NCBI GenBank assembly: GCA_963827655.1
Contig: CAWHCF010000010.1
Location: 128,001 to 192,000, forward strand
Source: an uncultured Acidobacteriota bacterium
GTDB lineage: Bacteria; Acidobacteriota; UBA6911
DNA: 64,000 nt
Direction of reading: 5' to 3'
The notes under the pieces were generated by a model. It ran no database searches, was not told where the DNA came from, and was given only the letters and a program-made list of their open reading frames with translations. Shown here piece by piece: positions 1 through 64,000 of this stretch. A program made the position numbers and the translations under genes. How positions within the stretch are numbered: position 1 is the stretch's first letter; each line of letters begins with the position of its first letter.

Positions 1-992
1 AATTCCCTTGAAAGAACGCAGTCGGAACCGGAGTCGAATTGTAGATTCTCTCCTGCCGGATCCGGGTGCCCTCGTAACTGGTAAAGAAGAAGGTCTTGTC
101 TCTGATGATCGGGCCGCCAATGCTGTAGCCGAATTGATTTCGAATAAGCTTCGGCTTGCTGGCGCCCGGTGATTTGGCGAACGTATTGAATGCGTCCAGC
201 TTGTGGTTTCGGTGAAACTCCCACAATGTGCCATGAAACGCATTCGAGCCTGACCTGGTTACCGACAGTACCTGAAGCGCGTTCCGGCCATGTTCGGCGC
301 TGAAATTGGCCGTCTCGACGTTGAACTCGGCGATCGTGTCTACATTCGGGATCCCGAATCCGCCTTCATCCATTCCAGCATTTGCGTTCAGCCCATCGAC
401 CTGGAATTCGGTACCGCCTCCATCGCCCGTCCGGTTACCCAGGCCCTGAACCGTGATGCCTCTCTCCGGGCCCCCCTGTCCCAGATACCTCATGCCGGGA
501 ATCAGTCTGACCAGTTCAACCGGATTCCTCCCGTTAAGTGGCAAATCAGCAATCAGTTTCGAGGCGATCGTTGCTTCCACCGATCCTTTTTCAGTCTGAA
601 TAATCTCAGCTTGCGCCTCGATCGTGATCTTTTCCGTAATCGCCCCAACATCCAGAACCGGTGACAGCCGCTTCCGTTCACCCAGAGTCAATTCCACCCT
701 CTCCAGACAGCCACGTCTTGAAGCCCGTAAGCGACGCGGCAACGGAGTAGAATCCTCTCGGCAGAGCCAGCACCTCAAAGTTCCCGCCGGAATCGGTAAC
801 CACCATTTTCTTCAAGTTGGTGTCAACATTCGTCACGGTCACTTCCGCTCCGGCGATGACGGCGCCCGATGAGTCTTTGACGACGCCCAGTATGGCGCCT
901 TCGGTTCCGACCTGGGCTAGCAGCGTGGAATTGGCCGCGAAAACCAGCAGCGATACTCCTAATCCCAATCGCAGAACTAACTGCTTTCTCAT
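1..992 (-). CDS. TonB-dependent receptor with N-terminal carboxypeptidase-regulatory-like domain (5' part, runs off window; +1 indel near 705)
   Basis: ATG 992 after GAGGAG; signal peptide MRKQLVLRLGLGVSLLVFA..AQ; GAILGVVKDSSGAVIAGAEVTVTN. Removing one base near 705 continues into LERVELTLGE...DLPLNGRNPVELVRLIPG...NQFGYSIGGPIIRDKTFFFTSYEGTR. Confidence 0.88.
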
Positions 993-1303
993 GCAAGTCT
1001 CCTCGCTCAGTTCATTCAACCGGGTCCACTCGAGCCATTTGTGGACAGCCGCCCCTCGACTGTTGAATGGGTAGATGTCTCCCATGCAGTCTTTGCCAGA
1101 ACGTCCTCCGTATAAATCGTCTGATTATTGGAGTCAAGCGCAAATTCAAAGTTCGTCCAGAATGTCTCCTGTAGAACTCGAATCCGACAGGGGTGATCAG
1201 GGGTGCGGAAGCACCCCTGGAGTTTGGCCATTTCACGGGTCGACCTTGGAGTGCGGTAGCTTGCTCTGAACCTTACACGCATCTCGATCGGTCTTGGGGA
1301 TTT

Positions 1304-1514
1304 CGCCCCAGAGGGGCGACGGCAAATTAGCCCCGGGCAAGCGAAGCGCAGTCCGGGGTTTGCGGGATTATAAGTCCAAGGCGCCCTGGAGGGGCGCAGG
1401 AGCATTGAGGGCAAGCGTCCAGCGCCCCTCGCACGGGCGCGTCTCTTTGCTGGTGTAGCCCGGGCGGCAGCGCTTCGCCTGGCCCGGCTTAATTTCCTTC
1501 GCCCTGTTCAGGGC
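1304..1514. repeat. REP/REPIN-like element: degenerate ~95-bp inverted arms built from small palindromes
   Basis: Left arm GCCCCAGAGGGGCGACGGCAAATTAGCCCCGGGCAAGCGAAGCGCAGTCCGGGG..GCGCCCTGGAGGGGCGC resembles the reverse complement of the right arm GCCCTGAACAGGGCGAAGGAAATTAAGCCGGGCCAGGCGAAGCGCTGCCGCCCGGG..GCGCCCGTGCGAGGGGCGC. Confidence 0.65.
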
Positions 1515-1754
1515 AAAGGCGGCCCTGGAGTCCCGCGCCGACAGCTTTGTCACATGCGGCTCCTGCTCGCTAACCGCCGCGCTGCACGCGGATGCCGAAC
1601 CGGAAACTCACGCAAATTTCGCAACCTGGGGCGCTTCCCACATGGTAAAGTCCACCGTACTTGAGCGGGCGGTGGTGAACCTGCCCGGCGCGACAGATAA
1701 CTTCCCGGAGCTGAACGCCGGGCGCGAGTTCGGTCGCTCGTCCCCATTCTTTCC

Positions 1755-3803
1755 ATGTTTCTCGGAGATTATCGTACGGCTTTGAGAGGAAACCGCAAAA
1801 ACGGCTCGGCACTTCGATTGCTTCTAGTTGCCGCCTGCCTGTTTGCCGCTCTGGCGGCGCCGGCCGCCGAGAAGCCCTGGACAGTCGATGCGCTGATGCG
1901 CATCAAGACAGTGGCCGATCCCCAGATCAGTCCGGATGGGGCCCGAATCGCCTACGTGGTGCGCTCGGCAAACTTTGAGCGGAACGCGTACGACTCGGAA
2001 ATCTGGATAGCGCCGGCCGACGGAGGCAGGCCACAGCGGATTACCCAGCCTCACACCTCCGACGACCTGCCACGCTGGTCGCGCGACGGTCGCCTCGCCT
2101 TCGTCTCGCGCCGTAACGGCGCGGCCCAGATCTACATCCTCCAAAAAAACGGGGGCGTACGCCAACTGACGAGTTCGCCGACGGCCGTGACCTCCTTCAA
2201 ATGGTCGCCAGACAGCAGCAGCATTGCGTACATGGCCGTCGATCCGATCCCGGCGGACGAGCAGGCGCTTCAGCGCCGCGGCAGCGATCCGGTGGTTGCG
2301 GACCGGGTCTACCGCTACACGCGCATCTATGTGACTCGCGTGACGGACCTGCCCGCTGGACCGGCGCGGCTGCTGACGCGCGCGGATCGGCACGTCCTCT
2401 CGTTCGATTGGTCCCCGGACGGCGCCAGGATCGTCTACGCCGGGCAGGCTACACCGAGGAATCGGGACGCCTTCAACGTGGACCTGCATGAGATCGAGGT
2501 GGCGACGGGCCGCGACAGCGCGCTCGTGGAGCAGCCGGGCCGCGACGGCAACCCGAGCTATTCGCCGGACGGGCGCCTGGTTGCCTTCCACTCTCAGGCC
2601 GGTACAAACAACTACTTCGAGGCTCGTCACATAGGCATCGCTCGCTCCGGAGGGAGCGCCGTCCGGTATGTAACCGAGAAGCTCGATATCGACGTCTTTC
2701 GCGGCGGCAACGAGTTTTCGTGGTCCGGCGATGGGCGCCAGCTCATTTTCGGCGGAGGCAAGGGTACGCACGATGAACTGGTCGCTCTGGATTTGGAGGC
2801 GCTCACGTTGACGCGCCTGGTCACGGCGGTGGCCGGACCGTCAAGCTTCAGCGCGAGTGGCGACGGGCAGCGCATCGCGTTTCTGCGCGCGAGTCCCACG
2901 GCCCCGCCGGAGGTTTGGCTTCTCGACCGGCGGCACGTAAAGCCCGAAGAGCGTCAGATCTCGCGCGTGAACCCGCAGATCTCAGAATACTCGAGTTTCC
3001 AAACCCGGACCCTGGGCTGGAAGTCGAAGGACGGCCTCCAGATCGAGGGAGTTCTCCGACTCCCGGTCGGATACGGATCCGGGGCGCGCGTACCATTGCT
3101 GGTCGAGCTTCACGGCGGTCCCACCGGTGTGGCGCTCGAGGATTACCCCGTTCCCCGGACCTATCCGACCCAGCTCTACCTCCAGGCCGGTTTCGCCGTG
3201 CTGGCTCCGAACTTCCGGGGCAGCTCGAACTATGGCGCGTCCCTGCGTCTTGCCAACATCAAGTCGCAGGGTTTCGGAGACATGGACGATGTAATGGCCG
3301 GGATCGATCACCTCGTCGCGCAGGGCATCGCCGATCCGGACCGCCTGGGTGTCATGGGCTGGAGCTATGGGGGATTCCTCAGCATCTGGATCGTGAGTCA
3401 CTCGCAGCGGTTCAAGGCAGCTTCGATTGGCGCCCCGACGACCGATTGGATCTCATGGTATGGCGAGAGCGACGGCGCGAAAGAAGTTCTTTGGACCTAC
3501 TTCGGGGGCAAGCCGTGGGACAACTGGCAGACCTACAACCGGCATTCACCCCGCTACTCGCTCATCGACGTGAAGACACCGTCACTGCTGCTCCATGGCG
3601 AGAAGGACATCGACAGCACACCGGAAATCTTCTACGCGCTGACGGACCTTCAGGTGCCGGTGGAGTTCGTCACCTATCCGCGCGAGGGGCACGGCATCGG
3701 GGAGCCTTGGCACCAGCGCGACCTGCTCGAGCGGAACCTGGGCTGGTTCCAGCGCTGGATGGGGGGGGCCGATCCCCTCTTTCGACGATCCTCAGGAAAA
3801 TGA
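1755..3803 (+). CDS. S9 family (dipeptidyl/acylaminoacyl) peptidase, secreted, with beta-propeller (PD40) repeats
   Basis: Signal peptide; repeated WSPDG motifs; LHGGP; nucleophile motif GWSYGG; LLLHGEKD; YPREGH. Confidence 0.93.
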   Translation: MFLGDYRTALRGNRKNGSALRLLLVAACLFAALAAPAAEKPWTVDALMRIKTVADPQISPDGARIAYVVRSANFERNAYDSEIWIAPADGGRPQRITQPHTSDDLPRWSRDGRLAFVSRRNGAAQIYILQKNGGVRQLTSSPTAVTSFKWSPDSSSIAYMAVDPIPADEQALQRRGSDPVVADRVYRYTRIYVTRVTDLPAGPARLLTRADRHVLSFDWSPDGARIVYAGQATPRNRDAFNVDLHEIEVATGRDSALVEQPGRDGNPSYSPDGRLVAFHSQAGTNNYFEARHIGIARSGGSAVRYVTEKLDIDVFRGGNEFSWSGDGRQLIFGGGKGTHDELVALDLEALTLTRLVTAVAGPSSFSASGDGQRIAFLRASPTAPPEVWLLDRRHVKPEERQISRVNPQISEYSSFQTRTLGWKSKDGLQIEGVLRLPVGYGSGARVPLLVELHGGPTGVALEDYPVPRTYPTQLYLQAGFAVLAPNFRGSSNYGASLRLANIKSQGFGDMDDVMAGIDHLVAQGIADPDRLGVMGWSYGGFLSIWIVSHSQRFKAASIGAPTTDWISWYGESDGAKEVLWTYFGGKPWDNWQTYNRHSPRYSLIDVKTPSLLLHGEKDIDSTPEIFYALTDLQVPVEFVTYPREGHGIGEPWHQRDLLERNLGWFQRWMGGADPLFRRSSGK

Positions 3804-3970
3804 GGCTGAAAGTTGACCGAATTCCGCCAGTCTCTCCAAGCTCCTGTTCCTGTTTCTTCGACGCTCTAACCACGAAGACGCCAAGACCTGAGAAATTGAA
3901 TCGAAGTTGACCCGCCCACGCCTGCTGAATTACAGTCGAGACTACTGATCCGTACAACGGAGGTAACTGA

Positions 3971-5237
3971 ATGCCTAGCCGAAGGGAATTCGCGCGCTTG
4001 TTTGCCGCCGGAGGTTCGGCGGCGCTTTTCTTGCACCCAGCCTTTGCCGACAAGACCAAACCGTTCGTCCCGTCGCCCGTCGTCAACGAGGGTTTCTGGA
4101 AAACGGTGCGGGAGCAGTTTCTCATGCCGCCGGGCATCGCGGTGCTGAACGCCGCGAACCTCTGCCCGTCGCCCGCGCCTGTGCTCGAAGCCATGTACAA
4201 GACCACGCGCGAGCTCGACCGCGAGCCTTCGTCGTCCTATCGAGCGGGCTTGCTCGACGTCAAGGAAGCCACGCGGCGCAAGCTGGCCGATTTCCTTCGG
4301 GCCAGTCCTGATGAGATCGTGATCACGCGCAACACCAGCGAATCGAACAACCTGGTCTCGAGCGGTCTCGACCTCAAGGCCGGCGACGAAGTCGTCGTGT
4401 TTTCCGACAACCACCCGAGCAACAAGACGGCCTGGCAGGAGAAAGGCAAGCGTTTCGGTTACTCCGTGCGAACCATCGACATCGTCAACCCGCATCCGGG
4501 CGCCGACTATTACCTCGAAGCTGCGGCACGGCAGCTCGGCCCGCGCACCAAGGTGCTCGCGTTCAGCCATCTCACCAATACCGTCGGAGACCTGTTTCCG
4601 GCGCGCGAGCTCTGCCGGCTGGCGCGCGAGCGCGAGGTCTTGACCCTCATCGATGGAGCCCAGTCGTTCGGGTTACTGGATGTCGACCTTAGTGATATTC
4701 AACCCGACTTTTATACCGGGAGCGCCCACAAGTGGCCCTGCGGACCCAAAGAGGCAGGTGTGCTCTACATCAACAAGCGATCGCACTCGGAAGATCTGGC
4801 CCAGCATTTACAGCGCGTTTCCGGGAGCCACCGGAATATCCAAGAGCTTCGAGTGTTTCGGGCAGCGTGATGACGGAGCTATGGCCGCTTTCGGCGCTGC
4901 GATTGACTTTCAGGTCAAAGTGGGCCGCAAGAACATCGAGGATCGGGCGCGGCAGATCGGCCAGGCGTTCGTGCAGGAGCTGGGAAAAATCAGCGACGTG
5001 AAGCTCTGGACCCACGCCGATCCCCAGCGCACGGGGCCGGTCGTGACGTTTCGACCGGGCGAGCTGAAATCCGAGAAGCTGGCCCAGGTCTTGTTCGAAA
5101 AGGAAGGTGTCATCTGCGCAGTCCGCGGAGGGAGCGATCGTCCCGGCATCCGCTTCTCCCCGCACTTCTACAACTCGCATCGGGAAGTCGAACGCGTAGC
5201 CGCCGCTATCCGCCGATACATGGCCTCCGGGTTGTAA
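3971..5237 (+). CDS. Class V aminotransferase / cysteine-desulfurase-like PLP enzyme with Tat signal (+1 indel near 4790)
   Basis: SRREF Tat motif; ITRNTSES; IDGAQSFG; GSAHKWPCGP (PLP lysine). C-terminus IRFSPHFYNS lies in the next frame (4653-5237). Confidence 0.88.
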
Positions 5238-5342
5238 TATCGCACGCCGGTTCAGCAAGCTGCCCGCCTTTGACGTAGCCGTCCGTCTGAGTCTAGAAAG
5301 AGGACCTCGAGCCCTATTACTTATCGACCAGGGGGGACAACG

Positions 5343-5534
5343 GTGAAATCAAAACCCAGACAACAGTCGCAAAACGATGAGGTTTTTTTTGAAGGTGTGG
5401 ACGCTGCTTTACGCAGAGCCGCGAAACGTGCCCGGGAAGTGGCGATCCGGACCGGCACACCCCTGGTGATTTACCGGAACGGAAAGATCGAAAAGCTCAA
5501 GATGGCACGCGGCGGGAAATCGAAATCAGTCTAA
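5343..5534 (+). CDS. Small basic protein resembling the partner (putative antitoxin) of zeta-like P-loop ATPases
   Basis: DAALRRAAKRAREVAIRTGTPLVIYRNGKI pattern recalled from such partner proteins; GTG start after a G-rich RBS. Confidence 0.55.
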   Translation: MKSKPRQQSQNDEVFFEGVDAALRRAAKRAREVAIRTGTPLVIYRNGKIEKLKMARGGKSKSV

Positions 5535-5694
5535 TTTTGGAGCAGGCACGAGCCAGATTCCAAAACGGCGTTCTCACTGCCCCGCCCGACGGCTCGATCG
5601 AATCATGAGGGCTAGCAATGCCGCGAAGTAAGGTCCCCGAACGGTCACTCCAGCAGCACATCACGGGAATCAACAATTGCTTCGGAGGCACGTA

Positions 5695-6093
5695 ATGACA
5701 GACTCGCAAGTCGAGAAGGAAATAGATAGCGTGGAACAGGAATTGATAGATGCGGCGAGACGGCAGGACGCCGCTGCCCTGGACCGCATCGTCGCTGACG
5801 ACTTCTTGATTACGAGTGACACCATGGCAGACAAACTCGGAGATAAAAAGCTATACCTTGCGGAATGTCTGGCCTCTGGAACCATCGAGGGGGGGTCTGC
5901 CAGCTACGACAAGGTGAAAGTGCGAGTGTACGGAAATACCGCCATCGTGAATTCAATATTCAAGTATCAAGTTACCATTGCAGGCGAGGAACATGGCGGT
6001 GTATTTCTCTCGACAAAAGTATGGGTAAAGAATGGCGAACAGTGGCAATTTGTCGCTTGTCATTCACATCGATTGCCAGAGGCAGCTTTGTGA
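5695..6093 (+). CDS. Nuclear transport factor 2 / DUF4440 family protein
   Basis: GGAGG RBS; DAAALDRIVADDF, VRVYGNTAIV, TKVWVKNGEQWQFVACH. Confidence 0.85.
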   Translation: MTDSQVEKEIDSVEQELIDAARRQDAAALDRIVADDFLITSDTMADKLGDKKLYLAECLASGTIEGGSASYDKVKVRVYGNTAIVNSIFKYQVTIAGEEHGGVFLSTKVWVKNGEQWQFVACHSHRLPEAAL

Positions 6094-6179
6094 ACTGCTT
6101 TGGGGAGTTGAAGGCATCCTTCCAGGCTTGTAAGGATTGACGCGCAAGAGCCCACCAGCGAGGCAAAGCTTCGAAGACG

Positions 6180-6248
6180 TTAAACGCGATACTTGGCCAG
6201 CGTCTTGTCATTCAGGGTGATGCCGAAGCCCGGACGCTGGGAGAGAAG
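6180..6248 (-). pseudogene. 3' remnant resembling a mandelate racemase/enolase-superfamily C-terminus
   Basis: Reads LLSQRPGFGITLNDKTLAKYRV* with an in-frame stop just upstream. Confidence 0.4.
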
Positions 6249-6276
6249 ACGTCAGAGAAAGATCATCGGATTAAGC

Positions 6277-6310
6277 CTAGATCCTGAATCCTAGATCCTG
6301 AATCCTGATC
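6277..6310 (+). repeat. Heptamer tandem repeat (ATCCTAG/ATCCTGA)
   Basis: cctagatcctgaatcctagatcctgaatcctgatc seen directly. Confidence 0.75.
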
Positions 6311-6347
6311 TTGATTAAGCCCGATCCCGTCCGTTAAGATCATCGCT

Positions 6348-7027
6348 ATGCGGGCACTTTTGAAGCGCTTCTTGACGTGGTTGGGCGGGATCCTGCCGGA
6401 ATCCCTGGTCTGGAAACTGCACATGGCCGGCAAACATGTTCACACCGGCTGGTGGATGAAGGACCATGACTTCTCCTGTGACGTGAGAGTGCGTCATCGA
6501 GAACAGGTGATCGAGGCGATGGCGCGGCCCATCGCCGACAAGCAGGTTCTGTACCTCGAATTCGGCGTTTTCCACGGCGGCTCCATGCGCCAGTGGGTCA
6601 AGTGGCTTAAAAACCCAAAGTCAAAACTTCGCGGGTTCGACAGCTTCGAGGGGATCCCCGAAAACTGGAGCGGCTGTGATCAAAAAAAGGAGAACTGACC
6701 ACGGGTGGCGTCATGCCGAACATCCCGGACGAAAGGGTCCGGTTTATCAAGGGATGGATCGAGGACACGCTGCCAGTCTACAAGATGGAAGAAAACGAAG
6801 TCCTGGTCATTTTTATTGATACCGATCTGTACTCGTCGACCTACTTCGTCCTGAAGCACCTCAAGGATTACTTCAAAGTCGGCACCCTTTTCTACTTTGA
6901 CGAGTTTGCCGTAGTAGAGCACGAGCTGCAGGCGTTCGATAACTTCATCCGCGAGTCGGGCATGAAGTTCGAATTGATTGCGGCCGACTACGGCATGATG
7001 AACGTTGCCTTCAGACGCGTCGGTTGA
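6348..7027 (+). CDS. TylF/MycF-like (macrocin-type) O-methyltransferase, split at an A7 run (6682-6688)
   Basis: YLEFGVFHGGS, GFDSFEGIPE, FIKGWIEDTLP, IFIDTDLYSST, FDEF. One extra A gives CDQKKGELTTGGVMPNIP and joins the two ORFs. Confidence 0.85.
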
Positions 7028-7126
7028 TGCACTCTGAGCCTCGCGTTTGACTCAACTCGAAATCGAGCACTCCTCCCCGGGGATCCGCAGCTTAATCGCC
7101 AAGAGGCGACGACACCAGAGTTTAAG

Positions 7127-10100
7127 ATGAGATCCCGAACTTTCTTGATTCTTTTGCTTGGCATCCATGCTCCGCTCGGGGCGCAGGAGGCCGCGCGCGT
7201 GGAGCTCTTTTCCCCTCAGGGGACGGTCAAGCAGGTGCGCCAGGCGCGGGCGCGCTTTTCAGAGCCCATGGTCCCCTTCGCTGATCCAAGGGCCGCCGCC
7301 CAACCTTTTGTGATTGACTGCGCCGAGAAGGGAACCGGCCGTTGGGTCGACGCCAGAAACTGGGTCTACGACTTTGAAAGGGACCTCCCCGCCGGTGTCC
7401 GGTGCGAGTTCAGGATTCAGGACAGCCTGAGAACCGTTAGCGGCAGGACTCTGGGCGGGGAGCAAAGATTCGCGTTTTCAACGGGCGGACCGGCCATCAT
7501 CGCGTCGTTCCCGCCTGAAGGCTCAGAACGCATTGACGAAGCGCAGATCTTCGTCCTTGAACTCGACGGTGAAGCTACCGAAAGCTCTGTTCTCGCCAGT
7601 GTGCGGTTCGATGTGGAAGGACTGGCCGAGCGCATCGGAGCGCGGATAGTGTCGGGGACCGAGCGCGAGCAGATACTCAAGACCTCCCACTATCGTTACC
7701 GAAAACCGCTTCCCCCGCTCCTTTTAATCCAGGCCCGGCAGCGATTCCCCGCCGGATCTGCAGTCACGCTGATCTGGGGCAAAGGAGTGGCCGCGGCCAG
7801 CGGCGTCGCTACCGAATCGGACCTCACCCGAGCCTTTGTCACACGAACTCCATTCACTGCCAGTCTCAACTGCCCGCGGGAAAATCCCGACGCCGACTGC
7901 ATACCCATAACTCCGGCGCGCCTGACATTCTCCGCGCCGGTCGCGGCCTCCGAAGCCCGGAAGGCAGTGGTAAGGGGCCCGGGGAACCGCCGCTGGCTCG
8001 CCGAGATTGCCGAGTCTGAAAAGGATGATCCGTACGTTCACGCAGTCTTCTTCAAGGGCCCTTTTCCGGAGCGTGCCGCCTTTACGCTCGAGATTCCTGC
8101 GGGCCTCAAGGACGACTCCGGACGAAACCTGACCAATTCGGATAAGTTCCCGCTTTCGTTTCGCACCGATGCCTATCCTTCGCTGGCGAAGTTTGCGGCC
8201 GACTTTGGAATTGTGGAGGCAAAGCCGAGGGCGCTGCTTCCGGTCACGCTCAGGAATGTCGAGCCGTCAGTTTCCGCTCGAGCGTTTGAGGTCCTGGGCG
8301 GGGAAGAGAACACCGATCCACCCGCTCCCGCCCGGCCGGACGAAGACATGGCTGCAAAGTTGAGAGGCAGGATCTTCCGGGTTCCGCCCGACAGGGCCGG
8401 TCAGATGCTCGACTGGATCAAGAAGGTATCCGGCCGCGGCTGGGAGGATCGGGAAAAGTCGGTCTTCGGGCCCGTAACGGCCGCGAAAACCAAGCCGTTC
8501 ACCGTCCCGAAACTCCATGGCCCGAAAGCCTTCGAAGTCGTCGGCATTCCATTGCCGAAGCCCGGGTTTTACGTGGTCGAAATCGAGAGCGGGATCCTTG
8601 GAGCCGCCCTGCTCGGCGCCGCCAAGCCGATGTTCGTGCCCACCGCGGTTCTGGCCACGAACCTCTCGGTCCATTTCAAGTGGGGGCTCGAATCGTCGCT
8701 CGTCTGGGTAACGGCGCTCGACACCGGCAAACCGGTAAGCCAGGCCGCAATCGTGATCCGCGACTGTGGCGGAAAGCCGCTCTGGGAAGGACAATCCGAC
8801 CGGGACGGCATTGCCCGCGTCCAGACGGTTCCTCCGCGCGGCACCTCGCAGCAATGCGGCGATTATCCCCTGGAAGGCGGCCTGCTCGTCAGCGCGCAGC
8901 TCGGGGACGACATGGCTTTCGTCCACACCAGCTGGAACGACGGCATCGAACCGTGGCGTTTTCAGCTTCCGACTGAATACGAGACCAGCCTGGTCGCGGC
9001 ACACACAATCTTTGACCGAACCCTGCTACGTGCCGGCGAGACTGTGCACATGAAGCATATCCTGCGCCGGCATGTCAGTTCCGGCTTTTCAAGAGTGCCT
9101 GAAAATGAACGACCGGGCGCCGTCATCATGACCCATTGGGGGAGCGATCAGAAGTATGAATTCCCCCTTCGATGGGATCCGGCAGGGATCGCCGAGACCG
9201 CCTGGAAAATTCCGAACGAGGCCAGGCTGGGAAACTATCAGGTGACCCTTGCAACCAACGGGCGCGCGGGCCATCACTCCGGGGAATTCCGAGTCGAGGA
9301 GTATCGCGTGCCCCTGATGAAAGGGGCGATTCAGACGCCTTCGCGGATGCTGGTCGCGCCAGCTTCAGTGCCACTCGACCTTACGGTCAGTTACCTGGCA
9401 GGGGGAGCCGCCGGCAATCTTCCCGTGAGGCTGCGCCATGTCGTCCAACCGAGAGCTGCGACGGTCTTCCCGGCGTTTGACGACTTCCATTTCTCGAATG
9501 GAAAACTAAAGGAGGGCCTGATTCGTCACGGGGCGGAGGAGGGAGAGCCTCAAGAACGGAAGCCTTTTGAGCTGAACAGCACCGATCTCACTCTCGACAG
9601 GCAAGGCTCGGCACGGACGGTGATATCAGAACTGCCCGGGCTCGAGAAGCCGATGGAGATTCTGGCCGAACTCGAGTTCCGCGATCCCAATGGCGAGACC
9701 CAGACGGTTTCGTCCCGTATCCCGCTCTACCCCGCTGATCGTCTCGTCGGCATCAAGCCGGCTTCGTGGTTAACTTCCGAGCAGTCGGCGCTCCGGTTCC
9801 AGGTTGCGGTGGTCGATTTGAGCGGCAATCCGATCGCCGGGGCCCCTGTGCGGGTTGATTTATTCGAACGAAAGACATATTCCCATCGGAAACGCCTGGT
9901 CGGAGGATTCTACGCGTTCGAACACGCCACCGAGACGCGACGGGTCGGCGGCCTGTGTGAGGGAAAGACCGACCAGCGCGGGTTGCTCCTCTGTGACAAG
10001 CGGTCGCCCATTTCCGGAAACTTGATTCTCCAGGCCACCACAGCTGACAGCGCCGGCCGCGAAACCACCGCCAACCGCGATATCTGGGTTGCCGGCAAAG

Positions 10101-12769
10101 AAGATTGGTGGTTTGCCGCGCGCGACAGCGACCGCATCGATGTCATCCCGGAGATGAAAAGCTACGAGCCTGGAGACAAAGCGCGATTCCAGGTGCGGAT
10201 GCCCTTCAGGCGCGCCACAGCCCTCGTCACCGTGGAACGCGAGGGGATCGCGGATGTGTTCGTGCGCGAGCTTCAGGGAAGAGAGCCGATCGTCGAAGTC
10301 CCGGTGAAGGGAAATTTCGCCCCCAACGTCTTTGTTTCTGTCCTCGCGGTTCGAGGTCGGGTCGGAGGCGTGCAGCCGACGGCCACGGTTGACCTGGGGC
10401 GTCCGGCCTACAAACTGGGGATCGCGGAGATCCGGGTCGGCTGGAAAGCTCACGAGCTTAAAGTGAAGGTCTCGACCGATCGTCCGGTCTACAGAGTGCG
10501 GGAAAAGGCCAGGGTGGATATCGCGGTCACGACGCCCGAAGGGACCGCTCCGCCGGCAGGGACGGAGGTTGCCCTTGCTGCCGTCGATGAAGGCCTGCTG
10601 GAGCTGCAGCCCAACGCCAGCTGGCAGCTCATCGACGCCATGATGCGCCGGCGCGGCTGCGGCGTCGAAACTTCAACGGCCCAGATGCACGTCATCGGAA
10701 AGCGGCACTTCGGGCTGAAGGCACTCCCGCAGGGGGGCGGGGGAGGCAAGCAGGCGACGCGCGAGCTTTTCGATACGCTGCTTTTATGGAGAGGGCGTGT
10801 CCCGCTCGACGGGCAAGGACGGGCCTCCGTTGAGGTCCCGTTGAACGACTCTTTGACCGGTTTTCGCATCGTCGCCGTAGCCACGGGAGGCACGGATCGC
10901 TTCGGCACCGGATCGACTTCGATCCGCTCCACGCAGGAGCTCATGATCTTGTCGGGAATCGCGCCCGTAGTTCGCCAGGGTGACCAGTTCCGCGCCACGT
11001 TCACCGTGCGCAACGCCACCGAGCGTCCGCGAGACGCGACGGTTTCCACGCGGGTCAAGGGAATTGCCGAGCCGCTCCAGCCCACGACCGTCGCACTTGC
11101 GCCCGGAGAGGCGCGAGAGATCGCCTGGACGGTAACCGCTCCCGCTACGGTCGATTCGCTCACCTACGAAGTTGAGGCCAAAGGCGCGGAGGGCGTCACG
11201 GATCGCCTGAGCGTCTCCCAGAGAGTCGTTCCTGCCGTTCCGGTTCGCCCCTTTCAGTCCGTCCTGATTCCAGTCGAGGGGGAAGTGCTGATGGACCTGG
11301 AGCGCCCCAACGACGCGCTTCCCGGGCGAGGCGGCATCCTGGTATCGCTGCAGCCTACTCTGCTTGATGGCCTCAAGGGCGTAACCGACTACATGCGCAG
11401 CTATCCCTATACCTGCCTGGAGCAGGAAATCTCGCGCGCCGTTGCGCTGCGGGATCGGGAACGGTGGAACAGGCTCATGGCTCAGCTCCCTGCGTACCTC
11501 GACTCGAATGGTCTTGCAAAATACTTCCCGTCGAACCCCAGGGGCAGCGACGTTTTGACTTCATATATCCTCGCCATTGCCGGCGAGGCCGGTTGGCAGA
11601 TGCCGGATCAACCCAGGAACGCGATGACGCGAGGGCTGCAGGGCTTCGTCGAGGGTCGAGTCATTCTTCACTCCCCGGTTTCGGCGGCCGACCTGGCGCT
11701 TCGCAAACTCTCGGCGCTGAATGCGCTCTCTCGCTGGGAGAAAGTCGAACCTGCCTTGCTCTCGGCGATCACCGTCGAGCCGAACCTCTGGCCTACCTCG
11801 GCTGTGATCGACTGGTTCGACATCATCCAGAGGGTTTCAGGAATCCGTAACGGGAGCGACCGGCTCCGGGAAGCCGACCAGATCCTCAGATCGAGGCTCA
11901 GCTTTCAGGGGACCACGATGGGTTTTTCCACGGAACGAAGCGATTTCCTCTGGTGGCTCATGGTCTCAAACGACACCAATGCGGTGCGATTGCTGCTCTC
12001 GGTGGCCGGCGCCGACTCCTGGCGCGAAGACCTTCCCAGGTTGGCCAGGGGATCTCTGGCGCGCCAGCGGCGAGGATCCTGGGATACGACGGTGGCAAAC
12101 GCGTGGGGCGTTCTGGCGCTGGAGAAGTTTTCCAAGGCTCTGGAAAAAACTTCAGTCACAGGCTCGACCTCCGTAACACTGAACACGACCCAGACGATCG
12201 ACTGGAATGAAACGCCCGCAGGGAAAGCGGTCTCATTCCCTTGGCCCGCCCAGCGAAGCCCGCTTTCGATCCGGACTTCCGGCGCCGGAAGGCCGTGGGC
12301 CACAGTGCAGAGCCTCGCGGCCATTCCGCTCAAGCAGCCTCTGACGAGCGGGTTCAAGCTCCGCAAGACCCTGACGGCAGTCGAGCAAAGACGACCAGGC
12401 GTCTGGAGTCGAGGGGACGTCCTAAGAGTAAGGATCGAGCTCGAAGCTTCGTCCGACATGACCTGGGTGGTGGTGAGCGATCCGATTCCGGGCGGTGGCG
12501 CGATCCTCGGGACCGGACTCGGACGGGACTCGCAGCTGCTAACGCGCGGCGAGGAGCGCAAGGGGTGGGTGTGGCCGGTTTTCGAAGAGCGCTCTGCCGA
12601 AGCCTTCCGCGCCTACTACGAGTACGTTCCAAAAGGGGAGTGGACCGTGGAGTACACCCTTCGATTGAACAACGAGGGGCTGTTTTCGATTCCCGCCACT
12701 CGGGTCGAGGCGATGTACGCTCCGGAAATGTTCGGAGAGACCCCGAACGAGGCCATGCGCATCCAATGA
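7127..12769 (+). CDS. Bacterial alpha-2-macroglobulin family protein (YfhM-like)
   Basis: 1880 aa with signal peptide; FRVEEYR, LAAVDEG, thioester motif YPYTCLEQ, C-terminal RVEAMYAPE; ATGA overlap with pbpC. Confidence 0.95.
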   Translation: MRSRTFLILLLGIHAPLGAQEAARVELFSPQGTVKQVRQARARFSEPMVPFADPRAAAQPFVIDCAEKGTGRWVDARNWVYDFERDLPAGVRCEFRIQDSLRTVSGRTLGGEQRFAFSTGGPAIIASFPPEGSERIDEAQIFVLELDGEATESSVLASVRFDVEGLAERIGARIVSGTEREQILKTSHYRYRKPLPPLLLIQARQRFPAGSAVTLIWGKGVAAASGVATESDLTRAFVTRTPFTASLNCPRENPDADCIPITPARLTFSAPVAASEARKAVVRGPGNRRWLAEIAESEKDDPYVHAVFFKGPFPERAAFTLEIPAGLKDDSGRNLTNSDKFPLSFRTDAYPSLAKFAADFGIVEAKPRALLPVTLRNVEPSVSARAFEVLGGEENTDPPAPARPDEDMAAKLRGRIFRVPPDRAGQMLDWIKKVSGRGWEDREKSVFGPVTAAKTKPFTVPKLHGPKAFEVVGIPLPKPGFYVVEIESGILGAALLGAAKPMFVPTAVLATNLSVHFKWGLESSLVWVTALDTGKPVSQAAIVIRDCGGKPLWEGQSDRDGIARVQTVPPRGTSQQCGDYPLEGGLLVSAQLGDDMAFVHTSWNDGIEPWRFQLPTEYETSLVAAHTIFDRTLLRAGETVHMKHILRRHVSSGFSRVPENERPGAVIMTHWGSDQKYEFPLRWDPAGIAETAWKIPNEARLGNYQVTLATNGRAGHHSGEFRVEEYRVPLMKGAIQTPSRMLVAPASVPLDLTVSYLAGGAAGNLPVRLRHVVQPRAATVFPAFDDFHFSNGKLKEGLIRHGAEEGEPQERKPFELNSTDLTLDRQGSARTVISELPGLEKPMEILAELEFRDPNGETQTVSSRIPLYPADRLVGIKPASWLTSEQSALRFQVAVVDLSGNPIAGAPVRVDLFERKTYSHRKRLVGGFYAFEHATETRRVGGLCEGKTDQRGLLLCDKRSPISGNLILQATTADSAGRETTANRDIWVAGKEDWWFAARDSDRIDVIPEMKSYEPGDKARFQVRMPFRRATALVTVEREGIADVFVRELQGREPIVEVPVKGNFAPNVFVSVLAVRGRVGGVQPTATVDLGRPAYKLGIAEIRVGWKAHELKVKVSTDRPVYRVREKARVDIAVTTPEGTAPPAGTEVALAAVDEGLLELQPNASWQLIDAMMRRRGCGVETSTAQMHVIGKRHFGLKALPQGGGGGKQATRELFDTLLLWRGRVPLDGQGRASVEVPLNDSLTGFRIVAVATGGTDRFGTGSTSIRSTQELMILSGIAPVVRQGDQFRATFTVRNATERPRDATVSTRVKGIAEPLQPTTVALAPGEAREIAWTVTAPATVDSLTYEVEAKGAEGVTDRLSVSQRVVPAVPVRPFQSVLIPVEGEVLMDLERPNDALPGRGGILVSLQPTLLDGLKGVTDYMRSYPYTCLEQEISRAVALRDRERWNRLMAQLPAYLDSNGLAKYFPSNPRGSDVLTSYILAIAGEAGWQMPDQPRNAMTRGLQGFVEGRVILHSPVSAADLALRKLSALNALSRWEKVEPALLSAITVEPNLWPTSAVIDWFDIIQRVSGIRNGSDRLREADQILRSRLSFQGTTMGFSTERSDFLWWLMVSNDTNAVRLLLSVAGADSWREDLPRLARGSLARQRRGSWDTTVANAWGVLALEKFSKALEKTSVTGSTSVTLNTTQTIDWNETPAGKAVSFPWPAQRSPLSIRTSGAGRPWATVQSLAAIPLKQPLTSGFKLRKTLTAVEQRRPGVWSRGDVLRVRIELEASSDMTWVVVSDPIPGGGAILGTGLGRDSQLLTRGEERKGWVWPVFEERSAEAFRAYYEYVPKGEWTVEYTLRLNNEGLFSIPATRVEAMYAPEMFGETPNEAMRIQ

Positions 12770-14916
12770 GAAGACCGCGCGTTCTCTTCGTCGTTGCCGC
12801 TGTCGCCGGCACGATCCTGCTGCTCTTGTTCGCCCTTTCCCGCTCCGTACCGATGCCTGCGTTTCAGGAAGTGCGCAGCGCCTACAGCGGGTCCGAGGCC
12901 ACCGTGCTGGACCGTCACCATCAGGTCATTCACCAGCTTCGAGTCAAGCATCAGGGCCGCCGCTTGGACTGGGTGGCGCTTTCGGAGATATCGCCTGCCT
13001 TTCGGTCCGCGCTGGTTCACGCCGAAGACCGAAGATTTCACACTCACCGGGGGGTCGACTGGATCTCGTTTGGCGGGGCGCTGGCCGGCAGCTTCAGGTC
13101 CGCCAGGAATCGGGGCGCCAGCACCATCACGATGCAGCTGGCCGCCATGCTCCACGAGCAGCTGCGCCCGCGAGGCCATGGCCGTTCCGTCGCCCAGAAA
13201 TGGAATCAGATCCGGTCGGCGCTCAGTCTCGAGCGAAGCTGGTCCAAAAATGACATTCTGGAAGCCTACGTCAATCTGGTTACATTTCGCGGCGAGCTTC
13301 AGGGAATCGGTGCGGCGGCCAAGGGGCTTTTTGACAAGAGTCCCCATGGCCTGGATGACATCGAATCCATGATACTGGCGGCTCTGGTGCGCTCGCCGAA
13401 CGCCGAGAGCGACGCGGTGACCCGAAGGGCAATCGCGCTCTCGGAGTCGATGGGCCTGCGCCTGGAGGCGGCCGAGATCGGGGTCAGGGCGAAGGCGGTT
13501 CTTTCGCGTCCTTACTTTGTCCAGCCTGAGGTTGCGCTCGCGCCCCACGTGGCGCTCCGGCTGGTCGGAATCAATCCGGGCGCAACGACAATCGTCTCGA
13601 CGCTCGACCGCGATCTGCAGAGCTTCGCCCTTGGCGTTTTGCGTCACCACCTTCTCTCGCTTCGATCTCAGAATGTTGCCGACGCGGCTGCGCTCGTGGT
13701 CGACAACCGCACAGGCGAGGTCCTGGCTTACGTCGGGAACGCCGGCGACCAGACAAGCGCGAAATACGTGGATGGGGTCGAGGCGCTCCGCCAGGCCGGC
13801 TCCACGCTGAAGCCGTTCGTTTACGCCACCGCTCTCGAGCGGCGTTACCTGACGGCCGCTTCCCTGATCGATGACAGCCCGGTCGACCTTCCAGTGCCGG
13901 GCGGAGTCTACCGGCCGATGAATTACGACCAGCGGTTCCATGGCCTTGTCACCGCGCGCGCCGCGCTGGCTTCGTCATTGAACGTGCCCGCGGTCAAGGC
14001 GCTCAACATGATCGGCGTCGAAGCCTTTGTCGAGCAGTTGCGTGCCCTCGGTTTCCGAAAACTTCGCTCCGCGGAATTCTACGGGCCCTCTCTTGCGCTG
14101 GGTTCGGCGGATGTTGCACTGTGGGATCTGGTGAACGCTTATCGCGCGCTTGCCAATGCCGGACGCGTCGGATCGATGCGTCTGACTTTCGACGACCCGG
14201 CAGGACCATCGAAACCGGCTTTCTCCCCTGAGGCGGCTTTCCTGGTCTCGCACATCCTGTCGGATCGGGAGAGTCGTAGCATGACGTTTCAGCTGGAGAG
14301 TCCTCTGGCCACCCGCTACTGGTCCGCCGTAAAGACCGGGACCAGCAAGGATATGCGCGACAACTGGTGCGTCGGCTACTCGAGCCAATACACGGTTGGG
14401 GTATGGGCCGGCAACTTTTCGGGAGCGCCTATGTGGAACGTCACCGGCATCACGGGTGCGGCTCCCGTGTGGGTGGAGATCATGAACTGGCTCCACCGGG
14501 ACGGCTCGAGTCGCGAGCCGGAAGCGCCGCCGGGAGTTGTCTGCCGGGACGTAGAATTTTCCCATTCGGGACGAAGCCGCCGCGAGTGTTTCATCGAAGG
14601 AACTGAAACGCCCGTGGTGCAAGAAACGGCCGCTTCGGTAAGGATCAAGATCGCATACCCGGCTTCAGGCACCGTGATTGCGCTCGACCCCGATATACCG
14701 GCGGCCCAGCAGAGGCTCTTTCTTGAAGCCGAACCCCGTGATGACCGCCTGCGCTGGGTACTTGACGGCGAAGTTCTGGGGTCCGCCGGGTCGCTGGTGT
14801 TGTGGATCCCGAAGGTCGGGCCGCATACGCTCGCGCTACAGGACAAAACCGGGCGGGTACTGGATTCCGTCGTGTTCCAGGTTCGCGGCCGTGTGAATCA
14901 ACTGGCTTCCAAGTAA
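12766..14916 (+). CDS. pbpC: Penicillin-binding protein 1C
   Basis: Start MRRPRVLF at the ATGA overlap; transglycosylase motifs EDRRF and GASTITMQLA; GSTLKPF (SxxK), SLN, KTGTS; directly follows the A2M gene. Confidence 0.95.
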   Translation: MRRPRVLFVVAAVAGTILLLLFALSRSVPMPAFQEVRSAYSGSEATVLDRHHQVIHQLRVKHQGRRLDWVALSEISPAFRSALVHAEDRRFHTHRGVDWISFGGALAGSFRSARNRGASTITMQLAAMLHEQLRPRGHGRSVAQKWNQIRSALSLERSWSKNDILEAYVNLVTFRGELQGIGAAAKGLFDKSPHGLDDIESMILAALVRSPNAESDAVTRRAIALSESMGLRLEAAEIGVRAKAVLSRPYFVQPEVALAPHVALRLVGINPGATTIVSTLDRDLQSFALGVLRHHLLSLRSQNVADAAALVVDNRTGEVLAYVGNAGDQTSAKYVDGVEALRQAGSTLKPFVYATALERRYLTAASLIDDSPVDLPVPGGVYRPMNYDQRFHGLVTARAALASSLNVPAVKALNMIGVEAFVEQLRALGFRKLRSAEFYGPSLALGSADVALWDLVNAYRALANAGRVGSMRLTFDDPAGPSKPAFSPEAAFLVSHILSDRESRSMTFQLESPLATRYWSAVKTGTSKDMRDNWCVGYSSQYTVGVWAGNFSGAPMWNVTGITGAAPVWVEIMNWLHRDGSSREPEAPPGVVCRDVEFSHSGRSRRECFIEGTETPVVQETAASVRIKIAYPASGTVIALDPDIPAAQQRLFLEAEPRDDRLRWVLDGEVLGSAGSLVLWIPKVGPHTLALQDKTGRVLDSVVFQVRGRVNQLASK

Positions 14917-14964
14917 GACGTCAAAATCGACCACCAAGGCCCAAGGACGCGAAGCATCACGAAA

Positions 14965-16320
14965 ATGACATCCCTCTTGATCCGACAGGCCGCCTGGCTC
15001 GTCGCCATGGACGATGCCGATAGTCGCTGGGCCGGCGGCGGGCTCTATGTCGTCGACAACGTAATTCGACAGGTAGGACCGAGTTCACAACTGCCGCAAG
15101 ACGCCGACCAGACGATCGACGCGCGTGACATGCTGATCCTGCCGGGTATGGTCAACACCCACCATCACTTTGTTCAGACCTTGACACGAAATCTACCGGC
15201 TGCCCAGGACGCGAATCTTTTCAATTGGCTGCGAACCCACTATCCGATTTGGGCCGGCCTTACGCCGGAGGCTGTCTACGTCAGCAGTAAGACTGCAATC
15301 GCCGAGCTCATGCTGTCGGGTTGCACGACTTCAAGTGATCATACTTACCTCTGGCCGAACGGGGCATGCGTTGACGACCAGATTCGGGCTGCTGCCGACA
15401 TGGGCTTCCGCTTTCACGCCGCTCGCGGCTCGATGTCGGTCGGCGAATCGAAGGGAGGTTTGCCGCCCGATTACCTGGTCGAAAGCGAGGACCAGGTTCT
15501 CCGCGACTCCGAGCGCGTTCTTGAAAAACATCACGACCCTCGCCCCTACGCCATGACGCGAATCGTGCTGGCGCCCTGTTCACCTTTTTCGGTTTCGCGA
15601 GATCTCATGCGGGAAAGCCTGGCTCTGGCCCGGGACTACGGCGTTTGTTCCCATACCCATCTTGCCGAAACCCTGGACGAAGCCGTCTATTGCCGCGAGA
15701 AGTTCGGCCGCACGCCGGTAGAATTTGCGGAGGAGCTGGGATGGGTGGGGCCGGATGTATGGCACGCCCACATGGTCCATCCTTCGGCAGACGAGATCAG
15801 CCGGCTCGGGAAGAGTCATACCGGGATCGCGCACTGTCCGAGCTCGAACATGCGACTGGCGTCTGGGATCGCGCCGGTCCGGTCGTTGCAAAAGGCGGGA
15901 GCCCGCGTGGGGCTCGGAGTCGACGGTTCGGCATCCAACGATGGATCACACATGCTTGCAGAAGCCCGGCAGGCGATGCTGTTACAGCGGGTGTCGGGGA
16001 ATCCCGCCGCCATGACCGCATTCGACGCGCTTCGGATGGCGACTCGCGGCGGGGCGGCGGTGCTGGGACGGGAGGATATCGGCTGCCTGGCGCCCGGAAT
16101 GGCCGCCGACTTCATCGGCTACCGTCTGGATCGACTGGCGCTTGCAGGCGGCGCGGTTCATGATCCGCTCGCCTCTCTGGTCTTCTGTCACCCGCCGGCT
16201 GTGGATCTGAGTGTGATCAACGGCCGGGTGCGCGTGAAGGAAGGCTGCTTGCTCGAGACCGATCTCGACCAGCTCGTCCGGCAGCACAACGACCTTGCAC
16301 GCCGCCTGGTGACCCGGTGA
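14965..16320 (+). CDS. 8-oxoguanine deaminase-like amidohydrolase
   Basis: PGMVNTHHHFVQTLTR, RFHAARGSMSVGES.GGLPPD, HTHLAET, HCPSSNMRLASG, GVDGSASND. Confidence 0.85.
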   Translation: MTSLLIRQAAWLVAMDDADSRWAGGGLYVVDNVIRQVGPSSQLPQDADQTIDARDMLILPGMVNTHHHFVQTLTRNLPAAQDANLFNWLRTHYPIWAGLTPEAVYVSSKTAIAELMLSGCTTSSDHTYLWPNGACVDDQIRAAADMGFRFHAARGSMSVGESKGGLPPDYLVESEDQVLRDSERVLEKHHDPRPYAMTRIVLAPCSPFSVSRDLMRESLALARDYGVCSHTHLAETLDEAVYCREKFGRTPVEFAEELGWVGPDVWHAHMVHPSADEISRLGKSHTGIAHCPSSNMRLASGIAPVRSLQKAGARVGLGVDGSASNDGSHMLAEARQAMLLQRVSGNPAAMTAFDALRMATRGGAAVLGREDIGCLAPGMAADFIGYRLDRLALAGGAVHDPLASLVFCHPPAVDLSVINGRVRVKEGCLLETDLDQLVRQHNDLARRLVTR

Positions 16321-16410
16321 CGATTCGACGATTCTGGTCGACGATTTACGATTGCGAAAGGCGCATCCACGTTCGAATCGTCAATCGTCGACGGTCTGAG
16401 ATCGTCAATT
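16319..16410. repeat. Inverted heptamer (GACGATT/AATCGTC) array between convergent genes; probable hairpin
   Basis: gacgattcgacgatt..gacgatttacgatt ... aatcgtcaatcgtc..atcgtcaatt. Confidence 0.7.
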
Positions 16411-16413
16411 GCT

Positions 16414-17742
16414 CTAGGCGCTGGTTCCGAGAACAAAATGGAGTATGAAAAGGGCAGTCAAGCTGTAGGTGACGAGATTATTCTCGTGGTGCCTGCCGGC
16501 CAGGAATTTGACGATCGTGTAGGACATGAAGCCGAAAGCCAGCCCCTGCGCGATCGAATAAGTCAGCGGCATCATCAGGATGGTAAGGAAGGCCGGGAAG
16601 GCTTCCGTGAAGTTACTGAAGTCAATGTGCGCGATCTCTGCCATCATCAGGACGCCGACAATGATCAACGCCGGCGCCGTGGCCTGAGCCGGAATTAACC
16701 CAACCATGGGCGCGAACACCAACGCGACCACGAACAGGAAAGCCACCACCAGCGCGGTAAGCCCGGTCCTCCCGCCTTCCGAAACTCCCGCGGCGCTTTC
16801 GACATAGCTCGTGACCGTGCTCGTCCCCATCAGCGCGCCGAACATCGTCCCGAGGGAATCCGCGAAAAGCGCCTTCCCGATGCGAGGCAGCTGTCCTCGT
16901 TCGTCCAGCAGGCCGGCCTTGCGAGAGACACCGATCAGAGTGCCGATGTTGTCAAACAGGTCCACAAAGGTGAAGGAGAACAAGATCGGAATCAGCCCGA
17001 CTTCCAGCGCTCCCTTGATGTCTAACTGAAAGGCGGTGGGCTTGAGCGCTGCCAGAGGATTCGTGACCGCGATGAAGCTGCCGATCCCCACGGGAGCCGG
17101 AGATACGCCGAAACCCATCGCAACCGCCGTGGTAAAACCAATCCCAAGCAGCAACGCGCCTTTGATCCGACGCGCCATGAGAAATGCCGTGGCGATTAAT
17201 CCTGCAATCGACACCAGGACTCCCGCATCCTTCATGCTCCCCAGCGCGACCAGCGTTGCGTCACTCTTTACAATGATGCCCGCGTTGCGCAGCCCGATAA
17301 ACGCGATGAACAGGCCTATTCCGACGCCAATGGCCGAGCGCAGCACGTGCGGGACGCCATCGACGATCCATTCCCGCACCTTTGTGACCGTGAGCACGAA
17401 GAAAACCACGCCGGAAATAAAGACCGCCCCCAGCGCCGTCTGCCAGGGAAGCTTCATACCGATTACGACGGCGTAGGTGAAGAACGCGTTGAGACCCATG
17501 CCGGGCGCCACGGCAATCGGGTAGTTCGCATAAAGCCCCATGACCAGGGTGGCGAAAGCCGAGGCGACACACGTTGCCGCGAAGGTCGCTTCGACGGGCA
17601 TCCCGGCGTCTTTCAGAATGTTCGGATTGACAAACAGGATGTAGGCGAGCGTGACGAACGTGGTGATACCAGCCAGAACCTCGGTCCGAACGTTGGTCCG
17701 GTTTTCTTCCAGGTGGAAAACCCGTTCGAGTATTCGCAGCAA
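16414..17742 (-). CDS. NCS2/AzgA-type guanine/hypoxanthine permease
   Basis: TEVLAGITTFVTLAYILFVNP, APGMGLNAFF, FDNIGT, ESAAGVSEGGRTG; multiple transmembrane segments. Confidence 0.92.
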   Translation of the reverse strand: MLRILERVFHLEENRTNVRTEVLAGITTFVTLAYILFVNPNILKDAGMPVEATFAATCVASAFATLVMGLYANYPIAVAPGMGLNAFFTYAVVIGMKLPWQTALGAVFISGVVFFVLTVTKVREWIVDGVPHVLRSAIGVGIGLFIAFIGLRNAGIIVKSDATLVALGSMKDAGVLVSIAGLIATAFLMARRIKGALLLGIGFTTAVAMGFGVSPAPVGIGSFIAVTNPLAALKPTAFQLDIKGALEVGLIPILFSFTFVDLFDNIGTLIGVSRKAGLLDERGQLPRIGKALFADSLGTMFGALMGTSTVTSYVESAAGVSEGGRTGLTALVVAFLFVVALVFAPMVGLIPAQATAPALIIVGVLMMAEIAHIDFSNFTEAFPAFLTILMMPLTYSIAQGLAFGFMSYTIVKFLAGRHHENNLVTYSLTALFILHFVLGTSA

Positions 17743-17784
17743 GAGCCCTCACCACGAAAGACGCTAGGAAACGAAAACCTTGAG

Positions 17785-19044
17785 CTAATCGTTGATTGAG
17801 ACGGGAGCTGCGGGGTAGTGGGACTCGACATACTCATTGAGCAGGGCAATGAACCTGTCGACCATCCCTTCGCCGCGCAAGGTAGTCACCAGCCGGCCAT
17901 CGACAAAGACAGGCGCCTTCGGCTCCTCTCCTGTACCCGGCAGCGATATTCCGATGTTGGCGTGCTTCGACTCCCCCGGCCCGTTCACTACACAACCCAT
18001 GACGGCAACCTTCAGCTCCTCGACTCCTCGATACTGGCTCTTCCACACCGGCATCTGGTTCCTTAAATAGGTCTGGATCTGATCCGCCATTTCCTGGAAA
18101 AAGGTCGAGGTCGTGCGACCGCAACCAGGGCAAGCCGAGACCTGCGGGGCAAAGCTGCGAATCCCAAGCGACTGCAGAATCTGCTGCGCTACCAGCACCT
18201 CCTCGGTCCGGTCTCCATTCGGAGCAGGGGTGAGAGAAACGCGGATCGTATCGCCGATTCCCTCTTGCAACAGGATCGCGAGCGCCGCCGCCGAGGCAAC
18301 CACTCCTTTGGTTCCCATCCCGGCTTCGGTCAGGCCCAGGTGCAATGCGTAATCGCATTGCTCAGCCAGCAGGCGGTAAACTTCGACGAGATCCTGGACA
18401 CCCGAGACCTTCGCGCTGAGAATGATCTGGTCGCGGCGCAGCCCGTAATCCTCGGCCATACGCGCGGATTCGAGAGCGCTCAGATTCATGGCTTCGATCA
18501 AAACGCCGCGCGCGTCCCTGGGCTCGGGCCGCAGCGTGTTCTGGTCCATGAGCCGCGTCAGCAGGGCCTGATCCAGGGAGCCCCAGTTCACGCCGATGCG
18601 CACCGGCTTCCCGTTTTCGACCGCCACCTGAATCATCTGGCGGAAGTTCTCGTCGTGGCGCTTTCCGACTCCGACGTTACCCGGATTGATCCGGTATTTG
18701 GCGAGCGCGCGCGCGCACTCCGGATACTCGGTGAGAAGAATATGCCCGTTGTAGTGGAAGTCGCCGACAACCGGGACGCGCACTCCCATGTCTTCCAGGC
18801 GGCTGACAATCTCGGGTACTGCCCGCGCGGCCTCGTGGGTATTGACCGTGATGCGCACCAGTTCGGACCCGGCCGCAGCCAACCTTGCCACCTGGTCTGA
18901 GGTCGTCAGGGGATCGGCCGTATCGGTGTTGGTCATGGACTGGACCACAACCGGCGCCCCTCCTCCCACCATTACCCCGCCGACGCTCACGCCGGTTGAT
19001 TTTCTGCGCACCGGCCCTGACGTGCCAAGCTCTCTCATTGTCAT
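17785..19044 (-). CDS. ispG: (E)-4-hydroxy-3-methylbut-2-enyl-diphosphate synthase
   Basis: [58 protein letters not shown]. Start uncertain (19044 or 19038). Confidence 0.96.
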
Positions 19045-19240
19045 ACTGGAATTCAACAATGTAGCCCAACCAAATGCAAGCCACAAGAGCTTCGGGTCGC
19101 CGCGCCTATGTGGTTGCTGTTGCCAGACAAATCAGCCACGAAGACACCAGGGTATGGCGCGAGAGCCCCCGGTCTTGGCTCATAACTTCATTTATGGTAA
19201 AGAATGACAGCCCCTTTTGTGGCATGGAAAGGAGTCACCG

Positions 19241-19792
19241 TTGAGAGCACGACTCGACGAAGAACTGGGACCCCCTCTCTTCACGGCCGACGCCATTCAG
19301 AAGCGGGTCCGGGAGCTAGGGGCCACGATCACCCGGGACTATCAGGGCAGGTCTCCGCATCTGATCGCGATCCTCAAAGGCGCAAGCATCTTTCATGCGG
19401 ACCTGGTCCGCTCGATTGAATTGCCGGTCTCGTGCGACTTCATCGCGGTCGCCAGCTATGGCGCCTTGACGAAGAGCAGCGGAGAAGTGAGGATTCTCAA
19501 AGACCTGGATGAAAGTCTCGAAGGCAAAGACGTGCTCCTGGTCGAAGACATTCTGGACACCGGTCTTACGCTTAATTACCTGCTTCAAAACCTTCAATCC
19601 CGGGGTCCGCAATCGGTAAAGGTCGTGGTTCTCCTGAACAAACCTTCCCGGCGTCAGATCGAAGTTTCCGCTGACTACGTGGGATTCGAGATTCCGGACC
19701 ATTTCGTCGTGGGCTACGGGCTGGATTACAACCAGCGATACCGCAACCTCCCCTGCATTTCCACCTTGAGGGTCGGCTCCAATACGGCTTGA
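19241..19792 (+). CDS. hpt: Hypoxanthine phosphoribosyltransferase
   Basis: ILKGA, VLLVEDILDTGLTL, FVVGYGLDYNQRYRNLP; TTG start after AAGGAG. Confidence 0.95.
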   Translation: MRARLDEELGPPLFTADAIQKRVRELGATITRDYQGRSPHLIAILKGASIFHADLVRSIELPVSCDFIAVASYGALTKSSGEVRILKDLDESLEGKDVLLVEDILDTGLTLNYLLQNLQSRGPQSVKVVVLLNKPSRRQIEVSADYVGFEIPDHFVVGYGLDYNQRYRNLPCISTLRVGSNTA

Positions 19793-19816
19793 GAGGTCCA
19801 CCGCCACCAGGTTGCG

Positions 19817-20986
19817 CTACCGGAGCTGGGAGAGAAACGAAATGCCGGCCGGAAGGCGCGCGCCGAAATTCTCCGCGATGGTTTGCCCGATATCGGCCAT
19901 GGTCCGGCGGGTTCCGAGATCGACGTTGCCCTCGAGCTTCTTGCTGTACACCAGGATGGGAACATACTCGCGCGAGTGGTCGGTGCTCGGCGTGGTGGGA
20001 TCGCACCCGTGGTCGGCGCTGATCACGAGGCAGTCGTCCGCGTTCATCGCGTTGATGAGATCCGGAATTCTCCGATCGAAATCTTCAAGGCCCCGCGCAT
20101 AACCTCCAGGGTCGTTGCGGTGGCCCCAGAGCATATCGAAATCAACGAAGTTGCTGAAGATCAAACCATCCGGGGCCCACTGGAGCGCATCGATCGTCTG
20201 GTCCATTGACTCTGTATTGTCTTGCGCCTTCAGATTCTCGGTGATCCCACGATAATTGAAGATCGATGCAATCTTGCCGACGGCGACGGCCGCCAGGTTC
20301 CGGGCATGCAGCACATCGAGCAATGTGTTCTCCGGCGGCGGCACTGCGAAATCCTTGCGATTCTTGGTCCGCTGAAAATTCCCCGGCGTGCCGGTGAAGG
20401 GGCGCGCGATGACGCGTCCGACGCGATCCTGTCCGTCCAGCAACTTCCGCGCAATTTCACAAATGCGGTACAGCTCCTCGAGCGGGATGACTTCCTCGTG
20501 GGCCGCAACCTGAAATACCGAATCGGCGGACGTATAGACGATGGGACGCCCTGTCTTGACGTGTTCCTCGCCCAGCTCCTTGATGATCTCCGTCCCCGAC
20601 GCCGGCTTGTTCCCCAGCACCCCGCGGCCGATGGTCTTCTCGAAAGGCTCCAGCACTCTCGGCGGAAAACCGCGCGGATACGTGGGGAAGGGTTGCGGCG
20701 TGATGATCCCGGCCATCTCCCAATGTCCGACGGTGGTATCCTTGCCGTTCGAGCAGATCGCTGCTTTTCCGAAAGATCCTTCGGCTCGCGCGCATGGGGG
20801 CAACTCTGGCAGCGAGCGGATATTGCCCAGCCCGAGCCTTTGCAAGTTGGGCAGCCTCGGTTTCTCGGCGGCGAGAACGTTTCCGATCGTGTCACTCCCT
20901 TCATCCCCCCATTCGGCGGCGTCGGGCATTTCGCCGATTCCGGCGCTATCAAGAACAACAAGCACAACTCTTCTAAACAGAACCAT
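19817..20986 (-). CDS. deoB: Phosphopentomutase
   Basis: [60 protein letters not shown]. Confidence 0.96.
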
Positions 20987-20995
20987 GATTCGACT

Positions 20996-21080
20996 TGACG
21001 ATTCGGTACGATTGACGATTTGACGATTGACGATTGAAGACCGGCTTCAATCGTCAATCGTCAATCGTCAATCGTCAATC
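20996..21080. repeat. Inverted heptamer array forming a long hairpin
   Basis: gattgacgattgaag-accgg-cttcaatcgtcaatcgtcaatcgtcaatcgtcaatc; same unit as 16319-16410. Confidence 0.85.
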
Positions 21081-22451
21081 CTTCTTGAGGCTGCTAAGAA
21101 TGCGCTGCTGGTACTCTCGCGCCTTCTGTTTGATCCGCTTCTCGTCCAGAGTCAGCACGCGCCCTTCCGACATCACGAGCTTGCCATTGATTATGCTCGT
21201 CTTCACATCCGCCCCCTTCAACGAATAGACCAGGTGGGAGTAAACGTTGTAAAGCGGAACGGCGTGGGCGAGGTCGGTTTCGACGACGATCAGATCCGCT
21301 CGCTTGCCCACCTCCAGCGACCCGATTTCCCCTTGCAGCCCGAGGGCGCGCGCTCCGCCTAGAGTGGCCATCTCTACGACTTTCTCGGCCGGCAGTGCCG
21401 TGGGGTTCATTGAGACAAGTTTGTGCAGCATAGCCGCCGAGCGCATCGCCTCGAACATGTCGAGATCATTGTTGCTGGCCGCTCCATCCGTTCCTAGGCC
21501 AACGGGAATTCCCAAGGCAAGCATTCTGACTACCGGGGCGGTTCCCGAAGCCAGTTTCATGTTGCTTTCCGGGTTGTGCGTCACACTGACACCCCGGTCT
21601 TTGATGATAGCAAGATCCTCTTCCGTCAACCAAACGCCATGATTGAAGACCACTCCAGCGTTCAGCACATCGAGCTTTCTCAGCCACCCGGTCGAGGTCA
21701 TGCCGTATTTCTGCTGCATCTGGCTGACTTCGTCCTGAGTCTCGGAGACGTGAATGATCATGGGGACGCGATATTTGTCCGCGAGGGCCTTGCATGCTTT
21801 CAGGATCTCGCCGGAATTGGTGTACGGGGCATGAGGCGCGACGGCCGGAATGATTCGGGCGCTTCCCTTCCAGCGCTGGATGAACTTCTCGGTGTAGGCG
21901 ACCGCATCTTGCGGGCTCTTGTTGTCCGGCGCCGGAAACTCAATGATCGTTTCCCCCAGCACTCCTCGCATGCCGGCGCGGTCGGTGGCCTGCGCAACCT
22001 GATCTTCGAAGTAATACATGTCGGCGTAGGTGGTCGTTCCAGACTGAATCATCTCGAGGCAGGCGAGCGCGGTTCCCGCTTCAACAAAGTCCGCGGTGAC
22101 GTTCCTGGCTTCGGCCGGGAAGATGAATTTCTGCAGCCACTCCATCAGGGCCATGTCGTCGGCGATTCCTCGAAAAAGCACCATCGCGGCATGGTTGTGC
22201 GTGTTGATGAGTCCGGGAAGAACAATCTTCCCGATGGCGGAAATCTGTCGCGCAGCCTGGTATTGATCGCTGAGTTCAGAGGCCTTCCCGACGGCAACTA
22301 TTCGCTCGCCGCGGATAGCCACGGCTCCTGCTTCAATCACCCGGCGCGACGCATCCATCGTCACCACGGTGGCGCCGGTGACCATCAGATCCACCCGTTC
22401 CTTGGGCGGCGCCGAAAAACCACCGGGACCCGAAGAGGCGAAGACACACAA
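21075..22451 (-). CDS. MTA/SAH-deaminase-like amidohydrolase (start uncertain, possible signal peptide)
   Basis: PGLINTHNHAAM, APHAPYT, IHVSET, HNPESNMKLASG, GTDGAASNN; lies in the nucleoside salvage run. Confidence 0.85.
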   Translation of the reverse strand: MCVFASSGPGGFSAPPKERVDLMVTGATVVTMDASRRVIEAGAVAIRGERIVAVGKASELSDQYQAARQISAIGKIVLPGLINTHNHAAMVLFRGIADDMALMEWLQKFIFPAEARNVTADFVEAGTALACLEMIQSGTTTYADMYYFEDQVAQATDRAGMRGVLGETIIEFPAPDNKSPQDAVAYTEKFIQRWKGSARIIPAVAPHAPYTNSGEILKACKALADKYRVPMIIHVSETQDEVSQMQQKYGMTSTGWLRKLDVLNAGVVFNHGVWLTEEDLAIIKDRGVSVTHNPESNMKLASGTAPVVRMLALGIPVGLGTDGAASNNDLDMFEAMRSAAMLHKLVSMNPTALPAEKVVEMATLGGARALGLQGEIGSLEVGKRADLIVVETDLAHAVPLYNVYSHLVYSLKGADVKTSIINGKLVMSEGRVLTLDEKRIKQKAREYQQRILSSLKKD

Positions 22452-22498
22452 AGACCATAGAATTACTGCTCGCCGCTGTTTTGGTTCGCAGCACAGAA

Positions 22499-22897
22499 CT
22501 ATTCCTTGTTGATGAAACTTTGATCGAAGGGGAAGGGAAAGAGAGCTTTCAATTGATGTTTGATCTCATCGCCGCGCAGGTTTGAGAGAATGACTTCGAC
22601 ATCGCCGCAGAATTCCCAAAGGAGCTGGCGGCAAGCGCCGCACGGAGGGGTCAAAACATCGGTATCCGCTACCACCGCGATTCGTTGAAATTCCGATTCC
22701 CCCTCGGAAATGGCTTTCCAGAGGGCGACCCGCTCGGCGCAAACCGTCAGCCCATAGGTGGAATTCTCCACATTGCAACCGGTGAAAATCTTACCCTGCA
22801 GCGTCTCGAGCGCAGCTCCTACTTTGAATCCCGAATAGGAGGCGCGCGCATTGAGACGCGCCCGCCGAGCTTCACGGATCACATCCGCGACCTTCAT
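22499..22897 (-). CDS. cdd: Cytidine deaminase
   Basis: YSGFKVGAA, GCNVEN, CAERVA, PCGACRQ; ATGA overlap with the upstream gene. Confidence 0.95.
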   Translation of the reverse strand: MKVADVIREARRARLNARASYSGFKVGAALETLQGKIFTGCNVENSTYGLTVCAERVALWKAISEGESEFQRIAVVADTDVLTPPCGACRQLLWEFCGDVEVILSNLRGDEIKHQLKALFPFPFDQSFINKE

Positions 22898-23730
22898 GGT
22901 TTTGCTTCCAGCCGGCGGGCCAGGGCCGGGATGATCCCGCTCAACAGTGATATAAACTGCTCTTTGACCCTTTCCGTTGTATCGATCACCTCCTGGTGCG
23001 TCAGCTTTTGCGGGAGAATTCCGGCCGCCATATTGGTAATGCATGAGATGCCCAGGACCCGGATGCCCATGTGGTTGGCGACAATCACCTCAGGCACCGT
23101 TGACATTCCGACGGCATCGCCTCCAAGGCCCCGGCACATGCGAATCTCCGCCGGTGTTTCGTAGCTAGGACCGGTCAGGCCGACGTAGACACCCTCCCGG
23201 AGAGTAATCCCGCGCTGAGCGGCGACTTGACTGGCGGTGCGCCGCATCTCAGAATCGTAGGCCTCGCTCATGTCTGGAAAGCGCACTCCAAGCTCTTCGA
23301 GGTTCGGTCCGATGAGGGGATTCGTCCCCATCATGTTGATATGATCTGTAATGAGCATGAGATCGCCCGGGCGGAAGTTCACGTTAATACCACCCGCGGC
23401 ATTGGTAACGATGAGCTGCTTGATCCCCAGGCAACCCAGAACGCGAGCAGGATAGGTTACTTCGGCCAGGGAATACCCTTCGTAGTAGTGCACTCGCCCT
23501 TGCAGCGCGACCGCAGGGATGCCTTCCGCCTCACCGATTACCAGATTTCCGGAATGGCCCAGCACCGTTGATCGAGGGAAGTTGGGAAGATCCTCGAACG
23601 GCACCACTGTGCGATTTCGAAACCTGTCGGCATAGGGTCCCAGCCCCGAACCCAGAATCAGCCCCAGGGCCGGAACACCGGGATGGCGAGCCGTTACGGC
23701 CGCCACCGTTTCTTGCAGTTTGGCATACAT
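22894..23730 (-). CDS. punA: Purine-nucleoside phosphorylase (trimeric type)
   Basis: ILGSGLG, GRVHYYEG, TNAAGG, GPSYETPAE, AVGMSTVPE, ITNMAAG. Confidence 0.93.
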   Translation of the reverse strand: MYAKLQETVAAVTARHPGVPALGLILGSGLGPYADRFRNRTVVPFEDLPNFPRSTVLGHSGNLVIGEAEGIPAVALQGRVHYYEGYSLAEVTYPARVLGCLGIKQLIVTNAAGGINVNFRPGDLMLITDHINMMGTNPLIGPNLEELGVRFPDMSEAYDSEMRRTASQVAAQRGITLREGVYVGLTGPSYETPAEIRMCRGLGGDAVGMSTVPEVIVANHMGIRVLGISCITNMAAGILPQKLTHQEVIDTTERVKEQFISLLSGIIPALARRLEAKP

Positions 23731-23760
23731 CCGCCGAACCTACCGCCAAGACCCGAAGAA

Positions 23761-25074
23761 TCAGGAGATAACTTTCTTTACCAGCTCCGGTCTTTCCACA
23801 GGAGCAGGCGAGAACTTATAGGACTCGATCAACCGCCGGCGCGCCTCCGCGTGGCGCGCCTCATCGTTGTAGTAGACGGTGCACAACGCTTCACCCTTCT
23901 CCAAGCCATCGCCAATCTTCTTGTGAAAGCGTACGCCGACCGCATGATCTATTGGCGAATCGATCGTCTGCCTGCCCGCTCCGAGGACGCCGATTGCAAG
24001 ACCGATCATCTCGGTATCCATGCTTTCAAGGTAGCCCTGTCCCGGCGAGAGAATAGTGGATTCAAAATGCGCCCGCGGAAGCCCCGAGTAGTCATCGACG
24101 ACCGCGGTATCTCCCTCCTGCGCTCGAACCATCTCGCGGAATTTGTCCAGGGCCCGGCCCGAATCGATCAGCTCACGAAACAACTTGCGCCCGTGATCCA
24201 CGTCAGGAACGGCCTCCCCGAACCACAGGCAGTATGCCGACAGCTCGCGGCATAACGTCACCAGATCCTCCGTCCCCCTGCCTTTCAGCACTTCGAGACA
24301 TTCCAATACTTCGAGCGAGTTGCCGGCGTACTCGCCCAGCGGCTGGTTCATGTCGGTCATGAGGGCGACCATTCGCTTGCCGCAGCTCTTTCCTATAGCA
24401 ACCATGGCTCGGGCAAGCGTCTCGGCGTCCTCGCTGCGTTTCATGAAGGCGCCGCTTCCCGTCTTGACATCCAGGACGAGCGCGTCAATTCCTTCGGCAA
24501 GCTTCTTGCTCATGATGCTGGTGGCGATTAAGGGGTGGCTGTCGACCGTACCCGTGACGTCTCTGAGCGCGTAGAGTTTGCGGTCCGCCGGGACCAGGTC
24601 TTCCGTCTGTCCGATCAGGCAGGCGCCCACCCGGGCAAGGATCTTCTTGAAGCGATCGGGACTGAGCCGCACATTGAACCCTGGAATTGCCTCCAGTTTG
24701 TCAAGGGTTCCGCCGGTGTGCGCCAGGCCGCGGCCGGAGATCATGGGAACGACAATGCCGGCGGCTGCGACTACGGGGGCTATCACGAGCGAGGTCTTAT
24801 CGCCCACTCCTCCGGTGGAATGCTTGTCCACCTTTCGGCCCGGAAGATCGCCGAGATCGATGACAGAACCCGACTGCCGCATCTCCTCGGTCATCGCCGC
24901 CATTTCCTGGTCGGTCATGCCGCGAAAGACGACAGCCATCAGAAAAGCCGATACCTGATAATCGGGAATCTCCCCCTTGCAGTATCCCCGGATCAGGAAT
25001 GCAATTTCGTCCCGGGATAGTTCCCCTCCCGCGCGCTTCTTCCGAATCATTGGTGTCAGGCCTTGAAAACTCAC
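23761..25074 (-). CDS. pdp: Pyrimidine-nucleoside/thymidine phosphorylase
   Basis: DKHSTGGVGDK, SGRGLAHTGGTLDKLE, LYALRDVT, SIMSKK, DVKTGSGAFM. Confidence 0.93.
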   Translation of the reverse strand: MSFQGLTPMIRKKRAGGELSRDEIAFLIRGYCKGEIPDYQVSAFLMAVVFRGMTDQEMAAMTEEMRQSGSVIDLGDLPGRKVDKHSTGGVGDKTSLVIAPVVAAAGIVVPMISGRGLAHTGGTLDKLEAIPGFNVRLSPDRFKKILARVGACLIGQTEDLVPADRKLYALRDVTGTVDSHPLIATSIMSKKLAEGIDALVLDVKTGSGAFMKRSEDAETLARAMVAIGKSCGKRMVALMTDMNQPLGEYAGNSLEVLECLEVLKGRGTEDLVTLCRELSAYCLWFGEAVPDVDHGRKLFRELIDSGRALDKFREMVRAQEGDTAVVDDYSGLPRAHFESTILSPGQGYLESMDTEMIGLAIGVLGAGRQTIDSPIDHAVGVRFHKKIGDGLEKGEALCTVYYNDEARHAEARRRLIESYKFSPAPVERPELVKKVIS

Positions 25075-25142
25075 TTCTGACGCTCTCCTCGGCATCCCGG
25101 TGCCGTCACCCCAAATGAATCTTCAAGGCTTGACACCAAAAC

Positions 25143-25190
25143 AAAAAAGCTATCGAACGGCGCCATCGGAACGGCAACGCTGATAGCTTC
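25143..25190 (-). terminator. Possible terminator downstream of rpsU
   Basis: Minus strand AAGCTATC...GATAGCTT followed by TTTTGTTTT; the loop is long. Confidence 0.3.
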
Positions 25191-25226
25191 TGCCAGAAAA
25201 AAGCTGGGCCCGGCGATACGAAAATC

Positions 25227-25427
25227 TTACGAGCGACTATAATTTCGCATTTTCTTTCGCAGGCGCTTTCGGGCCAGCGCCTGCTTGATCCGCTTCTTTT
25301 CGCCCGGTTTCAAGTAGAAAGAGTGTTTCTTTGCGTCCTTGATGATGTCTTCCTGTTGAACCTTGCGTTTAAAGCGGCGAAGGGCACTTTCGAGCGATTC
25401 GCCTTCGTTCAGAACGACTTCCGCCAA
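25227..25427 (-). CDS. rpsU: 30S ribosomal protein S21
   Basis: TTG start after GGAGG; AEVVLNEGESLESALRRFKRKV...YLKPGEKKR. Confidence 0.95.
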   Translation of the reverse strand: MAEVVLNEGESLESALRRFKRKVQQEDIIKDAKKHSFYLKPGEKKRIKQALARKRLRKKMRNYSRS

Positions 25428-25455
25428 GCTACATACCTCCTCGTGTGAGGGGGAA

Positions 25456-25484
25456 AAGGTACGCTGGCCCCGCCCACCTGTCAA
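25456..25484 (-). promoter_or_regulatory. Sigma70-type promoter for rpsU
   Basis: TTGACA-N17-TACCTT on the minus strand. Confidence 0.6.
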
Positions 25485-25537
25485 GGCGGAAATTGCCCGT
25501 TGAGCCAGGTCCGTAGGGCCGGCAATGCGTAAGCCCT

Positions 25538-25610
25538 GTTTCTTCGTGTCTTTGAGTCTTAGAATGGTATTGGTTAGACAGCACTAACCACAAAGACTCG
25601 AAGAAACACT
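25538..25610. repeat. Inverted pair of the ~9-bp-unit intergenic repeat
   Basis: tttcttcgtgtctttgagtctt ... accacaaagactcgaagaaacac. Confidence 0.75.
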
Positions 25611-26406
25611 ATTCAGGCACGGGGCCTGTCACCGAATTCTGCTTCGCCGCCAGTCTGACTATTTCGCGGTTAATCTGCTCCGGATTCTCTCCTGTCCCAT
25701 CCAGCCGATGAAGCGTTTCTATCGCGTTGTCGAAGTCATACACAGCTTCGTAGGTCTGGGCCAGGCTCAGAAGGGCGCGCCGCCGACATTCGATGCAGGG
25801 GGATTCCGTCACCTTGTGGAATGAGCCCAGCGCATTCTCGAATCGCTTGCGAATCTGGTAAATGGTGCCGATCTTGAGGCGTACCTGATCTGCGAGATGG
25901 CCGGTCACTCCCGTATCCTCGATGCGCATCAAATCCCTCAAGGCGCGGTCCAGGTCATTCAGCTTGAAGTAGGCATTCGCTCGCCGGAACTGAATCTCGG
26001 CGCGGTTGTCGAGTTCCTTCGACGCAAGCACAAGGTCGTATTCGTAGATAGCCTGGGTCAGGTCGCCAAGCTCGTTGGCGTAAATACCAGCCAGCTGCTC
26101 GCGCGCCTTCCGCTCCTCCGCGCTTCCGGGAAGTTCGCTAACAAGTTTCTGGTAGGTCTCGATCGCTTTGTTTAACTGTCGCAGATTCAAATAGTAGATG
26201 TTCCCGGCGTTCAAGAGAGCCTTCGCGGCGTACCTTCCCCGGGAGTCGCGGTCGTAGAGAAGCAAGTTCAGTCGAACGGCGTCCTCGTAATTTCCTTCCC
26301 GCCAGCGCGCCTCAGCTTGCTCGAGGAGCTGGCGCGAACTCGAGTTACACCCCTGCGTTACCATGAACAGGGCCAACAAGCTCCACGCCAGCGGCCGCCA
26401 GTTCAC
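25609..26406 (-). CDS. Tetratricopeptide-repeat (lipo)protein
   Basis: Hydrophobic N-terminus ending TQGC; repeated helical TPR patterns; GTGA overlap with gyrA. Confidence 0.8.
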
Positions 26407-28850
26407 GCTTCACCCCCCTCCTCGCCCTCCTCGCCGGCCACGACCGTTACGCTGGCGACGTAATCCCCATCTTCCAAATCGATGCACTTGACGCCGATGG
26501 CGGCCCGGCCCTGCGTGTTCCGTATGTCCTCGGCATGGAGTTGGATCAGTTTACCCTGCGCGGTAATGAGCATGACCGACGACTCATCATCGACGCGGCA
26601 CGTGTTTACCACCCGGCCATTCTTCTCTCCGACCTTGATATTGATTACTCCCGATCCACCTCTCCCCTGCCGCGGATACTCTTCAATGTTGGTGCGCTTG
26701 CCGAAACCCTTTTCGGTGACGGTAAGAAACTGGCCATCTCCGGAGAAGGCGGACATACCCACGACCGCATCGTCTTCAGCCAGCCGAATTCCAATCACTC
26801 CGCGCGCGGTGCGACCCATATCTCGGACGTCCTCTTCGGAAAAGCGAATGGCTTTTCCGTTGCGCGTAGCAAGCAGGATGTCGTAAGACCCATCGGTGAG
26901 CTGGCATCCGATAAGCTCGTCATCCGGTGGAACCGAAATGGCGATAATGCCGGAGCTGCGCGGGTTTGAATATTCAGCCAGGGCCGTCTTCTTCACGATG
27001 CCCTCGTGCGTGGCCATGACCACATACTTGTCGGCATCGAAGTCTTTGATCGCGACGATGTCGGCAATCTTCTCGTCGCGCGACATGTTGACCAGATTGA
27101 CGATGGCCTTTCCCTTGCCGGCTGTCCCGACGTCGGGGATCTCGTAGACCTTGAGCCAGTAAACCTGTCCCCGATTCGTGAAGATGAGCAGGTAGGTGTG
27201 GGTCGACGCCACGAAGACGTGGTCGATGAAATCTTCGTCCCGCGTCGTCATTCCGATACGTCCTTTGCCGCCGCGTCCCTGCGCCCGATACAAGGACTTG
27301 CTGGTCCGCTTGATATAGCCCGAGTGCGTCACCGTGATCACCACATCTTCATCGGCGATGAGGTCTTCGAGAGTGAGTTCAACCTCCTCGTCTACGATCT
27401 GGGTGCGCCGCGCGTCGCCGAAGTTTTTCTTGATCTCTTTCAACTCGTCGACGATCACGCTCTCAAGCACTTTCTCGCTGGCGAGAATCTCCTTCAGGCG
27501 GGCGATGAGCTTGAGAGTCTCTTCATATTCGTTGACGATTTTCTCGCGCTCCAGGCCCGTCAACCGCTGCAAGCGCATCTCCAGGATCGCCTGCGCCTGG
27601 GCTTCGCTGAATTCGAACCGGGTCATGAGGCCTTCCTTGGCCACGGCCGGCTCTTTCGAAGCCCGGATCAGCGTGATGATGGCGTCGAGCATGTCGAGAG
27701 CGCGCTTGAGTCCTTCGAGGATGTGGGCCCGGGCTTCCGCCTTCTTCAATTCGAAGATGGTCCTGCGCCGCACGACATCCTTGCGGTGATCGATGAAACA
27801 GACGAGAGCCTCCCGCAAGTCCAGGATCCGCGGCTGGTTTTTGACGATGGTGAGAAGAATGATGCCAAAGCTCGACTGCATCGGCGTCAATTTGTACAGA
27901 TTGTTCAGGACCACCTGGGCCGGCTCTTCCTTCTTGAGCTCGATAACGATGCGCATCCCTTCCCGGTCGGACTCATCCCGGAGATCGGAAATACCTTCCA
28001 GCCTCTTGTCCCTGACCAGCTCTGCAATCCGCTCGATCAGTTTCGCCTTGTTCACCTGAAACGGGATCTCCGTGACGATGATGGCATCCCGCTCCCGGGA
28101 CAGTCGCTCGATTGCCGCCCGCGCCCTCATCACCACAATACCCCGGCCCTTCCGGTAGGCCGCGCGGATCCCGTTTCGCCCATAGATGATTCCCGCCGTG
28201 GGAAAGTCCGGCCCCGGCACGTGGGCCATGAGTTCGTCGATCGTCGCGTCGCGGTTCTCGATCAGCAGAACGGTTGCGTCTATGATCTCGCCGAGGTTGT
28301 GCGGCGGAACATTGGTCGCCATCCCAACGGCGATGCCCGACGATCCGTTGACCAGGAGGTTGGGAAATCGGGCCGGCAGCACCAGCGGTTCTTGAAGCGA
28401 GCTGTCGTAGTTCGGGCCAAAATCTACGGTTTCCTTTTCAATGTCGGCCAGCAGTTCGTCGGCCAGGCGGCTCATCCGTACTTCGGTATAACGCATCGCC
28501 CCCGCGTTGTCTCCGTCGACCGAGCCGAAGTTCCCCTGCCCATCGATGAGGGGATAGCGCAGCGAGAAATCCTGAACCATTCGTACGATCGTGTCATAGA
28601 CGGCATCGGGTCCATGAGGATGATACTTGCCGATGACATCACCGACGATTCGAGCGGATTTCTTGTAGGGTTTGTTAAAGGTGTTTCCCAGCTCGTTCAT
28701 GGCGTGCAAGACACGCCGGTGCACAGGCTTTAGTCCATCCCGGGCATCGGGCAACGCGCGGCCAATGATTACGCTCATCGCGTAATCCAGATAGGACGTG
28801 CGCATCTCGTCGATGATGTTGACCGGGACCGGCTCGAGAATGGATGCCAT
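26403..28850 (-). CDS. gyrA: DNA gyrase subunit A
   Basis: [32 protein letters not shown], GyrA box QGRGGKG. Confidence 0.98.
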
Positions 28851-28893
28851 AGAATTCAGGATTTCCTGGCGTGTTGGGGGTTAAAAAGCTCCG

Positions 28894-31365
<2,472 letters not shown>

Positions 31366-31471
31366 TCAGAATTCCCGTTTCCCGGTCAGTCGGGTCTCAG
31401 ATGATCCCCGCTCATCATGGACCTAACCCTAATTTTTACAACGAGTTATTTGTCGCGGGACATAAAGCGGA

Positions 31472-31480
31472 ATTATACCA
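31472..31480 (-). promoter_or_regulatory. Extended -10 promoter element upstream of gyrB
   Basis: TGGTATAAT on the minus strand in the recF-gyrB gap. Confidence 0.5.
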
Positions 31481-31575
31481 CACGCGGAGGGCAAACCGGA
31501 GGGGAAATTACCCCTTGCGCCTTTACGTATTTAGGTCGTTAAGTGCTAACAAACAAAGGCTTCACGAACACACGC

Positions 31576-32679
31576 TTAACCGGGAAGGAGACGGGATCTT
31601 CCTGCGTCGATTTCGAATCTGCGCACCTCGCAACCCAATGGTGGAAGAAAAGACGGTTTTGCGGTGGCCAGAAAGGTTTGCGTCCGCTCCGAGACATAGC
31701 CGAGGAATATTCTCAGGCGCTCGGCATCGAGTTCGGCTTCCACGTCGTCCATGAGGAAAACCGGGTAGAAGCCATGAATCCTTCGGTGGATTTCCATTTG
31801 CGCCAGGTACAGCAAGATCAGACAGCTCCGCTGCTGTCCGGCGGAACCGAAATCCGCCAGCGCTCTTCCATTGACGAACAGCTTGAGATCGTCCCGATGG
31901 GGTCCGACGGAGGTAAAACCACTCTTGAGGTCCAGGCTCATCGACCGCGAAAGTTTCGCCCTGAATTCGGTTTCCAGTTCTTGCGGGGTGTGCCCTTCCA
32001 GCGGCACCGTTGACATGTATTCGATTTGCAAATCTTCCGTTCCGAGCATTCCCCCGGGAATCTCAGTTTTCATCGCCGCCACATAGTTGCGCCGGTTCCA
32101 AAGGATGCGAGAGCCATCCTGGCTCAGCTTTGCGTTCCAGCTTTCCAGAAGCGCATCGTCGACCCTGCTGCCGCGGTCACGGCACGCCATCAGGAACTTG
32201 TTTCGCTGCCTGAGCGCCCGTTCGTAGGCAGCCAGGTAGATCAGGTGACCGGGATAAGCGGTTATCATTGCGCGATCGAGAAAACTTCGCCGTTCAACGG
32301 GCCCGCCCCGAATGACACTTAGCTGAGCACTGGTGAAAGCCAGGGCATGAAGCATTCCGACGAATTCATCGACCGCGACATTCTTCTGGTGCACTAACAG
32401 CTTTTTTTCCGAGCGCGTGACCAGCACGCTCAAATCGCGTTCCAGGGAACCGTGCTCGACCACTCCTTCCACGCGGCACAGATTCTCTCCGAATTTGATC
32501 CAGTCCTTTGGCGCGCGCGTACGGAAGCTTCGTCCGTACGCCAGCAGATAAATGGCTTCCAGGAGGTTCGTCTTTCCCTGGCCGTTTTTACCGAAGAAGA
32601 GATTGGCAGCCGAAGAGAACGAAAGCGCTGCCTGGCTGAAGTTACGATACTGGAAGAGGCGGAGGCCGGTTATCCGCAC
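31576..32679 (-). CDS. recF: DNA replication/repair protein RecF
   Basis: GKNGQGKTNLLEAI, SFR, GPHRDD, GSAGQQR, LMDDVEAELD; lies between dnaN and gyrB. Confidence 0.96.
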   Translation of the reverse strand: MRITGLRLFQYRNFSQAALSFSSAANLFFGKNGQGKTNLLEAIYLLAYGRSFRTRAPKDWIKFGENLCRVEGVVEHGSLERDLSVLVTRSEKKLLVHQKNVAVDEFVGMLHALAFTSAQLSVIRGGPVERRSFLDRAMITAYPGHLIYLAAYERALRQRNKFLMACRDRGSRVDDALLESWNAKLSQDGSRILWNRRNYVAAMKTEIPGGMLGTEDLQIEYMSTVPLEGHTPQELETEFRAKLSRSMSLDLKSGFTSVGPHRDDLKLFVNGRALADFGSAGQQRSCLILLYLAQMEIHRRIHGFYPVFLMDDVEAELDAERLRIFLGYVSERTQTFLATAKPSFLPPLGCEVRRFEIDAGRSRLLPG

Positions 32680-32681
32680 AC

Positions 32682-33800
32682 CTAAAACTTCATCGGCATG
32701 ACGACGTATCGATAGTCCAGTTCCGCCGAATCGGCCGGACGAAGCATTCCCTGCGTCTCGCTGTCCTTGATGGCCAGCGAAATCGTTTCAGACCCGCACG
32801 CGCCCAGAAAATCGAGCAGGTACTGCGGGTTGAACCCTATCTCGAGGCTGGGTCCCTCATACTCTATCGGGATGGTTTCGCGCGCCTCGCCGGCCTCCGC
32901 GCTGCTGGCCGTGACCTCCACGCTTCCCGGACTGAATGCGAAGCGGACGGCGCGCAACTTTTCGTCGGACATCACCGCCGCCCGGCGAATCCCATCGGTC
33001 ATGTCTCGAGCCGACGCGGTTACCTTCTTGTCATTGTCTCGAGGTATGACCATCTCGTAGTTCGGAAACTGCCCGGCGAGAATTCGCGATACCAGTCTCT
33101 TGCCCCCAACGGTAAAAAAGAGGTGGTTCTCATCACGGCCAAAATCGACCAGCAGATCCTGGTCTCCAATCAGCTTTTGAATCTCGACCAGGGTCTTGCG
33201 GGGAACCAGCGCCCGAATTTCCGTGTCGACTCCGGAGAGTTCCACCCGCGTGGAAACGAGCGCCAGGCGATGGCCATCGGTCGCGACCATCCGGATTTCC
33301 TGAGGTGTCACAACCATCAGCGCCCCGTTCAGCGTGTATCTGGTTTCTTCCTGCGTGATCGCGAACATGGTGCGTTGGATCATGGGGCGAAGCACATTTC
33401 CAGGAATGGAAGTCCCGGATCCCGCGAGCTCCGGGATGGATGGGAAGTTCTCTCTGGGCAGCGCGGCGACCTTGTACTCCGAGTTTTTTGAGTGAATCTT
33501 TACCCAGTCATTTTCCATCAGCGTAAAGCGGATCTCGGCATCTTCGGGCAGGAGCCGCACAATCTCGAAAAGTCGGCGAGCGGAAAGAGTCGTGGTTCCT
33601 TCAGTGGCAATCTCGGCCGCGCAGCCGCAACAGATACTCACATCAAGGTCCGTAGCGGTAATATCGAGACGGTCGCGCCCTGCTTCCAGGAGGATGTTAG
33701 AAAGGATGGGAATCGTGGTTTTCTTTTCAATCACTCCCTGGACCAGGTTCAGTTCAGCCAGTAACGCGTTTCGCTTGACGTTGAATTCCATGAAATCCAT
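32682..33800 (-). CDS. dnaN: DNA polymerase III beta sliding clamp
   Basis: TIPILSNILL, ATDLD, VATDGHRLA, GFNPQYLLD, YVVMPM. Confidence 0.97.
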   Translation of the reverse strand: MDFMEFNVKRNALLAELNLVQGVIEKKTTIPILSNILLEAGRDRLDITATDLDVSICCGCAAEIATEGTTTLSARRLFEIVRLLPEDAEIRFTLMENDWVKIHSKNSEYKVAALPRENFPSIPELAGSGTSIPGNVLRPMIQRTMFAITQEETRYTLNGALMVVTPQEIRMVATDGHRLALVSTRVELSGVDTEIRALVPRKTLVEIQKLIGDQDLLVDFGRDENHLFFTVGGKRLVSRILAGQFPNYEMVIPRDNDKKVTASARDMTDGIRRAAVMSDEKLRAVRFAFSPGSVEVTASSAEAGEARETIPIEYEGPSLEIGFNPQYLLDFLGACGSETISLAIKDSETQGMLRPADSAELDYRYVVMPMKF

Positions 33801-33838
33801 GCTCCTCGGATCCGACTCCGGCGCCTGAAAACCCCGCG

Positions 33839-33847
33839 ATTATAGCA
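33839..33847 (-). promoter_or_regulatory. Extended -10 promoter element upstream of dnaN
   Basis: TGCTATAAT about 40 nt before the dnaN start. Confidence 0.55.
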
Positions 33848-33968
33848 TCACGCGCATGATTCAGAATCGCGAAGCTGCTTGGCGTTCGAGTCGTTCAATG
33901 ATGCCGTTTGTTTTTTGCGCACTGACCGCCCGGACACTCAGAGGCGAAGTTACTTCGTTGACCGCCGG

Positions 33969-35072
33969 TCAAGGTCTGATGACTCGGTAGAAACGGCCCA
34001 GCTCATCCACTTTTTCCCAGCTTTTGTGCAGGCTCCCCCAGGCGAACACCAAGACTCCGGTCGCCGGCGGGCGTGTCCCGTGATCGAGAACTTCGCTTAC
34101 TTGCGTTACCGGAACTGGTTCGCCCCAGTCGGAGAGCTGCACTATGGGCCAGATCTTGGACCGCTCGTTTTCCTTCCCCGAGATTCCAAGATAGCGGCCC
34201 AGCCACGACGTCTGGCGCGAAATCCACTCGGGATCCCCAGCGTGGCCAAAACGCGCATGATAGGGCATAGGACTGAAAACGTCGACATACTTCGCCTGGG
34301 CTTTCAAGTCGATTGCCAGCTTGTTTATTCTGGCCCCATCGAAATCCTCATCCGACCAGGGACAGTGAAAAGTTCCGAGCAACGCGCCAGGCCGCGTCTG
34401 GTTCACAATCATCCGGAACTCTCGCACCCAGTCGGTAAACAGATCGCAGCGCCACCGAACCCAGGTCTGTTTCAAGCTGGATAGCAGGAGCTTCGAGAGT
34501 TCCGCCACAGGACGATCAGGCAGCGAGGTTCCGGTATCTTGCTTGAACCGCGCGATGCAGCGCTGGCAGAAACAGGTATCGGGCAGGTTCGGAACCGCCT
34601 GCTCCCAGCTGGAATGACCGTGATGATAGTCGAGCCAGATTCCATCGATGGCAAATTTTTCGAGCGTGCCGCGGAAGGCATCCATGCGATGTTTTCGATA
34701 CCCCGGATGACTCGGGCAGATCCCCTGCCAGCCATTGGGCGGTGGCGAGATTTCGCCGCCAGTCCCAACCGGAGCTGCGTCGCGATTCTCCTTGAGATAG
34801 CCGGCCTCGTGCATGGTATTAAACTCGGCAAACACGAGCGCTCCCTGGCTCTTGAGCAGCTCGAGCCGGTCCTGCGTCAGGCTCCCTGAACCGATCCAGA
34901 CGGCATTCACGCCATAGTCGCTCAGGCTGTGGCCGCGATCGAACAACTGGCCGGGCACGCCTCCGTAGATGCCTCTAATGTTGACATGCGGACGCTTCTC
35001 CTGTCCGGCGATCAGGATTGCGCCGGCTAGGACCAGCCCTGCTGCAAGGACAACCCGGTTTTTATGGATCAT
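33969..35072 (-). CDS. Secreted glycoside-hydrolase-like TIM-barrel protein (GHL10/GH42-like)
   Basis: Signal peptide; ICPSHPGYR, IDGIWLDY, CFCQRCIARF, WVRWRC, VDVFSPMPYH. Confidence 0.65.
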   Translation of the reverse strand: MIHKNRVVLAAGLVLAGAILIAGQEKRPHVNIRGIYGGVPGQLFDRGHSLSDYGVNAVWIGSGSLTQDRLELLKSQGALVFAEFNTMHEAGYLKENRDAAPVGTGGEISPPPNGWQGICPSHPGYRKHRMDAFRGTLEKFAIDGIWLDYHHGHSSWEQAVPNLPDTCFCQRCIARFKQDTGTSLPDRPVAELSKLLLSSLKQTWVRWRCDLFTDWVREFRMIVNQTRPGALLGTFHCPWSDEDFDGARINKLAIDLKAQAKYVDVFSPMPYHARFGHAGDPEWISRQTSWLGRYLGISGKENERSKIWPIVQLSDWGEPVPVTQVSEVLDHGTRPPATGVLVFAWGSLHKSWEKVDELGRFYRVIRP

Positions 35073-35210
35073 GCTTTTCGTTGGATCTTCCCACTAATAA
35101 CACAGATCCTTTCTTTTTGTTGAACGCTTTTCGGCGGGGGCATGCATTTCTCTTCCATCACGACCCTCGGGTGTGACTCGAGCTACGTCGCCGGCTTCGT
35201 CTTCCTCTGT

Positions 35211-35414
35211 TTCTAGAATTATTATGGGTAACTTTTACCTAGAAGAATTAGTAGGACCGGTGAATTTGTTGAAAACCGGACTAAACCGTGCCGGCTCATG
35301 GCAATACCAACTGAAGAAACTCCGGGAGAGCCTGTGAAAAAGCCGGCTCCGCCTGTGGAACGCCCGGCGCGGGTAGAAATTCACAAGACATGCAATGACC
35401 CGATGTGTGGACAA
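35211..35414. promoter_or_regulatory. oriC: oriC, dnaA-downstream part: DnaA boxes, DnaA-trios and an AT-rich unwinding element
   Basis: Minus strand TTTTCAACA-AATTCACC-GGTC-CTACTAATTCTTCTAG (35275-35239); further boxes TGTGAAAAA, TGTGGAACG and TGTGGACAA. Confidence 0.85.
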
Positions 35415-35425
35415 AGGACTGAAGG

Positions 35426-36745
35426 CTAGCTGAATGAATTAATTATCTTGTTAACGGCAGAGTGGATCTCGGGGTCTTTCTTCTTCAGGTATTCGATTCT
35501 GCGGATTGAATGAAGCACGGTCGTGTGGTGCTTTCCGCCGAAGTCCTTGCCGATCTGGGGCAGAGACAACGCGGTGACCTGCTTGCACACATACATCGCA
35601 ATCTGGCGAGGCTGCGCAATACGGCGGGAGTTGTTCCTGGATTTCAGCACAGCCGGTTTGAGGCCGAAATGGTTGGATACCGAGCGGATGACCATTTCGG
35701 ACGAGATCGCGCGTTTTTCGTCGATGACGATCCCTCGGAGGACTTCGCGCGCATAGTCGATGTCGATATCGGTCGAGTCGATTCCGTCAAGGGAAGCCCG
35801 AGCGATGAGACGCTTGAGCGCACCCTCCAGTTCACGGATGTTCGAGCGGATGCTGCTCGCAATATAGACAGCTACGCCATCCGGGAGAGAAAGCAATTCC
35901 AGGTCAGCCTTCTTTTTCAGAATGGCGATTTTGGTTTCCAGATCGGGAGGCTGAATGTCAGCAATCAGTCCCCATTCGAATCGTGAGTGCAGCCGCTCCT
36001 CGAGAGTTGGAATCTCTTTGGGAGGGCAATCGCTCGTGATTACGATCTGCTTCTGCGCGTCATAAAGAGCATTGAAGGTGTGGAAGAACTCTTCCTGGGT
36101 TCTTTCCTTGCCGGCAATGAACTGAATGTCATCCATGAGCAGCACGTCGATGTTGCGGTATTTCTGACGGAACTGGTTGGTCCGGTCGTATCGAATGGAA
36201 TTAACCAGCTCGTTCATGAAGCTCTCTGACGACATGTAGCTCAGGCGCAGGGCACCATTCTTCTGCCAGATGGAGTGACCTATGGCGTGCATCAGGTGAG
36301 TCTTCCCCAGACCCACTCCGCCATAAACGTATAATGGGTTATAAGCCTTCGAGGGTTGGTCTGCCACTGCGAGAGCCGCGGCCCGCGCGAATTGATTGCT
36401 GGAGCCGACTACGAACGAATTAAACGTGTACTTAGGGTTCAACCCGCGGGGCGGAATCGTCGGCCGCTGCGGGTTCGACAGGGGTTCGCGGGATTCTCCA
36501 CCGCCCGATGCTGGTTCGACCGAGACTTTGACCTGCAGCGTTCCATGTCCTGCCTCACGAACGGCGTCGCGCAAGACATTGGAGTAGTTCTCGAGGAACA
36601 GTTTCTTGAAATTTTCGTTTGGAACCGTGAGGTGAACGGCGCTCTCATCACAACCGTCAAAGACAACAGGGCGAAACCAGGTGTCAAAGCATTGCTGGTT
36701 GACGCGCTTTCCAACCTTTGACAAAACCTGAGCCCACACATCCAT
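35426..36745 (-). CDS. dnaA: Chromosomal replication initiator DnaA
   Basis: LNPKYTF, YGGVGLGKTHL, DDIQF, QEEFFHTFN, NIRELEG, PRQIAMY, GGKHHTTV; start MDVWAQVL at 36745. Confidence 0.98.
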   Translation of the reverse strand: MDVWAQVLSKVGKRVNQQCFDTWFRPVVFDGCDESAVHLTVPNENFKKLFLENYSNVLRDAVREAGHGTLQVKVSVEPASGGGESREPLSNPQRPTIPPRGLNPKYTFNSFVVGSSNQFARAAALAVADQPSKAYNPLYVYGGVGLGKTHLMHAIGHSIWQKNGALRLSYMSSESFMNELVNSIRYDRTNQFRQKYRNIDVLLMDDIQFIAGKERTQEEFFHTFNALYDAQKQIVITSDCPPKEIPTLEERLHSRFEWGLIADIQPPDLETKIAILKKKADLELLSLPDGVAVYIASSIRSNIRELEGALKRLIARASLDGIDSTDIDIDYAREVLRGIVIDEKRAISSEMVIRSVSNHFGLKPAVLKSRNNSRRIAQPRQIAMYVCKQVTALSLPQIGKDFGGKHHTTVLHSIRRIEYLKKKDPEIHSAVNKIINSFS

Positions 36746-36821
36746 TATCGGCCCCATGCTCAGGAACAAGTGGTTGAGGGGAAGAAAGATAGAACGACAG
36801 GTTGCGAGCGACTTGCTTGAG

Positions 36822-36998
36822 TTTTCCACAGTTATTTTCACAGCTGTGGAAAACACCAATCCGCTGAACAGCGGCATACCGCTGCTCCCTCGATCGTCTC
36901 AAGATCGGCGGATATCGTTTTGCGGACCGTCGTAAGGCGCGAAGCATTCAACTCAACAACGCGCGTGAAAGTAACACAGGGTTTTTACACATTTCAAG
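36822..36998. promoter_or_regulatory. DnaA boxes and dnaA promoter region (upstream part of the origin)
   Basis: TTTTCCACA (36822), TTTTCACA, TGTGGAAAA (36845), TTTTACACA (~36983) inside a TTGAAA..TGTTACTTT promoter-like element on the minus strand. Confidence 0.75.
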
Positions 36999-37318
36999 AA
37001 AAAAAGTGAAAAAAGTTTTAAGATGCGCGATGCTTTGAAAGCCAGCGCCCCATGCGGGTTTCAGCCGATCATCGCTCTGAACCCACCGCCGTTATTGGGC
37101 AAAAACGCTTAGCAAAAAAATCATAAAAAATTCTTGGTTCGGGGAAGGAGCCTAGTCTTCGGCATCTGGTGTCACGGAGGTTTCCGATCGGCACGGGAGC
37201 AACACACTCTTGATCTCCTGACGGCGGCAAGATTCCGGGTGTTTCCACTGGACTTCAACTATCCTGCACCAGGCAGTAAGCAAACCACTATCTATTCTAT
37301 GTCAGAAAGATACGCGCT

Positions 37319-37535
37319 ATGGTCGGTCGCTGGCGCACTACCGGTCCTGGAAAAGATCGGCGCGGGGGCATGGGGTCGTCTACGGGCGCGTGACACTCGC
37401 TCGACCACGCGGCCCGCGCGGGGGACGACCGGGAAGGTTGGCTGCGCCTGGATCCGCATCTGGCGAGCATCCGGAATCACCCTCGGTTCCAGCAGATGCT
37501 GGCCTCCATGGAGTACAGCGCCAGCCTCGAGAGCC
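37319..37535 (+). pseudogene. Internally deleted Ser/Thr kinase-TPR gene remnant
   Basis: With small indels reads MVG..LAHYRVLEKIGAGGMGVVYRARDTRLD, then directly WLRLDPHLASIRNHPRFQQMLAS, the typical C-terminal tail of such proteins. Confidence 0.6.
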
Positions 37536-37559
37536 GCGAGCTTCCCGATCGTCCTTGGT

Positions 37560-37700
37560 GAGCGTGTGGGTCGCCGCGAGCTTCATGATCCGGCTGTTGA
37601 TGATGTCGGAGAAGGAGACGTTGCCCGCGGCATCGACCGCCAGGTCTTCGGTGAACGCGATCAGCGTGGCTGCGACGGGCTTCTCGGCCCCGTGGTCCAA
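37560..37700 (-). pseudogene. NHL-repeat protein fragment
   Basis: PVAATLIAFTEDLAVDAAGNVSFSDIINSRIMKL resembles one NHL repeat. Confidence 0.45.
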
Positions 37701-37704
37701 AGAC

Positions 37705-38194
37705 TCAAGGAGGGGAAAAATAGGGAAGGAGGCGCTGGTAGGTCTTCGGCAGATCTTCAGGCAAAACACGGGTTTCCGCGATCACCGACAGAAAGTTGGA
37801 ATCGCCGGCCCAGCGAGGCAGGACATGCATATGAAGATGGTGGGCGACGCCGGCCCCCGCCGCGCGGCCCAGATTGAATCCAAGGTTATAGCCGTCGGGC
37901 TTGTACTCTGACTCGAGCGCTTTCTCGCATCGCTGAGCAAGGTCGGCGAACTCGTGACAGCTCCTCGCTGCTGGCCTCCCGCAGGAAGGGTATGTGTCGA
38001 TTCGCGACGATCAGAATGTGGCCCGAGCAGTATGGAAAGAGGTTCAAGACGACGAACGAACTCGTGCCGCGGTGAAGCACGAAGTTAGCTTCGTCCCGGT
38101 CTTCCGACAGAATGCCGCAGAACACACAGGCATTCCCGGATCGATCGAGGTTGCTGACGTAATCGAAGCGCCACGGCGTCCAGAGACGATCCAT
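37705..38194 (-). CDS. HIT family hydrolase (Ap4A phosphorylase-like; +1 indel near 37956)
   Basis: LWTPWR, CVFC, NLFPY.SGH. After the indel: GYNLGFNLGRAAGAGVAHHLHMHVLPRW.GD. Confidence 0.9.
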
Positions 38195-38470
38195 TTACAA
38201 ATTGATGAGATCCTTGATTTCCTTGCCGGGTTTGAAATAGGGGACCTTCTTGGCGGGAACGCTGACTCCTGTGCCGGTCTTCGGATTGCGTCCCTGCCGG
38301 GAGGAGCGATGCCGAATTCGGAAGGATCCGAAGCCCCGGAGTTCGATCTTTTCACCCCGCTGAAGCGAGTCGGTAATGCTGTCCAGGACCGTTTGCACGA
38401 TGACCTCAGCGTCCTTCTTGGTCAAATCCGACTGGTTAGCGACTTCTTCTACCAATTCTGCTTTAGTCAT
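38195..38470 (-). CDS. ihfB: Integration host factor beta / HU family protein
   Basis: MTKAELVEEV, IELRGFGSF, RQGRNPKTG, VPYFKPGKE. Confidence 0.88.
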   Translation of the reverse strand: MTKAELVEEVANQSDLTKKDAEVIVQTVLDSITDSLQRGEKIELRGFGSFRIRHRSSRQGRNPKTGTGVSVPAKKVPYFKPGKEIKDLINL

Positions 38471-38475
38471 GACGT

Positions 38476-39384
38476 TCATCTCCAAAGGTATGCGAAGCGG
38501 ATTTGAGACTCCGAGCGATCAGGATTCAGGGCGACGACGCTGCGGGAATCTCCGAATAAGAGGTCGATCAGAGAAATCTTTTTCTTCGGCGGCGAGACCA
38601 GTCTGGGTTCCCCCGAGATCCCAACCATTCTGGTGGCTGCGGCAAGTGCGTCTTGAAAGGTTCCTATCTCATCAATAAGACCGTTTCCCATGGCTTCCTG
38701 GCCGGTGAAGACCCTGCCGTCGGCCAGTTTGCGGACGTTCTCGAGGTTCATTTTGCGCCCCGTCGAGACCGCCGTGACGAATTGGTCGTACATGTTATTG
38801 ATCAGGCCCTGGAAGTACGCCTTCTCGGCGTCGGTGAGCGGGCGCGTTGGAGAACCCGCGTCTTTCAGCTCTCCGCTCTTGATCACGACGCTCTGCATTT
38901 TTGCCCATTTCAGCAGGTCACCGTAGTTGTACCATTCAGCGATGACGCCGATACTTCCGGTGATGCTGCCAGGGTTGGCGAAGATCTTGTCTGCGGCGCA
39001 GGCTATGTAGTAACCGCCGGAGGCCGCTACCGATGACATGCTGACCACGACTTTCTTCCTGGTTTCGGCCCGGAACTTCTTCACGGCTTCGTAGATTTCC
39101 TGCGACGCAGCAACGCCTCCACCAGGACTGTTGATCCGCAGCACGACGGCCTTGATACCTGGACGACTTCCGTATTCTTTCAACTGATCGTTGAAGTCTC
39201 TTGAATCGAAGATTATACCTTCGAGATCGAGTACCGCAATCTGGCCGGACGAAAGCGAAAAGGAGGGGGAAGACGAGCCGCCCGAAAAAATCAGGGCGAC
39301 GGCAATGAGCGAGAGGGTAAAGAAGAGAAGAGCGCCGCCCCCCAGCACCAACCATAATAGAAAGTTCGACCTGTTTGCCGGCAT
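38476..39384 (-). CDS. sppA: Signal peptide peptidase SppA (short form)
   Basis: N-terminal TM; LRINSPGG, AASGGYY, TGSIGV, ADGRVFTG. Confidence 0.95.
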   Translation of the reverse strand: MPANRSNFLLWLVLGGGALLFFTLSLIAVALIFSGGSSSPSFSLSSGQIAVLDLEGIIFDSRDFNDQLKEYGSRPGIKAVVLRINSPGGGVAASQEIYEAVKKFRAETRKKVVVSMSSVAASGGYYIACAADKIFANPGSITGSIGVIAEWYNYGDLLKWAKMQSVVIKSGELKDAGSPTRPLTDAEKAYFQGLINNMYDQFVTAVSTGRKMNLENVRKLADGRVFTGQEAMGNGLIDEIGTFQDALAAATRMVGISGEPRLVSPPKKKISLIDLLFGDSRSVVALNPDRSESQIRFAYLWR

Positions 39385-39435
39385 AGCTCTGACCTAACTG
39401 GACACGGGACGTTATCCCTCGGCATCCGCCGAACC

Positions 39436-39465
39436 GCGGACCGTTAACTCATGAGCACGGTCCGC
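39436..39465. terminator. Hairpin between rpsA and sppA
   Basis: GCGGACCGT-N12-ACGGTCCGC perfect 9-bp stem; no clear U-tract. Confidence 0.35.
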
Positions 39466-39574
39466 AGTCGTCCTTGGTTCTGAGTCGCAAGACGGGGGAC
39501 AAGATTCTTGTATGAAGTCGGCGATAGGCCCCTGTTCAGGGATACTCTCGGAGCGTCACCGATTCGTGAACCGG

Positions 39575-41369
39575 TTACTCCGGCTCTCCTTTCTTGAGGC
39601 GTGAGATCTCCCGAAGCTGGTCGCCGAGGCGCTCGCCCATCGAGGTGCTGCCTGAATCTGCCGAGGCCATGTACGAGGTGAATTCCAGCCTTGGTTCGTC
39701 TTCCTTCATCGCTTTGAGGCTGAGTCCAATCTTCTTTTCCGGGAGGTTCAGCTTGATGATCTTCATATCCACCTCCTGGCCTATGTTAAGGAACTCCGCC
39801 GGCTTCTCCACGTGTTTCTCGTCCAGCTCGGACACGTGGCACAGTCCTTCGATCCCTTCCTCGAGCTCGACGAATGCGCCGAAGTTTGTCATGCGCACAA
39901 CTCTTCCTTTAATCACGTCGCCCGGGTTGTGCCGGTTAAACCAGTCTTCCCATCGATCAGGCTCGAGCTGTTTGATTCCCAATGAGAGTTTCTGATTCGG
40001 GGCATCCACACTCAACACCACCGCCTGCACCTCGTCCCCTTTCTTCAGCATTTCCGAGGGGTGTTTGATCCGCTTGGTCCAGGACATGTCCGAAACATGC
40101 ACCAGGCCGTCGATACCCTCCTCTACTTCGATGAAGACCCCGAAATCAGTAACGTTTCGCACTTTGCCTGTTATCACGGTACCGGGTGCGATACTTCGAC
40201 TCGATGATGTCCCATGGATTTGGTTCGGTCTGCTTCAGGCCGAGCGAGATTCGGCGGGCTTCGGTATCGATGTCGAGCACCACGACTTCAACCGGGCTGC
40301 CGACAGAAACGATCTTTGACGGGTGTTTCACCCTCTTGTTCCACGTCATCTCGGAGATGTGAATCAATCCCTCGATGCCGGGTTCCAGTTCGACGAAGGC
40401 TCCGTAGTCGGTCAGGCTCACGACTTTGCCCTGAACCCGGATGTTCTTGGGATAGCGCATGTCGGCGTGAAGCCACGGATCTTCCGTAAGCTGCTTGTAG
40501 CCCAGGGAGACGCGGCCATCCTCGCGGTTGAACTTGATGACCTTGACTTTGACCTTATCCCCGACCGCGAAGATCTCTGATGGATGATTGACTCGTCCCC
40601 AGGACATATCCGTTATATGGAGCAAGCCATCGACGCCCCCCAGGTCAATGAACGCGCCGTAGTCGGTTATGTTCTTGACAATCCCTTCCATGACCTTCCC
40701 GTCTTCCAGGACCTCCATGGTCTTGGCTTTCTCTTCCTGCATCGCCTCTTCAAGGACTGCCTTCCGGGACAGAACGATGTTACCGCGCTTCTTGTTTACC
40801 TTGATGACGCGCATCTCGAACTCTTCGCCGCGGAGGCTATCGAGATTCCGTACCGGGCGCAGATCAATTTGGGATCCCGGGAGAAAAGCCCGCACGCCGA
40901 TGTCGACAGCCAACCCGCCCTTGATCCGTTCAATGACTCGTCCTTTCACGACAGTTCCGTCGCGGTAGGCTTTCTCAATTTCGTCCCAGATCTTCATCCT
41001 CTCGGCTTTTTCGCGCGACAACACCACGTAGCCGCTGGAGTCTTCGGTCTGCTCGAGAAAAACATCGACCACATCGCCGACCTTGATCGAGTGGCGGCCG
41101 CGGTCATCCAGAAACTGCTCGAGCGGGATGATGCCTTCGGATTTGAAGCCGACATCGACAACGACCCCGCTGCCTGAGAAGGCGATGATCTTTCCTTTGA
41201 CTACCTCTCCCTCGGAAAAACGCTGGGTTCGTCCTTCATAGGCGGCCAGCAGAGTCTTGAAGTCGTTTTCGGCCTCCTGGTCGGCGGTGACGGGCGCATC
41301 GACGGGTTGCGTGTCGCCGGGCGAAGTCGCGCTCCCTGCCAGTTGCGGATTGTTTACATCAGATGCCAT
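39575..41369 (-). CDS. rpsA: 30S ribosomal protein S1 (+1 indel near 40190)
   Basis: Six S1 repeats (DYGAFIDLGGVDGLLHITDMSW and similar); removing one base gives SKYAPGTVITGKV and joins ORFs 40146-41414 and 39575-40177. Confidence 0.96.
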
Positions 41370-41558
41370 TCCTGCCTCCTGACGTCCCACGGACAGAAAC
41401 TTACGGCGTTCCAATCGCGGGATTCTTTGTATTCAATTAAGAATAAGCCTAATGCGTGATCGGACCTGAAGAGGAAATTACGTGCGGCGTCGCAGTATTC
41501 CAGTTGAAGCAAATCCAAAGGTCAACATTCCTTAGATCACTAGAAATAACAGCCCTTC

Positions 41559-41587
41559 TTTATACTCTTTGCCGAAAGCTTTGTCAA
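41559..41587 (-). promoter_or_regulatory. Near-consensus sigma70 promoter for rpsA
   Basis: TTGACA-N17-TATAAA on the minus strand. Confidence 0.75.
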
Positions 41588-41694
41588 GTTAAGTGAATGC
41601 GCGGTTTAGCGAAGCACCTTGCGCATGCTCTCCGGATGTGGCGCTGCGAAAGGAATACTACCAGGACGCAAAGACACCAAGAAGCGCGGGCCTG

Positions 41695-44600
41695 TCAATA
41701 AAGGGGCCCTGGGTCACCCTGGCAAATGAACGCTCCCCAGTAGAGCGGATCCGGATCCTCGTCCTTGAGCGCGAGTTGCGCATCGCGCAACGCATCGGCT
41801 CGCGGCTGGCCCGCCAGCATGCGGCGATAAAAGTCAGTCATGAGCTTTTGAGTCTGCTGGTCCGGTACTTTCCAGAGACTCATCACGAGGGTCTTGGCTC
41901 CCGCCAGCACGAAGGCTCTGCGCAATCCGAAGACGCCCTCGCCCGTCTTGATCTCGCCCAGCCCGGTCTCGCACGCCGACAGGGTGACGAGCTCGGTCGC
42001 CTGCAAATCCATTCCCGAAACATCCTCGGCGTTCAGGAGCGCGTCTTCGGCTTCGCCCGGCAGATCGCCGCGCTCGATCCATGTGTTTGCGCCGGCCAGC
42101 GCCAGGCCGGATCGCAGCAACGGACTCTCGATGCCCAGCGCGGCGAGACGATTGAATGCAAGACCGAATCCGGCCGCTCCGAGATCGCGCGCGCCTTGCG
42201 GGCGGCCGCCCGGCTGGTCAGACAGGAAGAATCCGTGGGTCGCGAGGTGGAGAATGCGCGGCGAACGACAGGATTTGACCCTGGACTCGAGCGCAATCGA
42301 ATCGAGCAGCGGCTTCACGCGCAGCATTTCGGCGATCCGTTCGCCTTCGATTCTGGTTCCCGGCAGACGTTTGAAATGGAGGTTCCCCCGATCGAGGTCG
42401 CGCGAAAGTCTCATGGGGGAGTCCTCGAGCGATCTGGTCGCGGCGCTCGCCGGCGCCGTCAAATCAAAATCGGGATCGGCGATGACCATGGGGTCGCCGG
42501 CCTGCCCCTTGACCGAGTTTCCGAATCGCATCACGTCGCGGCCCGTACTGAGATAACTGATGTGGTAATCGTCAATCAGCCGGCGTCCATCGCCAAGCTC
42601 CAGAACCTCGAACGGAAGGCGCGAGAGTTCGCCTTCGGGCGCGAGCAAAAGCTGCCGGCAATCGCCCAGCACCGGCAGAAGCGGGTCGAAGACGGCACGG
42701 CGCAGCGCGACGCCGCAATCCGATGTCGATTCGACCGGCGCTCGAGGCGGTGCCGCCCCAAGGTCTCTGCCGCTCCCGCCTCCGATCTCGCCGGTGAGCT
42801 GGGCGCGAAAACAGCCGACCAGGCGATCGATCTCATCGGCGTCGCCGAGGTTGATCATCCGCAGATCGTGCGGTCGTGAGGCAGGCAGCACAAAGGCGGC
42901 ATAGCGCGCCTTCACGAACAGCTCGTCCGCCAGGGCCTGCGGATTGTCGAAATCAAAATCGAAGAAATGGACGAACTCGATCAGGGCCGAGCCGGCCGGG
43001 AGAGCCGCGGCCACCTTCGTCAGATCGACCTCGCGCATCTTCTGTCCCAGCCCGACCTCGGGAATCTGGAGCGCCAGTTGCCGTTCCAAAGCTTCTCGGC
43101 GCGCCTTCAGCTCGCGCAGCGCCCGAAGGTGAACCTCGAGGCCGTCGCTCCCCGGACCTGAGAGCGTCATCTGCGAGATGCTTTGCCGCACCGAGGCCAG
43201 CTCGCGCAAGTGAGGTTCGAGGTGGGGATACTTTCCGCTGAGCACCGAATCGCGCTGGGCGGCCAGAGCCTCCGCGCCAATCCCTTTGCGCTTGAGCACG
43301 AGGTTCATCGCCGCCTGGACCGCCGGGGGGCTGCCGATCAGATGCTGCGAAACCAGGGAAATCGAGCAGAGGAACCTCGACTGGATGTGCCGGACATAAC
43401 CCATCCGCTGGCTTTCGGAGGCGAGCGAGAAGAATTCGTGAATGGATTGGTCCGTGATGGATTCAATCTGTACCATCAGCTCCCGGGCTTCTTCATAGCG
43501 CTTGGTCGCGGCGCACACAAGCAGCAGATTGCTGAGCACGGCGGCCCGCAGCGGATGCTCTTCTCCCACCAGCGCGCGATACGCCTCCGCCGCCTGGCGC
43601 AGTGCCATCTCGGCGATTTCGTAGTTGCCCAGCCGCAACAACAGCAGACCGAAACCGTTGAGGATGCTGGTGTGTTCGGGAACCGGACTCTCTTGCGCCA
43701 GGCCGATGGCCTGCTCGAAGAGCGCAAGAGCGTCATCGTACTTTTCGCGATGCGTGTATATGGTCGCCAGGTTGCCCAGGGCGGTGATGTAGTACGGTCC
43801 CCGTTCGCCCTCAACATCACGGAAGGCCGCCACGGCTCGTTTGGCGTAATGCTCGGCTTGCTCAAGCTCGAGGGTATCTATGTAGAGCTTCGCCAGGGCG
43901 TTCAAGGTTGTGGCTTTGTGCATGACCATGACGCCGGTCGCATCTTCCAGTATCTGGAGCGCCCCGAGGAAAGCCGTTTCGGCCGGCCGGTAGTCTCCAA
44001 CGTTGTGATAGAGATCTCCCAGATAGAAAAGATCCACTGCGTAGAGCCAGTGGTTTTCTCCCAGCTTCGAGCCGTGAATCCTCATCGCCTGCTGCGCGAG
44101 CGGGATCCCGGTCTTGTATTGGCCCAGGTTCCGGTAATGAATGGCCAGATTGTTAAGGCTGATCGCGAAGTCCTCGTGGTCTTCGCCGAGCACTTTGCGT
44201 CGAATCTCGATGGATTCGAACAGGCATTGTTCAGCAGACTTGAAAGCCCCGGTCCGCCCGTAGACAGTTGCCATGAGGTTGAGCGTCTGGGCATATTCCG
44301 CAGTCTCGACGCCCGCCGTTTCGCGCTGGAATTCCAGCACTCGCCTTAGAAGTTGCTCGGCTTCGTCGTACCTCCCAAGCGCCAGGGAGCTCGTGGCCAG
44401 AAGACTCAGGGTGTTGAAGTAAATGGGATGGTTCTCCCCCAGGACACGGCTTGCAAGCTCGCGCAATCGCTCCGCTCGCGGCCGGGCGTCAGCCATTTTG
44501 CCGACGTTCATCTGGAACCCGACAACGACATTCAGCAGCTCCACGTATTCGGCAGTCTCTTCCCCCCCGGCTCGCTGCTTGATCTCGAGTGTCCGTTCGA

Positions 44601-45211
44601 GCCATGGCAGCGCTTCGTGGTGTCTGCCCGCTTCCGCGTAATACCAGGCCAGCGTTTCGACCAGCTGGCCGTAAACCGGATGGTCTTCTCCGAGGTGTTT
44701 GCGGTTCGGTTCTACAGCCTGCAGAAGGAGGGGCTCCGCCTCTTCGTGGCGGCCCTGCTGCGAATAGATCAACCCGAGGGTAGCCAGATTATCGGCGTAT
44801 TGCGGGCTATCCTCGCCCAGCGCAGACGGAATCAACTCGCGCAGGGCTTCATACCACGGCAGGGCCGATTCCATTCTTCCCGTCTTCAGGTAGAGCATGG
44901 CCAGATTGGTCATGGCGGCAACGGACGAAGGATGCTGCTTGCCCGTGGTGTCGGTGTAGCAAGCGATCGCGCCCAGGTATAACTTCTCGGCATCCTCGTG
45001 GCTTCCCTGCGCCGCGTAAAGAAAGGCGAGGTTGTTCATGCTATCGCCGGTTGAAGAACCCTCCATCCCGAGGTTTTGAGAGGCCAAGGCGAATGCGAGC
45101 CTGGCGCGGGTCAGCGCTTCCTCGGTTTGCCCTTGCTGGATGAGTTCGATAACGGCTCTTGTTGAGAGTGTCAATGGTGTCGGGCGTGATCTCTGAATCC
45201 TCTTCCGGCAT
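41695..45211 (-). CDS. TPR-CHAT (caspase/separase-like) protease; probable true start 45211 with a +1 indel near 45157
   Basis: More than 10 kinesin-light-chain-type TPRs (LGEDHP...SLNNLA); CHAT motifs LPFEVL, LPGTRIE, ILHLATHGFF (His), LSACETG (Cys), AGAKTLVMSLWKV, YWGAF. AAAGGA RBS precedes ATG-PEEDSEITPDTIDTLNK. Confidence 0.93.
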
Positions 45212-45272
45212 TTTAAGGGGTCCTTTCTGGAAATGATCCCATCGCGTGATTGGTCGGAAGCGCGCCAGGCCG

Positions 45273-46277
45273 TCACATCACATCGAAGTAAGTGGACAGT
45301 GCCATCCACTGATTGGCCTCCATTCCGTGAAGCCGCGCGAGTAATTCGTCAATGTCCGTTCGAGAAAGAACCCGGGCAGGAACCCGCGGATTCAGCGGCA
45401 TCCAGTCGAGCCCCAGCGGATGATCGGTGAGGACGGCCAGGAGATGCTCGCGTCCCGGCTTGCCCGTCACCACAAACGATTGGTAAGTGGATCCCGGCCG
45501 AGGCAAATAGCTGCGGCCGGCCTTGAATCGGGTGTCGGGCGCAAACCACGACGGACAGAGACAATAGATCTGGCCGCTCGTGCCCTCGTTCAGAAGCAGG
45601 AGGTCGCCTTCGCGTTCTGATTCAATGGCCAGACAGACGCGGTCGCCCGGGCGGAAGCCATGTTGCGCTTCCTCCTGCGGAGCGCCCAGGTCGCGCAGTA
45701 TGGGACGCGCGGCGCCGCGGCTTGCCGCCCCTGCGGGAACCGGCCAGATGCGGTCGGTGAATCTCGCAATCGATCTCAGGCCTTCGATCCCGTGCGCCAG
45801 GGGTTGCGGTTGAGCAACCGGCTTTGTGCCGGCGAGGTCAACCCTGGTTCGGCAATCGACGCCGGCGAGCTCGAGCGATTGCAGGACCTGAGGCAGCCAC
45901 TGCTCGGCGGCGCGATCGATGACTTCGATCCATTGCCAGCCTTCCAGCCAGTACTCGATCTGTTCGGGAAGGTTGATCGGGTCCAGCAGAATCGGCAGGT
46001 ACGGACGCTCGTACTTCCAGGCAAGCTGAATCTCCTGTTTGACGTTGCGTGAGCGCATCGAAGCGTCAGTCGTCATGAGCATCAGCACCTTGCAGTTCTT
46101 GATACCGCGAACGATTTCGGGGCCGTAGTTGAGACCTCCGGCAATCTTGTTGCGATCAAGCCAAAGCTTCACGCCGGCCTCTTCCAGCTGACCGGCGATT
46201 CTGATCACCCGTTCGCGGTCGCGGCTGGAGTAGCTTATGAAGACTTCGGCGTCATCGACTGAGACGGGTTGCTTCAT
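45273..46277 (-). CDS. TIR domain protein fused to a C-terminal DUF4384-like domain
   Basis: TIR: VFISYSSRD, LWLDR, SRNVKQE (catalytic Glu position), LPILLD. C-terminal FRPGDRVCLAIESEREGDLLLLNEGTSGQIYCLCPS...GKPGREHLLAV fits the DUF4384 pattern. Confidence 0.85.
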   Translation of the reverse strand: MKQPVSVDDAEVFISYSSRDRERVIRIAGQLEEAGVKLWLDRNKIAGGLNYGPEIVRGIKNCKVLMLMTTDASMRSRNVKQEIQLAWKYERPYLPILLDPINLPEQIEYWLEGWQWIEVIDRAAEQWLPQVLQSLELAGVDCRTRVDLAGTKPVAQPQPLAHGIEGLRSIARFTDRIWPVPAGAASRGAARPILRDLGAPQEEAQHGFRPGDRVCLAIESEREGDLLLLNEGTSGQIYCLCPSWFAPDTRFKAGRSYLPRPGSTYQSFVVTGKPGREHLLAVLTDHPLGLDWMPLNPRVPARVLSRTDIDELLARLHGMEANQWMALSTYFDVM

Positions 46278-46321
46278 GGCTCAACGGGAATCAATAGAAC
46301 CGAATCGTAAAAGCAATCAAA

Positions 46322-46414
46322 GTGTCTTGGTGTTTCTTCGTGACTTGGTGTCTTTGTGGTTAGAGCTGTCAAACAAATACCACGAAGACTCAAAGACACG
46401 AAGAAACACCAGGA
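46322..46414. repeat. Largest inverted copy of the ~9-bp-unit intergenic repeat
   Basis: cttggtgtttcttcgtgacttggtgtctttgtggt pairs with accacgaagactcaaagacacgaagaaacaccagg. Confidence 0.85.
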
Positions 46415-46427
46415 ATCGTGCGCCAGC

Positions 46428-47934
46428 TCATAGCCGGTGAAGCCATTCGCGCAGTGCAGGGTAAAGCTCCCGATAGAGTGGAAATCGTTTAGCGTAGAAG
46501 CGGGACCGCCTGGGATTCGGCCGGTAGGTGCGTTCGATCCGCGAGATCCTCAAAGCTGCCTCGCGCGCATTGGGGTAGACCCCAATGGCCGTACCCGCAA
46601 GAATCGCGGCCCCGAGGCACACCGCTTCCGGGACGCGCATCGCCGAGACGGGTTTGCCGAGCAGGTCGGCCTTGAGCTGCATCCAGAACGCAGACTTGGC
46701 GCCGCCTCCGGTTGCGCGAAAGGCGCTGATCGAAGCTCCGCACTCGCGCAGCACCTGGACGTTGAGCGCCATCTCATAGGTGATCCCCTCCAGGATGGCG
46801 CGAATGATTTCCCCCTTGGTGGTAGAGAGTCTCAGACCTGCCAGGACGCCTTTCGATTGGGTATCAAAGTGAGGCGTGCCGGTCGAGGTGAAATGAGGAA
46901 GCAGCAGGAGGTCCGTCGGCTCTTTTGCCGCCTGGGCGATCAGCAGGGCGTAGACGTCCCGGCCGGTTTCCCGGGCGCGCGCCGTCTCTTCCGCTCCCAA
47001 AACGTCGCGGTACCACCGGAGCAGCGAGCCCCCCGAGAAATTGAACGTGAGCGCCACGTAGAGGCCCGTGACGACATGGGGGTAACAAGCGATGTTGTTC
47101 TCGAGAAGTTGCGGATGAATGACGCGCGTTCCAAGCGCCGGCGTGATGCATTCTACGGTGCCGGTCGCGTACAAGCCGACGTTGGGCTCCGACCACTCCC
47201 GCGCCGAGCGCGCCACACGGCTGGTCGTGGCCACCGGTGACGATCGCGACGCCGCGCGGGAGGCCGAAGGACCGCGCCGCCTTCGATCCAAGCTCTCCGA
47301 TTGCGGTCCCCGGGGGGTAGACGCGAGCCAGGCGTTCCGGGGCGATTCCCGCGATATTCAGCATCTTCGGGGACCAGTCGACGTGATCGACGTCCAGGAG
47401 CATTGTCCGGGAAGCCAGGGAGGAATCGATGGCGGGCTCGAGGCCTAGCCGGTAAAAGAGAAGATCCGAGTAGCACAGGAAGTAATGCGCCTTGCGGAAA
47501 ACGTCGCGCCGCTCTTTCTTCCACCACAGAATCTTGCTGGCGGTGTACATGCCGTGGAGCGGCATCCCGGTAATTTCGAAAATTTGCTGGCGCGGGATCC
47601 GCTCCTCCCACCACGCCACCCATGGAGCCGTGCGGGCATCGAACGTCACGATGGCGTTGTGCAGGAATTGGCCGTTGCGGCCGACGGGCGTAACGGCCTC
47701 GCCTTGGGCCGCGACGGAGAGCGCGCGAATCGGATCCTTTCGAGTCGCTGCCGCAACCTCGCGGATAACCTCGCGTGCCGCCCTCATGACACGGGCGCTA
47801 TCGAGTTCGATCCAGCCCGGGCGAGGAAAATGAAGCGGGTACTCCCGGTAGGCCGACGCCAGAATCCGGCCCTCTTCGTCGAAGGCGACTGCTTTGCAGC
47901 CCGTGGTGCCGATGTCGATTCCAAGTAGACTCAT
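46428..47934 (-). CDS. FGGY-family carbohydrate kinase (xylulokinase-like; +1 indel near 47190)
   Basis: LGIDIGTTGCK, GGHDQ. After the indel: ATGT, RAILEG, TGGGAKS..WMQLKAD, LGAAILAG. Confidence 0.9.
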
Positions 47935-47989
47935 TTTCTTTGGTGGTTTGCGTCCTTGCGGTAAAGTGTGCCGCCAAGCTGCGAAGGCG

Positions 47990-48017
47990 ACTTTAGCAAG
48001 GATACGTTCCTTGTCAA
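47990..48017 (-). promoter_or_regulatory. Sigma70-type promoter for the FGGY kinase
   Basis: TTGACA-N16-TAAAGT with TG extension. Confidence 0.5.
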
Positions 48018-48155
48018 TCCTGTCCGGCGAGTCAAAACAACATCCACCACAAAGACGCGAAGACGCAAGGGTCGTGGTATATACTACCCGGTTGATCCAC
48101 AGGGTTCGTGCTTCGTGTCTTAGTGATAATTTGATTCAAGAAAGCCAGGTCCAAA

Positions 48156-49643
48156 ATGAAGAACAAACTTCGATTCGTTGTTGGGATCGTACTGCTGGCC
48201 GGAGCGGTTGACGTTCTCCGAAGTCAGCCCGAGCCTGGATTCGCGCCTCTTTTCAATGGCAAAGATCTCTCGGGATGGGACGGCAATCCCAAGTTCTGGT
48301 CGGTCCGAGACGGAGTCATCACAGGCCAGACAACCGTCGAGAGCCCGACCCAGGGTAACACCTTCCTGATCTGGAAGAACGGCACGGTTGAGGATTTTGA
48401 GCTTCGGCTCTCGTATCGAATCGTAGGGGGCAACTCGGGGATCCAGTATCGCAGCAAGGATCTGGGCAACTGGGTGGTCGGAGGTTACCAGGCAGATTTC
48501 GAAGCAGGCAAGACGTACTCGGGAATTCTGTACGAGGAAAAGGGCCGCGGCATTCTGGCCAAGCGCGGCGAGAAGACCGTGATCGACTCCGCGGGCAAGG
48601 TAGGGGTAGTCGGCGCTGTCGGCGATCCGGCTGAATTGCAGGCAGTCATCAAGCATGAAGACTGGAACGATTATGTGATCGTGGCCCAGGGCAATCACCT
48701 GGTGCACAAAATCAATGGCCGCGTGACCGCGGATGTGACCGACGACCAGGCTGACAAGCGAGCGATGTCCGGCATTCTCGCACTCCAACTTCACGCCGGG
48801 CCGCCCATGACGGTCCAGTTCAAAGAAGTTCGTCTGAAGCGCCTGAAGTCGGAAAAAACCAAGAAGATTGCGCTGGTGGCGGGCACCCCCAGCCACGCTG
48901 CTCTGGCGCACGAATTCAATGCCGGCGTTACTCTACTGAAAAAGTGCCTGGACGGTGTGCCGGGCGTTCAAGCCAGCGCTTACCTCAACGGCTGGCCGCG
49001 CGATCCGACTGCTTTCGATGGTGCCGATACGATCTTGCTTTACATGGATGGGGGCTCCAAACATCCCCTGATCCAGCCCGAGCGCCTGGCTCAGTTTTCC
49101 GAGTTGATGAAGAAGGGGGTGGGGCTTGCCTGCGCGCACTACGCTGTTGAAGTTCCGAAGGAGCAGGGAGGGCCCGAGCTCTTGAAATGGATCGGCGGAT
49201 TCTACGAACGCGACTACTCGATCAACCCGCACTGGACCGCGGAGATCAAGACATTACCCAAGCATCCGATCACCAGAGGCGTCGCAGCGTTCACGCTGCG
49301 CGATGAATGGTACTTCAATATGCGGTTTGCGCCCTCAAGCGCCGCCCTGGTCCCAATTCTGAAAGCCACCCCTCCCGATGATACTCGGCGCACGGCGGCG
49401 GCCAAGGAGCATCCCGGGCGTGAAGAAGTAGTCGCATGGGCTTTCGAGCGGCCCGATGGCGGCCGCGGTTTTGGTTTCACGGGAGGGCATTTCCACATCA
49501 ATTGGGGCGATGACAACTTCCGCAAGCTGGTGCTGAATGCGCTGCTCTGGACGGCAAAAATGGAAGTTCCGGCTGCCGGCGTGAGCTCCAGGGTCACGGA
49601 AGACGAACTGAAGCAGAATCTCGACCCTAAACCGCCGCAATAG
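48156..49643 (+). CDS. Secreted DUF1080 (3-keto-disaccharide hydrolase-like) plus ThuA-like fusion
   Basis: LFNGKDLSGW, GNSGIQYRS, GYQAD, WNDY, GILALQLH; then GLACAHYA, DEWY, GGRGFGFTGGH. Confidence 0.88.
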   Translation: MKNKLRFVVGIVLLAGAVDVLRSQPEPGFAPLFNGKDLSGWDGNPKFWSVRDGVITGQTTVESPTQGNTFLIWKNGTVEDFELRLSYRIVGGNSGIQYRSKDLGNWVVGGYQADFEAGKTYSGILYEEKGRGILAKRGEKTVIDSAGKVGVVGAVGDPAELQAVIKHEDWNDYVIVAQGNHLVHKINGRVTADVTDDQADKRAMSGILALQLHAGPPMTVQFKEVRLKRLKSEKTKKIALVAGTPSHAALAHEFNAGVTLLKKCLDGVPGVQASAYLNGWPRDPTAFDGADTILLYMDGGSKHPLIQPERLAQFSELMKKGVGLACAHYAVEVPKEQGGPELLKWIGGFYERDYSINPHWTAEIKTLPKHPITRGVAAFTLRDEWYFNMRFAPSSAALVPILKATPPDDTRRTAAAKEHPGREEVVAWAFERPDGGRGFGFTGGHFHINWGDDNFRKLVLNALLWTAKMEVPAAGVSSRVTEDELKQNLDPKPPQ

Positions 49644-49649
49644 TACGCG

Positions 49650-50564
<915 letters not shown>

Positions 50565-50632
50565 TCAGGATTCCTCATCAAAAAAGGCGGTGGTGCGGCG
50601 CAATAAACCCACCGCTAAGACGCGAAGAAACG

Positions 50633-51799
50633 CTAAGAGCCTTTGCGCGTGTCCTTCTTGTGCTGCAGCGAGACCCACTTCTGGGATCGCGCGGATTCGA
50701 GAACCGCGTCGCAAACCCGCTGGGTCTCCAGAGCGTCGCGGAAGGTTGGCCGCGCCGGCTCGCCTCTATCCAGCCCGGCGATGAAGTCTGCCAGCGCATT
50801 GATGAAGGTGTGTTCGTAGCCGATCACGCAGCCTGGTACCCACCACTTCTTCATGTAAGGGTGCTCGAAAGCAGTCACCAGAATGGTTCGCCAGCCCTGA
50901 AGATAGGCCGGGTCGTCGTGACTGAAGTACTGAAGTTGGTGCATGTCTTCCAGATCAAAGTAGAGAGAACCCTTCTCGCCGTTAATCTCGAACGAATTCT
51001 TGTTCTTGCGTCCGCGGGCATACCGGGTCGCCTCGAAAGTGCCATTGGATCCGTTGGCGAACCTGGCAAGAAAGGTGCAAACGTCGTCGATCTCGACCTT
51101 TTTTTTCTTTCCCGGCTGGTCCTGTACGGGCCGTTCCTTGATAAAGATCTCGGTCATGCCGCACACGGTAGCAAAGGCCCCGTTGAGCCAGATGGCGGTA
51201 TCGATGTTATGAGACGAAAGATCGCCCGAAACACCAGACCCGGCCACGTCCTTATCGAGACGCCAGAGCGTCCTTCCCCCCAGAGGGACATCCGCGCTGA
51301 TCGTCCAATCCTGGAGATAGGTGGCCCGGTAGTGAAAGGTGTTGCCGATGCGGCCGTCATCAATCATCTGTCGCGCCAGCGTAATAGCCGGCACACGCCT
51401 GTAGTTGAACCAGACCATGTTCGGTACGCCGGCCTTTTCGACTGCATCGGTCATCTTTTGCCCCTCGGAAGCATTCATCGCCAGGGGCTTCTCGCATAAC
51501 ACCATCTTTCCTTTTGCGGCCGCCGCCAGAGCGATCTCGCAATGGGTGTTGTTGGGACTGCAGATATCGATCGCATCGATGTCTTTTCGGTCCACGAGTC
51601 TCTGCCAATCGGTTTCGGTGGACTCCCATCCCCAGTTAGCCGCAAATTTCTCGAGCTCGGCCTCATTTCGGGCGCAGACCGCTTTGAGAGCGGGCTTGTG
51701 GCCGAGCTCAAAAAACTGGTTCACCTTGCGATAGGCGTTCGAATGGGCACGGCCCATGAAGCCGTACCCGATCATTCCGATGTTGAGCGTCTTGGCCAT
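50633..51799 (-). CDS. Gfo/Idh/MocA NAD-dependent oxidoreductase (levoglucosan-dehydrogenase-like subfamily)
   Basis: [38 protein letters not shown]. Confidence 0.9.
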
Positions 51800-51856
51800 C
51801 GACTTTCCTCGCGCGAACAAAAATCAACCACGAAGACGCAAAGACACGAAGAAATC

Positions 51857-52780
51857 TTAGCGACGACTTCCTTCCTGCTTTGCAGTGCCGTACTTCTGGT
51901 TCAACTCATCCACGGCTTTCTTCGCTCTCTCGGTCCCTGGCCAGGCGTCGGGCCAAAAACAAAGGTCGACGGTCCACCAGTCGTGAGGAACGCCGGAACG
52001 GTTCAGCTCAGGCAGGATAGAGCTGAAATCGACCTTGCCTTCGCCAAACGGCGTGTGAGTGCTGGTCTCGTTATCGTGCAGGGTGCCGTCAGAGTCGATT
52101 AACTGGATGTGATTGATCTTGCCCTGCAGCTTTTGTGCCAGCTCCAGGATTCCCCCTTTGAGGGTTTCTTTCGGAGCATGCTGGCGCGCACCGACGACGG
52201 CCACCATGTAGGCATGGCAGGTGTCGTACATCGCGCCGAAGTTCGGGTGATTGACCTCGTCGATGATACGCAAGATCTCCGAGGGTTTGTTAAAGGCGAA
52301 CCCCGGTTCGAACTCCCAGGAAAGATTAATCCCCAGGTCAGCAGCCTCGGCGGCGCAACGCTTCCAGGTCTTGACTACGCGCTGCCGCGCCGTTTCCGGA
52401 TCCATTTCGGCGAGGATGGTTGGAGGTTGAACCGTATCGACCCGGAAGGTCTTGATTCCCAGATCATGCGTGAACTTGAGGCACTTGCGAAAAGCTTCAA
52501 GGTAGGCCGTGTTGTCGTCGGCATTGATGAGTTTTTGACTCCAAAGATCGGCGGCGATGCCGGAGAAATTCAAACCGGCGTCCTTCATGGTTTGAAGAAC
52601 CTTCTGGCGTCCCTCCGCCGTCGGTGTGTTGTCCGGGTTGGGATGGGGATTGAAGGCTCCGAGTTCCAACCCATCGAATTTCAGACCGCTAAGCTTCCGG
52701 ACAACTTCATCAAAGGGAACCGGCTTGTCTTTGTATGGTCCGATGGTATACGCCCAAGTTCCGATAGAGATCTTTTTCAT
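51857..52780 (-). CDS. Sugar phosphate isomerase/epimerase (AP-endonuclease-2 TIM barrel)
   Basis: FDGLEL, WEFEPG, YDTCH, HIQLID, HTPFGEG.VDF. Confidence 0.88.
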   Translation of the reverse strand: MKKISIGTWAYTIGPYKDKPVPFDEVVRKLSGLKFDGLELGAFNPHPNPDNTPTAEGRQKVLQTMKDAGLNFSGIAADLWSQKLINADDNTAYLEAFRKCLKFTHDLGIKTFRVDTVQPPTILAEMDPETARQRVVKTWKRCAAEAADLGINLSWEFEPGFAFNKPSEILRIIDEVNHPNFGAMYDTCHAYMVAVVGARQHAPKETLKGGILELAQKLQGKINHIQLIDSDGTLHDNETSTHTPFGEGKVDFSSILPELNRSGVPHDWWTVDLCFWPDAWPGTERAKKAVDELNQKYGTAKQEGSRR

Positions 52781-52876
52781 CTCGCCCTCTCCTGATCGAT
52801 AGACTGCCTTGCGGACTGCGGCGAGCGCGTGACAACCCCACCGCCAGGACGCGAAAGAATCCGAACAAGACCATGC

Positions 52877-54109
52877 TCATGACTTCTTGTGGTCCCCGAC
52901 TTCCGGGGCATCCGGACATGCATCCGGTCCGAAGTAGCGCAGGGTTACCAGCGGCTCGGAACCGGTATTCTCGAAAGTCACACCCTGGACGGCCGCCTCG
53001 TGTGACACAAAGACTTCGTCTTCTGTGAGCTCGCCGAACCGTATCATCGCCGGGGTGTCAAGCCGCATGGCGCCGATGCGCCCGGAACCCTGGACTGCGA
53101 TGAGGCCGTAGGCTCCGCCATCCTGAATTGCGCATTTAACACCCGGTTGCAGGGTTAATTCCTTGGCCGAAAAAAGTTGTTTCCCCCGGACGGTTCCGTA
53201 GATGATCCAGCGGTCGATCCAACCCTCGCTCTCGGATCGGGCGGCCGGAATTGGTTCCAGATAGTGATGATCCTTGAAATGGGTGTCCGTGTTCCGCTGC
53301 CAATCGAGTTGCTCGACCAGATAATCCAGATCGTGGTGTTTGGATTTGGGCACGTCTTTGACCAGTAGATCCCACGAGACGCAGCGCCCTTCGACCATCG
53401 ATTGGTACATGGCGAAAACATCGCTTCCCCACTGGGGCTCATAGGTCAGGATCGAGCCGGGGGCATGCAAGACGCGCGGCGGAACGAGCCAGCCGGTTCC
53501 CGGTTTGCAGCGGTAGGCCTTCGAGTAATCGAGGATGCCGTTGTCCCCTTTATTCCAGGTTTCGAGGCAACGGCGAATATCCTCTTTGGTTGTTCCCGGC
53601 TCCAGGCCAAAGTAAGTGTGGGGGAACGAATTGCCGCTACTGTTCAGTTGCGGAGGGAAGTAATACGACTCCGGCTTGCCCTGACGGCCGAGAAGTCTGG
53701 CCTGCTCATCGTCTTGATGCATATGGTGCGGGATCGGTCCGAGATTATCGAAGAACTTCGAATAGACCGGCCAGCGCTTGTACTCATCCCACATCCTCTT
53801 GCCGATCAGCCGGCGTCCTTCGACACCAATTGCTTCACGAAGGGTGAAGCGATTCTTCCCGGAAATCACATAGCTCAGACCCTCGTCGGGCTCGCGGTTT
53901 TCGTTAGCGGCCTCGGTCGTCGAGGCCAGCCAGCGCTCGTCGATTCCGCCACGGTGAGCGCCCATCGCATAGTAGTCGTCGGGATGAAGCTTCAATCGGC
54001 GACCCGGCATCAGGAAGGAACGCGGCACCCAGGCGGGTGCCAGGCGCAGAATCCCTTCCCCCGACTCGAGGGCCTGGGCGATTTGCGAATCCTTGGATCG
54101 TTTCGGCAT
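52877..54109 (-). CDS. Cupin protein resembling class I mannose-6-phosphate isomerase
   Basis: Metal-ligand-like motifs PHHMHQ, KPESYYF, LHAPGS, YEPQ..SD. Start uncertain (54109 or 54136). Confidence 0.65.
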   Translation of the reverse strand: MPKRSKDSQIAQALESGEGILRLAPAWVPRSFLMPGRRLKLHPDDYYAMGAHRGGIDERWLASTTEAANENREPDEGLSYVISGKNRFTLREAIGVEGRRLIGKRMWDEYKRWPVYSKFFDNLGPIPHHMHQDDEQARLLGRQGKPESYYFPPQLNSSGNSFPHTYFGLEPGTTKEDIRRCLETWNKGDNGILDYSKAYRCKPGTGWLVPPRVLHAPGSILTYEPQWGSDVFAMYQSMVEGRCVSWDLLVKDVPKSKHHDLDYLVEQLDWQRNTDTHFKDHHYLEPIPAARSESEGWIDRWIIYGTVRGKQLFSAKELTLQPGVKCAIQDGGAYGLIAVQGSGRIGAMRLDTPAMIRFGELTEDEVFVSHEAAVQGVTFENTGSEPLVTLRYFGPDACPDAPEVGDHKKS

Positions 54110-54275
54110 GGTTGCCGCTTTCTGCTTATGTCTCACAGCCAGGACCTCGCGGGTTATATGGTGATGCGCATGAAAAGGGCCTCCTGAACTCTTGGACAGC
54201 GCCTTATAGCAAAGGTCGATGACCCTTGGCAAGAAGTAGACGCGCCGCCCCATTCCTGACCGCGAAGGCCCGGCG

Positions 54276-55175
54276 CTACCGGCGGCGCAGTTCGTCCAGT
54301 TCCTCAAGATTGCGAGGCCAGTCGCTCTTTAACAAGCGCGACAGCGCGCGATCCGCCAGTAGCCTTCCCCCGGTTTGACAGGTTGGGCAGTAATTGGTTT
54401 CGTTTTCTGCGTACACGATTCTCTGGACGGGAGAGCCACAGGCAGGACAGGGCAAGCGATAGCGGCCGTGGACGGCCATACCCTCCCGGAAAGCGGTCAC
54501 CTTCTCCGGAAAACCTTCTCCGGCGTCGTGGCGGAGCCGCGCAATCCATTCGGTCAAGGTTTCGCGCACAGCCGAGTAGAGCCGCGCAATTTCGTCGGGC
54601 TTGAGCTGATCCGTCCGCTTGAGCGGGGAGAGCCGGGCTCTGTGCAGGATCTCATCGGAGTAGGCGTTTCCGATGCCGCTGAAGAGTCTCGGGTCCGTCA
54701 GTGCCCGCTTGAGCGTGTGGACCTCGCGTGTAAGCGCGGCGCGGAAGTCGGGCTGGCCGGCTTCGAGCACCTCCAGACCGCCGCGATCGTGTTCGAGCAT
54801 CGCCTCTTCCCCGCACACAAGATAGAGCGAGGCGCGCCGCTTTGTCCCCGCCTCGGTGAGTAGAAGTGTGCCGGTGGGAAATTCAAACGCGGCCAGCCCC
54901 ACTTTCCCCGGAATCTTCGCTTCCCGCGGGCGCCAGCGCAGCCGGCCGGCGATCATCAAGTGAAGGATCAGAAACAGCTCCGCTTCAAGCCGAAAAACGA
55001 TTCTTTTACCCAGGCGCTGGAGTCCGAGAACCTTCTTGCCGTGCGCTTCCTGGAGTGTGGGTTCGAAGGAGCGAACCAGAAACGGACTCGCGACCCGGAT
55101 GGTTTCGAGCGGCTGGCCGATGATTCGCGGTTGCAGGCACTCAATATAGACTGCAACGTCGGGAAGTTCCGGCAT
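54276..55175 (-). CDS. Fpg/Nei family DNA glycosylase/AP lyase
   Basis: MPELP, RLGKR, HLMIAG, GIGNAYSDE, zinc finger CPAC..CPTCQ. Confidence 0.92.
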   Translation of the reverse strand: MPELPDVAVYIECLQPRIIGQPLETIRVASPFLVRSFEPTLQEAHGKKVLGLQRLGKRIVFRLEAELFLILHLMIAGRLRWRPREAKIPGKVGLAAFEFPTGTLLLTEAGTKRRASLYLVCGEEAMLEHDRGGLEVLEAGQPDFRAALTREVHTLKRALTDPRLFSGIGNAYSDEILHRARLSPLKRTDQLKPDEIARLYSAVRETLTEWIARLRHDAGEGFPEKVTAFREGMAVHGRYRLPCPACGSPVQRIVYAENETNYCPTCQTGGRLLADRALSRLLKSDWPRNLEELDELRRR

Positions 55176-55292
55176 TGAACTACCTTACCACGAAGGCGCA
55201 AAGACCCGAGAACCCCGTAGCAAAAGGTTTTTATTGCCGATTGAGGCGAAAAAATTCAAAATCGCAGGTAAACACTGAAAGAGGAGTTCTTC

Positions 55293-58076
55293 ATGGGGAA
55301 GCACGGCGTCGGGATCTCGTTCCAACTGGTGGCGCTACTAAGCATTGTCGCAGTCCGGGCGCCGGCTCAAAACAGAATCACCAGTCCGAAAGAACAATTT
55401 GGATTCAACCTCGGGGACGACTACCAGCTGGCCAACTACGCGCAGCTGGTCCAGTACTGGAAAAAACTCGATCAGCAATCGGATCGAATGAGTCTGGTCG
55501 AGATAGGAAAGACCGCCGAAGGACGCTCTATGTTGATGGCGATCATCACCTCGCCCGAAAATCACAAGCGGCTCGACCGCTATAAAGAGACTTCCGGCCG
55601 CCTGGCTCTGGCCGAAGGGGTCGGCGACGAGCAGGCGCGCCGCCTGGCAGCCGAAGGCAAAGCGATCGTTTGGATCGATGGTGGCTTGCACGCTAACGAA
55701 GTGTTGGGCGCTCAGCAGCTGATGGAAATGGTTTACCAGATGGTGAGCCTGACGGACCCGGAAACTCTGCGCTTCCTCAACGACGTAATCCTGCTTGCGG
55801 TTTGCGTGAATCCGGACGGGCTCGACCTGGTCGCAGACTGGTACATGCGAGAATCGGAGCCCGCCCGGCGCTCCACGGCGGGTCTGCCCCGTTTGTACCA
55901 GAAGTACATAGGCCACGATAACAACCGCGACTTCTACATGTCGAACCAGCCCGAAACCGAAGCCATTAACCGCGTCTTGTATCTCGAGTGGTTTCCCCAG
56001 ATCGTTTACAATCATCATCAAACCGGTCCGCAAGGAACCGTACTCTTTGCCCCGCCGTTTCGGGATCCTTTCAACTATTACTTCGACCCGCTCGTGCCGC
56101 TTGGGATTGATCTGGTCGGGGCTGCCATCCACAGCAGGTTTGTCGCCGAAGGCAAGCCGGGGGCGACGATGAGGTCGGGAGCTAGTTACTCGACCTGGTG
56201 GAACGGCGGACTGCGAACCACAGTTTACTTTCACAACATGATCGGACTGCTGACCGAGATGATCGGCAACCCGACGCCGATCCAGATTCCATTCATCGCG
56301 CAAAAACAGCTGCCGAGCGGAGATCTTCCCTATCCGATTGCGCCTCAGAAATGGCACTTCCGCCAATCAATCGAATACTCGATCACGGCGAATCGCGCCG
56401 TCCTTGATGTCGCCTCGAGACATCGGGAGGATTTCCTTTTGAACATTTACCGGATGGGAAGAAACGCCATCGAGCGGGGAAGCCGAGACCACTGGACCGT
56501 CTCCCCCAGGCGCGTCGCTGCGGTTCAGGCAGCGTTCGGGAAGGAACTGGAGCAAGAGCCGCGGCGAGCAACGGCCGGATCCGGTGAATTCCCGATGAAA
56601 GGCTTTGAGATGCTGCGGGACCCCGCTTTTCGCGATCCGAGAGGTTACATTCTCCCTTCGGATCAGGCGGATTTCCTGACCGCGACCAAGTTCATCAACG
56701 CGCTCCTGAAAACCGGAATAACCATTCATAGAGCTACCAGCCCGTTTCAGGTCGGCGGGAAGCGTTACCCTGCAGGCTCCTACGTCGTCAAGACGGCACA
56801 GGCGTTCCGGCCGCACGTCCTGGACATGTTCGAGCCCCAGGATCATCCTCACGACCTCGCTTATCCCGGCGGCCCGCCGAAACCTCCCTATGACAGCGCC
56901 GGTTGGACGCTGGCATACCAGATGGGGGTTTCGTTCGATCGAATCCTGGAGGGCTTCGACGGACCTTTGGAAAAGGTGCCGGGCGTGGTGAAGCCTCCAC
57001 CCGGCAGGGTGGAGGCGGTCGATGGAGCCGCCGGGTTTCTTCTGAGCCATCAAATCAACGATTCTTTTGTCGCGATAAACCGGCTGCTTGCCGCCGGCGA
57101 AGATGTCTACTGGTTGAAAAATCCTTTGCAGGCAAACGGGAGATCGTTCCTGCCGGGAACCATATTCATCACGGCCAAGGGCTCAACGTTGTCAAGCGTG
57201 CAAAAGCTTTCGGCCGAGGTCGGCCTGAACTTCGACGCTTGCGCTGCGCGGCCTGCGGGCCAGGCTCTCAAGTTGCGCCGCGTGCGCATCGGGTTATGGG
57301 ACCGATACGGCGGCTCCATGCCTTCGGGCTGGATACGGTGGCTGCTGGAAAAATTTGAGTTTCCGTTTGACGTTGTGTATGCGCCGAAGCTGGATCAGGG
57401 GAACCTGTCCAGCAAATACGACGTCCTGATCTTTGCCGATGGCGCCATTTCTGAGAGCGAGGGGAGGCGCGGCACGCGGCGCGACGACTCGCCGGATCCC
57501 GCAGGGATTCCCGCGGAGTATCGCGAGCGGCTCGGCAGCCTGAGCGTCGCGAAGACGATTCCGCAATTGCGAACTTTCCTCGAAGAGGGCGGGACCATCC
57601 TCGCAATCGGAAGCTCGACCGGCGTCGGATACCACCTGGGCTTACCCATCACGAACGCATTGACGGAAAAAGCTGCGAACGGCACTGAGCGACCCCTCCC
57701 GCAGGACAAGTTCTATGTCCCGGGATCGATTCTCCAGGTCCGCGTCGATCACACAAATCCACTGGCCTATGGCGTGGGCGAAAGTGCGGATGTGTTTTTC
57801 GACAACAGTCCGGTGTTTCGTCTCAGACCCGACGCGGCGCTCAAAGGTTTACGACCGGTCGCCTGGTTCGACAGCAAGAAGCCGTTGAGAAGCGGCTGGG
57901 CCTGGGGGGAAGCCTATCTGGAACAGGGAACGGCGATCGTCGACGCCAGCGTTGGAAAAGGCAAACTCGTGCTCTTCGGACCCGAAATAGTCTTTCGGGC
58001 GCAGCCTCACGGCACCTTCAAGTTTCTCTTCAACGGGATCTACTACGGGCGGGCCGAGCCGGTGAACTTGCAGTAG
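55293..58076 (+). CDS. Secreted M14 zinc carboxypeptidase family protein
   Basis: Signal peptide; GLHANE, NPDG, DNNRD, HHQ. Confidence 0.9.
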   Translation: MGKHGVGISFQLVALLSIVAVRAPAQNRITSPKEQFGFNLGDDYQLANYAQLVQYWKKLDQQSDRMSLVEIGKTAEGRSMLMAIITSPENHKRLDRYKETSGRLALAEGVGDEQARRLAAEGKAIVWIDGGLHANEVLGAQQLMEMVYQMVSLTDPETLRFLNDVILLAVCVNPDGLDLVADWYMRESEPARRSTAGLPRLYQKYIGHDNNRDFYMSNQPETEAINRVLYLEWFPQIVYNHHQTGPQGTVLFAPPFRDPFNYYFDPLVPLGIDLVGAAIHSRFVAEGKPGATMRSGASYSTWWNGGLRTTVYFHNMIGLLTEMIGNPTPIQIPFIAQKQLPSGDLPYPIAPQKWHFRQSIEYSITANRAVLDVASRHREDFLLNIYRMGRNAIERGSRDHWTVSPRRVAAVQAAFGKELEQEPRRATAGSGEFPMKGFEMLRDPAFRDPRGYILPSDQADFLTATKFINALLKTGITIHRATSPFQVGGKRYPAGSYVVKTAQAFRPHVLDMFEPQDHPHDLAYPGGPPKPPYDSAGWTLAYQMGVSFDRILEGFDGPLEKVPGVVKPPPGRVEAVDGAAGFLLSHQINDSFVAINRLLAAGEDVYWLKNPLQANGRSFLPGTIFITAKGSTLSSVQKLSAEVGLNFDACAARPAGQALKLRRVRIGLWDRYGGSMPSGWIRWLLEKFEFPFDVVYAPKLDQGNLSSKYDVLIFADGAISESEGRRGTRRDDSPDPAGIPAEYRERLGSLSVAKTIPQLRTFLEEGGTILAIGSSTGVGYHLGLPITNALTEKAANGTERPLPQDKFYVPGSILQVRVDHTNPLAYGVGESADVFFDNSPVFRLRPDAALKGLRPVAWFDSKKPLRSGWAWGEAYLEQGTAIVDASVGKGKLVLFGPEIVFRAQPHGTFKFLFNGIYYGRAEPVNLQ

Positions 58077-58128
58077 CCGCGAACCCAATACCACGAGGAC
58101 ACAAAGACACGAAGGAACACCAGATGGG

Positions 58129-58722
58129 TCAAGGAATGTGAACCGGTCCCGGTGCTACGACAGGCGCGGTCATGAATCCTACGGTTTCCTTGTAGGCAAC
58201 GGCGATCGCCGCGACCGAGACTGGAATGGTCACCAGCAATCCAACCCCGAGCAGAATCAAGCCCAGCAGGTTGAACAGGAGCAGCAGAAAAACGAAAAGG
58301 ATATATCCCAGCAGGTCCTGAACTACGAGTCGGCGGCTGGACTCCATCGCCTCCCAGAATCCTAACTTGCGATCCACCAGAAAGAGGTAGGCAAAGAGAT
58401 AGAACGCGGCCACGATAAGCGCCGGAAAAATGCAGAGGGCGAGACCGACAACGGTAAAGATCGCCGTGATGATTCCAACCAGAAACGCATCGATGAACAG
58501 GTTGAATCCGGCGAACAAGTCCATCAGATCGGTACGTCCGTGCAACATGCGGCGCTTCACCGCAATGAACATTCCCGCCAGAAGGGGACCGGCCACTACG
58601 AAATTCGCCACTGACGCCAACGCACCGGCGATCAGGGTAATAAGGATGAAATTGCCAATGTCTTCCTTGAAGATGGCCCATCCCATACGGATCCACCGGC
58701 CTGGCGTCACGTTGTTTGCCAC
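58129..58722 (-). CDS. Integral membrane protein (DUF975/BPSS1780-like)
   Basis: 4-5 TM helices; GFWEAMESSRRLV, GLLVTIPV. Confidence 0.75.
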   Translation of the reverse strand: MANNVTPGRWIRMGWAIFKEDIGNFILITLIAGALASVANFVVAGPLLAGMFIAVKRRMLHGRTDLMDLFAGFNLFIDAFLVGIITAIFTVVGLALCIFPALIVAAFYLFAYLFLVDRKLGFWEAMESSRRLVVQDLLGYILFVFLLLLFNLLGLILLGVGLLVTIPVSVAAIAVAYKETVGFMTAPVVAPGPVHIP

Positions 58723-58990
58723 AGGTCTCTCCCTCCGTCCGCGTATTCGGTACCAGTCCTGGATTACGACTTGTCTTGCCGGAAAGTTCCAACCGGGAAG
58801 CCGGTCGGCGCTTCAGTGACGATGAAAGTTCTCGAGTCCCGCAGTCTCGGATGACATTTGTCCGAAGTTCACGAAGAGCTAAGAAATTGCCAGCCAGGCG
58901 AAATCAGAGGCACGAGGGCACAGGTAGCCCCGCTATGTAGACCTGCGCTAGGCGGTGGATTCTGACAGCCGGAGGCAGGACATTACCCGG

Positions 58991-59317
58991 CTACTCGAGA
59001 TCTACCTCGTCCGGCTCCTGGTCTTCATGCTGCTTGTACATGTACTTTATGACCTGTTTCAGAATCAGAAGATTAGGGCCGTCCTGACGATGAACCTTGA
59101 TGCAGTTCTTGTCGTACCATTCGATTACCCCCCGAATTTCTTCGCCGTCAAGCAGCTTGACCACCATCGGGGTTTTTGCGGCCATCTGCTTGATATAGTA
59201 GTAGTTCTCAGCATTGGTTACTTCGGGAGGCACTCGCTTACGCGGGGTCGTGCCGTAGCGCGGCATCTGATCCTTGATTTCAGACAGACTAGGTCGGATC
59301 AGCTTGCGATTAACCAT
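58991..59317 (-). CDS. hfq: Hfq-like Sm-fold RNA chaperone with N-terminal extension
   Basis: GGAGG RBS; TPMVVKLLDGEEIRGVIEWYDK..IKV...LLILKQVIKY. Confidence 0.75.
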   Translation of the reverse strand: MVNRKLIRPSLSEIKDQMPRYGTTPRKRVPPEVTNAENYYYIKQMAAKTPMVVKLLDGEEIRGVIEWYDKNCIKVHRQDGPNLLILKQVIKYMYKQHEDQEPDEVDLE

Positions 59318-59448
59318 AAAGCCTTCCTCCTAGGGAGGTACATAATATGAAAACCAAAAATCTTTGGGGGAAACGCGCTGCCTGCTGTTCGTGACCGCCC
59401 AAACGGATTACAAATCGCGACAGGATCTTCCAAAGCCGGATTGCCAAC

Positions 59449-59499
59449 ATACTAGCTTGCGCTGCAACCTTTGACAAGAGAAAAATTATCCGGTACCTT
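59449..59499. promoter_or_regulatory. Overlapping divergent sigma70-type promoters (hfq-like and TPR genes)
   Basis: Plus strand TTGACA-N17-TACCTT (59471-59499); minus strand TTGTCA-N17-TAGTAT (59477-59449). Confidence 0.5.
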
Positions 59500-59650
59500 A
59501 GGTTAGTCATGGATTTCCAGCAACTCAGGGTTCGCGCAATAATAAGCGTTACATTCTGCTGCGGGGGCCTCCGGGCTGCAGTCCGAAGGGGCGCGATCCC
59601 GAGCGCGCCAGACTGCGCGGCGAACGGAAAACACGGTTAAAAACTGTCCA

Positions 59651-60178
59651 ATGACTTTAGCGCCACAAGGTGAAGGTATTTCAGGGCGAGCCCTTAGCTC
59701 GCGGGGAGTTCTCCCTTATCAGAGGATCGGCAGATCAGTCGTAAGACTTCGGCGCCTTGGGCTTGCCGCGGTATTCGGGATTCTGATGAGCGCGGCCGTC
59801 GTATGGCCGCAGACTAGCCAAAATCGGCCCGCTCTTATCCGGGACACAGATAAAGCCGAGGGCAAGGAAGAAGAGGCTACAAAGGAAAAGACCTACAACC
59901 CGATGGAGGCAGAGAAGAGCGTCAAAATCGGTGATTTTTACTTCAAAAAGAAGAACTACACCGCTGCCATTCAGCGTTACACGGAAGCTTTGGAATATCA
60001 TCCTACCTTCAGCGTAGCCTACGAGAACTTGGGAAAAGCCTACGAGAAAAGCAACAACTATGAAAAGGCAATCCAGGTTTATCGTGACTACGTTGAGAAG
60101 AATCCAACCTCGGGCAAGGTTCCTGAATTCCAGTCGAGGATAGCGCGGCTGGAAAAGAAACTCCCACCTAACAAGTGA
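59651..60178 (+). CDS. Secreted tetratricopeptide-repeat protein (start uncertain)
   Basis: IGDFYFKKKNYTAAIQRY.EAL, AYENLGKAYEK. Confidence 0.82.
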   Translation: MTLAPQGEGISGRALSSRGVLPYQRIGRSVVRLRRLGLAAVFGILMSAAVVWPQTSQNRPALIRDTDKAEGKEEEATKEKTYNPMEAEKSVKIGDFYFKKKNYTAAIQRYTEALEYHPTFSVAYENLGKAYEKSNNYEKAIQVYRDYVEKNPTSGKVPEFQSRIARLEKKLPPNK

Positions 60179-60231
60179 TCCCCGCGATCGGGAGCCCGCG
60201 AATCCTTCCTCAGCTGCGATTGGTCAAGAAA

Positions 60232-61224
60232 TCACCCCTGCCGAGATAAATAGAGTGACTCCAGCGCGATCTGGCGGTTTACGTTGTGCACGAGCTCCTT
60301 CTTGAGCGTCTTCATGGCTTCGATCGCAGACACTATCCGGGAGCGTGGCACTGAAGCCGCCAGCTGGGTCAACTCGTCGGCGATGTCGCTCTGGCCCATT
60401 CGCTCCGGCGCGACCTGGGCGAAGTAGACGTCCTGCAGCAGCGCCATCACGGACTCCATCCAGGGTTGAAAGCCATCCTTGTCTTTGTACTGGAGGGCTG
60501 ACAATCTGCTCGCCTCGGTGAACCTGGAGGAGGGGCTGAGCAGCAGCTGCACAAAAAGGAGCGCCTGCTTTCGCACCTTTGGATAGTGCTGCGAGTCAAA
60601 TGAAAGCGCAGCCCCGAGGCTGCCATTGCTGAAGAAAGCCGCCAGGCGAGCCTCCTTCGAATCAAATTTTTGGACGCCGATCAAATATTCTTCAATCTCT
60701 TGCTGCGGCAGGCCTCCAAACTGCAGCAGGCGGCATCGCGAACGAATCGTCGGCAAGAGCGAGTACGGATTGCTGGTTATCAGGATGAGATAGGTCCTGC
60801 TGGGCGGTTCCTCCAGTGTTTTCAGGAGACTATTCGCGGTCTCGTTTTTCATCTGATCCGCGGGATCCAGAATTGCGAACCGATAACGAGCTTCGAAGGG
60901 TTCGAAGGCGACTTCATTGATCAGCGCCCGGATCTGTTCAATCCGGATGACGGTACCTTCGGGTTTGATCTCACGGATGTCGGGATGATTTCCCTGACGA
61001 TCGAATCTTCAGGCAACTTCGACAGGCTCCGCACGCGTCTTCTCCAGCCGGGGAAAGACAATTGATTGTTGCGCCACAAGCAACGCGAGCGTTCGCTTCC
61101 CTACGCCGGAAGGTCCGGCAAAGATCAGGGCGTGGGGAAGTCGATTCCGAGCCAATGCGCCGCGCACGATGTGCACGACCGGGGCATTGCCGAGAAATGA
61201 ACCGAAAGTCGTTGGTTGCTGCAT
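60232..61224 (-). CDS. holB: DNA polymerase III delta' subunit (two indels near 61066 and 60995)
   Basis: HALIFAGPSGVGK, CGACRSC, NHPD, ANSLLKTLEEP, LLPTIRSRC; downstream of tmk. Confidence 0.92.
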
Positions 61225-61244
61225 CGGGCTAGCTCAATTTCGAA

Positions 61245-61398
61245 GCTATCAGCTATCACCGTCTGCTGTCAGCTGTCAGCTTCAACTTCCGAGATAGTAA
61301 TGTCGGTGCCCACAAAAGCAAAATGTTACGGGTTTGTTTTACGAAGTCTCTGAGGCCGCAACCCAGCGTTCTTCGTCCAGAAGCTGACGGCTGATAGC
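61245..61398. repeat. Inverted heptamer arms (AGCTRTC/GAYAGCT) enclosing ~100 bp between tmk and holB
   Basis: agctatcagctatc..gctgtcagctgtcagct ... agctgacggctgatagct. Confidence 0.75.
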
Positions 61399-61403
61399 TC
61401 CTC

Positions 61404-62042
61404 TCAGGACTTCGTCGACAACCAGGTTTTGAGCAGGACCTGGATTCGGTCGAATACTTCGTCCTCGCTTCCTGACGAATCAATAACCCGGACGCGCTGG
61501 GGAGCGGATTCAGCCAGGGCGAGGTATCCTTTTCGAACGTCTCTGTGGAACGAAATGTCCTCCGCTTCGAACCGTCCTTCGTCCGTGTCCGGGCCCTTTG
61601 CTTGATCGCGAGACCGGGCGCGCGCAAGCCCGACCGTGGGATCGACGTCCAGCAGGATGGTGAGGTCGGGCTCCGGAATCCGCAGGGCGGCGGCCAGAGC
61701 ATCGATCAATTCCCGGGGCAGCCGGCGCGCGAAGCCCTGATACACGCGGGTGGCATCGTGAAATCGGTCACAGAGGACGATGATACCGCGGTCCAGGGCC
61801 GGTTGAATCACTTCGTTGACATGCTGGTAGCGGTCGGCAAGATAGAGGAGAAGCTCGGTCACCGGTTCCCGCGGCGGCCCGCCTTCTCGAAGCAGAACCT
61901 GCCTCAGGGCCAGGCCGAGCCCAGTGCCCCCGGGTTCGCGCGTGACCAGGCAACGAAGGTTTTTTTGGTTTAGATATTTCTCGACTCGTCGAATCTGCAG
62001 GCTCTTCCCTGATCCTTCAATCCCTTCAAATGTGATGAACAT
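61404..62042 (-). CDS. tmk: Thymidylate kinase
   Basis: FITFEGIEGSGKS, TREPGG, LCDRF, PDLTILLDV. Confidence 0.96.
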   Translation of the reverse strand: MFITFEGIEGSGKSLQIRRVEKYLNQKNLRCLVTREPGGTGLGLALRQVLLREGGPPREPVTELLLYLADRYQHVNEVIQPALDRGIIVLCDRFHDATRVYQGFARRLPRELIDALAAALRIPEPDLTILLDVDPTVGLARARSRDQAKGPDTDEGRFEAEDISFHRDVRKGYLALAESAPQRVRVIDSSGSEDEVFDRIQVLLKTWLSTKS

Positions 62043-62174
62043 CGGCCCGATCCCGCTGACAATGAAAACCGGACGCAGACTCCCAAGAAACGCGAACCAT
62101 CTTTACCGACGAGTTGGTACTATACAACCGGACTGGAAGCGGCAGGTCATCGAAAGCAGATCCGGGCAAGCTGA

Positions 62175-62886
62175 ATGACCGATATTTCAAGCAACGTCAA
62201 GCAAGTTTGCGAGCACATCAATCACGCTGCGGCAGCCAGCAGGCCGCGATCCCAAGGACGTCACGCTGGTCGCCATAAGCAAGACCTTTCCGGTGGAAGC
62301 AATTTCCGAAGCCATTGAGGCAGGCCTTCGAACGTTCGGCGAAAACCGCGTCCAGGAAGCTGAACCCAAGATCGGTTCGCTGGCCGCGAACCGCGCGCTC
62401 GAATGGCATCTGGTGGGGCACCTTCAATCAAACAAAGCCAAACGAGCGGTCCAACTCTTTGAGGTCATTCACTCAGTCGACAGTATCAAGCTGGCGCAAA
62501 AGCTCAGCCAGAGCTGTGTCGAGCTGGAAAAATCGGTTTCGGTCTTGATTCAGGTCAACCTTGGGTTGGAACAGACGAAATCCGGCGCAAGAAGCGAGCA
62601 GGTCGAGGAAATCGTTGATCAGGTTGCCCGTCTTCCAGGTTTGCGCCTGGATGGGTTGATGACTATTCCCCCTTTCTTCGAAAACCCGGATCAGAGCCGC
62701 CCTTTTTTCGCCCGGCTACGTGAGTTGAGGGATCGCATCGAGTCGGCTCATCCAGGCTCCCTGGGGCGGAAGCATCTTTCGATGGGTATGAGCCATGATT
62801 TCCGGGTGGCGATCGAAGAGGGCGCAACCATCGTGCGAATCGGAACGGCAATTTTCGGAAACCGCGAAGACGCAAAGCAGCCGTGA
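62175..62886 (+). CDS. yggS: PLP homeostasis protein YggS (+1 indel near 62238)
   Basis: LVAISK, FGENRVQE, WHLVGHLQSNK, GLMTIP, LSMGMSHDF, VRIGTAIFG. Confidence 0.93.
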
Positions 62887-63241
62887 GGCCGCAACCAAAA
62901 AGAAAAAAGCACCGCAGAGACGCCCGAGGGCGCAGAGGCATGCAGAGTGTTTCACTTTTATCCGAGCTCGATCAAAGAACCAAGACAAGCCGGCCCTTTA
63001 GGGTTCGCGCAGAAATAGGTTCGCATCTGCTGCAGCCCAAAGCTGGCGCTCGAACGAATCGGCGCTGCTAGATAAAGCGCTACATGGAGGCGCTCCGAGT
63101 AATCGCTCTTTCCGAATTAGAGACCTGAACCTCCGTGTGGCATTCGGACTCAGCCAGCGGAAGTGCTCTTCCTCCACCAAATCCTCGCAAAAAGGCAAGA
63201 AGTTATGGCGAGGAATTGCAAGGCCGCAAGACCGCGGGGTT

Positions 63242-63338
63242 GGTGGAAATGGTGTTGAAAACCTGTGAGGATGTTGTCTGAAGCTCGAATCAAGTTACTG
63301 AAAACAGGAAACTTGGTTAACCATCGGATTTTTCCACA
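63242..63338. promoter_or_regulatory. Cluster of DnaA-box-like sites in an intergenic gap
   Basis: GGTGGAAAT, TGTTGAAAA(CC), CTGTGAGGA, TTTTCCACA; two are identical to boxes flanking dnaA. Confidence 0.45.
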
Positions 63339-63373
63339 GGCTGCCTGGCCGGAAGGCGCGAGTAGCCCCGAAT

Positions 63374-63631
63374 CTACTCGGCTTCAACCAGGCGCAAGTG
63401 GACATGGTTGCGCCGGTGTTCTTCAAGGATGCGCCGGGCTTCCTGGGCAAGCGAGGCGGGGACGTAGATACGAATTTCTCCGAGCCCCTGGATATTGAGG
63501 GGGTAAACAACATGAAAAACCCGCGACGCGTAGTGGCAGGGGATGTTGTAGCTTTCGAGCAGGTTCTTGATGACAAAGGCTTCGCTGCCTGTGCCTGTTC
63601 TTGCGACAATGATGGGTGCTTGCTTGTCCAT
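63374..63631 (-). CDS. DUF2007 family protein
   Basis: EAFVIKNLLESYNIPC...GEIRIYVP...EARRIL. Confidence 0.8.
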   Translation of the reverse strand: MDKQAPIIVARTGTGSEAFVIKNLLESYNIPCHYASRVFHVVYPLNIQGLGEIRIYVPASLAQEARRILEEHRRNHVHLRLVEAE

Positions 63632-63635
63632 CGAG

Positions 63636-64000
63636 CTAGCCTACCACTTCCTGAAAGAGTCGGAAGAAATTCCCGCCGATGATCTTGTCAATTTCGGCTT
63701 GCGTGAATCCACCGCGCGAAAGAGCGTCAGCCAAGACGACCAGGCGTTTGGGCTGGTTCAGCTCCGGTACGCGGACGTGTGACGGACGCCGCGTGTAGAT
63801 GGTTCGGTTCGTGGTGCTCTGGAAGAACTGAACGTGTCCGGCAAGCTCTTCGGCCAATCGCTGGACGCCGCCCATTGGCCCGTCGCTTCCGAAACCCACA
63901 TGGTCTATACCGGCAAGGCGGACGGCATGCTTGATATGACCAACGACGGCGTCCAGCGTGGCGGTGTCGCGGTCGGTCAGCCAGCAGGTCATATTGAAGA
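63636..64000 (-). CDS. Membrane dipeptidase (M19) family, 3' end only
   Basis: HIKHAVRLAGIDHVGFGSDG, IDKIIGGNFFRLF. Confidence 0.85.
   Translation of the reverse strand, partial: FNMTCWLTDRDTATLDAVVGHIKHAVRLAGIDHVGFGSDGPMGGVQRLAEELAGHVQFFQSTTNRTIYTRRPSHVRVPELNQPKRLVVLADALSRGGFTQAEIDKIIGGNFFRLFQEVVG

Follow-up and report, generated by a model that had tools for sequence, protein, structure and literature searches.

A TIR-DUF4384 gene paired with a TPR-CHAT protease gene in a soil acidobacterium: conserved linkage and a motif common to both proteins

Related protease systems and the status of the pair

Immune effectors licensed by a protease have recently emerged as a theme in bacteria, with Craspase, the SAVED-CHAT cascade and type IV Thoeris as examples. 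In Craspase (type III-E; Csx29, Csx30, Csx31 and RpoE), the substrate of Csx29 is Csx30, and in one Csx30 group the C-terminal domain is described as DUF4384 (bioRxiv 10.1101/2022.08.17.504292). For the Craspase orthologues described in PMC11106740, Csx30 is cut at non-conserved positions (between L and D, M and K, or A and S), and single substitutions near the site are tolerated. Type IV Thoeris, as presented in its preprint, combines a short TIR protein with an arginine-specific caspase-like protease and uses N7-cADPR as signal, which the C-terminal domain of the caspase-like protein is thought to bind (bioRxiv 10.1101/2024.10.24.620036). The DdvA-DdvS system involves a TPR-CHAT anti-sigma factor, DdvA, in ECF sigma control of defence genes (PMC11506125), and in the SAVED-CHAT/PCaspase cascade of type III-B CRISPR-Cas a CHAT protease is described as processing an adjacently encoded protein specifically, unleashing an effector.

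The first-pass annotation of the window (the whole stretch of 64,000 nucleotides analysed here, from a soil bacterium with a genome of about 8.2 Mb) singled out adjacent, co-oriented TIR-DUF4384 and TPR-CHAT genes as an undescribed two-gene architecture. The observation of the pair is confirmed, both genes lying on the minus strand (Table 1). No system model of PADLOC 2.0.0, a 2023 release that predates the 2024 preprint on type IV Thoeris, has specific HMM matches for both genes: the protease matches only a generic TPR model and, weakly, PDC-M71B, and the TIR protein only the TIR parts of unrelated models. Nor did we find a literature description of such a pair.

As in Craspase, the gene of a cytoplasmic TPR-CHAT protein adjoins that of a protein whose two parts are joined by a flexible linker, although cleavage is only predicted here; DUF4384 is common to the present partner and some described Csx30 proteins, and an ECF sigma gene occurs in variants of the present family. 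Unlike in Craspase, the partner has a TIR, kinase or PNP domain as its head in place of the N-terminal domain of Csx30, the protease has a far longer TPR array, and a conserved motif is common to protease and partner, whereas the Craspase sites reported in PMC11106740 are non-conserved. No cas gene, and hence no association with Cas7-11 (gRAMP), was found among the ten neighbouring ORFs scanned (35.4-52.8 kb; ORFs only). With type IV Thoeris the pair has in common a two-gene operon of a TIR and a caspase-fold protease, and the arginine specificity reported for that system would be compatible with cutting beside the invariant Arg described below. Yet the TIR is here fused to a DUF4384 tail, the protease is a TPR-CHAT protein that ends 5 residues past CHAT without a C-terminal sensor domain, and the order of events that we propose is reversed. 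Thoeris types I and II do not accommodate the pair either: it gives only weak ThsB matches (E 1.7e-5 to 9.5e-3), has no ThsA-type match (SIR2/SLOG or Macro/TM), and no such domain was found among the neighbours scanned. DdvA-DdvS likewise ties a TPR-CHAT protein to an ECF sigma factor, and linker-loop self-cleavage has been proposed for DdvA (PMC11506125), but DdvA is described as membrane-bound and periplasmic, whereas no hydrophobic segment was found in the present proteins; the present DUF4384 subfamily appears cytoplasmic, and the pair in the window lacks a sigma factor. The SAVED-CHAT/PCaspase cascade also has a CHAT protease acting on an adjacently encoded protein, an action only proposed here. 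It differs by its reported activation through SAVED by cyclic oligoadenylate; here there is neither SAVED nor Cas10, and the putative sensor is the TPR array.

The locus and its two proteins

The flanks are as first annotated, with the S1-domain gene rpsA downstream of the pair and an FGGY sugar kinase gene upstream. Housekeeping and sugar-metabolism genes surround the pair in the window; they do not form a defence island. The TIR_2, DUF4384, CHAT and TPR models of Pfam all match, the first three above their cut-offs, and the three codons named as catalytic encode Glu82, His1025 and Cys1113.

Table 1. Features of the TIR-DUF4384 and TPR-CHAT pair (positions in the window)
Feature	Position	Strand	Basis
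TIR-DUF4384 gene, 334 aa	45273..46277	-	ORF, translation, Pfam TIR_2 and DUF4384
TIR domain, residues 12-121	45915..46244	-	Pfam TIR_2
Glu82, putative catalytic Glu	46032..46034	-	codon verified, conservation
R195-D-L-G-A199, interdomain loop of TIR-DUF4384; candidate CHAT recognition/cleavage site	45681..45695	-	codons verified
DUF4384 domain, Pfam residues 208-287	45417..45656	-	Pfam
TPR-CHAT protease ORF, 1204 codons as listed	41695..45309	-	ORF, translation, Pfam
TPR array, approx. residues 51-640 of listed ORF, putative sensor/scaffold	43390..45159	-	Pfam
RDLGA site 1 of protease, residues 848-852	42754..42768	-	codons verified
CHAT caspase-like domain, residues 865-1199	41713..42717	-	Pfam
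Catalytic His1025	42235..42237	-	codon verified, alignment
RDLGA site 2 of protease, residues 1041-1045	42175..42189	-	codons verified
Catalytic Cys1113	41971..41973	-	codon verified, alignment

The TIR domain of the smaller protein is matched by TIR_2 with an E value of 4.9e-21 (75.9 bits, cut-off 28). Its predicted fold matches TIR domains of known structure, the best match being 4w8h_A (Z 16.0, rmsd 2.6 over 123 aligned residues), and a profile search against PDB sequences retrieved Cat1 (3e-9), AbTIR (1.5e-6), TIR-1 (3.9e-6) and SARM1. Glu82, invariant in 44/44 aligned homologues, aligns with the Glu of a VHKE stretch in C. elegans TIR-1; we take both residues to be catalytic. DUF4384 (PF14326) is matched at 3.2e-11 (43.6 bits, gathering score 27), within a wider conserved module of approximately residues 160-334. 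The AlphaFold2 model of the whole protein, built on a 44-sequence alignment, has a pLDDT of 84.8 and a pTM of 0.79, and residues 160-334 are predicted as a beta-sandwich (pLDDT 90.4, pTM 0.87) whose best fold matches are macroglobulin MG domains (Z 7.2, rmsd 2.0, 84 residues), a match rated by the fold-comparison tool as possibly only a common arrangement.

The protease ORF is covered by TPR families (TPR_12, 8.8e-84; TPR_10, 3.2e-70; TPR_MalT at 51-363) and by CHAT (2.6e-69, 234 bits, cut-off 24), with no Pfam domain detected beyond CHAT and TPR-class helical-repeat families. The TPR array is its least conserved part, with 30-34% identity to close partners (tblastn) versus 59-64% for CHAT, and differs in length among partner proteases. 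The catalytic His and Cys are invariant in the 14 close partners aligned (14/14), and retained in nearly all intact partner ORFs.

The true start of the protease probably lies elsewhere than at the listed GTG (45309), which overlaps the TIR gene. An ATG at 45211 in another frame is preceded by a Shine-Dalgarno-like AAAGGA and gives an N-terminus resembling that of homologues; it is probably the true start. In a single independent metagenome contig, from run X2 at depth 4, one base is absent at 45154, and this loss links the frame of the ATG to the main frame, giving a protease of about 1171 aa. Similar one-base insertions split rpsA at 40192 (absent from X1, X2 and X4) and the FGGY kinase at 47191 (absent from X1 and X2), and rpsA is a single ORF of 576-612 aa in 5/5 relatives searched. 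Since the inserted bases are missing in metagenome runs and rpsA is intact in relatives, the one-base breaks in the window are, judging from these sequences, assembly errors and not pseudogenes.

Linkage, interchangeable heads and the R[DG]LGA motif

The linkage of homologues to CHAT genes, which the first-pass annotation had named as a check, was borne out. This DUF4384 subfamily was found at 36 distinct loci, and at 27 of them a CHAT gene lies on the same strand within 10 kb (25 by jackhmmer, L030 and L034 by Pfam). A TPR ORF is cut by the contig end in L005, L008, L023 and L026, and the contig ends within 656 bases in L010, L039 and L042, which leaves L016 and L044 as the only loci with enough room but without a CHAT gene within 10 kb. 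L016, on a complete Gemmataceae chromosome, is the closest full-length homologue in the contigs searched (68% identity), and no CHAT lies within 10 kb on either side of it. Chance proximity to a CHAT gene is below about 1%, because the host genome has only 6 CHAT matches in 8.18 Mb. The loci belong to Acidobacteriota, Planctomycetota, Gemmatimonadota, Thermodesulfobacteriota, Nitrospiraceae, Methylococcales and Cyanobacteria, and gene order is conserved or swapped as a unit (L017, L019); the pair is thus a conserved unit across phyla. Conversely, among 80 loci retrieved through their CHAT gene (27-51% identity), 4 carry this DUF4384 subfamily. Homologues are patchily distributed and 50-68% identical across phyla, and the pair is accessory, as a full-length homologue was found in none of the 40 relatives searched. 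On two cyanobacterial plasmids, a DUF4384 and TPR-CHAT pair lies beside cas1/cas2.

The CHAT link follows the DUF4384 tail and not the head. Ten sampled cluster representatives have TIR (4), Pkinase (3) or PNP_UDP_1 (1) heads, or heads without a Pfam match (2); Pkinase-TIR-DUF4384, Pkinase-DUF4384 and DUF4384-only proteins are also encoded beside CHAT genes, and the link is kept without any TIR in L038-L043 and L045. Directly upstream of the Pkinase-TIR-DUF4384 gene in L009, L010 and L034 lies an ECF sigma gene (PF07638; E 3e-44, 7.5e-51 and 2.5e-41), and jackhmmer finds an ECF gene together with a kinase head in L010, L018, L028, L034, L036, L038, L039 and L042. This suggests a regulatory role for at least some members of the family. 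The first-pass annotation had overlooked these variants, which open a regulatory reading.

New here is a motif, RDLGA, that occurs once in the TIR-DUF4384 protein and twice in the protease. In the former it stands directly ahead of DUF4384 in a conserved disordered loop, within a coil of about 22 residues in the predicted structure (pLDDT 73-75 versus 88-96 for the domain); R195, L197 and G198 are invariant in 44 sequences and A199 is conserved in at least 90%. A similar motif is found in the DUF4384-bearing ORF at 32/36 loci and in 53 among the best 76 cluster representatives. Site 1 of the protease lies 13 residues ahead of the Pfam CHAT start; similar motifs precede the CHAT envelope by 17-26 residues in L006, L007, L011, L017, L018, L024, L031, L033, L035 and L040, and by 48 in L025 and 42 in L032, in a region where the partner alignment is gap-rich and length-variable. 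Site 2 lies in the variable loop separating the catalytic His from Cys, with equivalents in L006, L007, L011, L017, L019, L020 and L035 and a similar placement in L027.

Six-frame translation of the genome (32,029 ORFs, 6,606,859 residues) contains R[DG]LGA 45 times; two copies in one ORF are seen in this CHAT ORF alone, a third being in the next gene, and none was found at the 5 other CHAT places (7 overlapping six-frame ORFs). Partner CHAT ORFs contain 24 matches to R[DG][LM]G versus 2.4 expected (23,466 residues), about 3 of them within TPR repeats, whereas 80 other CHAT ORFs show no enrichment (9 versus 9.0 expected). Position 2 of the motif agrees between partner and protease as D/D in the window and 7 loci and as G/G in 7 loci, with 2 mismatches among 17 pairs, an agreement that is confounded by shared descent. 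In the cyanobacterial DUF4384 and TPR-CHAT pairs the motif is absent from both proteins.

Proposed mechanism and competing readings

We propose, with a confidence a little short of even, a cytoplasmic two-gene module whose protease would cut a tagged partner at or near the motif, by analogy with Csx29 acting on Csx30. What is observed here are the domains, the catalytic residues, the conserved linkage, the motif that co-occurs in both proteins and the exchange of heads; that the proteins bind, that cleavage occurs and at which bond, what triggers it, how it affects the TIR and which biological role it has are parts that the model infers. The TPR-CHAT protein would be inactive until its variable TPR array, or a partner bound to that array, meets a trigger, and would then cut at or near R-[D/G]-L-G-A sites. 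Self-cuts would fall at the junction ahead of CHAT (site 1), in the style of prodomain removal, and in the His-Cys loop (site 2); in the partner, the cut would fall in the conserved, disordered loop that joins the TIR head to the beta-sandwich of DUF4384. Together with the conserved extension at its N-terminus, DUF4384 would serve as a constant tag coupling the head to the protease. The freed TIR (residues 1 to about 194) may then self-associate and consume NAD+ or make a nucleotide signal, stopping growth, and the role would most likely be abortive-infection-type immunity. The earlier suggestion that CHAT acts on the TIR-DUF4384 protein is thus favoured, though as a prediction, because the same motif stands in the interdomain loop of the partner and twice in the protease, and because the CHAT link tracks the DUF4384 tail even where kinase or PNP replaces TIR.

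Several observations stand against parts of this model. L016 keeps a close homologue without a nearby CHAT; the motif is missing in the cyanobacterial pairs, mismatched in some D/G pairs and in part located inside TPR repeats. As Craspase cuts non-conserved sites and tolerates single substitutions, a conserved motif need not be scissile, and it might just as well be a peptide that docks to the TPR array. The neighbourhood in the window is not a defence island, and the ECF-sigma/kinase variants suggest regulation for some members of the family at least.

The motif data fit binding as well as cutting, and TPR arrays commonly bind short peptides. The RDLGA loops might therefore be bound uncut, in the active site of CHAT or in the groove of the TPR array, while the protease cuts other cell proteins: the TIR-DUF4384 protein would either regulate the protease, as securin does separase, or be recruited by it into an assembly where TIRs oligomerise. 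The copy in the His-Cys loop could be an auto-inhibitory pseudosubstrate, and PMC11506125 describes the DdvA active site as facing a linker loop and separase as inhibitor-controlled. We nevertheless regard this as improbable, since the site-1 copy keeps a set place ahead of CHAT even where Pfam finds no TPR (L025, L032), which recalls a processing junction, and the TIR, PNP and kinase heads are typical effector or output domains, which release fits better than inhibition. A switch that is regulatory and not immune also seems unlikely. It would be cytoplasmic and protease-controlled; in its fuller form it would act by way of a Ser/Thr kinase on an ECF sigma factor, and the TIR version of the window would be a variant output that serves the control of stress or development. 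The ECF sigma genes ahead of Pkinase-TIR-DUF4384, the eight loci combining ECF and kinase head, and the housekeeping neighbours of the window pair all favour it. Csx30-RpoE and DdvA-DdvS are precedents for TPR-CHAT control of an ECF sigma factor, but as described they themselves belong to anti-phage defence; moreover, TIR and PNP heads are typical NAD- or nucleotide-depleting effectors, and the patchy distribution, the absence from all 40 relatives and the cas1/cas2 neighbourhood on the cyanobacterial plasmids fit regulation poorly.

An order of events as in Thoeris, in which the TIR senses infection and an NAD-derived signal activates CHAT to cut cell proteins, would agree with the conserved Glu82 and with the type IV layout of a TIR beside a caspase-like protease (bioRxiv 10.1101/2024.10.24.620036). 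Because the CHAT link persists in loci without TIR, however, the TIR is not an obligatory signal maker; the protease also has no C-terminal signal-binding domain like that attributed to the type IV protein, and the common motif would be left unexplained, which makes this order quite improbable. That the two genes are chance neighbours without a functional tie is hardly credible: only L016 and L044 speak for it, against same-strand linkage in several phyla, an order conserved or swapped as a unit, and a motif common to both proteins.

Beyond the proposed module of protease and cut partner, we tentatively consider a wider reading, in which DUF4384 and the R-[D/G]-L-G-A linker form a general "cut-here" tag for proteases of the CHAT and caspase-like kinds. 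The family would then be a Craspase-like pathway independent of CRISPR. Its protease, with TPRs as sensor and processing itself at the same motif, would license exchangeable outputs through a single cut defined by sequence; these outputs would be a TIR NADase, a PNP domain of nucleosidase type, or a kinase (Ser/Thr) controlling an ECF sigma factor. If true, the theme of protease-licensed effectors would extend to a CRISPR-free, TPR-sensor form in which the TIR is substrate and not signal source, and DUF4384, a widespread domain, would gain a function as coupling tag for caspase-like proteases. There would also be a caspase-like protease from bacteria that recognises a defined site of five residues, and such a sequence-specific enzyme could serve as a tool. 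The swapping of TIR, PNP and kinase (with ECF sigma) heads would join abortive-infection-type effectors and sigma control under one protease switch.

Setting of the pair and integrity of its genes

The first-pass annotation had proposed a TIR-DUF4384 gene paired with a TPR-CHAT protease gene, and a Pfam check confirmed this reading, with TIR_2 and DUF4384 in one gene and a long TPR array followed by a C-terminal CHAT domain in the other, co-oriented gene. Upon re-reading the sequence, the codons it had assigned to the putative TIR catalytic residue Glu82 and to the CHAT dyad His1025 and Cys1113 proved right, as did the flanks, with rpsA downstream and an FGGY sugar kinase upstream of the pair. 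Also nearby are an S49 peptidase gene, genes of sugar metabolism and dnaA, the last at a distance of 5 kb, which places the pair near the presumed replication origin. With no hydrophobic segment in a simple hydropathy scan, both proteins look cytoplasmic. The stretch was found in soil and rhizosphere sequencing runs, and the DnaA shares 72% identity with that of an Acidobacteriota MAG, so that the host is probably an acidobacterium living in soil.

Coordinates of the pair, of the shared motif and of further features in the window, in the host genome (contigs C7 and C22) and at loci of homologues in other genomes (L numbers); X numbers denote independent metagenome or metatranscriptome runs with contigs matching the window
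Feature	Location	Strand	Remarks
TIR-DUF4384 gene	45273-46277	minus	334 aa; Pfam TIR_2 12-121 (E 4.9e-21), DUF4384 208-287 (E 3.2e-11)
TPR-CHAT ORF	41695-45309	minus	Pfam TPR_12 (8.8e-84), TPR_10 (3.2e-70), CHAT 865-1199 (E 2.6e-69)
RDLGA in TIR-DUF4384 partner	residues 195-199		
RDLGA site 1 in protease	residues 848-852		13 residues before CHAT domain
RDLGA site 2 in protease	residues 1041-1045		variable loop between His1025 and Cys1113
dnaA	35426-36877		
Imperfect hairpin	46320-46415		85 nt, z -4.1; between FGGY kinase and TIR gene
Extra base	40192		one base absent in X1, X2, X4 contigs
Extra base	45154		one base absent in X2 contig
Extra base	47191		one base absent in X1, X2 contigs
Extra base	47963		one base absent in X2, X4, X20 contigs
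Region with Hsp70-family gene, 561-aa protein and TIR-DUF4384 homologue	L016 6186-10978		
1250-1270-aa protein	L012 9633-13436; L013 9628-13449; L014 9286-13044		
Second TIR_2 protein	L009 3019-4518		499 aa
PD40 protein	L009 9309-10550		
Further DUF4384 domains	C22 ~147.0-154.9 kb		three; ORFs 252-268 aa
TIR-like matches	C7 75290-78133		three within 3 kb; E 2.6e-11 to 2.2e-19

A promoter scan at the pair gave one candidate versus 1.3 expected in shuffled sequence, i.e., none above expectation, and a terminator scan gave weak terminator-like sites and nothing stronger. The hairpin between the kinase and the TIR gene is a member of a palindromic repeat with approximately 490 blastn matches across the genome, and soil runs cover it at very high depth; we therefore dropped it as operator or terminator of the pair and regard it as a genome-wide REP-like repeat outside the system. 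Four 151-nt contigs from the soil metatranscriptome X20 fall on both genes at a depth of 2-2.4, which we do not take as showing transcription since such libraries can contain DNA.

The listed start of the CHAT ORF is a GTG overlapping the TIR gene. A different frame offers an ATG at 45211, preceded by AAAGGA, from which translation yields an N-terminus resembling that of homologues, and the absence of the base at 45154 fuses this frame exactly to the main CHAT frame. The extra bases at 40192 and 47191 account for a split rpsA and a split FGGY kinase, respectively. The assembly thus carries single-base insertion errors that break rpsA, the CHAT gene start and the FGGY kinase. As independent contigs lack the extra bases and rpsA is a single ORF (576-612 aa) in all five relatives searched, the genes are most likely intact, with a protease of approximately 1171 aa. 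Of five relatives searched, three have matches to the FGGY kinase elsewhere, at only about 30% identity, and two have no match, so that synteny could not be used to decide whether the pair is an insertion.

A conserved DUF4384 tail tied to CHAT genes

Of 7772 candidates in a search with the TIR-DUF4384 protein, 334 reached E <= 0.001, and both domains are present in 119 of the 120 matches listed, which show 51-96% identity and bear names from several phyla. The pair is accessory and patchily distributed: a full-length homologue is absent from all 40 relatives searched and from the plasmid and phage collections, where matches are confined to either the TIR or the DUF4384 part. Glu82 is invariant in an alignment of 44 sequences, which also displays strong conservation between the domains, at approximately residues 165-181 and in R195-x-L-G-A-P-Q201. 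The full-length structure is predicted with confidence (pLDDT 84.8, pTM 0.79), and almost all fold matches of this model are TIR. The N-terminal domain, or head, adopts a TIR fold (4w8h_A, Z 16.0, rmsd 2.6 over 123 residues aligned), and its nearest solved sequences in a profile search of the PDB are Cat1, AbTIR, TIR-1 and SARM1; the same kind of search, with the family profile, gave no match for the DUF4384 part. Modelled alone, the tail (residues 160-334, including DUF4384) is a beta-sandwich (pLDDT 90.4) whose best fold matches are macroglobulin MG domains (Z 7.2, rmsd 2.0, 84 residues). Matches of this strength (Z ~7) are too weak for us to claim kinship with these domains or with protease-bait proteins.

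The first-pass annotation made a conserved linkage of TIR-DUF4384 homologues to CHAT genes one of its checks, and this linkage was found. Two scans of one-genome-per-species contigs yielded 36 distinct loci, which were examined for CHAT up to 10 kb away, using jackhmmer with the CHAT domain of the window as seed and also Pfam. A same-strand CHAT was detected by jackhmmer at 25 of the 36 loci, and Pfam added two that jackhmmer had missed (L030, L034). At four others a TPR ORF runs off the contig end (L005, L008, L023, L026), at three the contig ends within 656 bases (L010, L039, L042), and only two lack CHAT despite room on both sides (L016, L044). The L044 match covers the DUF4384 part only, and L016, a complete Gemmataceae chromosome, carries the closest full-length homologue in these contigs (68% identity). 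The CHAT ORF is at most 100 bases away in 12 of the 28 loci having both TIR and DUF4384, and gene order is reversed in L017 and L019. A reverse search with the C-terminal 600 residues of the protease found the DUF4384 subfamily at only 4 of 80 loci (27-51% identity). The tail thus depends on CHAT, whereas many other contexts exist for CHAT proteases at large.

Several loci hold additional genes. In L012-L014, from Pyrinomonadaceae and Acidobacteria, the TIR-DUF4384 and CHAT genes have between them a gene for a protein of 1250-1270 aa; of the two scanned, that of L012 has no Pfam match and that of L014 a weak TPR_19 only. L012 and L013 have an extra ORF of 163-165 aa in the same interval (no Pfam match in L012, the one scanned), and either protein may be a third component. 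In L016, the Hsp70-family gene and the 561-aa protein, which has no Pfam match, precede the TIR-DUF4384 gene. Besides the window's gene, the host genome has ten TIR-region matches and one DUF4384-region match; contig C22, with its further DUF4384 domains, has no CHAT match.

A motif common to protease and partner

The main new result is a motif, RDLGA, common to the protease and its partner. In the host genome, taking every six-frame ORF of 100 aa or more (32,029 ORFs, 6,606,859 residues), R[DG]LGA occurs 45 times, and the TPR-CHAT ORF is the sole ORF with two copies, while the adjoining gene has a third. The looser R[DG][LM]G is absent from the five other CHAT places of this genome (seven overlapping six-frame ORFs read). 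The DUF4384-bearing ORF has a like motif at 32 of the 36 loci and the cognate CHAT ORF at 16 of 25 examined (L030 and L034 left out), in the latter usually either 17-26 residues ahead of the CHAT envelope or beyond the catalytic His. R[DG][LM]G occurs 24 times versus 2.4 expected in 30 partner CHAT ORFs (23,466 residues), approximately three of these inside TPR repeats, whereas 80 wider-family CHAT ORFs (87,718 residues) contain 9 versus 9.0 expected. The second residue of the motif agrees between partner and protease as D/D in the window and seven loci and as G/G in seven, with a mismatch in two, an agreement that is inflated by shared descent. In the tail model, the partner's RDLGA lies in a lower-confidence coil of approximately 22 residues just ahead of the beta-sandwich. 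Conserved sequence inside a disordered loop is the usual sign of a linear recognition motif.

The tail and its motif extend beyond TIR proteins. A tail profile matched 1273, 282 and 76 clusters at E <= 1e-3, 1e-10 and 1e-30 in a library of 1.84 billion proteins; the match stops within a few residues of the C-terminus in most of the best 150 clusters listed, and 53 of the 76 best cluster representatives have the strict motif. Ten length-sampled representatives carry TIR (four), Pkinase (three) or PNP_UDP_1 (one) heads, or no Pfam head (two). In the PNP_UDP_1 case, P0159 (442 aa), this DUF4384 tail is joined to a phosphorylase-superfamily head and immediately preceded by RGLGA. Among the loci, we found a Pkinase-TIR-DUF4384 protein in L009, L010, L014 and L034, with an ECF sigma gene (PF07638) directly upstream in L009, L010 and L034, a kinase-DUF4384 protein without TIR in L038, L039, L040 and L042 (jackhmmer), and DUF4384 alone beside CHAT in L041, L043 and L045 (jackhmmer). 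In L009, the PD40 (WD40-like) repeat protein separates the tagged protein from a 1531-aa TPR-CHAT-TPR protein, and the second TIR_2 protein lies upstream. Heads thus vary while the tail with its motif and the neighbouring CHAT gene stay constant, which argues for the tail as a coupling device and the head as the output.

Proposed mechanism and relation to known systems

We tentatively favour a mechanism in which the protease would cut its tagged partner at the motif or close to it and would also process itself at the same motif, the cut freeing the TIR to act on NAD+; we infer every step beyond the conserved neighbours with their shared motif. Binding without cutting is a less probable use of the motif, and a complex prediction with the C-terminal 600 residues of the protease and partner residues 160-334 (ipSAE 0.00 in two runs) speaks neither for nor against binding. 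A regulatory rather than immune role is likewise less probable, on a par with binding without cutting. An order of events as in Thoeris, with the TIR required to produce a signal, seems improbable to us, because the head is interchangeable and the TIR not constant while the rest of the arrangement stays. That the two genes are chance neighbours is hardly credible, the six CHAT matches in the 8.18 Mb of the host genome putting chance proximity below approximately 1%.

Csx30, a protein that holds the ECF sigma RpoE, serves as substrate for the TPR-CHAT protease Csx29 (bioRxiv 10.1101/2022.08.17.504292; PMC11106740), and DdvA is described as a TPR-CHAT anti-sigma (PMC11506125). The present pair has parts in common with Csx29/Csx30 and with DdvA, but falls outside the definition of either system. 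Plasmids of Nostoc sp. UHCC 0870 (L052) and Anabaena cylindrica PCC 7122 (L053) encode, directly beside cas2, cas1 and a 2-kb cas1-annotated gene, a CHAT/TPR protein of ~1250 aa together with a protein annotated as DUF4384, which hints at an immune setting for this cyanobacterial sister form. Like pairs occur in Fischerella (L057), Nostoc punctiforme (L108) and Coleofasciculus (L099); the sister form is without an RDLGA-type motif.

The first-pass annotation had not recognised the architecture as a described system, and PADLOC 2.0.0 indeed holds no system model for a TIR-DUF4384 and TPR-CHAT pair. Our full-text literature search found no description either. 'CHAT' and 'DUF4384' are absent from the main text of a systematic TIR survey (bioRxiv 10.64898/2025.12.03.692087), and an eLife 2021 study of Death and TRADD-N domains in bacteria says nothing relevant about CHAT. 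The pair is real and conserved, is apparently undescribed, and appears to belong to the protease-plus-substrate kind of system.

Follow-up and report, generated by a model that had tools for sequence, protein, structure and literature searches.

Two genes on the minus strand of the 64,000-nucleotide stretch of DNA analysed here (the window), encoding a predicted TPR–CHAT protease and a TIR–linker–DUF4384 protein, share the pentapeptide RDLGA, most likely an indication of the point at which the protease holds or cleaves its partner and of the means by which it keeps itself off. We lean towards regarding the gene pair as a CRISPR-free protease–effector module working like Csx29–Csx30 of type III-E CRISPR.

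A sequence-only reading of this DNA had reported RDLGA three times over the two proteins, and the sequence confirms this, together with the residue numbers given (R848, R1041 and R195). Its 12-base ranges span RDLG alone and not RDLGA (full coordinates in Table 1). The near copies that it listed are present (RDLD at 42391-42402, RSLE at 42424-42435), and the RDLGA copies do use different codons, so they do not stem from a DNA duplication. Pfam and the catalytic residues also bear out its three placements, namely ahead of the CHAT core, in the His–Cys interval, and 13 residues upstream of the Pfam DUF4384 start in the partner. Site A lies 17 residues ahead of the Pfam CHAT start and has the family form 'ITGE..xR[DG]LGAxP'; site B lies at the catalytic His +16 residues, within a flexible insertion of ~30 residues between His and Cys. 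The partner family consensus is R-[G/D]-[L/M]-G-A-P-Q-[D/E]-x-V-Q-H-G. A fourth six-frame RDLGA (30802-30816, plus strand) is antisense to a gyrB-like gene and was rejected as not belonging to a real protein.

Table 1. Genes, motif copies and candidate catalytic residues of the pair, in window coordinates.
Feature	Residues	Position	Strand	Sequence	Basis or remark
TPR-CHAT protease gene		41695..45211	-		ORF and Pfam; P0001 is the longest single ORF (1204 aa, GTG 45309)
Predicted catalytic His (LATHGFF)	His1025	42235..42237	-		invariant in 98/98 rows of alignment A2 (H406 of first row)
Predicted catalytic Cys (LSACETG)	Cys1113	41971..41973	-		invariant in 98/98 rows of alignment A2 (C494 of first row)
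CHAT site A, RDLGA	848-852	42754-42768	-	AGAGACCTTGGGGCG	numbering of the 1204-aa GTG-started ORF
CHAT site B, RDLGA	1041-1045	42175-42189	-	CGCGATCTCGGAGCG	
CHAT site D, SRDLDR	969-974	42388-42405	-		related motif, in the loop preceding 'RLPGTRxE'
TIR-linker-DUF4384 protein P0002		45273..46277	-		334 aa; predicted substrate/effector
Partner motif, RDLGA	195-199	45681-45695	-	CGCGACCTGGGCGCT	in the 334-aa TIR protein
Candidate catalytic glutamate of TIR	Glu82	46032..46034	-		invariant in alignment A1

The protease gene probably starts at the ATG at 45211-45209. One extra base in the window at 45154-45155 shifts the frame after codon 19; in the homologues P0123 and P0124 the protease reads through in a single frame, and contigs of relatives have one base fewer at 45154. 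The frameshift in this assembly counts against the protease–effector reading. Pfam finds TPR_12 (eight stretches) and CHAT (PF12770, residues 865-1199, E = 2.6e-69) in the protease, and no domain besides TPR and CHAT. The best Foldseek matches of the CHAT model are 17 Csx29/TPR-CHAT chains (E from 1.4e-13 for 7y84_C to 4.5e-10), followed by separase, with SAVED-CHAT 8tl0_B also matched (E = 2.8e-4); the matches agree with a caspase-haemoglobinase fold resembling that of Csx29 or separase, and the TM-scores are only 0.38-0.46 because the CHAT model is flexible and multi-domain. Judged by sequence and model, the protein is a clan-CD cysteine protease with His1025 and Cys1113 as its dyad and with predicted activity. 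All three CHAT motif sites fall in segments that AF2, run on residues 620-1204, models with pLDDT below 50 (842-858, 953-972 and 1031-1060).

The partner contains TIR_2 (residues 12-121, 4.9e-21) and DUF4384 (208-287, 3.2e-11) by Pfam, with the motif in the loop between them, an order that fits a payload–loop–docking domain layout in which docking and cutting are predicted. Its TIR fold matches PDB TIR domains including SARM1, AbTir and SPARTA (Foldseek), and the residue opposite Glu82 in the CRISPR-associated TIR Cat1 (chain 9mud_K) is the Glu of 'WDELEQA', at what we take to be the position of the catalytic glutamate in TIR NADases. AF2 models the partner with mean pLDDT 86.9 and pTM 0.85; RDLGA is coil there, in a block of pLDDT 72-74, and the motif segment may pack on the domains instead of forming a free linker.

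Nearly all unique [TIR/kinase]-DUF4384 proteins (196/206) have R-[G/D]-[L/M]-G-A, lying exactly 43 residues upstream of a YCLCPS anchor in 186 of the 196. Position 3 is Leu in 181 and Met in 12 of these partners (Leu/Met in 193/196). R195 and G198 are invariant in 58/58 partner sequences, and conservation reaches 90% or more at L197, A199 and Q201; the partner linker around the motif (about residues 140-160) is variable. In kinase-DUF4384 proteins without TIR (L029, L098, L103) the motif is retained, as is a neighbouring CHAT that bears it, so that the constant part over the TIR, kinase-TIR and kinase architectures is the motif plus DUF4384, not TIR.

Among 142 unique CHATs (the 119 closest CHAT cluster representatives plus locus ORFs), the strict motif occurs at site B in 55, every one at the catalytic His+16, and many CHATs with the His+16 motif have a further copy ahead of the CHAT core; in the same set, 33 of 44 site A motifs lie 39 residues upstream of an LLLAPDG anchor. 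Within the 119 closest representatives the strict motif is found at site A in 46 and at site A or B in 60, about half, while among the three sites retention is widest for the site D pattern S[RH][DE][LFIVM]x[RQHK] (89/119). When 33 unique CHAT domains adjoining DUF4384 proteins were considered, the motif aligned in the same three loops. No motif copy at all is present in the divergent CHATs with 'LS[AS]CWS' that are linked to motif-keeping partners, so self-mimicry is not required for the system. Conservation in homologous pairs, which the sequence-only reading had named as a check, is near-universal in the partners and takes the form of fixed positions in the linked CHATs.

Such constancy is also what docking without cutting might produce. 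On this account a binding pocket, such as one on DUF4384 or on the TPR array, would take up the motif as a short linear ligand; the partner motif would bind in cis beside DUF4384, the protease loops would present the ligand in trans and recruit or exchange partners, and cleavage would take place elsewhere or not at all. The single distance to DUF4384 in 186/196 partners suits this account, as do the motif segment's moderate confidence, rather than disorder, in a partner model of high pTM, the company of motif and DUF4384 in all three architectures, and the divergent CHATs that have no copy of their own although their partner retains the motif. However, docking leaves unexplained the His+16 placement of 55/55 site B copies, which is expected of an active-site mimic, and Leu/Met at position 3 in 193/196 fits the P1 rule measured for Csx29; other DUF4384 proteins of the same genome lack the motif, which therefore is not a general DUF4384 ligand. 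We consider docking rather unlikely, while allowing it some weight.

Specificity was apparent at several levels. The motif is absent from the three other DUF4384 proteins of this genome, R[DG][LM]G was not found in the four other CHAT ORFs of this genome that were read, and it occurs in 0/7 best CHAT paralogues from five genomes whose TIR-DUF4384 gene is without a close TPR-CHAT neighbour. Linkage of the two genes is common: a CHAT match was found at 18 of the 21 unique loci having at least 5 kb on either side, and at a 19th (L001) the CHAT was found by Pfam. The genome's stop-to-stop ORFs of at least 100 aa, 6.6 million residues in all, contain 21 copies of RDLGA, three of them within this gene pair. 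All five of its residues are abundant, and the pentapeptide might have recurred by chance in Gly/Ala-rich loops; indeed, at least one shared pentapeptide appeared in 38% of shuffles of both proteins (n = 20000). A pentapeptide twice in the CHAT protein plus once in the TIR protein, however, was obtained in just 33/20000 shuffles (0.165%), and fixed-position conservation over hundreds of homologues of both proteins and absence from the paralogues leave chance a next to negligible probability.

The D or G of the motif tracks between the partners. G occurs in the protease loops at 0/12 loci with D-type partners and at 11/15 loci with G-type partners, the four mismatched loci (L018, L044, L062, L063) having a G-type partner against D- or N-type protease loops. 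Eleven further pairs, inferred because their contigs are of identical length, comprise eight D with D, one G with G and two G with D, and at L029 a partner with RGMGA is matched by FGMGA in the CHAT loop. Sites A and B are concordant in 23 of 29 single CHATs, and in the four partners that bear another copy of the motif, 57-62 residues further upstream, the two copies agree in D or G. On the partner tree there are five D/G changes, giving one independent pair on well-supported branches and five on all branches; with so few independent switches (~5) a sign test cannot reach 0.05 and the association has no phylogeny-corrected significance, the same limit on the sign test applying to site A versus site B. 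A single transition turns D into G and the genes are inherited jointly, so much of the association can be put down to common descent. The co-variation in homologous pairs that had earlier been suggested as a check is thus visible as D/G tracking, but over only ~5 independent switches.

Matching variants in both partners would also arise if the motif copies were decoys for a foreign (for example phage) protease or modifying enzyme whose action triggers the system, so that both genes would track the invader's specificity, and every protease copy does lie in an exposed, low-confidence loop. No candidate enzyme was seen and the loci read show nothing pointing to one; the His+16 position and the Csx29-like Leu/Met are more simply explained via the CHAT's own cleft, and we judge the decoy scheme very unlikely indeed.

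Returning to the protease–effector reading, the motif with its fixed positions and family-wide conservation, its confinement to linked pairs, the gene linkage and the folds are observations; we infer binding and cleavage of the partner, a scissile bond, autoinhibition and an effect on TIR, along the following lines. The TPR array would be the presumed sensor, and the payload would be a TIR with NADase-type Glu82 here, or a kinase plus TIR or a kinase alone in relatives. DUF4384 would serve as the handle through which the protease holds its substrate, while R-[G/D]-[L/M]-G-A would enter the active-site cleft and be cut. The cut would part TIR from DUF4384, leading to TIR self-association and NAD+ consumption or signal production. 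The two RDLGA loops of the protease and its SRDLDR loop would be cis substrate mimics that fill the cleft at rest (pseudosubstrate autoinhibition), are self-cut upon activation, or both.

The sequence-only reading had taken R-D-L-G-A, cut after Arg, as both autoprocessing or autoinhibition site and substrate site. The check on conservation and co-variation turns out in favour of this reading, which is supported in part, but a cut at site B would divide the catalytic His–Cys dyad, and site B therefore resembles a pseudosubstrate rather than a processing site. Cleavage after Arg is suggested by analogy with separase and metacaspases, the one basis for that choice; were Arg P1, the conservation would lie mostly on the prime side, which is unusual for caspase-like proteases and speaks against it. 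With Csx29, whose P1 is Leu or Met, as the closest solved relative and Leu/Met at motif position 3, a cut between L and G of R-D-L-G-A is at least as likely as one between R and D.

More tentatively, we entertain the possibility of a portable address code, in which R-[G/D]-[L/M]-G-A plus DUF4384 would mark any payload (TIR, kinase or kinase-TIR) for cleavage activation, and the copies in the protease would be built-in pseudosubstrates co-evolving with the tag. If true, the system would stand beside Craspase as a self-gated relative that works without CRISPR, and separase-style autoinhibition through substrate mimicry would have its first example in prokaryotes, with matched D-type and G-type protease/tag pairs. 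In the literature searched, we found no account of a shared motif in such a protease–partner pair.

Several known systems offer comparisons. In the SAVED-CHAT to PCaspase cascade of type III-B CRISPR, as far as the material consulted describes it, a CHAT protease likewise specifically processes one neighbouring protein; it differs in being activated by cA3 via a SAVED domain and in having another protease as substrate. In bacterial gasdermin pairs an adjoining caspase-like or CHAT protease strips an inhibitory C-terminal part off the effector, an analogy drawn in the accessible part of bioRxiv 10.1101/2022.08.17.504292. The same logic, with a neighbouring protease removing the effector's C-terminal part, is proposed here, but no gasdermin is present, and the partner is by Pfam a TIR effector with a folded DUF4384 C-terminal part.

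In type IV Thoeris, TIR activates a caspase-like protease via N7-cADPR, according to the portion of bioRxiv 10.1101/2024.10.24.620036 available to us. With this precedent for a TIR and caspase-like pair, and with Glu82 conserved, the flow might be reversed here: TIR would sense infection, a nucleotide signal would activate the CHAT, which would degrade many proteins, and the motif would be incidental. The constant element here, however, is the motif plus DUF4384, kept together with a motif-bearing CHAT neighbour even in the TIR-less kinase-DUF4384 partners; the protease has TPR and CHAT alone by Pfam, and the motif common to both proteins at fixed positions would be left unexplained. PADLOC gave weak generic TIR matches for the partner (ThsB, 1.7e-5) and a TPR model only for the protease, with no caspase or Thoeris effector for the protease and no specific Thoeris match. 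We regard reversed flow as quite unlikely.

Separase provides the second-best structural matches to the CHAT model. It cuts after Arg in ExxR and self-cuts at similar sites, and it is held off by pseudosubstrates, namely securin and its own autoinhibitory loops. It differs from the present protease in its motif, with conservation on the opposite side of Arg; the pair here is bacterial, with a TIR protein as the partner and with no securin-like gene.

The closest comparison is Craspase. The accessible parts of PMC9825189 and bioRxiv 10.1101/2022.08.17.504292 report that Csx29 cleaves the loop joining the NTD and CTD of Csx30, between L407 and D408 (Sb) or M427 and K428 (Di), and that Csx30 is cut solely when full-length; they also report that the CTD binds Csx29, and species specificity is proposed to stem from the Csx30 loop and CTD. 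SbCsx29 is described as tolerating no P1 residue other than Leu and Met (PMC9825189), DiCsx29 as cleaving after Met427, and one group of Csx30 CTDs as DUF4384 (both bioRxiv 10.1101/2022.08.17.504292). No Cas7-11 or crRNA partner was seen beside our pair (38000-50000), and no cas gene in the related loci read; by their translations, the ORFs flanking the pair in that interval are S1-, SppA- and sugar-kinase-like and housekeeping-looking, and the related loci hold CHAT, kinase, Hsp70, TPR and unknown proteins. The payload here is TIR (or kinase), whereas the Csx30 NTD is anti-sigma-like, and the protease here repeats the substrate motif in loops of its own, for which we found no counterpart in the portions of the Csx29 reports at hand. 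The likenesses are that Csx29 is the best structural match and has the same TPR plus CHAT build as this protease, that the layout of the partner fits the payload, flexible loop and C-terminal domain of Csx30, and that Leu/Met at position 3 of the partner motif, after which the scissile bond may lie, would agree with the P1 rule of Csx29.

The genes for the TPR-CHAT protease (P0001) and its TIR-DUF4384 partner (P0002) lie adjacent on the minus strand, with the protease ORF downstream of the partner ORF; residue numbering follows these ORFs. The catalytic dyad of the protease, His1025 (LATHGFF) and Cys1113 (LSACETG), shows no substitution in any of the 98 aligned relatives. The top structural matches of an AF2 model of protease residues 620-1204 (mean pLDDT 77, pTM 0.82) were the Csx29 TPR-CHAT chains of type III-E CRISPR complexes (E 1.4e-13), followed in the list by separase, the DdvA anti-sigma factor, gingipains and SAVED-CHAT. 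For the AF2 model of the whole partner (mean pLDDT 86.9, pTM 0.85), the Foldseek list consisted mostly of TIR matches, and its TIR half resembles TIR domains including those of SARM1, AbTir and SPARTA. In this TIR, Glu82 never varies and lines up with a Glu in the TIR of Cat1, at what we take to be the catalytic Glu position. The raised GC over the gene pair could reflect acquisition, or simply Ala/Gly-rich coding.

Coordinates of the gene pair, the motif-bearing loops and associated features (window positions unless a locus, L, a contig, C22, or residues are indicated)
Feature	Location	Strand	Details
TIR-DUF4384 protein, P0002	45273-46277	-	334 aa; TIR_2 residues 12-121, DUF4384 208-287
TPR-CHAT protease, P0001	41695-45309	-	1204 aa; eight TPR_12 stretches and C-terminal CHAT 865-1199, E 2.6e-69
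Site A	RDLGA, residue 848		'ITGE..xR[DG]LGAxP', before CHAT core
Site D	SRDLDR, residues 969-974		'GRxSRDLDR', before 'RLPGTRxE'
Site B	RDLGA, residue 1041		'HGFFLxDQxRDPNxExR[DG]LGA', after catalytic His
ATG shared with P0123 and P0124	45211-45209	-	frame shifts after codon 19
Extra base in protease gene	45154-45155	-	codon ~20
rpsA (ribosomal protein S1)	40146-41414 and 39575-40177	-	split, two overlapping ORFs
FGGY-type sugar kinase	46864-47934 and 46428-47291	-	split
GC across gene pair	42001-46000		0.634 and 0.603
GC of downstream 4 kb	38001-42000		0.555-0.563
Fourth six-frame RDLGA(AP)	30802-30816	+	antisense to gyrB-like gene
Small DUF4384 proteins	C22: 147061-147864, 153347-154111, 154139-154894	+	within 8 kb; no tag
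1234-1290-aa protein genes	L016:11585-15433, L017:11577-15446, L023:11235-15041, L058:5229-8930, L061:6564-10265
Gemmataceae chromosome locus	L001:1501-10981		all genes on one strand
TPR-CHAT genes flanking one TIR-DUF4384 gene	L062:2-2386 and L062:7068-9404

Homologues 87-90% identical to the protease (P0123 and P0124) begin in a single frame with MPEEDSEITPDTID..NKSVIELIQQ. The window gene has the same ATG, followed by a frameshift at a single base that close relatives do not have. The relatives' contigs in two soil sequencing runs, X1 (depth 44) and X3 (depth 13.5), have one base fewer at 45154, and the translations of rpsA, an essential gene, and of a neighbouring sugar kinase were also found to be split. 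This makes an indel in the assembly a likelier explanation than a dead protease gene.

RDLGA was located, as the sequence-only reading had claimed, at CHAT residues 848 and 1041 and at partner residue 195, with different codons for all three copies; the RDLD and RSLE variants it had pointed out in the CHAT protein lie at residues 970 and 959. All three CHAT sites fall inside low-confidence loops of the AF2 model (842-858, 953-972 and 1031-1060). At least one pentapeptide common to both proteins arose in 38% of shuffles, and a pentapeptide with two copies in one of the proteins and a single copy in its partner in 33 of 20000. Genome-wide, RDLGA occurs 21 times in 6.6 million translated residues, and three of these occurrences belong to this gene pair. 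Taken from the window alone, the evidence for a shared motif is only suggestive.

The proteome scan proposed earlier as a way to find further RDLGA substrates was run and returned no convincing one among the genome's stop-to-stop ORFs. Outside the gene pair these hold 18 other RDLGA and 24 RGLGA occurrences, mostly in short or implausible frames, and none precedes a DUF4384. A further six-frame match in the window lies antisense to a gyrB-like gene and belongs to no real protein. The tag was not found in the three other DUF4384 proteins of this genome, which are small, clustered on one contig and likely secreted, judging from their hydrophobic N-termini. R[DG][LM]G was likewise not found in the four other CHAT ORFs read in this genome, nor in any of the seven best CHAT paralogues from five genomes that have TIR-DUF4384 and no close TPR-CHAT neighbour; one of the seven does contain RDFG, 57 residues ahead of the His. 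The motif is no general property of CHAT or DUF4384 proteins.

The sequence-only reading would have been undermined by a motif that is not conserved in homologous pairs; conservation holds, in the partners at a fixed distance and in the CHAT proteins in three fixed loops. The partner family is tight, comprising 334 proteins with E <= 0.001 among 7772 candidates. Across a 58-member alignment, R195 and G198 never vary, conservation of L197, A199 and Q201 reaches 90% or more, and the part of the linker lying a few dozen residues before the motif is variable. Among 206 unique partners pooled from several searches, 196 contain R-x-[L/M/I/Y]-G-x, in 186 cases exactly 43 residues before a YCLCPS anchor. 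Motif position 2 is occupied by G in 116 sequences, by D in 78 and by E and K in one each. L predominates at position 3 (181, against 12 with M, 2 with Y and 1 with I), as does A at position 5 (183). The ten partners lacking the motif comprise four anchor-less or truncated sequences, two with an offset anchor, two with the Gly swapped or substituted, one fragment and one motif-free protein (L101).

Both kinase-TIR-DUF4384 and kinase-DUF4384 proteins carry the same tag at the same spacing, and the constant unit is thus the tag plus DUF4384, not the TIR. A Ser/Thr kinase domain precedes TIR-DUF4384 at six loci (L007, L012, L022, L077, L080 and L096) and stands directly before the tag and DUF4384 at four (L029, L030, L100 and L103). 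By Pfam, the 22 longer partner forms in the large protein search consist of 18 kinase-TIR-DUF4384, 3 TIR-DUF4384 and 1 kinase-DUF4384. A raw count of 9/79 partners with at least two motifs includes four false cases (kinase glycine loops in L007, L012, L077 and L080) and one downstream copy (L022). In the four true cases (L023, L058, L061 and L071), the second copy lies 57-62 residues upstream and has the same D or G as the first.

In the CHAT domains of 33 unique loci including the window, after removal of five exact duplicates (L039, L040, L064, L089 and L092), the motif falls into three common loops of the alignment. Of 142 unique CHATs, 55 have the strict motif downstream of the catalytic His, with a spacing of +16 in every one, and site A lies 39 residues before an LLLAPDG anchor in 33 of 44. 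The 119 closest CHAT cluster representatives include 46 with site A, 43 with site B, 60 with either and 89 with site D. Chance recurrence would readily explain a single pentapeptide common to both proteins; set beside the fixed positions in both families, we consider it extremely improbable.

Linkage was assessed at 21 unique loci for which 5 kb or more was available on either side; a CHAT match to an HMM built here was present at 18. As to the remainder, L001 has a CHAT recognised by Pfam, L016, which is orthologous to L017, has one just past the end of L017, and L045 carries a 1786-aa WD40 protein in place of CHAT. In some loci the CHATs are divergent, with 'LS[AS]CWS' and no motif copy, and a 1234-1290-aa protein is encoded between both genes. 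The members of this protein family (33-74% mutual identity) have no Pfam match; at three of the five loci holding one, the partner has two motif copies. In L001, TIR-DUF4384 follows a 1225-aa N-terminal-CHAT protein, an Hsp70-family protein and an uncharacterised 565-aa protein, and in L062 a single TIR-DUF4384 gene has a TPR-CHAT gene on either side of it.

The residue at motif position 2 was compared between partners and proteases, excluding six loci in which the partner motif or CHAT loops are truncated, absent or ambiguous (L027, L032, L034, L057, L084 and L103). At the 12 loci with a D-type partner, no protease loop has G (0/12), and site A is D in all 11 having it. Among the 15 with a G-type partner, the protease has G in one or more of its loops at 11, the exceptions being L018, L044, L062 and L063. 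Eleven further pairs, presumed from source contigs of identical size, which is no proof of adjacency, comprise 8 D/D, 1 G/G and 2 with a G partner and a D protease. In L029, RGMGA in the partner is matched by FGMGA in the CHAT loop. The partner tree (27 proteins, motif columns removed) shows five changes in each trait, giving one independent pair on well-supported branches and five on all branches; the CHAT tree (30 CHATs, loops removed) gives two and four independent contrasts, respectively, between sites A and B. Both sets are too small for a sign test to reach 0.05, and the direction of the association is never opposite in either tree. The predicted co-variation is therefore borne out in direction, and its significance after phylogeny was not reached: with few independent contrasts, a D-to-G change that is one transition and co-inherited genes, D/G tracking is consistent but not demonstrated.

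One study (PMC9825189) describes that SbCsx29 cuts Csx30 at Leu407/Asp408 in a long flexible loop, accepting only Leu or Met at P1, with Asp at P2 and Ile at P3 also mattering. According to the same study, only full-length Csx30 is cut and the fragments part afterwards; the loop and CTD are proposed as the source of species specificity, and CTD binding to Csx29 is attributed to another group (PMC9825189). As the layout of the partner fits that of Csx30, we hypothesize that DUF4384 docks onto the protease, that the tag, 13 residues upstream of DUF4384, would enter the protease cleft and be cut, and that the cut would free the TIR. The tag copies within the protease itself would mimic the substrate, and the one at His+16 would most plausibly be a pseudosubstrate, because a cut there would split the dyad. 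The R|DLGA cut put forward by the sequence-only reading is one option for the scissile bond; by analogy, R-D-L|G-A deserves at least equal weight, because it would fit the Csx29 rule and the Leu/Met preference at position 3.

Prediction of a complex between CHAT residues 760-1204 and the whole partner, with their own alignments, gave ipSAE of 0.00 and 0.01, which speaks neither for nor against binding. The partner tag is modelled by AF2 at moderate confidence and is possibly packed, which would suit a docking element that is not cleaved; given the Leu/Met restriction, we regard this as unlikely. Signalling in the reverse direction, as in Thoeris IV, would give the TIR a role upstream and sits poorly with the TIR-less partners; it appears improbable. 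A tripwire for a foreign enzyme we rate as slightly more improbable still, the fixed His+16 copy being explained more simply by the cleft of the CHAT protease. The fixed His+16 spacing, the restriction to Leu/Met at position 3 and the partners lacking a TIR favour the proposed docking and cleavage of the partner by its own protease, and the state of the partner tag in the AF2 model and the motif-free divergent CHATs call for caution.

Full-text literature searches, including papers mentioning DUF4384, found no description of the CHAT/TIR-DUF4384 pair or of a common motif, and PADLOC gave no system-level match for the gene pair. The prediction, made at sequence level, extends to a large family of 334 partners (E <= 0.001) and thousands of related TPR-CHAT proteins, and it specifies the probable substrate, narrows the cut to five residues, and names a docking domain and a self-inhibition device. 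If true, it would give a reason for the frequent company of DUF4384 and caspase-like proteases, tie bacterial TIR activation to proteolysis, and offer short matched protease/tag pairs for engineering. Protease-triggered immune effectors recur from bacteria to animals, as in Craspase-Csx30, gasdermins, SAVED-CHAT and caspases with TIR proteins. The pair would belong to this known class of protease-activated effector modules. Its closest characterised counterpart is Csx29-Csx30, whose substrate has a layout that the partner here fits, with a TIR as the putative payload.
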